The notes below the pieces were generated by a model. That model was not told the DNA's origin, did no database searches, and was given only the letters and a program-made list of their open reading frames with translations. 32,000 nt of DNA. It comes from Candidatus Saccharimonadota bacterium (lineage in GTDB: Bacteria; Bacteroidota; Bacteroidia; Flavobacteriales; Blattabacteriaceae). Positions 1-32,000 of the stretch are shown here, piece after piece. The stretch's first letter is position 1. Each line of letters begins with the position of its first letter. Where the stretch lies: contig NZ_CP059199.1 in assembly GCF_014251775.1 (NCBI RefSeq), forward strand, positions 120,001 through 152,000, read 5' to 3'. The translations under genes were made by a program, and so were the position numbers.

Positions 1-1239
1 TTTAGACCAATAGCATCTAAACCAGATTTATTAATAAAACTTTCAGATTTACTGATAGAAGAAGTTTCGTATTATAATTTTGAATTAATTTGTGGGGTAC
101 CGTATGCAGCTTTACCTATAGCTACTGCTATTTCTTTAAGAACAAATATTCCTTTAATTATAAAAAGAAAAGAAAATAAAGGGTATGGGACAAAACGAAT
201 GATTGAAGGAATTTATAAAAAAGGACAAAATTGTCTTCTTATAGAAGATGTTATTACAAGTGGAGATAGTTTGTTAAATACGATAATAGATCTTGAAAAA
301 GAAGGAATAATCATAAAAAATATAATCTCTATTCTTGATAGAGAACAGGGTGGAATAGATTCCATAAAACAAAAAGGATACAATATTCAATCCTTATTTC
401 ATATAGGAGAAGTTTTTAATATGTTAGAAAAAAAACATTTTTTAAGTAAAAAAAAGATACATATGATCCAATTTTTTTTTTCCAACCAAAAAAAAATATA
501 TAGAAGAATTTCTTATGAAGAAAAACGAAAAAAAATTTCCCATCCTATGGGAAAAAAACTTATAGATATAACATTAAAAAAAAAAACTAATTTAATTATT
601 TCTGCAGATTTAATTGATTCTGAAAAAATATTAAAATTAGTTCATTCAATTGGAGATATAATTTGTGGAGTAAAGTTACATGTAGATATTATTAATGATT
701 TTTCATTATCATTTATAAATTCTCTTAAAAATTTATCTACAGAAAAGAAATTTCTATTATTTGAAGATAGAAAATTATGTGATATTAATTCTACTAATTA
801 TCTTCAACTTCATTACGGAATACATAAAATTTTATCATGGGCAGATTTTATAACAGTTCATGTAATTGCAGGAAATTCTAGTATAAATAATTTAGATATA
901 CCAGCTAATATTGGTTTAATAACTATATCAGAAATGTCTTCCATTGGACAACTTTTGGATGATAATTATATAAGAAATGCATTGAATATCTCTATAAATA
1001 ATCCAAAAGTTATTGGGACAGTAGCACAAAGAAAAGTAGATGATCGATTATTATTGTTTACTCCAGGAATAAATTTTTCTAGATCTAGAAAAAATTATAT
1101 TCATCCTAATTTAGCATTTAGCAAAAATGGAAGTGATTTTATTATTGTTGGAAGAGGTATTTATCAATCTAATAATCCATATAAAATTGCAGAAAAATAT
1201 AGAAATGTTGCTTGGAAAGCATATGAAAATGAGCTTTAG
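1..1239 (+). CDS. pyrE/pyrF: Bifunctional orotate phosphoribosyltransferase / orotidine-5'-phosphate decarboxylase (UMP synthase-like fusion), 5' end outside the window
   Basis: Frame 1 is open from base 1, with no stop before the ATG at 199, so the CDS enters from the left edge. The N-terminal half carries the PRPP-binding loop LLIEDVITSGDS and ILDREQGG, typical of OPRTase. The C-terminal half (ISYEEKRKKISHPMGKKL..KKTNLIISADL..KLHVDI..LLFEDRKLCDI..WADFITVH) matches the URA3/eukaryote-type OMP decarboxylase. Confidence 0.9.
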   Translation, partial: FRPIASKPDLLIKLSDLLIEEVSYYNFELICGVPYAALPIATAISLRTNIPLIIKRKENKGYGTKRMIEGIYKKGQNCLLIEDVITSGDSLLNTIIDLEKEGIIIKNIISILDREQGGIDSIKQKGYNIQSLFHIGEVFNMLEKKHFLSKKKIHMIQFFFSNQKKIYRRISYEEKRKKISHPMGKKLIDITLKKKTNLIISADLIDSEKILKLVHSIGDIICGVKLHVDIINDFSLSFINSLKNLSTEKKFLLFEDRKLCDINSTNYLQLHYGIHKILSWADFITVHVIAGNSSINNLDIPANIGLITISEMSSIGQLLDDNYIRNALNISINNPKVIGTVAQRKVDDRLLLFTPGINFSRSRKNYIHPNLAFSKNGSDFIIVGRGIYQSNNPYKIAEKYRNVAWKAYENEL

Positions 1240-1335
1240 TATATTTTTTTTTAAAATAAAATCAAATTAAAAATTGATTATAAATATTTTTAATTTATAT
1301 TCATTGTATATAGATTTTTTTAATTTGTTAAATAT

Positions 1336-1908
1336 ATGAAATGGATTCATTCACTAATGAGTTGTTTTATGATACTTTTTAGTATCATAGACATATTAGG
1401 AAATGCCCCAATTATTATGGGGTTTAAATCAAAAGGAAACATTATAGATACTAAAAAAGTTATTATTACTTCTCTTATTATATTTTTATCTTTCCTATTT
1501 TTAGGACAGCCAATATTACAAATTATAGGAGTAGATATAAACTCTTTTTCTGTTGCCGGATCTATTGTATTATTTATAATTGGATTAGAAATGATATTAG
1601 GAGTAGATTTCCACAAGACATCAGAACATTCACAAACTTCTATAGTCCCTATAGCTTTTCCATTGATTGCCGGACCAGGTTCACTAACCACTTTAGTATC
1701 ATTAAGAACCACTTATAACATAACCATAATTATTGCTTCTTTATTAATTAATATGATAGTAGTTTATTTAGTCATTGATAAATGTGATTTAATTGCTGAA
1801 AAAATTGGAAATAGTGGATTAGATATTTTGAAAAAAATATTTGGAATTGTTTTATTAGCTTTTGCTGTTAAAATATTTGGAGCAAATGCTGGAAAATTAA
1901 TTCAATAA
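1336..1908 (+). CDS. MarC family (UPF0056/NAAT) integral membrane protein
   Basis: 190-aa ORF that is hydrophobic throughout. The N-terminal FSIIDILGNAPII motif and a central IAFPLIAGPGS motif are typical of MarC-family proteins. Confidence 0.75.
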   Translation: MKWIHSLMSCFMILFSIIDILGNAPIIMGFKSKGNIIDTKKVIITSLIIFLSFLFLGQPILQIIGVDINSFSVAGSIVLFIIGLEMILGVDFHKTSEHSQTSIVPIAFPLIAGPGSLTTLVSLRTTYNITIIIASLLINMIVVYLVIDKCDLIAEKIGNSGLDILKKIFGIVLLAFAVKIFGANAGKLIQ

Positions 1909-2252
1909 ATTTTTTATTTCTTTAAATATTTTTTTTACGGAATTATTGATATTTTCGTACTTAGGAAGTATAGAAGATTTATAGTAAAATATTATATAAA
2001 TTCTATTTTTAGATGAAACTAGATATTTTTTATTCTCTAAAAAAGAAGATCGCATTAACCTTTTTATCCTATTCCTATGAACTGATTTTTTAAAAATTTT
2101 TTTTTTACTAAAAAGCCTATTAATTTAACAGATGAATTTTCTTTACATTTTATTTTTTTTATTTCAAAAAATAAAATAATTGGATAATTAAAAAAAAATT
2201 TTCCATTTTTTAAAATTCTTGAAAAGATATTTTTTTTATTCAATTTATTCAT
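1897..2252 (-). pseudogene. rnpA: Ribonuclease P protein component, interrupted by one frameshift in an A10 tract; may be expressed through slippage
   Basis: The tracked ORF 2064..2252 gives MNKLNKKNIFSRILKNGKFFFNYPI...LVKKK. A second frame runs stop-free from the tract to the TAA at 1897-1899 and gives KKSVHRNRIKRLMRSSFLENKKYL..IYIIFYYK..KKIFKEIKNLLN, which contains the RNR motif. The total is 356 nt (3n-1), and one extra A gives a colinear 118-aa RnpA. Confidence 0.8.
2097..2106 (-). repeat. A10 homopolymer on the coding strand, at the rnpA frameshift site
   Basis: T10 counted directly on the + strand at 2097-2106. The two rnpA reading frames switch here. Confidence 0.9.
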
Positions 2253-3243
2253 ATTTTTTTATAAATTCTTCTAATTTATTTACCATTTTATTGGGACCAC
2301 AAATAAATGGAGTCCTTTGATGTAAGGAGGCAGGTTGTATATCCAAAATTCTTTTATATCCATTAGAAGCTTTACCACCTGCTTGTTCTGTTAAAAAAGC
2401 AATAGGATTACATTCATAAAGTAATCTTAATTTTCCATTTGGAAATAATGAAGTTTTAGGATACATATATATTCCACCATGAATGATATTTCTATGAAAA
2501 TCTCCTACTAAAGATCCAATATATCTTGCAGTATAAGGTCTATTTTCATATTCTTCTTGACAATATCTAATAAATTTTTTTATTCCATTGGAGAATTTAA
2601 CATAATTTCCATCATTAATAGAATAAATTTTTTCTTTTTCCGGAAATGAAATATTAGGATGAGATAAATAAAACGTTCCTATTGAAGGATCTAATGTAAA
2701 TCCATGTACACCATTTCCAGTAGTATATACTAACATAGTAGAAGTTCCATAAATAATATATCCTGCAATAATTTGTTGATTACCTTTTTGTAAAAAATCA
2801 TTAATTGTTAATTTACATTTATTTGTATATTTCATTTTATATACAGAAAATATAGTTCCGATAGATACATTAACATCAATATTTGATGATCCATCAAGTG
2901 GATCGATTAAAACAATATACTGATCTTCTATTGGATTATTTATCTTTTTGTCTATTATTATAAAATCTCTACTTTCCTCAGAAGCAATTCCACAAACTAC
3001 CTCTCTACTTTTAAAAGAATCAATAAATGTTTTATGAGAAAAAAAATCCAATTTTTGTTGATTTTCTCCCTGTATATTTTTTTTACCTGAACTACCGATA
3101 TTTTTAGTTAATCCAGCTTTATTGACTTCTTTATGAACGGCTTTAGCAGCCAATTTTATTGAGCTAAAAAATCTTAATAAAGATTCTTTAGAATGAGAAT
3201 AACCATCTTTATTCTCTATAATAAATTCTCCTAACGTATACAT
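2245..3243 (-). CDS. fbp: Fructose-1,6-bisphosphatase class 1
   Basis: Clear FBPase I similarity: MYTLGEFIIE.., DPLDGSSNIDVN, GTSTMLVYT, YxxNEGN-like SINDGNY and GGIYMYP. The tracked ORF starts at a TTG (3273). The ATG at 3243 (MYTLGEF) fits the conserved N-terminus better. The 3' end overlaps the rnpA start in ATGAATAA. Confidence 0.92.
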   Translation of the reverse strand: MYTLGEFIIENKDGYSHSKESLLRFFSSIKLAAKAVHKEVNKAGLTKNIGSSGKKNIQGENQQKLDFFSHKTFIDSFKSREVVCGIASEESRDFIIIDKKINNPIEDQYIVLIDPLDGSSNIDVNVSIGTIFSVYKMKYTNKCKLTINDFLQKGNQQIIAGYIIYGTSTMLVYTTGNGVHGFTLDPSIGTFYLSHPNISFPEKEKIYSINDGNYVKFSNGIKKFIRYCQEEYENRPYTARYIGSLVGDFHRNIIHGGIYMYPKTSLFPNGKLRLLYECNPIAFLTEQAGGKASNGYKRILDIQPASLHQRTPFICGPNKMVNKLEEFIKKYE

Positions 3244-3728
3244 AGGGAATAAAAAATTGAATATAAATATCAAACTTTTTTTTGAAAAAAATTGACTTAA
3301 CAGTCAACTTTTTATTATTCTAATTAATCATTAACGATTAATTAAAATTATAAATATCCAATTAATATTATTATGAAAAAATATAATTTTTTTTCATAAA
3401 TATTTTTTGAATTTTATTATGCATATTATAATATCTATTCCTTTACTTTTTTTATAAAAATAAAAACATTATAATTATAATAATATATAATTATCAATTT
3501 TTTGTATTAGGATAATATAAACAAATAAAAGATTAAGTATATTTAGAAAATAGTATTTTTTACTGAAGTTAATTGAATTGAATATAATTATAAACTTTAT
3601 AAAAAGTGATATTTTTTTTAATTATAATTTTAAAAACTTATTCGACTATAACTATAAAAAAATATAATATTTTAATTTAATTAAATATCAACTATAAAAA
3701 TTTTATATAGAAAAATAAAGAATTATCC

Positions 3729-4211
3729 ATGAATAAAATAATTAATATTTATACAGACGGATCTTCAAAAGGCAATCCAGGCCCGGGAGGATATAGCGTT
3801 TTTATTGAAAAATTTTTTGGCTATTCTTATTATAGAAACATAATATATGAAGGATTTCGTTGTACTACAAATAATAGAATGGAATTACTTGCGGTAATAA
3901 CTGGATTAAAAAATATTCGTACAAAAAAAAATACTATCATAGTATTTACTGATTCTAAATATATCATTAATGCGGTTAATAATAAATGGATTTATGAATG
4001 GGAAAAAAATAATTTTTATAAAAAAAAAAATATAGATCTATGGAAACTTTTTCTAAAATTTTTTACTACTAAATTGGTATTTTTTCATTGGATAAAATCA
4101 CATAATAATCATTATATAAATGAATTTTGTGATAAATTATCTACAATGACTTATAAAAATAATCAATTAAAAATTGATTATAATTATGAAAAATTAATGA
4201 ATAAAAAATAA
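3729..4211 (+). CDS. rnhA: Ribonuclease HI
   Basis: IYTDGSSKGNPGPGGY, NNRMELLAV, FTDSKYI, IKSHNNH..NEFCDKL carry the DEDD catalytic residues of RNase H1. The gene contains an in-frame A11 tract at 4020-4030. Confidence 0.9.
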   Translation: MNKIINIYTDGSSKGNPGPGGYSVFIEKFFGYSYYRNIIYEGFRCTTNNRMELLAVITGLKNIRTKKNTIIVFTDSKYIINAVNNKWIYEWEKNNFYKKKNIDLWKLFLKFFTTKLVFFHWIKSHNNHYINEFCDKLSTMTYKNNQLKIDYNYEKLMNKK

Positions 4212-4990
4212 TTTTTGTCTAATAATTTCATAAGTTATTATAGACATTGCGCTATTTACATTTAATGAATCAATGTCACCAAACATTGGAATTTTTATTA
4301 TCTTATATGCATTATTCATCCAAATATTGGATACTCCTTTATTTTCAGAACCAAAAACAATAGAAAAATCATAAATAGATGAGAAATCTACATTATATAA
4401 ATTTTCTGAATTTTCCTGTAATCCAGAAACTATAATTTTTATATTATTTTTTTTTAACCAATGAATAACAAAATCTATTTTTTCTATTATAATTTTGTTT
4501 GTAAAAACGCTTCCTAAACTATTTCTAATAACATTAGAATTAAAAATATAAGTTTTCATATTACATAATATTATCATTTTAACTCCTATCGAATTGGCAA
4601 TTCTTAACATTGCACCTAAATTACCGGGTTTTTCTATTCCATCTAATATAATAATCAAATTATAAAGATTTTTATTGTTATTAAAATTTATCGTTTTTAA
4701 ACGATGTAATTGTTTCTCTTTAAACAAAACTATAATTCCATCAGAATTTTTTCTATATACTAGTTTTTCAAAAATGTTTCTACTTATAGAAAATAAAATA
4801 TTTTCATATGTTTTGATTAAATTAAATTTTAAAAAAATTTTTTCATATATAAATATTTTTATAGGAGTAAACCCTCCTTTTATAGCCATTTTAAACTCTC
4901 TTAATCCTTCTACAAGAAATAATTTTTTTTTTTACAAATTTTTTTTAAATTTTTAATATTTAAATTATTAATACTATATATTTTTTTCAT
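4194..4990 (-). CDS. SpoU/TrmH-family RNA 2'-O-methyltransferase; the N-terminal 26 codons are separated from the main ORF by a frameshift in an A11 tract
   Basis: The main ORF 4194..4889 has the SPOUT motifs LDGIEKPGNLGAMLRIANSIG, IVFGSENKGVS and SLNVNSAMSIITYE. In-frame codons upstream of the tracked ATG still read KKKLFLVEGLREFK. A second frame from the ATG at 4988-4990 reads MKKIYSINNLNIKNLKKICKKK. Adding one A to the 797-nt span gives a 265-aa protein of typical family length. Confidence 0.85.
4923..4933 (-). repeat. A11 homopolymer on the coding strand, at the SpoU-family methyltransferase frameshift site
   Basis: T11 counted directly on the + strand at 4923-4933. Confidence 0.9.
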
Positions 4991-5013
4991 ATTTTTTTAT
5001 TTTAATTAATTTT

Positions 5014-5444
5014 ATGAAAAATTATTTTAATAATATAAATAAAGAAAATGATTTAACTTACATGAAAATTGCGATCGAAGAATCAAAACATTCTAAATGT
5101 AAAAAAAAAAAGTAGGCGCAGTTATAGTTAATAATAGAAAAATAATATCTAATGGTTATAATATAAACCCAATTAAAAATGATTGTGAATGTGAAGATGA
5201 AAAAGGAAAAACTAAATGGTATGTAATACATGCAGAAGCTAATGCAATATTAAAATTATCATACTCTTATTCTTTATCATCTAAAGAATCATCTATATAT
5301 GTTACACATTCTCCATGTAAAGAATGTAGTAAATTGATCTATTTATCCAAGATAAAAAAAGTTGTTTTTTTACACAAAAAAAACAACAATGGATTAATTT
5401 TTTTAAAAAAATTGAAAATAATAGTATATCAAATACATTTATAA
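5014..5444 (+). pseudogene. Deoxycytidylate (dCMP) deaminase, interrupted by one frameshift in an A11 tract; absent from the ORF track
   Basis: The ATG at 5014 opens MKNYFNNINKENDLTYMKIAIEESKHSKCKKKK and hits TAG at 5113. Frame 3 from 5112 reads VGAVIVNNRKIISNGYN..WYVIHAEANAIL..IYVTHSPCKECSKLI..VYQIHL, stopping at 5442-5444. The HAE and PCxxC zinc motifs of the CDA fold are present. The span is 431 nt (3n-1), and one extra A gives 143 aa. Confidence 0.8.
5101..5111 (+). repeat. A11 homopolymer at the dCMP deaminase frameshift site
   Basis: Eleven consecutive A counted at 5101-5111. Confidence 0.9.
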
Positions 5445-5527
5445 CCCAAGTGGCGAAAATAGGTATACGCGTTGGATTCAAAATCCAATGATTTTATATC
5501 ATGCGGGTTCGATTCCCGCCTTGGGTA
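5444..5527 (+). tRNA. tRNA-Leu (anticodon CAA), type II with long variable arm
   Basis: Hand-folded cloverleaf. The acceptor stem is acccaag/cttgggt. The D arm is gcg..cgc with GG in the loop. The anticodon stem is ttgga/tccaa with loop ttCAAaa. The 14-nt variable arm has stem tgat/atca. The T arm is gcggg-ttcgatt-cccgc and the discriminator is A. No CCA is encoded. Confidence 0.88.
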
Positions 5528-5531
5528 TTAT

Positions 5532-7226
5532 TTAAAATAAAAAATATCTTTGAGATAGTGGTATAAATTTAGATGGATTAGATTCAATTTTATCCCCATT
5601 AATATATACAGTATAATTTTTAGGATCTACTTCTATAGATGGTAAATTACTATTTAATATCATTTCTTTCTTAGAAAGATTGCGACATTTTTTTATTATT
5701 TTTATTTGCTTTTTAACATTATTTTTTTCAAAAAAATTGTTATTGATAGAAGATGATGATACAAAAATACTGCTTAATTTTGGATCAAAATAACCAAACA
5801 TTTTTCTATACATAAATGGTTGAGGTGTAGGAATAGTAGCATTTGGATCTCCTACACATGCATATACTATCATTCCACCTTTTATAACTAATTCAGGTTT
5901 TACTCCAAAAAAAGATGGTTTCCATAAAACAAGATCTGCCATTTTTCCAATATGAATGGATCCTACATATTCTGAAATACCATGAGTAATAGAAGGATTT
6001 ATAGTATATTTAGATATATATCTTTTTACTCTAAAATTGTCATTATTGCATTTAGATCCTATTTCTTTTTTCATTTTATCAGCTGTTTGCCAAGTACGTC
6101 TTACTACTTCCCCTATTCTTCCCATTGCTTGAGAATCAGAACTTATCATGCTAATTGCACCAATATCATGCAAAAAGCCTTCTGCACTAATAGTTTCACT
6201 TCTTATTCTAGATTTAGCAAAAGCTATATCTTCTGGTAAATTTGAATCTAAATGATGACATATCATTAACATATCTAAATGTTCATCAATTGTATTATAA
6301 GTATATGGAATAGTAGGACTAGTAGAAGAAGGTAAAACATTAGGATAAGATATAACTTTTAATAAATCTGGTGAATGTCCACCCCCTGCTCCTTCTGTAT
6401 GATAAGTATGAATAGTGCGATTTTTAAATATTTTTATTGTATCTTCAATATAACCAGATTCATTCAATGAATCTGTATGAATATTAACTTGTATATCTAA
6501 TTTTTCGGAAACATTTAAACATTGATCAATGACATTTGGAGTACATCCCCAATCTTCATGAATTTTTAAACCTCCTGCTCCTGATTCTATTTGTTCAATA
6601 AGTGCTTTTGGATTAGAACTATTTCCGCGAGCAAGTATAACAAAATTAATAGGAATATGATCAGTACTATTTAACATTTTTCTTATATTCCAAATTCCTG
6701 AAGTGCAATTTGTAGCAATTGTCCCCGTTGTAGGCCCCGATCCACCGCCAATAATGGTAGTAGTTCCACTTTCTAGTGCTACTTCAAGCAATTGTGGACA
6801 AATGTAATGAACATGACTATCTACACTACCAGATGTGACAATTAAATTTTCTGAAGAAATAACTTCAGTTCCTGCTCCTATATACATATTAGGATTTACT
6901 CCATCCATAAAATATGGATTTCCAGATTTTCCTATTCCGACAATAATTCCATCTTTGATTCCAATATCAGCTTTTACAATCCCCCAATAGTCAATAATAA
7001 CAGCATTAGTAATTACTAAATCCAAAACTCCATCATTTCTTGTAGCAATAGGATGTTGTCCCATTCCATCCCTAATTACTTTTCCTCCTCCAAAAACACA
7101 TTCATCTCCATAAATAGTATAATCTTTTTCTATTTCTATCCATAAATCAGTGTCTCCTAAACGAATTTTATCTCCTTTAGTAGGTCCATATATACTAGAA
7201 TAATCTTTTCTAGAGACTTTTTTCAT
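5532..7226 (-). CDS. ureC: Urease alpha subunit
   Basis: The 564-aa ORF starts [28 protein letters not shown]. It also carries the nickel-site region [27 protein letters not shown] and [10 protein letters not shown]. Confidence 0.97.
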
Positions 7227-7855
7227 ATTTTTCTTATTTTACCTGAAAATCCATAAATTTTCTTACTCCCACCTATTTCTACTAAAAAAATTTCTTTTGT
7301 TTCTCCTGGTTCGAATCTAATTGATCTTCCAGAAAGAATATCTAAACGATAACCTTTAGTTTTTTCTCTTTTAAAAATAAGATTCGAATTAGTTTCATAA
7401 AAATGAAAATGAGATCCAACTTGAATAGGTCTACTACCACCATTTTTTACTAATATTTTGATACGATTTCTATTAGGTAATAAAGAAATTTTTTCATTAA
7501 AAAGATTATATTGACCAGGTATGATCGATTTATTATCTTTTTTTGATTTTTTTATTTTAATAGGATTATGAACGCTAACCAATTTAGTTCCATCAGGAAA
7601 TGTTGCTTCTACTTGTACATTTTTAAGCAAATGAGGAACACCATCCATTACCTGTTCATTATTTATAATATTTCCAGATTCCTTTATAATTTCTTTTACA
7701 GTTTTTCCTTCCCTAGCTCCTTCCATAATATAATTAGTTATCAATGCTAAAGATTCAGGATAATTTAATTTTATTCCTCTTTTTAAACGATTTTTTGCCA
7801 ATTCTCCTGCTAAATGTAAGAGTAATTTTTCTTTTTCATAAGAAGTTAAATGCAT
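7223..7855 (-). CDS. ureAB: Urease gamma/beta fused subunit
   Basis: The N-terminus [34 protein letters not shown] matches UreA (gamma). The C-terminal half [34 protein letters not shown] matches UreB (beta). The stop overlaps the ureC start in ATGA. Confidence 0.95.
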
Positions 7856-8036
7856 ATATATACTATTTTTAAGTAGTCATCCATAATAATTTAAAAAACA
7901 CCAATTAATACTAAATTCATAAGATATTTTTTAAAGTTATAAATAATTATTAGTAAAAAATAAAATTTTTTATAATATATTTTTTATTCTAATGATAACT
8001 ATTAATTAAAAACAGATTCTCTACATAAATTATAGT

Positions 8037-8044
8037 TATTTTTG
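8037..8044 (+). promoter_or_regulatory. Candidate Bacteroidetes-type -7 promoter box (TAnnTTTG) upstream of thrA
   Basis: TATTTTTG lies 34 nt before the thrA ATG. No TTTG -33 element is seen at the expected spacing, and the motif is easy to obtain by chance in this composition. Confidence 0.2.
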
Positions 8045-8077
8045 TCATTGTTTTAATGATGGAAAAATTGTAAAAAA

Positions 8078-10525
8078 ATGCAAGTTTTAAAGTTTGGAGG
8101 CAGTTCTATAGCTCATTCTAATTCCATAAAATGTATTTGTTCTTTATTAGAAAAAAAACCTAAGGGAAAATATGCAATTGTAGTATCTGCATTAGGAAAT
8201 ATTACCGATCAATTAATTAATTGTGGAAAATTTGCTTCTAAAAGAAAAAATATATATAAAAATATTTTAGAAAAAATAGAAAAACGTCATATTAAAATTA
8301 TTAAAGACCTATTTCCAATTACTTATCAAAGTCATTTAATTGGTTGGATAAAAAAAAATATGAATGATTTAGAAAATTTATGTGATGGAATTTTCCAGGT
8401 AGAAGAATTATCAAAACGTTCATTGGATAAAATAATGAGTTTTGGAGAATTGAGTTCATCTTTTTTAATTTCTGAAAAATTAAAACAATCTGGATTAAAT
8501 ACTAAATGTAAAGATAGTAGAGATTTAATTGTTACAGATTCTCAATTTGGATGTGCACAAGTAGATTTTATAAATAGCAATCATCGTATTAATAAATATT
8601 TCCATGAAAACAATGTATCGGATTATACTGTTTTTCCAGGATTTATTGGCGCAACTATAAATAATGAAACTACTACTCTTGGACGTGGAGGGTCCGATTA
8701 TACTGCTTCTATATTGGCCGCTGCTATATCTGCAAATATATTAGAAATATGGACCGATGTAAGTGGAATGATGACTGCTAACCCAAAAATAGTTAATCAA
8801 GCTTTTCCTATTAAGGAAATTTCTTATGAAGAAGCTATGGAATTATCCCATTTTGGAGCAAAAGTAATTTATCCTCCTACAATACAACCTGTTATGAAAA
8901 GAAATATTCCTATAAAAATTAAAAATACTTTTTCTACAATAGATTCCGGTACACTTATTTATATTAACAAAAATACGAATATCAGTCAACCAGTAACTGG
9001 TATTTCCGGAATTCAAAACATATCTTTACTTACATTAAAAGGTAGTGGAATGGTAGGGGTACCTGGTTATTCCAAACGATTATTTGAAGCATTATCATTA
9101 GAAAAAATAAATGTAATATTCATCACTCAAAGTTCTTCAGAACATTCAATAACTACAGGAGTCCATGATACTGATCTAATGAAAGCTAAAAAAGCAATTT
9201 ACAATGAATTTTCCCAAGAAATAAAACAAAAATATATTGATCCATTAATGATAGAAAAAAAATTATGTATTATAGCTGTAGTAGGAGATAATATGAAAAA
9301 TCTTCATGGAACTAGTGGAAAAATGTTTTCTGCTTTAGGTAGAAATAGTATTAATGTTAGAGCTATAGCTCAAGGTTCAACCGAAAAAAATATATCTGCT
9401 GTTATTCGTAAAGAAGATTTTAAAAAAGCATTAAATACTTTACATGAAGCATTTTTTGAAAGCCCACCAAAACAAATAAATTTATTTATTTGTGGAGTGG
9501 GACAGGTAGGAAGTAAATTAATTGAACAAATAAGAAAACAAAAAAACTATTTATTAAAAGAATTAAAATTACAAGTTAGAATTATAGGATTAGCTAATAG
9601 TAAAAAAATGTATTTTAATAATCGTGGAATAAATTTAACTCAATGGAATCATTATTTACATAAAGGAAATAAAATGAATATTCATTCTTTAATGAAAAAA
9701 GTATCGAGATTAAATTTAAGAAATAGTTTATTTGTTGATAATACTGCCAGTAAAGAAATTGCCATGATTTATGATAATTTTCTTAAAAATGGAGTAGGTG
9801 TTATCACTTGTAATAAAATTGCTTGTTCTTCCAACTATGAACATTATAAAAAATTAAAAATACTGTCAAGACATTTCAAAGCTCCATTTTTATTCGAAAC
9901 TAATGTTGGTGCTAGTTTACCAGTAATTAGTACTCTTAATGATCTTATAAATAGTGGAGATAAAATTAATAAAATTGAAGCCGTTTTATCAGGCAGTTTA
10001 AATTTTATATTTAATCATTTTATAGGAAAAGAATCATTTTTAGAAGTAGTTAAATATGCTCAATTAAAAGGATTCACAGAGCCTGATCCTCGTATTGATT
10101 TAAATGGACTAGATGTAATGCGAAAAATATTAATTTTAGCAAGAGAATGCGGAAATCCATTAGAAATTAATGATATAAATCAAAAAAATTTTTTACCTGA
10201 AAGTTGTTATGAATCTAAATCTTTAGAAGAATTTTATCAAGAATTATATAAACATAATAATTATTTTTTTGAAATAAGATATAATGCAGAAAAAAATAAT
10301 AAAAAATTACGTTTTATTGCACGTTATGAAAATGGAACAGCTTCTGTTGGATTAGAATCAGTTAATCAAACCCATCCATTTTTTCAATTAGAAGGAAAAG
10401 ATAATATGGTGCTATATAATACATTTCGTTATTCTGAACAACCTCTGATTATAAAAGGAGCTGGTGCTGGTGCTGAAGTAACTGCATCGGGAGTATTTTC
10501 AGATATTATAAAAGCAACTAAGTAA
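8078..10525 (+). CDS. thrA: Bifunctional aspartokinase / homoserine dehydrogenase
   Basis: 815 aa. The N-terminal VLKFGGSS kinase motif, ACT-like middle region and C-terminal homoserine dehydrogenase (GVGQVGS Rossmann motif, GAGAGAEVTASGV) are all present. Confidence 0.96.
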   Translation: MQVLKFGGSSIAHSNSIKCICSLLEKKPKGKYAIVVSALGNITDQLINCGKFASKRKNIYKNILEKIEKRHIKIIKDLFPITYQSHLIGWIKKNMNDLENLCDGIFQVEELSKRSLDKIMSFGELSSSFLISEKLKQSGLNTKCKDSRDLIVTDSQFGCAQVDFINSNHRINKYFHENNVSDYTVFPGFIGATINNETTTLGRGGSDYTASILAAAISANILEIWTDVSGMMTANPKIVNQAFPIKEISYEEAMELSHFGAKVIYPPTIQPVMKRNIPIKIKNTFSTIDSGTLIYINKNTNISQPVTGISGIQNISLLTLKGSGMVGVPGYSKRLFEALSLEKINVIFITQSSSEHSITTGVHDTDLMKAKKAIYNEFSQEIKQKYIDPLMIEKKLCIIAVVGDNMKNLHGTSGKMFSALGRNSINVRAIAQGSTEKNISAVIRKEDFKKALNTLHEAFFESPPKQINLFICGVGQVGSKLIEQIRKQKNYLLKELKLQVRIIGLANSKKMYFNNRGINLTQWNHYLHKGNKMNIHSLMKKVSRLNLRNSLFVDNTASKEIAMIYDNFLKNGVGVITCNKIACSSNYEHYKKLKILSRHFKAPFLFETNVGASLPVISTLNDLINSGDKINKIEAVLSGSLNFIFNHFIGKESFLEVVKYAQLKGFTEPDPRIDLNGLDVMRKILILARECGNPLEINDINQKNFLPESCYESKSLEEFYQELYKHNNYFFEIRYNAEKNNKKLRFIARYENGTASVGLESVNQTHPFFQLEGKDNMVLYNTFRYSEQPLIIKGAGAGAEVTASGVFSDIIKATK

Positions 10526-10558
10526 TAGATAAAAGTGTATTATAAGTAGTATTATTAT

Positions 10559-11503
10559 ATGAAGGCAATAAAAATATTTGCACCAGCTACTATAGCCAAT
10601 TTAGTTTGTGGTTTTGATATAATAGGATTAGCTCTAAATTATCCGAAAGATGAAATTTATATGTATAAATCTAATTCCCCTGGAATCAGAATTAATAAGA
10701 TTTACGGAACTTCTTTACCCAAAGATCCTAAAAAAAATGCTGCATTTGCCGCATTACATTTTTTTTTAAATAAATATTATCAATTAAAAAAAATAAATAA
10801 TATAGGATTTGAAATAGAATTAATTAAAAATATTAATCCTGGTAGTGGAATAGGATCTAGTGCAGCTAGTGCTGCCGGTGTAGTTTTTGGTGCAAATGTT
10901 TTATTAGAAAATCCTTTTAATACCATTCAATTAATTCGTTTCGCTATGGAAGGAGAAAGAGTTGCAAGTGGATCCGCACATGCGGATAATGTAGCTCCTG
11001 CAATTATGGGAGGATTAACTTTAGTTCGTAGTTATCATCCTTTAGATATCACTAAATTACATGCTCCTAATCAACTTTGGATTAGCTTAATACATCCAAA
11101 AATTGAAATAAAAACATCAGATGCTAGAGAAATATTAAAAAAATACATTTTAATGAAAAATGCTATTCAACAATGGGGAAATATCGGTGCATTAGTAGCA
11201 GGATTATATCAAGAAAATTATGATTTAATTAGTAGATCATTAGAAGATGTTATTGTAGAGCCAATAAGATCCATGTTAATTCCAGCATTTTATGAATTAA
11301 AAAAAAAATGTAAAGAAATAGGAGCCTTAGGGGGGGGGATTTCAGGATCTGGTCCATCTATTTTTATGTTAAGTAAAGGGAATAAAATAGCAAAAAAAGT
11401 CACTAAAATAATGAATCGAGTTTATTCTTCATTAAGAATTGATTATAAAACTTATACATCTTCTATCAACCAAAATGGATTAAAATGGACTGAAATGGAT
11501 TAA
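10559..11503 (+). CDS. thrB: Homoserine kinase
   Basis: The GHMP kinase motif PGSGIGSSAASAAG and the N-terminal FAPATIANLVCGFD are present. The gene sits between thrA and thrC. Confidence 0.95.
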   Translation: MKAIKIFAPATIANLVCGFDIIGLALNYPKDEIYMYKSNSPGIRINKIYGTSLPKDPKKNAAFAALHFFLNKYYQLKKINNIGFEIELIKNINPGSGIGSSAASAAGVVFGANVLLENPFNTIQLIRFAMEGERVASGSAHADNVAPAIMGGLTLVRSYHPLDITKLHAPNQLWISLIHPKIEIKTSDAREILKKYILMKNAIQQWGNIGALVAGLYQENYDLISRSLEDVIVEPIRSMLIPAFYELKKKCKEIGALGGGISGSGPSIFMLSKGNKIAKKVTKIMNRVYSSLRIDYKTYTSSINQNGLKWTEMD

Positions 11504-11536
11504 TATTAATTTAAATTAAATAAATAAATATATATA

Positions 11537-12865
11537 ATGTTATATCATAGTTTAAAAAATAAAAAAGATTTAGTATCATTTGAAGAAGCTGTATTAAATG
11601 GATTATCACCAGATGGTGATTTATATGTTCCTCAATACATTCCAAAATTAGAATCTTTTTTTTTAAAAAAAGAAATATTTAATCAAGATATTTATTCTAT
11701 TGCAATGGAAGTTATATCTTGTTATATAGGAAAATCTATTCCAAAAAAATATATTTATAATATAGTCAATCAAACTTTAAAAATACCTTTTCCATTAAAA
11801 ATGCTCCATGAAAAAGTTTATTCTCTAGAACTTTTTCATGGACCTACACTAGCTTTTAAAGATATTGGAGTAAAATTTATGTCAGAATGTTTAGATTTTT
11901 TTTCAAAAAAAATAGGAAAAATTATCACTATTCTAGTGGCAACTTCTGGAGATACTGGTGCTGCTGTAGCTAGAGGATTTTATAAAAAATTAGGAATAGA
12001 AGTTATTATATTATATCCACGTAACAATATTAGTAATTTACAAAAAAAACAAATTACTACTTTAGGATCTAATATATTAGCTTTGGAAATTGATGGAAAT
12101 TTTGATGATTGCCAAAACATTGTTAAGAAATCTTTTTTAGATAAAGAAATTAAAAAAAAATATATATTAACCTCTGCTAATTCTATTAATATAGCTAGAT
12201 GGTTACCTCAAATGTTGTATTATTTTTTCGCTTATAAAAAAATTAAAGAAAAAGAAGATAATAATATGGATTTAATTTTTTCAGTTCCTAGTGGTAATTT
12301 TGGAAATATTTGTGCTGGAATGATGGCTGAAAAAATGGGATTACCGATAAAATTTTTCATTGCTTCTACTAATATTAATGATACTATACCTAGATTTTTA
12401 TCATCTAATAAATTCATTCCTATGTGTACAAAAAAAACTATATCAAATGCTATGGATATTTCCAATCCTAGTAATTTTCCTAGAATATGGAATTTTTTAT
12501 ATAAAAAAGATTTTTATCAATTAAAAAAAAAGTTATATTCTTATAAATTTACCGATGAACAAACTCTATCTAGCATAGATATGGTTTGGAAAAAATATAA
12601 ATATATTTTAGATCCACATGGTGCTATTGGTTATTCAGGAATTATACATCATTTTAAAAAAAATGATAGAATTTTATATAATTCAATTTTTTTAGAAACC
12701 GCGCATCCTATAAAATTTAAGGAAATTATGCCATTTCATATTCAAAAAAATATAAATATTCCAAAAAAATTAGAAAAATTTTTAGAATTAAAAGGAAAAA
12801 TAAAAAATATATCATTAAATAATAACTTTTATCAATTTAAGAATTGGTTGTTAGAAAAAAAATAA
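11537..12865 (+). CDS. thrC: Threonine synthase
   Basis: 442 aa. The ORF contains HGPTLAFKDIG with the PLP lysine, and TSGDTGAA. It is the last gene of the thr operon order. Confidence 0.95.
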   Translation: MLYHSLKNKKDLVSFEEAVLNGLSPDGDLYVPQYIPKLESFFLKKEIFNQDIYSIAMEVISCYIGKSIPKKYIYNIVNQTLKIPFPLKMLHEKVYSLELFHGPTLAFKDIGVKFMSECLDFFSKKIGKIITILVATSGDTGAAVARGFYKKLGIEVIILYPRNNISNLQKKQITTLGSNILALEIDGNFDDCQNIVKKSFLDKEIKKKYILTSANSINIARWLPQMLYYFFAYKKIKEKEDNNMDLIFSVPSGNFGNICAGMMAEKMGLPIKFFIASTNINDTIPRFLSSNKFIPMCTKKTISNAMDISNPSNFPRIWNFLYKKDFYQLKKKLYSYKFTDEQTLSSIDMVWKKYKYILDPHGAIGYSGIIHHFKKNDRILYNSIFLETAHPIKFKEIMPFHIQKNINIPKKLEKFLELKGKIKNISLNNNFYQFKNWLLEKK

Positions 12866-12866
12866 A

Positions 12867-13661
12867 TTAGATAGCTACATCACCTTTAATATGAGGATGA
12901 GGATTATAATTTATTAATTTAAAATCTTTAAAAGAAAAATTAAAAATATTTTTTATAAATGGATTAATAGTCATTGTTGGAAGTTTTCTAGGTGTTCTAC
13001 TGATTTGAAGTTTTACTTGTTTAATATGATTATTATAAATATGAGCATCTCCTATAACATGAATAAATTCTTTTACTTTTAAATTTAGTGTCTTAGCTAT
13101 CATTATAATTAATAATGAATATGAAGCAATATTAAAAGGTAACCCTAAAAATGCGTCAGCACTTCTTTGATATAAGAGTAGTGATAATTCTTTATTTAAT
13201 ACATAAACTTGAAATAGCAAATGACACGGAGGTAATGCCATATTTTTTATCATTCCTACATTCCAAGTAGAAACGATCATTCTTCTTGAATAAGGATTAT
13301 GTTCGATATCGTGTATAAGATTATGGATTTGATCAATAGGATCATTATCATAAGACGGCCATCTTCTCCATTGAAATCCATATATTGGGCCAAGATCACC
13401 ATCTTTATCTGCCCATTCATTCCAAATATTAACATTATTTTTATTCAAGTAAATTATGTTAGTAGATCCTTTTAAAAACCACAATAATTCATGAATTATA
13501 GCATTTATATTCAATCTTTTAGTAGTTAAAAGAGGAAATCCATGATTTAAGTTATATCTCATTTGAGATCCAAATATACTAATAGTCCCTACTCCAGTTC
13601 TATCTTTTTTTTTTTGACCATTTTTCAATATGTTTTTCAATAAATCTATATACTGTTTCAT
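12867..13661 (-). CDS. thyA: Thymidylate synthase
   Basis: [39 protein letters not shown] are canonical ThyA motifs. The 3' end is 1 nt from the thrC stop. The gene contains an in-frame A11 tract (T11 at 13605-13615 on +). Confidence 0.96.
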
Positions 13662-13697
13662 ATTAAAAATTTTTTATATTTGATGAAATTTAAAAAG

Positions 13698-13705
13698 TAT
13701 TTTTG
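13698..13705 (+). promoter_or_regulatory. Candidate Bacteroidetes-type -7 promoter box (TAnnTTTG) upstream of prs
   Basis: TATTTTTG lies 20 nt before the ATG at 13725. A TTTG at 13679-13682 is only 15 nt upstream, which is closer than the roughly 19-21 nt I recall for the consensus spacing. Its position argues against the TTG start at 13680. Confidence 0.25.
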
Positions 13706-13724
13706 CATACAAAAAATAAAAATT

Positions 13725-14672
13725 ATGACTATGAGTCAAAAAATTCTATTCTTTTCTACAAAGAGTGGATTGAAATTATCTCAAGATATAGCGAATCACT
13801 ATGGTAAGGTTATTGGAAAAGTAAAATTTTTAAAATTTAGTGATGGAGAATACATACCTCGTTTTGAACAATCTATTCGTGGATATAAAGTTTTTTTGAT
13901 AGGTTCTACTTACCCTCCAGTGGATAATTTGATGGAGTTATTACTCATGTGTGATGCAGCTAGAAGAGCTTCTGCTTATAATATAACATTATTAATTCCA
14001 TATTTTGGTTGGGCTAGACAAGATCATAAAGATCAACCAAGAACTCCTATTGCAGCAAAATTAGTAGCAAATTTAATAGTAGCTGCAGGAGCATCTAGAA
14101 TGATGACCATGGATTTACATGCAGATCAAATTCAAGGATTTTTTGATATTCCGGTAGATCATTTATATGCTTCTAGAATATTTATTAATTATATTAAAAA
14201 ATTAAATATAGATAAATTAACCATTGCATCTCCAGATATGGGAGGAGCAAAAAGAGCTAGAAGCTATGCTGGATATTTAGGGACTGATGTTGTTATATGT
14301 TATAAAGAAAGAAAAAAAGCAAATGAAATAGAATTTATGAATCTTATAGGTAATGTAAAAGAAAAAAATATCATACTTATAGATGATATGGTAGATACAG
14401 CTGGAACTTTAACAGAAGCAGCTGATTTGATCATAAAAAATGGAGCTAAAAGCGTTCGTGCTATAGCAACTCATCCAGTATTATCAGGTAATTCATATGA
14501 GAAAATAAATAATTCTTCTCTTAAAGAATTAATAGTAACAGATACTATACCAATAAAAAATTTCATGAATAAAAATAAAAAAATTAAAGTTTTATCTTGT
14601 GCCCCACTTTTTGCGGAAGTTATGCAATCCATACAAAATGACGAATCTATTAGTAGTAAATTTATTATATAA
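13725..14672 (+). CDS. prs: Ribose-phosphate pyrophosphokinase (PRPP synthetase)
   Basis: The ORF carries FSDGE, RQDHK-type GWARQDHKDQPR, DLHADQIQGFF and the PRPP loop ILIDDMVDTAGT. The tracked ORF starts at TTG 13680, only 18 nt from the divergent thyA start. ATG 13725 (MTMSQKILFF) fits the family N-terminus. Confidence 0.93.
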   Translation: MTMSQKILFFSTKSGLKLSQDIANHYGKVIGKVKFLKFSDGEYIPRFEQSIRGYKVFLIGSTYPPVDNLMELLLMCDAARRASAYNITLLIPYFGWARQDHKDQPRTPIAAKLVANLIVAAGASRMMTMDLHADQIQGFFDIPVDHLYASRIFINYIKKLNIDKLTIASPDMGGAKRARSYAGYLGTDVVICYKERKKANEIEFMNLIGNVKEKNIILIDDMVDTAGTLTEAADLIIKNGAKSVRAIATHPVLSGNSYEKINNSSLKELIVTDTIPIKNFMNKNKKIKVLSCAPLFAEVMQSIQNDESISSKFII

Positions 14673-14684
14673 AAAGTATCTATA

Positions 14685-15257
14685 ATGAAATATATAAATA
14701 TATACGGAGAAGAAAGAAATACTAAAAATAGAAATTATATTAATTTTATAAGAAAATCTAAAAAAATTCCATGCATTTTATATGGAAAAAATATAAATAT
14801 TCCTTTTTCTACTTCATTAGAAGTTTTAAAAGATATAATTCTTAATACTGATATTTTTGGAATTATTCTAACATTAAAAGGAATTGATAAACCTATAAAA
14901 GCAATCAAAAAAGAGGTCCAATATGATCCTGTAAAAGATAACATTTTACATGTAGATTTTTATAAAATCGACAAATTAACCCCAATTATTTTAAATATTC
15001 CTATAAAATTTTCGGGTATACCTATTGGAGTATCTAAAGGTGGAGAATATTATTCACCAATTAAAAATTTGAAAATAAAAGCATTACCATATAATATTCC
15101 AGAATTTATCAATATAAATATTGATTCTTTAGATATAGGAGATAAAATGAATGTAAAAGAAATAAAAAATGATAAATTTATAATATTAAACCCAGATAAT
15201 ACATTAATAATCAGAATAAAAGATACTCGTACATCACGCGTAAACAAAGAAGAATAA
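14685..15257 (+). CDS. rplY: 50S ribosomal protein L25 / general stress protein Ctc
   Basis: 190 aa. The ORF contains R..GK.....R..G.IP-like IRKSKKIPCILYG and HVDFYKI. It has the two-domain length of the Ctc form. Confidence 0.85.
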   Translation: MKYINIYGEERNTKNRNYINFIRKSKKIPCILYGKNINIPFSTSLEVLKDIILNTDIFGIILTLKGIDKPIKAIKKEVQYDPVKDNILHVDFYKIDKLTPIILNIPIKFSGIPIGVSKGGEYYSPIKNLKIKALPYNIPEFININIDSLDIGDKMNVKEIKNDKFIILNPDNTLIIRIKDTRTSRVNKEE

Positions 15258-15703
15258 TGAAACATTTTCATTTTATGAAAATAGCGATAAAAGAAGCCGT
15301 TTTTGCATATAAAGAAAATGAAATCCCCATAGGGGCGGTAATAATACATAATAATATTGTTATAGCAAAAACTCATAATTTAACTGAAACTTTAAGTAAT
15401 ATTACTGCACATGCAGAAATTTTAGCTATAAATTTGGCTTCTAATTATCTAGGAAAAAAATATATAAATGAATGTACTCTTTATGTTACATTAGAACCAT
15501 GCATTATGTGTGCTGGAGCAATTTTCTGGTCCAAAATTGGAAAAATAGTTTGGGGTACTTCTAATTATAATAATAACGGATTTTTATCATATGGAATAAA
15601 ATTACATCCAAAGACTAAATATATTTCTGGAATTATGAAGAATCAATGTAAATCGTTAATACATAATTTTTTTTTAAAAAAAAGAAATAATAAACTTAAA
15701 TAA
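15257..15703 (+). CDS. tadA: tRNA-specific adenosine deaminase
   Basis: The ORF carries MKIAIKEA, IPIGAVI, HAEILAI and the TLEPCIMCAGAI zinc motifs. The start overlaps the rplY stop in TAATG. Confidence 0.9.
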   Translation: MKHFHFMKIAIKEAVFAYKENEIPIGAVIIHNNIVIAKTHNLTETLSNITAHAEILAINLASNYLGKKYINECTLYVTLEPCIMCAGAIFWSKIGKIVWGTSNYNNNGFLSYGIKLHPKTKYISGIMKNQCKSLIHNFFLKKRNNKLK

Positions 15704-16355
15704 GTACTTTTTTATTTTTATTGATCATTAATTTAAATATAACCGGAAAAGTAGTAGTAATTACAATTAATAAAATTATCCATTCTAAATGATTTTTTAA
15801 TTCAGGAAAATTCTTATCTAAATAATGTCCAGCAGACATTATAGAAAATGTCCAAATAATAGCTCCAATAATATTATATATCATAAATTTTTTAAAATTT
15901 ACTCTAATAGCCCCTGCTACAATAGGAGCAAAAGAACGAAACATTGGCAAAAAACGACTTATAATTAAAGCTGTCGCCTTATATTTTGTATAAAAATTTT
16001 TCGCTAAAATTAAATGTTTCTTCTTAAAGAAGAAAGAATCTTCTTTTTTATATAGTAATTTTCCTGATTTATATCCTAACCAATATCCTTGAATATTTCC
16101 TAGTACAGCAACTAATGCCACAATTAAAACAATAACAAAAAAAGGAACATTATAAAAATTTTTGCATAAATCTTCTCCAAATATTCCTGCTGTAAATAAT
16201 AGAGAATCCCCAGGTAATAAGAATCCAATAAAAAATCCAGTCTCTGCAAAAACAATTGCTAAAAGAATAAAAATTGCAGTATTTCCAAAATACAAAAAAA
16301 TCCATCTAGGATTAAATAAATTATGAAAAAAATCCCAAAAATCTATTAGTAACAT
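15696..16355 (-). CDS. DedA family (VTT domain) membrane protein
   Basis: FAETGFFIGFLLPGDSLLFTAGIF and RFLPMFRSFAPIVAG are DedA signature regions. There are several predicted TM segments. Confidence 0.85.
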   Translation of the reverse strand: MLLIDFWDFFHNLFNPRWIFLYFGNTAIFILLAIVFAETGFFIGFLLPGDSLLFTAGIFGEDLCKNFYNVPFFVIVLIVALVAVLGNIQGYWLGYKSGKLLYKKEDSFFFKKKHLILAKNFYTKYKATALIISRFLPMFRSFAPIVAGAIRVNFKKFMIYNIIGAIIWTFSIMSAGHYLDKNFPELKNHLEWIILLIVITTTFPVIFKLMINKNKKVLI

Positions 16356-16462
16356 GATAATGATTATGATAAAATAATAAAGAATTAAATATTTCCATTT
16401 TTTAAAAAAAACTTATTTTTAGAATAAATATAAATTGTTATAAATTATAATCTTTGTTTTTT

Positions 16463-16582
16463 GTGAAGTATTTATTCAAATATATTGATATATTAGGATG
16501 GATTCCTAATATATTTTTTTTGATAATAGGTTTTATTTTTATATGCTTTTGGTTATATAATATATTTTATTTTACTGAATGA
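16463..16582 (+). CDS. Candidate small single-pass membrane protein (39 codons from GTG, or 42 from TTG at 16454)
   Basis: This is the only open frame in the 290-bp dedA-aroB spacer, and it reads VKYLFKYIDILGWIPNIFFLIIGFIFICFWLYNIFYFTE. It has one hydrophobic helix with W/Y flanks and resembles, from memory only, the C-terminus of a small conserved flavobacterial membrane protein. It has no ATG start. Confidence 0.3.
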   Translation: MKYLFKYIDILGWIPNIFFLIIGFIFICFWLYNIFYFTE

Positions 16583-16602
16583 TTAAAATAAATAATAATA
16601 TT

Positions 16603-16618
16603 AAAAAAAAAAAAAAAA
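16603..16618 (+). repeat. A16 homopolymer in the aroB upstream region
   Basis: Sixteen consecutive A counted at 16603-16618, 27 nt before the aroB ATG. It is the longest homopolymer I noticed in the window. Confidence 0.9.
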
Positions 16619-16645
16619 TAAATACAATATTAAAAATTTATTCTA

Positions 16646-17722
16646 ATGAATATGAATAATTATAAAACTAAAATTTTTTTTAATGAAGAAGCTTATGAAC
16701 GATTAAAAATATATTTACTTGATAATATTTTTTCTGCAAATGATTTATTTATTTTAGTAGATAACATAACTAACAAATATTGTCTTCCTAGACTTTTATA
16801 TTACATAGATTTTTTGAAAAAATCTAATATTATTCATATTAAAAATGGAGAAGAAAAAAAAAATATATATACATGTATTGAAATATGTAAAGAAATAGAA
16901 AAATATAAAGGTACTAGAAATAGTTTGATAATTAATTTAGGGGGTGGAGTTTTAACAGATATAGGTGGATTTACAGCATCCATATTTAAAAGAGGAATCC
17001 GTTATATAAATATTCCCACTACTTTGTTAGGAATGGTTGATGCAGCTATAGGATATAAAACTGGAGTTAATCTAAACTCCATTAAAAATGAATTAGGAAC
17101 TTTTTATATTCCAGAACTATTAATTATAGATACTAATTTTTTAAAAACACTTCCAGATAAAGAAATTATATCTGGGATGGCTGAAATGTTTAAACATGGA
17201 TTAATATGGGATAAATCTTTTTGGAAAGAAATGAAGGAAAATTATTTTTATATAAAAAATAAAAATTTTTCTGATAAAAAAAATTATTTAATTAAAAGAT
17301 CTATTGAAATAAAAATAGAAATTGTTCATAAAGATCCAAAAGAAAAAGGATTAAGAAAAATTCTTAATTTTGGACATACTATTGGACATGCCTTAGAAAG
17401 TTTTTTTTTGAATAAAAAAAAAATTATGCATGGAGTAGCTATAGCAAATGGAATTATTTACGAGTCATGGATATCTTATAAAGAAAATAAATTATCCATA
17501 GAAAATTATAACGAAATAAAGTCAACTTTAATGAATTTTTATCCAATAAAAAAAGGATTTATAGATTCAGAAATTAAAGAATTGATTAATATAATGAAAC
17601 ATGATAAAAAAAATGAAAAAATGGATTTTCAATTTTCATTATTGAATAAAATTGGTTCATGTTCTTATAATTGTAAAATTGATAATTCTATTATTAAAAA
17701 AAGTTTTATCAAACTTAAATGA
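16646..17722 (+). CDS. aroB: 3-dehydroquinate synthase
   Basis: The ORF carries LGGGVLTDIGGFTAS, the TTLLGMVDAAIG.KTGVN motif and NFGHTIGHALE metal-binding histidines. Confidence 0.92.
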   Translation: MNMNNYKTKIFFNEEAYERLKIYLLDNIFSANDLFILVDNITNKYCLPRLLYYIDFLKKSNIIHIKNGEEKKNIYTCIEICKEIEKYKGTRNSLIINLGGGVLTDIGGFTASIFKRGIRYINIPTTLLGMVDAAIGYKTGVNLNSIKNELGTFYIPELLIIDTNFLKTLPDKEIISGMAEMFKHGLIWDKSFWKEMKENYFYIKNKNFSDKKNYLIKRSIEIKIEIVHKDPKEKGLRKILNFGHTIGHALESFFLNKKKIMHGVAIANGIIYESWISYKENKLSIENYNEIKSTLMNFYPIKKGFIDSEIKELINIMKHDKKNEKMDFQFSLLNKIGSCSYNCKIDNSIIKKSFIKLK

Positions 17723-17780
17723 TTCTAAAACTAAAAATTGATTATATATTTATATTAAAAAATTTCAATTAAAATAAAAA

Positions 17781-20255
17781 ATGAGTGAAGGAGAAAAATT
17801 GATTTCAATTAATATTGAAGATGAAATGAAATCCTCTTATATAGATTACTCCATGTCAGTAATTGTTTCTAGAGCTTTACCGGATGTTAGAGATGGATTA
17901 AAACCAGTACATAGAAGAGTTCTTTACGGTATGTATCAATTGGGTATACTATCCACTAGTACTTATAAAAAATCTGCGCGTATTGTAGGTGAAGTATTGG
18001 GAAAATATCATCCACATGGAGATATTTCGGTTTATGATACTATGGTACGAATGGCGCAAAAATGGACTTTACGTTATCCATTGATAGATGGACAAGGAAA
18101 TTTCGGATCTATAGATTCGGATCCACCAGCTGCTATGCGGTATACTGAAGTAAAAATGAAAAAAATTGCAGAAGAAATGTTATCAGATCTAAGAAAAGAT
18201 ACTGTGGATATGCAATTAAATTTTGATGATTCTTTAGAAGAACCTAATGTTTTACCAACAAAAATTCCAAATTTATTAATCAATGGATCATCTGGAATTG
18301 CTGTTGGATTAGCAACTAATATTCCACCCCATAATTTAAAAGAAACTATAGATGCTATTTGTTATTACATAGATAATAATGATTTATCTATAGAACAAAT
18401 TATGAAATATATTAAAGCTCCTGATTTTCCAACAGGAGGAGTCATATATGGATATGAGGGAGTAAAAAATTATTTTTATACAGGAAAAGGAAGAATTGTT
18501 TTACGTGCTAAAATACATTTTGAGGAAATACAAGGTAGACAGTGCATAGTTGTAGATGAAATCCCTTACCAAGTTAACAAATCAGATATGATTTCTAAAA
18601 CTATAGAATTAGTAAAAAATGGTAAAATGGATGGAATTTATCAAATTCGTGACGAGTCAGATAGAAATGGATTACGTATTGTTTATTTTCTAAAACAGAA
18701 TACAGATTCAAATATTTTATTAAATAAGTTATTTAAATATACTTCTTTACAAACTAATTTTAATGTTAATATAATTGCATTAGTTCATGGTAAACCATTA
18801 CAATTAAATATAAAAGATCTTATTGAAAATTTTTTACATCATAGGCATGATATAATTATTCGTAGAACAAAATATGAATTAAAAAAATATAAATATCGTA
18901 TACATATATTGAAAGGATTTTTGAAAATATTAAATCGTTTGAATGATTTAATCCCAATAGTAATAAATTCTACAAATAAAAATGATGCTAATGAAAAATT
19001 GATCAAAAAATTTGAATTATCGAATGAACAATCAAAATCTGTTTTAGATTTAAGATTACAAAATCTTACTTCCTTAGAACAAAAAAAAATAAAACAAGAA
19101 TATGAAGATTTAATAAAAAAAACTTCGTTTTTGGAAAAAATTTTAATTCAAGATTCTATAAGAAAAGAAATTATTAAAGAAGAACTTTTGGAAATCAGAA
19201 AAAAATATCAGGATTATCGTCGGACTTTCATAGATTATTCAGGAAATGAAAAAAATTTAAGTTTAGAAAATTTAATTGAAAATAAACAAGTAGTTATAAC
19301 TATATCTAATGCTGGATATATTAAAAGAACATATTTATCAGAATATAAACTTCAAGGTAGAGGAGGTGTAGGAAATAGAGGTGCTATTGCAAGAGAATCA
19401 GATTACTTTAAACATCTTTTAATTGCAAATAATCATCAATATTTACTTTTTTTTACAGAAAAAGGAAAATGTTTTTGGTTAAGAGTTTATGAAATTCCAG
19501 AAGGATCTAAAATTTCTAAAGGTAGAGCCATACAAAATATTATTAATTTACAAGAAGATGATAAAGTTAATGCTTATATTTTAACCGGAGATCTTGCTGA
19601 TAAACAGTATATTAAAGACTATTATGTTATGATGGTAACTAAAAAAGGAATTATAAAAAAAACTTCGTTATATAATTATTCTCGTCCTAGAAAATATGGG
19701 ATAAAAGCTATAATGATTCGAAAAGGTGATTCTTTATTAGAAGCTATTTTAACTAAAGGAGATAGTCATGTTTTTATTGCATTAAAAAGTGGAAAAATAA
19801 TCCGTTTTTCTGAAAAAAAAGTTAGATCTACTGGAAGAAATTCTTATGGAGTAATAGGTATTAATTTTTCGGAAGATAAAAAAGATATGGTAATTGGAAT
19901 GATATGTGTTGAACAAAAAAATAAAGATAAAGGCTCTTTATTAGTAGTTTCTGAAAAAGGATTTGGAAAAAGATCACTTTTAAAAGACTATCGATTAACT
20001 AATCGCGGAGGAAAAGGGATAAAAACAATAAATATTACCAAAAAAACTGGAAAATTACTTTCTATTAAATATGTAGAAAAAGATGATGATCTAATGATTA
20101 TAAAAAAATCAGGAATTATTATTCGTATTTCTATATCAGATATTAGAGTAATGGGGCGATCTACGCAAGGAGTAAGGTTAATTAATTTGAAAAATTATGA
20201 ATCCATAGCAGATGTAGCGAAAGTTTATAAACTAAAAAATAATTTTATGAATTAA
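17781..20255 (+). CDS. gyrA: DNA gyrase subunit A
   Basis: 824 aa. The ORF contains [30 protein letters not shown], the QRDR-like [17 protein letters not shown], the active-site AAMRYTE and C-terminal beta-pinwheel repeats. Confidence 0.98.
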
Positions 20256-20261
20256 AAAATA

Positions 20262-21089
20262 ATGATAAAAAGAAGGCCAATTATTCTAGTAACTAATGAT
20301 GACGGTATTTATGCTCCCGGAATTAGGGCTCTTGTTCATATGATGAATACTTTAGGAGAAGTATATGTAATAGCTCCAAATCAACATAAATCAGGAATTT
20401 CTCATGCTATTACTATGGATACAATTTTATATTGTGAATCAGTTAAAATAGATAATGGAATTCAAAAAGAATGGAAGTGTTCTGGGACTCCTGTAGATTG
20501 TGTAAAAATAGCTATTAATAATATTTTACCAAAAAAACCAGATATTTGTGTATCAGGGATAAATCATGGATCTAATTCTTCTATAAATGTTATATATTCT
20601 GGAACACTATCCGCTGTAATTGAAGCGGGAATATATGGAATTCCTGCTATAGGTTTTTCTTTATTAGATACTCAATGGAATAAAGATTTTTATTATATCT
20701 CTTCTTTAAAAGAAGAGATATGTAAAATAGTCAAAAAAGTTATTAATTATTATGATTCAAATAAAATAATTATTCTTAATGTTAATATCCCAAAATTGGA
20801 AAAAAAGAAAAAAATAAAAGGTATTAAAATATGTAAACAGGCTAAATCTAAATGGAAAGGTTTTTTTGAAAGACGGACTAATCCTAGAGGAAAAAATTAT
20901 TATTGGCTTTCAGGAAATTTTATTGTTGATAATCATCAAATAGATAATACAGACGACGAATGGGCATTGAATAATGGATATATATCTATTGTTCCAATAA
21001 AATTTGATTTTACGGATTATTCTTTATTAGAATTATTAAATTCATGGAATTTAATAATTTTATTCATTTACTTCATTCGAAATTTTTAA
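20262..21089 (+). CDS. surE: 5'/3'-nucleotidase SurE
   Basis: ILVTNDDGIYAPGIRAL, SGINHGSN and YSGTLSA are SurE motifs. Confidence 0.92.
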   Translation: MIKRRPIILVTNDDGIYAPGIRALVHMMNTLGEVYVIAPNQHKSGISHAITMDTILYCESVKIDNGIQKEWKCSGTPVDCVKIAINNILPKKPDICVSGINHGSNSSINVIYSGTLSAVIEAGIYGIPAIGFSLLDTQWNKDFYYISSLKEEICKIVKKVINYYDSNKIIILNVNIPKLEKKKKIKGIKICKQAKSKWKGFFERRTNPRGKNYYWLSGNFIVDNHQIDNTDDEWALNNGYISIVPIKFDFTDYSLLELLNSWNLIILFIYFIRNF

Positions 21090-21105
21090 TAAAAAAATTA
21101 ATATT

Positions 21106-22065
21106 TTGACTTCTTTTTCAACAGATAAAACATTAAATCCAAAGAAAATAGAAGATTTCGTTGGACAAAATGATATTGTAGAACCTTTAAAAATTTTTAT
21201 TCAGGCTGCAAAAAAAAGAAATGAAGCTTTAGATCATATATTGTTTCATGGTCCTCCTGGATTAGGAAAAACTACTTTAGCTCATATAGTAGCTAAGGAA
21301 CTATCAGTTAATATAACTGTTACTTCAGGATCCATTTTAGATAAACCAGGTGATCTTGCTGGATTACTTATTCATCTTAAAAAAAATGATGTAATTTTTA
21401 TTGACGAAATTCATAGATTATCTCCAATTGTAGAAGAGTATTTATATTCTGCAATGGAGAATTATAAAATAGATATTATTATAGATTCTGGATCCAATGC
21501 TAAATCATTACAAATTGATTTAACTCCTTTTACTTTAATAGGAGCTACTACAAGATCTGGTTTAATTACTGCTCCAATGAGATCTAGATTTGGAATTAAT
21601 TTTCGTATTAATTATTATAATAAAGAATTTTTAAAAAAAATTATAAATAGAAATGCTAAAATATTAAAAATACCTATAACAGAAGAAGCTTCATTTGAAA
21701 TTGCATATAGGAGTAGAGGGACTCCTAGAGTAGCAAATTCACTTCTTCGTAGAATTCGTGATTTTGCTCAAATAAAAGGAAATGGAATTATTGATATTGA
21801 AATATGTAATACCAGCTTAAAAGCAATGAATGTAGATAAAAATGGATTAAATGAAATGGATAATAGAATACTTTCATTTATTATTGATCATTTTAAAGGA
21901 GGTCCAGTAGGTATAAATACTATATCAGCAGCTATAAGTGAAAATTCAGATACTATTGAAGAGGTACATGAACCATTTTTAATACAAGAAGGATATTTAA
22001 TAAGAACCTCTAGAGGAAGAAAGGTAACAAAATTAGCATACAAACATCTAAAAAAATATCAATAA
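21106..22065 (+). CDS. ruvB: Holliday junction branch migration helicase RuvB
   Basis: The ORF carries FVGQ, Walker A GPPGLGKTT, Walker B IFIDEIHRL and the GATTRSGLITAPMRSRFG sensor region. It has a TTG start and a short N-terminus. Confidence 0.95.
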   Translation: MTSFSTDKTLNPKKIEDFVGQNDIVEPLKIFIQAAKKRNEALDHILFHGPPGLGKTTLAHIVAKELSVNITVTSGSILDKPGDLAGLLIHLKKNDVIFIDEIHRLSPIVEEYLYSAMENYKIDIIIDSGSNAKSLQIDLTPFTLIGATTRSGLITAPMRSRFGINFRINYYNKEFLKKIINRNAKILKIPITEEASFEIAYRSRGTPRVANSLLRRIRDFAQIKGNGIIDIEICNTSLKAMNVDKNGLNEMDNRILSFIIDHFKGGPVGINTISAAISENSDTIEEVHEPFLIQEGYLIRTSRGRKVTKLAYKHLKKYQ

Positions 22066-22124
22066 ATAGTAAAAATATTTTTATCTATATAATAATAAAC
22101 TTTTAACTTTAATATTTAGTATAA

Positions 22125-24889
<2,765 letters not shown>

Positions 24890-24945
24890 ATATTATTTGA
24901 TATGAAAAATAATATTTAAAATTAATTATACAAAAAAAAATAAAA

Positions 24946-27900
24946 ATGATTTCTTTTAATAAAAGTTCTTATAGAATTTATATAAGAAGTAAATCATACT
25001 TCGATAAAGATTCAATTGAATTATGTAAAAAACTAAGAAGTATCAATATTTTTATACATAGAATAATAATATATCGTATATATGAATTTTTTCATATAAA
25101 AAAAAAATTTCTTGTTGATTATTTAAAAAATGTATTAGTAGATCCTGTTACAGAAATTTTTTATTTTAAAAAATATTTTGATTATCCGTATTTTGAATGC
25201 AACTCAAATAATGATGATCATCGCTCTAGCGCTGCTATGTTATGCATGAAAATATTCAATCATAACTTTTCTAAAAATGTTTTAATAAATTCTAAATTAT
25301 TGATTGAATTAGTTGGATTAAATAAAAATTCTAATAAATCTGTAAAAAAAATTAAAAATTACATTGTAGAAAATTATTCCTATTTTATAACACATAGGAA
25401 TAATTTTTATCATAAAGAAATTAATATTAAAAATCATATTAATTATATAAAAGATTTTAAACATTATTCTATAAATAAAATAGAAGAATTTCATAAAAAA
25501 TATAATCTATCAATAGATATAAAAGATTTATTATTGATTCAAAAATATTTTTTAATAGAAAAAAGAGATCCTTCTTTAGAAGAAATACTTATTTTAAATA
25601 CTTATTGGTCGGATCATTGTAGACATACAACATTTTTTACAGAATTAGAAAATATATGTTTTAGAGGTTTTTTAAAGAATACATATAAAAAAATATTTTC
25701 TAAATATTTAGAAGATAAAAAATCAATAGGAAAATCAAAAAAACCTATTAATTTAATGGAATTATCTCAACTTCCTTATGAAATTATCCGTAATCAAAAA
25801 AAATTAAATTTTGTTTCATCAGATGAAAATAATGCATGTACAATTATAATAGATGTTCATTATCTGGATAAAAAAAGAAATAAAGAAAAATGGTATTTAT
25901 TATTTAAAAATGAAACTCATAATCATCCTACTGAAGGAAATCCATTTAATGGAGCCAATACTTGCATTGGTGGAGCAATCAGAGATCCTTTATCGGGTAG
26001 ATCATTTGTTTATCAAGGGATTAGAATTAGTGGATCCTCTGATCCTAATGAAAAAAATAAAATTTATGGAAAAATACCAGAAAATAAAATATGTTTAGAA
26101 TCAGCTTATGGATTCAGTTCATATGGAAATCAAATAGGATTAGCAACAACACATGTTAGTGAGATTTATCATAAAGGTTATAGAGCAAAAAGATTGGAAT
26201 TAGGAATGGTTGTTGGAGCTGCTCCAGTAACTTATATTAAGTGGAAAAAGCCAAAAGTAGGAGATATTATATTATTAATAGGAGGATTAACCAGAAAAGA
26301 AGGAATAGGAGGGGCTAGTGAATCATCGAAAAATATAAATGATATTGATATCAATATTAATAATCAACAAAAAGGGAATCCTTTAATTGAAAGAAATATT
26401 CAAAGACTTTTTAGAAAAAAAGAGGTAACTAATTTGATAAAAAAATGTAATGATCTTGGGGCTGGAGGATTAGCAGTTTCTTTAGGAGAATTGCACAATA
26501 GTGTAGAAATTTATTTAGAAAAAGTACCTATAAATGAAAAAATTCTACCAATAGAAATTGCACTTTCTGAATCTCAAGAACGTATGGCGATAGTAGTAGA
26601 TCCAAAGAATGCAGAAAAAATTATTAAGTTTTCTCATAAAGAAAACTTAATCTGTAATCCCATAGCCAAGATTACAAATAATAATAGGATAGTTTTTCTA
26701 TATAATAAAAAAGTAATTTTCGACGTAAAAAGTACTTTTTTAAATACAAGAGGATATAAAAAAAAAAATAAAGTAATAGTTGATTCTCCTAATTATATTT
26801 CACCTTTTATTAAATCTACAAAATTATTTTTTAGTAAGAAAAATTTTTTAAAAACTCTTTCAAACCTAAATATCGCTTCTCAATTAAGCTTAATAGAAAT
26901 GTTTGATAGTACTGTTGGAGGGACTACCGTATTAATGCCATTTGGAGGAAAATATCAAATGACTCCAGCTGAAGGAAGTGTCCAAAAAATACCAGTTTTT
27001 CATGGAAGTACTGAAACAGTTAGTATGGTAACTTGGGGATTTCATCCTAAAATTTCTACATGGAGTCCTTTTCATGGTGGTGCATATGCAGTATTAGAAT
27101 GTATTTCAAAAATTGTTTCTATGGGTGGGAATTACAAAAATGTTTATCTTAGTTTTCAAGAATATTATAAAAAAATGGAAAAAAATCCTAAAAACTGGGG
27201 AATCCCTTTTTCTTCATTATTAGGTGCATATCATGCTCAAATGGAATTAGAAATAGTTTGTTTAGGCGGTAAAGATTCTATGTCAGGAACTTATAAAAAT
27301 ATTCATGTCCCACCTACTCTAATTTCATTTGGAATTACAACTGATTCATATTTTAATGTAATTTCTCCTGAATTTAAAAAAATAGGTAGCAAAATATATT
27401 TATATAATCATATGCCATTAGAAAATGAAATGCCAAACTTTAATTCTATTAAAAATGCTTATGATAAAATCCATGAAGGAGTACTTTCCAAAAAGATTAT
27501 TTCATTAAAAACAGTAAAAGATGGTGGAATAGCTGTGGCTATTGCCAAAATGTCTTTTGGAAATAAATTAGGAGCAGAAATAAATTGTAATGAAAATCTA
27601 TTGAAGACCCATATAGGATCATTAATTATAGAATCTTCTTATAATCTTTCAAAAGATTTTATTCTAATAGGAAAAGTAATAAATTCTAAAAATTTAATTT
27701 TTAACTCTATTTCAATTGCTATTGATGAAGCAATTAAAAATTGGTCTAAAAAATTATTAAATATTTTTTCTCCTAATGAAAATAGGATGAAATATAAATT
27801 AAAATTTAAAAGAAATATAACAATAAAAGAAAAAAAAATAATATATAGAAAAAATAATTCAATAAAAATTGGGACCCCAAATGTATTTATTCCGATATTT

Positions 27901-28683
27901 CCTGGAACTAATGGAGAATTAGAATCAATCAGAGTATTTAAAAATTCAGGAGCAATAGTTAAAAATTTTGTATTTAATAATGTAAATGATAATAATATTA
28001 TAGAATCTATTTTTTCCATGAAAAAATATATAGAATCAGTTCAGATTCTAATGTTGTGTGGTGGATTTAGTGCGGGAGATGAACCCGATGGATCTGCTAA
28101 ATTAATTATATCAATATTGCATAATCCTTATATAAAAGAATCTATCCAAAAATTTTTAGAAAAAGGTGGGTTAATATTAGGAATTTGTAATGGTTTTCAA
28201 GGATTAATAAAATCTGGATTACTTCCTTATGGAAAAATTTGTATGAGAGATAATAATTCTCCTGTATTAATAAATAACAAAGTTAATAAACATATTTCAC
28301 AATGTGTTAACATTAAAATTATTTCTGATAAATCTCCTTGGTTAAAAGGAATGAAGAACAAAATATATACAATTCCTATCTCTCATGGAGAAGGTCGTTT
28401 TTATGCTAAAAATAAAACTATAGATATTCTATTTGAAAATAATCAAGTTGCTTCACAATATGTAGATTTAGAAGGAGTTCCTAGCTTAGAAAGAAAATAT
28501 AATCCTAATGGATCTTCTGAAGCAATTGAAAGTTTATTAAGTGAAAATGGAAGAATTTATGGTAGAATGACTCATCCAGAACGTTGTTTTGATAGTGGAT
28601 TATTAAAAAATATACCTAATAATGTTCATAATCTTATACAAGAAAATTCTATTTTTAAAAATGCAGTACAATATTTTGTATAA
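24946..28683 (+). CDS. purL: Phosphoribosylformylglycinamidine synthase, single-chain large type
   Basis: 1245 aa. The ORF has YWSDHCRHTTF, ETHNHPT and DLGAGGLA, plus a C-terminal glutaminase domain (GICNGFQ, HGEGRF, MTHPER). Confidence 0.95.
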   Translation: MISFNKSSYRIYIRSKSYFDKDSIELCKKLRSINIFIHRIIIYRIYEFFHIKKKFLVDYLKNVLVDPVTEIFYFKKYFDYPYFECNSNNDDHRSSAAMLCMKIFNHNFSKNVLINSKLLIELVGLNKNSNKSVKKIKNYIVENYSYFITHRNNFYHKEINIKNHINYIKDFKHYSINKIEEFHKKYNLSIDIKDLLLIQKYFLIEKRDPSLEEILILNTYWSDHCRHTTFFTELENICFRGFLKNTYKKIFSKYLEDKKSIGKSKKPINLMELSQLPYEIIRNQKKLNFVSSDENNACTIIIDVHYLDKKRNKEKWYLLFKNETHNHPTEGNPFNGANTCIGGAIRDPLSGRSFVYQGIRISGSSDPNEKNKIYGKIPENKICLESAYGFSSYGNQIGLATTHVSEIYHKGYRAKRLELGMVVGAAPVTYIKWKKPKVGDIILLIGGLTRKEGIGGASESSKNINDIDININNQQKGNPLIERNIQRLFRKKEVTNLIKKCNDLGAGGLAVSLGELHNSVEIYLEKVPINEKILPIEIALSESQERMAIVVDPKNAEKIIKFSHKENLICNPIAKITNNNRIVFLYNKKVIFDVKSTFLNTRGYKKKNKVIVDSPNYISPFIKSTKLFFSKKNFLKTLSNLNIASQLSLIEMFDSTVGGTTVLMPFGGKYQMTPAEGSVQKIPVFHGSTETVSMVTWGFHPKISTWSPFHGGAYAVLECISKIVSMGGNYKNVYLSFQEYYKKMEKNPKNWGIPFSSLLGAYHAQMELEIVCLGGKDSMSGTYKNIHVPPTLISFGITTDSYFNVISPEFKKIGSKIYLYNHMPLENEMPNFNSIKNAYDKIHEGVLSKKIISLKTVKDGGIAVAIAKMSFGNKLGAEINCNENLLKTHIGSLIIESSYNLSKDFILIGKVINSKNLIFNSISIAIDEAIKNWSKKLLNIFSPNENRMKYKLKFKRNITIKEKKIIYRKNNSIKIGTPNVFIPIFPGTNGELESIRVFKNSGAIVKNFVFNNVNDNNIIESIFSMKKYIESVQILMLCGGFSAGDEPDGSAKLIISILHNPYIKESIQKFLEKGGLILGICNGFQGLIKSGLLPYGKICMRDNNSPVLINNKVNKHISQCVNIKIISDKSPWLKGMKNKIYTIPISHGEGRFYAKNKTIDILFENNQVASQYVDLEGVPSLERKYNPNGSSEAIESLLSENGRIYGRMTHPERCFDSGLLKNIPNNVHNLIQENSIFKNAVQYFV

Positions 28684-28700
28684 AAAATTTTTTTATTGAA

Positions 28701-29186
28701 ATGAGAGTAATTGTAATTATTGGAAGTATCTCTGATAAAATAATTATGAAATCAGCAGTAGATATGTTAAAAATATTTCAAATAAATTATAAATGTTATG
28801 TAATTTCTGCACATAGATTACCAAATACTTTATCAAAAATTTTAAAAAAATTAGAAGATGAAAATACAGATTTAATTATTGCAGGAGCTGGTTTATCAGC
28901 TCATTTACCAGGAATAATATCATCTAAAACTATAATACCAGTTATAGGTGTTCCTATATATAATTCTAAAAATAGTTTATTAGGTGGAATAGATGCACTT
29001 TCTTCTATTACGCAAATGCCTAAAGGTGTCCCTATAGCATCAGTAGGAATAAATAATTCTTATAATGCTGCTTTATTAGCAGTACATATTTTATCTATGA
29101 AATATATTTTTTTAAAAAAATCATTGATAAAATTTAGAAAAAATATCCAAAAAAAATTGGAAAATGAAATAGAACAACATTTGTAA
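28701..29186 (+). CDS. purE: 5-(carboxyamino)imidazole ribonucleotide mutase (class I PurE-like)
   Basis: GSISD, SAHRLP, AGAGLSAHLPG and PVIGVP are present. The AHLPG loop resembles class I rather than class II PurE. Confidence 0.9.
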   Translation: MRVIVIIGSISDKIIMKSAVDMLKIFQINYKCYVISAHRLPNTLSKILKKLEDENTDLIIAGAGLSAHLPGIISSKTIIPVIGVPIYNSKNSLLGGIDALSSITQMPKGVPIASVGINNSYNAALLAVHILSMKYIFLKKSLIKFRKNIQKKLENEIEQHL

Positions 29187-29197
29187 TATATAAATAC

Positions 29198-29926
29198 ATG
29201 AATTATAATATTATAAAAAAAAATATCTTATTAGAAGGAAAAACAAAAATAATATATAAAACTAATAATTCTTTTAAGATAATTATTCATCACAAAGATG
29301 ATTTAACGGCTTTAAATGGATTGAAAAAAAGTTGTTTATTAGATAAAGGAGTTTTAACTAATGAAATTAGTACATTAATATTTAAATTTCTTAATTATTC
29401 TGGAATAAAAACACATTTTATTAAAAAGATAAACAATAGAGAACAACTCTGTCATAAAGTGAATATAATACCTTTAGAATTTGTTATAAGAAATATTGTT
29501 ACTGGAAGTTTATCCAAACGTTTGGGGATTAAAGAAAAAAAAAAAATTCCAAATGGAATCATTGAATTATTTTATAAAGATGATAAATTAGGTGATCCAC
29601 TTATTAATGAAAGTCATGCAATTTTTCTAGAAATCATATCCCATGAAGAATTAATTTATATTTTTTCTATTGTAAAAAACATAAATAATTTACTGAAATT
29701 ATATTTTTTCAATAAAGGAATTATATTAGTTGATTTTAAAATTGAATTTGGAAGAAATAAAAATAATGAAATTTTACTTTCTGATGAAATTAGTCCAGAT
29801 ACTTGTAGATTATGGGATAGGAATACGATGAAAAAATTAGATAAAGATTTATTTCGTATGGAATTTCCAAAAAAAGAAAAAATATTCGATTCCTATATGG
29901 AAATCTTAAAAAGATTAAATAAATAA
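29198..29926 (+). CDS. purC: Phosphoribosylaminoimidazole-succinocarboxamide synthase
   Basis: The ORF carries EGKTKIIY, LEFVIRN..TGS and VDFKIEFG..LSDEISPDTCRLWD. It contains an in-frame A12 tract at 29535-29546. Confidence 0.92.
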   Translation: MNYNIIKKNILLEGKTKIIYKTNNSFKIIIHHKDDLTALNGLKKSCLLDKGVLTNEISTLIFKFLNYSGIKTHFIKKINNREQLCHKVNIIPLEFVIRNIVTGSLSKRLGIKEKKKIPNGIIELFYKDDKLGDPLINESHAIFLEIISHEELIYIFSIVKNINNLLKLYFFNKGIILVDFKIEFGRNKNNEILLSDEISPDTCRLWDRNTMKKLDKDLFRMEFPKKEKIFDSYMEILKRLNK

Positions 29927-29964
29927 TAATATACCTTGTTTACTCATTAATAAAAATTGTTTAT

Positions 29965-31347
29965 TTGGATAAATTTCATGAAGAATGTGGAATATTTGGA
30001 GTGTATTCTACATTTAAAATAGATACATTTTCATTAATACAATCCGGACTTTTTGCTTTACAGCATAGAGGGCAAGAGGCTTGTGGGTTTTCTGTATTAC
30101 GTGATGGATATATTTTATCTCATAAAAGTGAAGGATTAGTTTTAGATTTTTTTAAAAAAATATCTAATTCTGATTTTTATAATGGAAATGCAGTAATTGG
30201 ACATACTCGTTATTCAACAGAAGGAGGAATCAGCAAAAAAAACATTCAACCTTTTTTTGGAGAAAATTCATTTGGAAAGAGTACTATTTCAATAGTTCAT
30301 AATGGAAATTTAATTAATGCAAGAAATACAAGAAAAAAACTAGAATCTTTAGGGATTAATTTTATTTCTGAATATTCTGATTCAGAGGTGATATTACGTT
30401 TGATTCAGAAAAATTTGCTAGAATCTAATAATAATTTAGAAGAATCTATAAAAAAAACAACTTTAAATATTAAAGGTGCATATTCAGTAATTGTTTTAAT
30501 GGATAATAAAATAGCTGCATTTCGAGATCCAAATGGAATCAGACCTTTATGTTATGGAATTTTAAACGAAGAAACTTATATTTTTAGTTCAGAAACTTGT
30601 GGAATTGATTCTATAGGTGGAACTTATATAAGAGATTTATTCCCAGGAGAAATAATTATTATAGATAAAAAATCATCCAAATTCTCTATGATAAAAAAAA
30701 TCAATCATCTAAAAAAAAGAATATGTTCTTTTGAATATATTTATTTTTCTCGTCCTGATTCTTTTATTGAAAATTTAAATGTCTATAAAATCAGAGAAAA
30801 AAGTGGGGAAAAACTTTATGAACAACATCCAGTAAAAGCTGATGTAGTAATTGGGGTCCCTGATTCAGGTATACCAGCTGCTATAGGATATTCTAAAGTT
30901 TCAGGTATACCATTTAAACCAATTTTAATAAAAAATAAATATATTGGTAGATCTTTCATACTCCCCCAAAAAAAAATACGAGAAAAAATGGTTAATTTAA
31001 AATTAAATCCTATTTTACATGAAATACAAGGGAAACGTATAGTTATTATAGATGATTCTATAGTCCGTGGAACAACTAGTCGTAAATTAGTTAATATTTT
31101 AAGAAATGCAGGAGCTAAAGAAATTCATTTTAGAAGTGCTTCACCGCCAATTATTGCTCCATGTCATTTAGGAGTAAATACTCCAATAAAAAAAGATCTT
31201 TTTTTTAATGAAAAAGTTGATAAGGATCAAGTCGCTAAAATTTTAGATGTAGATAGTTTAGAATTTTTAAGTATGAAAAATTTAATAGATATATTAGGAA
31301 GTAAAAATCATTGTTTTGGCTGTTTCAATGGAGATTATCCAATTTAG
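29965..31347 (+). CDS. purF: Amidophosphoribosyltransferase
   Basis: The TTG start is followed by a short propeptide and the catalytic Cys (MDKFHEE-CGIFGV). QHRGQE and the PRPP loop IVIIDDSIVRGTT are present. Cys positions are compatible with a 4Fe-4S type enzyme. Confidence 0.94.
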   Translation: MDKFHEECGIFGVYSTFKIDTFSLIQSGLFALQHRGQEACGFSVLRDGYILSHKSEGLVLDFFKKISNSDFYNGNAVIGHTRYSTEGGISKKNIQPFFGENSFGKSTISIVHNGNLINARNTRKKLESLGINFISEYSDSEVILRLIQKNLLESNNNLEESIKKTTLNIKGAYSVIVLMDNKIAAFRDPNGIRPLCYGILNEETYIFSSETCGIDSIGGTYIRDLFPGEIIIIDKKSSKFSMIKKINHLKKRICSFEYIYFSRPDSFIENLNVYKIREKSGEKLYEQHPVKADVVIGVPDSGIPAAIGYSKVSGIPFKPILIKNKYIGRSFILPQKKIREKMVNLKLNPILHEIQGKRIVIIDDSIVRGTTSRKLVNILRNAGAKEIHFRSASPPIIAPCHLGVNTPIKKDLFFNEKVDKDQVAKILDVDSLEFLSMKNLIDILGSKNHCFGCFNGDYPI

Positions 31348-31356
31348 AATGAAATT

Positions 31357-32000
31357 ATGAAAAAATATGACAAGTTTATAGATAAAATTGGAAAAATTTT
31401 AAAAAATACTTATAACAAAAAAGTATTAAGTAATATAAAAAATTTTTCTGGATTTTATAAAATAAATCATGAATATAAAAATCCTGTAATTGTTTCTGGA
31501 ACAGATGGAGTAGGAACAAAAATTTGTTTAGCACTAGAATATAAAAAATATAGTGTAATTGGAAAAGATTGTTTTGCAATGTGTATAAACGATATTTTAT
31601 GCCATGGTGCAACTTCTTTATTTTTTTTAGATTATTTAGCTTGTAATAAAATTGATTCCTATATTATGGAAAAAATAATTAATGGCATAGCTAATTCATG
31701 TAAATTAACTAATACATGTTTTATTGGAGGAGAAACTGCCGAAATGCAAGATATATATCCCAATAATATTTATGATATAGCCGGATTTTGTGTAGGAATT
31801 GTAGATGAATGTGATATTATAGATGGAAAAAAATTAATACAAGAAAATGATGTTATAATAGGGATTCCATCATCCGGAATTCATAGTAATGGATTTTCTT
31901 TAATTAGAAAAATTTTTTCTAAAGATGATTTTGAAAAATGTTTTTTTAACAGTAAAAAACCTCTTTATGAATTACTTTTATTTCCAACGAAGATTTATTA
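31357..32000 (+). CDS. purM: Phosphoribosylformylglycinamidine cyclo-ligase (AIR synthetase), 3' end outside the window
   Basis: The gene is missing from the ORF track because the frame runs off the window end. My own translation from the ATG at 31357 gives VSGTDGVGTK, LFFLDYLA, GGETAEM and SSGIHSNGFSL. Confidence 0.9.
   Translation, partial: MKKYDKFIDKIGKILKNTYNKKVLSNIKNFSGFYKINHEYKNPVIVSGTDGVGTKICLALEYKKYSVIGKDCFAMCINDILCHGATSLFFLDYLACNKIDSYIMEKIINGIANSCKLTNTCFIGGETAEMQDIYPNNIYDIAGFCVGIVDECDIIDGKKLIQENDVIIGIPSSGIHSNGFSLIRKIFSKDDFEKCFFNSKKPLYELLLFPTKIY

Follow-up and report, generated by a model that had tools for sequence, protein, structure and literature searches.

Frame breaks and long A tracts in the window

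The window, by which we mean the whole stretch of 32,000 nucleotides analysed, belongs to the 561,716 bp chromosome of a strain of the cockroach endosymbiont Blattabacterium cuenoti. Three of its genes carry one frame break each: rnpA, encoding the RNase P protein (1897..2252, minus strand, 356 nt), a gene for a SpoU/TrmH-family RNA 2'-O-methyltransferase (4194..4990, minus strand, 797 nt) and dcd, encoding a ComEB-like dCMP deaminase (5014..5444, plus strand, 431 nt). The coordinates and tract lengths given for these genes in a preliminary description of this DNA agree with ours, as does the observation that all three are 3n-1 nt long. Addition of one A restores a full-length family member of 118, 265 and 143 residues, respectively. 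No other disrupted gene was found in the window, and pyrEF is open from base 1.

Within the coding sequences of the window, ten sense-strand runs of at least ten A residues are in frame and three are frame-breaking. The five in-frame tracts listed previously are real and were assigned to the correct genes: rnhA (A11, 4020-4030, plus strand), which lies between the broken genes and serves as an internal control, thyA (A11; T11 at 13605-13615 on the plus strand), aroB (A10, 16854-16863), purL (A11, 26758-26768) and purC (A12, 29535-29546). To these we add an A11 tract in pyrEF (576-586) and A10 tracts in thrB, purA, purL and, for a second time, aroB. The breaks were compared with 12 other Blattabacterium strains or assemblies. 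Tract lengths had been proposed as a point for comparison among strains, and this comparison showed that the breaks recur at homologous tracts.

The dCMP deaminase gene

The break in dcd lies in the sequence TGT-A11-G-TAG (5098..5115, plus strand; A11 at 5101-5111), which reads C K K K K stop in the 0 frame, and the HAE and PCKEC zinc motifs follow it. An added A or a -1 shift makes the site encode CKKKKVGAV, as in intact relatives. The repaired product of 143 residues matches dCMP_cyt_deam_1 (PF00383; 7.3e-26; 90.5 bits, cut-off 25), contains HAEANA and SPCKEC and scores below the ComEB equivalog cut-off. Only the C-terminal part, of 93 residues, is annotated by NCBI.

The same break, TGT-A11-GT(A/C)GG, is present in the window and eight other lineages. 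Its carriers include L083, L084, L085, L099, L100 and the JGI assemblies L101 and L102, and it is also found in the BPLAN reference and in two Blattella read-archive assemblies. Intact relatives have 12 nt at the tract (KKKK), and CKKKKVGA is in frame in at least 11 other Blattabacterium lineages. For two hosts the assemblies disagree: the BPLAN reference of the Periplaneta symbiont has A11 versus A12 in nine read-archive assemblies, while the Bge reference of the Blattella symbiont has A12 versus A11 in two. The discordant pairs of reference and read-archive assemblies are also 5-15 substitutions apart, so that strain polymorphism may be behind the discordance, although error in some assemblies may also play a part.

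The RNase P protein gene

In rnpA the break falls in a slippery cluster (2086..2106, minus strand) consisting, in the sense direction, of A10 (2097-2106, T10 on the plus strand), T5 (2092-2096) and A6 (2086-2091). The N-terminal part is encoded in frame 0 and the C-terminal part, with KSVHRNRIKR, in the frame reached by +1 nt. The repaired product (118 residues) matches Ribonuclease_P (PF00825; 6.5e-15) and TIGR00188 (45.4 bits; cut-off 38.35). From the Val codon to the Ser codon there are 23 nt in the window and 24 nt in intact alleles. Homologous clusters of 22 nt (A10T4A6, A10T3CA6 and A11GTTA6) and of 23 nt (A10... and A13TTA6) were observed, as were in-frame clusters of 24 nt (A8T8A6, A12T4A6, A13... 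and A14TTA6); some broken alleles are 2 nt short of the intact ones.

The gene is out of frame in eight lineages (the window, L001, L083, L084, L085, L100 and the Periplaneta and Blattella symbionts), among them the window strain's three closest relatives; L081, L082, L099 and L101 have it in frame. Every broken allele carries A10-A13, and none has a tract shorter than A10. The allele of the Periplaneta symbiont, A10TTTCA6, is identical in six assemblies (the reference and five from the read archive); independent Illumina assemblies from a single host's symbiont reproduce the break. The preliminary description had the genes always one A short. This is true of the window, but the sign of the correction varies for rnpA elsewhere: four of the eight broken lineages need +1 nt, and the other four (L001, L100 and the Periplaneta and Blattella symbionts) need -1 nt, that is, a +1 shift. 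Both halves of the gene are conserved across 11 strains with the RNR motif intact.

The SpoU-family methyltransferase gene

The methyltransferase gene is broken 22 codons from its start. A sense A11 tract (T11 on the plus strand, 4923-4933) is followed by TTATTTCTTG and then by a 0-frame TAG stop (4910-4912), the whole site spanning 4910..4933 on the minus strand; stop codons confine the frame change to the last nine A residues or the 10 nt after them. All three breaks had been placed inside poly(A) runs, which holds for rnpA and dcd but probably not for this gene: alignment with relatives locates the lesion 6-9 nt 3' of the A11 tract, where one or more bases have probably been lost 3' of AATTAT, outside the homopolymer. 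The one other strain with a broken copy, L099, has the homologous A11 and likewise needs +1. The repaired protein (265 residues) matches SpoU_methylase and MRM3-like_sub_bind (1.9e-30; 106.3 and 31.4 bits) and thus contains both the catalytic (PF00588) and the N-terminal substrate-binding (PF22435) domains; its scores fall short of the equivalog cut-offs for RlmB and TrmH. NCBI annotates the C-terminal part only (231 residues, WP_238785157), and this product of an internal start might be enough without any recoding.

Authenticity of the breaks

The first question is whether the tracts are correctly assembled. If the true tracts were one A longer, rnpA, the SpoU-family gene and dcd would all be intact in the window strain. 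That all three window breaks need +1, the typical sign of homopolymer contraction, agrees with such an artefact, as do the A11 and A12 calls for dcd in different assemblies of the Periplaneta symbiont and of the Blattella symbiont; the BPLAN reference also departs from the read-archive assemblies at two rnhA homopolymers. Against this, the dcd calls are reproducible within each strain set (9/9 A12, 2/2 A11 and 2/2 A11), and the three closest relatives as well as the six concordant Periplaneta assemblies have a broken rnpA, with some alleles 2 nt rather than 1 nt short. Long tracts are otherwise assembled in frame, ten of A10-A12 in the window and up to A15 in sister genomes (7-14 in-frame tracts of A10-A15 per 16-kb locus in genomes of the same project), whereas the breaks recur in the same genes and not at random tracts. 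The SpoU lesion, moreover, aligns outside the homopolymer. The genome accessions appear to fall within the series of a 2020 project of a group that, according to its publications, sequences with Illumina, and the project method was thus presumably Illumina and not pyrosequencing. We infer that the tract lengths are correct in the window strain's own DNA and regard a sequencing artefact as very improbable. The choice between slippage and under-calling had been considered undecidable from the sequence alone; the comparative strain data now lean clearly to real, tolerated frameshifts.

Conservation of the broken genes

Both halves of rnpA and dcd are open in all broken lineages, with HAE and PCxxC intact. 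The post-break segments are under purifying selection similar to that on neighbouring intact genes: by NG86, a crude measure at 24% GC, dN/dS is 0.19-0.37 for the C-terminal part of dcd and 0.14-0.44 for that of rnpA, compared with 0.02-0.12 for marC, 0.12-0.30 for fbp, 0.12-0.40 for rnhA and 0.12-0.32 for ureAB. For L085 and L100, in both of which the genes are broken, the corresponding values are 0.19 (dcd) and 0.33 (rnpA). Purifying selection extends to both gene halves, with weak constraint on the N-terminal part of rnpA (0.36-0.95). The between-lineage estimates could in part reflect selection older than the breaks, should these be independent and recent. A picture of true gene loss in this genome is provided by the spacer at 3274..3728, where relatives encode plsC (about 253 residues). 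In the window this spacer has 11% GC and 11-20 stops per frame, and tblastn found no similarity in it.

These data bear on the possibility that the breaks are real and go unrescued, the genes being either young pseudogenes or sources of internal-start products (the 231-residue SpoU protein and a deaminase of about 93 residues) that suffice. Published comparisons already count rnpA as a pseudogene or lost: it is given as pseudogenized or absent in BBge, BPam and BMda (Neef 2011; Patino-Navarrete 2013), and its loss or pseudogenization in several Blattabacterium strains has been treated as convergent gene loss (PMC3296467, PMC3590773). The weak constraint on the N-terminal part of rnpA fits this account, as do the small size and erosion of the genome (562 kb, without plsC) and the annotation of the truncated methyltransferase and deaminase as proteins by NCBI. 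However, every lineage with a break still has open, conserved reading frames for both halves of rnpA and dcd. At 24% GC a random frame of 60-110 codons would soon gain stops. The dN/dS values resemble those of neighbouring intact genes, also where both strains compared are broken. All broken strains conserve helix 1 and strand 1 of the deaminase (YMKLAIE..C..VGAVIV), elements that a 93-residue product would lack. Bacteria cannot do without the RNase P protein, the gene for RNase P RNA has been kept, and no broken allele has lost its slippery tract of at least A10. We therefore consider unrescued breaks unlikely.

Proposed mode of rescue

In our view, the three genes most likely carry genuine breaks that polymerase slippage reads through, because the breaks recur in other strains while the genes remain conserved; on these comparisons we hold this to be probable, though by no means certain. 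AT-biased mutation would have turned Lys-rich linkers into long A/T homopolymers, as in dcd, where the CKRKQVGA of free-living bacteria may have become CKKKKVGA, encoded with A12. Single-base frame breaks would then have arisen at or next to these homopolymers, through replication slippage or small deletions. RNA polymerase stuttering on an A10-A11 template tract would yield a mixed pool of transcripts, heterogeneous in length at the tracts, of which those with one extra A (or one fewer, for the rnpA of other strains) would encode the full-length protein. Since the SpoU lesion is probably beside its tract, slippage there would compensate for the lesion and not revert it. Ribosomal -1 slippage on A_AAA_AAA/G may contribute. 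The expected outcome is full-length protein from the broken genes, with lower yet sufficient amounts of RNase P protein, TrmH-type methyltransferase and dCMP deaminase.

A -1 ribosomal frameshift at the three window sites would give the same proteins as a transcript with one added A, a reading absent from the preliminary description. Rescue could thus be mainly ribosomal, by -1 frameshifting on A_AAA_AAG (dcd) or A_AAA_AAA (rnpA and the SpoU-family gene). Each of the window sites calls for a -1 shift and has an in-phase X_XXY_YYZ heptamer, that of dcd being of the dnaX type with a 0-frame TAG directly after it in most strains, and a review has pointed out that endosymbionts may keep indels offset by translational frameshifting (PMC5009743). 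The four rnpA lineages that need the opposite (+1) shift speak against this mode, and a stop beside the T-run is present in only some of them. The 3' fold at dcd is weak in the window (-3.1 kcal/mol, z +1.1); folds vary, and no conserved structure 3' of the tract is common to nine strains. Bacteroidota make little use of Shine-Dalgarno pairing, which makes an upstream stimulator like that of dnaX unlikely. Polymerase slippage is favoured over ribosomal frameshifting because rnpA alleles need both directions and dcd has no stable or conserved 3' structure, and we judge a mainly ribosomal rescue to be distinctly improbable.

It is conceivable, if doubtful, that the off-frame states are maintained and not merely tolerated, with the dcd site and the always-slippery rnpA tract acting as conserved recoding sites that set low expression. 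If so, Blattabacterium would have a programmed slippage or frameshift system that persisted through cockroach diversification, the first to be described from a Bacteroidota endosymbiont.

Should the breaks be read through by either route, rnpA, an essential tRNA-processing protein gene, has not been lost in Blattabacterium, and tallies of gene loss based on the presence or absence of intact ORFs would be biased wherever A tracts are long. The NCBI annotation of the window genome, for example, retains just the truncated methyltransferase and deaminase. Homopolymer-maintained frameshifts would then be a feature of a flavobacterial symbiont as well as of gammaproteobacterial ones. The rnpA break is present in the symbionts of two laboratory-reared hosts (Periplaneta and Blattella), which makes cDNA and proteomic tests feasible.

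Comparison with known systems

Three kinds of system invite comparison. Like the phase-variable contingency loci of pathogens, dcd seems to switch between an off-frame A11 and an in-frame A12 in very close strains, which could be assembly noise; unlike them, the genes affected here are housekeeping genes of a clonal, vertically inherited symbiont, with no sign of adaptive switching.

The dnaX gene of Escherichia coli uses programmed -1 ribosomal frameshifting on A_AAA_AAG, and that of Thermus uses transcriptional slippage. The dcd gene resembles these in having A_AAA_AAG in the right phase and in that the shifted product would be a functional full-length protein. It differs in that its site derives from an ancestral in-frame A12 that lost one A and that there is no sign of two functional products; in folds of the window and other strains (nine compared) no downstream stem-loop was found. 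The shift direction at homologous rnpA tracts also differs between lineages, unlike that of a dnaX-type site.

The closest parallel is with Buchnera aphidicola and Blochmannia, in which poly(A) frameshifts are reportedly rescued by transcriptional slippage (Tamas et al. 2008; Wernegreen et al. 2010). Differences from those systems are that the bacterium studied here is a member of the Bacteroidota (Flavobacteriales) and not a gammaproteobacterium, that the Blattabacterium rnpA tract is off-frame in both directions across lineages and that the window SpoU lesion probably adjoins its tract. The resemblances are that the host bacterium is an AT-rich obligate insect endosymbiont, that a single indel lies at a sense poly(A) of at least ten in an otherwise intact gene (rnpA and dcd), that information-processing genes are hit and that the break is common to strains or species without gene decay (eight lineages for rnpA, nine for dcd and two for the SpoU-family gene). 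Slippage rescue of poly(A) frameshifts was described in the Buchnera and Blochmannia work of Williams and Wernegreen (2010; PMC3017870); there, poly(A) slippage yields 12-50% corrected transcripts and the frameshifts are conserved between species (PMC5009743, PMC3017870). Judging from the sequence comparisons, the breaks described here most likely belong to this known kind.

Frame breaks in the window

The window has a GC content of 24% and carries ureAB/ureC, thrABC, thyA, aroB, gyrA, purA/B/L/C and a fused pyrEF. The product of the C-terminal SpoU ORF matches a Blattabacterium cuenoti protein (WP_238785157) at 100% identity, and WP_185865120 is the urease alpha subunit of the window; the DNA therefore belongs to a small-genome strain of this obligate fat-body endosymbiont of cockroaches. 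Its SpoU gene shares only 63–68% identity with those of the nearest sampled relatives.

The frame breaks in rnpA, the SpoU/TrmH-family methyltransferase gene and the dCMP deaminase gene (dcd) are confirmed. On the minus strand, rnpA (1897–2252, 356 nt) contains a sense A10 tract, read as T10 on the plus strand at 2097–2106, and SpoU (4194–4990, 797 nt) a sense A11 tract (4923–4933); dcd lies on the plus strand (5014–5444, 431 nt) with a sense A11 tract at 5101–5111. The tracts and coordinates are as the preliminary description gave them. All three lengths are 3n−1, and one added A yields full-length products whose family matches exceed the curated cut-offs. The five in-frame tracts that it listed are likewise real, but five more were found, and among sense poly(A) tracts of at least ten within coding sequence the window census counts ten in frame and three frame-breaking. 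In-frame A11 tracts occur at 576–586, 4020–4030, 13605–13615 and 26758–26768. No further disrupted genes were found in the 32 kb. A fourth break, suspected in pyrEF from an ORF listing that began at base 199, was rejected, as frame 0 is already open at base 1.

The breaks had been placed inside the poly(A) runs themselves. For dcd this holds, as stop codons restrict the frame change to the A11 tract, and in rnpA the change falls within an A10-T5-A6 cluster. In SpoU it is limited to the last nine A's or the following 10 nt; alignment with the Blattella symbiont and with the strains L085 and L101 shows that the AAT TAT 3' of the tract continues the upstream frame, and the lost base or bases therefore most likely lay just 3' of the A11. 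A +1 slip within this tract would still restore the frame, at the cost of just two or three changed residues in a linker whose sequence differs among strains.

Several other features of the window deserve mention. Genes are tightly packed: the dcd stop codon (5442–5444) shares a base with the start of tRNA-Leu(CAA) (5444–5527), and 12 nt (1897–1908) are shared by the 3' ends of the convergent genes marC and rnpA. The longest tract is an A16 (16603–16618) in the spacer upstream of aroB. Despite the low GC content, thrB contains an in-frame G9 (11330–11338; GGG GGG GGG in ALGGGISGSG) located 22 nt past an in-frame A10, whereas no G run longer than six occurs in the fetched region of the other strains checked. 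An Rfam match to 5_ureB_sRNA at 6782–7076 on the plus strand, antisense to ureC, scores 50.5 bits, above the gathering score of 40. It most likely arises from the conserved urease coding sequence underlying the Helicobacter model and not from an sRNA.

Comparison with other Blattabacterium strains

The homologous region was compared in 12 other Blattabacterium strains or assemblies. A scan of the genome collection with FBPase as the query gave a single Blattabacterium locus, because this protein is so conserved that free-living Flavobacteriaceae filled the matches; the other loci were gathered protein by protein.

The dcd sequence TGT-A11-GT(A/C)GG is out of frame in the window, in genomes of the same accession series (L083, L084, L085, L099 and L100), in two JGI metagenome assemblies, in the BPLAN reference (Periplaneta symbiont) and in two Blattella read-archive assemblies. 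Nine Periplaneta read-archive assemblies and the Bge reference (Blattella symbiont) have A12, strain L001 has an interrupted A8GA3 that is in frame, and CKKKKVGA is encoded in frame in at least 11 further lineages. Free-living relatives have CKRKQVGA at this site. Taken together, these alleles indicate a tract that arose by AT drift, with an ancestral length of 12 nt, in which many lineages are exactly one A short.

For rnpA we measured how far the Val/Ile codon preceding the tract lies from the Ser/Ala codon with which the (S/A)V.RNR motif begins. The distance is 24 nt in the intact alleles of L081 (A8T8A6), L082 (A12T4A6), L099 and L101, 23 nt in the window, L083, L084 and L085, and 22 nt in L001, L100 and the Periplaneta and Blattella symbionts. 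Every broken allele retains A10–A13, and for the Periplaneta allele five independent assemblies agree with the reference. The preliminary generalization that the genes are always one A short thus fails for rnpA outside the window, since four lineages need the opposite direction at the same tract. Published comparisons score rnpA as intact in BCpu and BBor but as pseudogenized or missing in BBge, BPam and BMda (PMC3296467, PMC3590773); they do not mention that the break lies at a single conserved tract and leaves both halves of the gene in place. Two alleles carry additional differences. In L101 (approximately 11270–11290) the gene is in frame at an A14 but has a second break at a T10 further 3', after KASFFF. 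The Bge reference has A5 at 11384, where the two read-archive assemblies have A6; with A5 the distance is 21 nt, yet the reference has an in-frame TAA.

SpoU is intact in most strains. In L099 the break recurs at the homologous A11, and +1 is again what restores the frame. We considered whether the annotated SpoU proteins of 229–253 residues in several strains are also frameshifts; this is true for L099, but in L101 the short protein results only from an internal start call.

Differences in gene content were also noted. The close relatives L085 and L100 lack thrB and thrC, with thrA beside thyA, while the window and L084 keep them; going by the gene tables, loss of the threonine pathway has thus been differential within this clade. 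In L081 and L082, nrdF, a VRR_NUC gene, DUF1599 and dut are inserted between plsC and fbp (1074–3776). As nrdF and dut are plasmid genes in other Blattabacterium strains (PMC3296467), this suggests plasmid integration into the chromosome.

Selection on the broken genes

In every broken lineage the open frames of both halves of rnpA and dcd reach the usual start and stop codons, and the motifs KSVHRNRIKR in rnpA and YMKLAIE..C, HAE and PCKEC in dcd are kept. NG86 estimates of dN/dS, whose ranges take in pairs with both strains broken, are 0.19–0.37 for the C-terminal part of dcd and 0.14–0.44 for that of rnpA, compared with 0.02–0.12 for marC, 0.12–0.30 for fbp, 0.12–0.40 for rnhA and 0.12–0.32 for ureAB as controls. 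The N-terminal part of rnpA is under weaker constraint (0.36–0.95). Within the same genome plsC provides a contrast. This phospholipid synthesis gene (1-acylglycerol-3-phosphate acyltransferase, about 253 residues) lies between rnhA and fbp in relatives, but in the window its place (3274–3728) is taken by 455 nt of spacer at 11% GC in which no similarity can be detected, a lineage-specific loss.

Reliability of the tract lengths

Errors of sequencing or assembly could in principle produce such tract calls. They would, however, have to fall repeatedly on rnpA, SpoU and dcd, although each 16-kb locus has 7–14 other in-frame coding tracts of A10–A15, and independent assemblies of the same set agree in their calls (9/9, 5/5, 2/2 and 2/2). 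Several rnpA alleles differ from the intact length by 2 nt and not 1 nt, and the SpoU lesion is probably outside the homopolymer. The group's sequencing method is Illumina, and the accession series suggests that the window genome belongs to this project. One reason for caution is that, in both hosts that have a reference as well as read-archive assemblies, the two kinds of assembly disagree by one A on the dcd tract, with the direction opposite between hosts. These pairs also differ by 5–15 substitutions per 13–15 kb and are different strains; the A11/A12 difference may reflect real hypermutability or an error in the older references. The window strain is represented by one assembly, in which we regard the rnpA call as almost certainly correct, the dcd call as very likely so and the SpoU call as probably right. 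In rnhA, the BPLAN reference has A6 at 8934 and T10 at 8958, 24 nt apart, where the nine Periplaneta read-archive assemblies have A5 and T11, and the call is 99 residues instead of 158; this is due either to errors in the reference or to two indels that compensate each other.

Mechanism and relation to known systems

The preliminary description had left polymerase slippage and artefact as equal alternatives. Recurrence, reproducibility and the conserved halves speak for real breaks, and slippage, inferred from sequence comparison, is favoured over artefact. In our view, the best-supported reading is the slippage known from other endosymbionts: RNA polymerase would realign on the A tract, giving heterogeneous transcripts, some with a restored frame, from which full-length protein would be made. 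At each of the three window sites a −1 ribosomal shift would lead to the same protein, and in dcd A_AAA_AAG is even followed by TAG. Against such a shift as the main route, the four rnpA lineages require the opposite shift at the same tract, the retained feature is tract length and not a specific heptamer, and a search 3' of the dcd tract for a stable or conserved (dnaX-like stimulatory) structure found none.

In the searchable literature we found no analysis of slippage rescue in Blattabacterium, only a one-sentence general caveat from 2024 (PMC11632294). If the breaks are read through, this would bear on gene-loss tallies and on how rnpA, dcd and SpoU are annotated across the genus. In Buchnera and Blochmannia, 12–50% of transcripts are corrected and frameshifts are conserved between species (PMC3017870, PMC5009743). 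The Blattabacterium cases appear to be of the same kind, but Blattabacterium belongs to the Bacteroidota, its rnpA states are bidirectional and, in one window case, slippage would not revert the lesion but compensate for it from the neighbouring tract.
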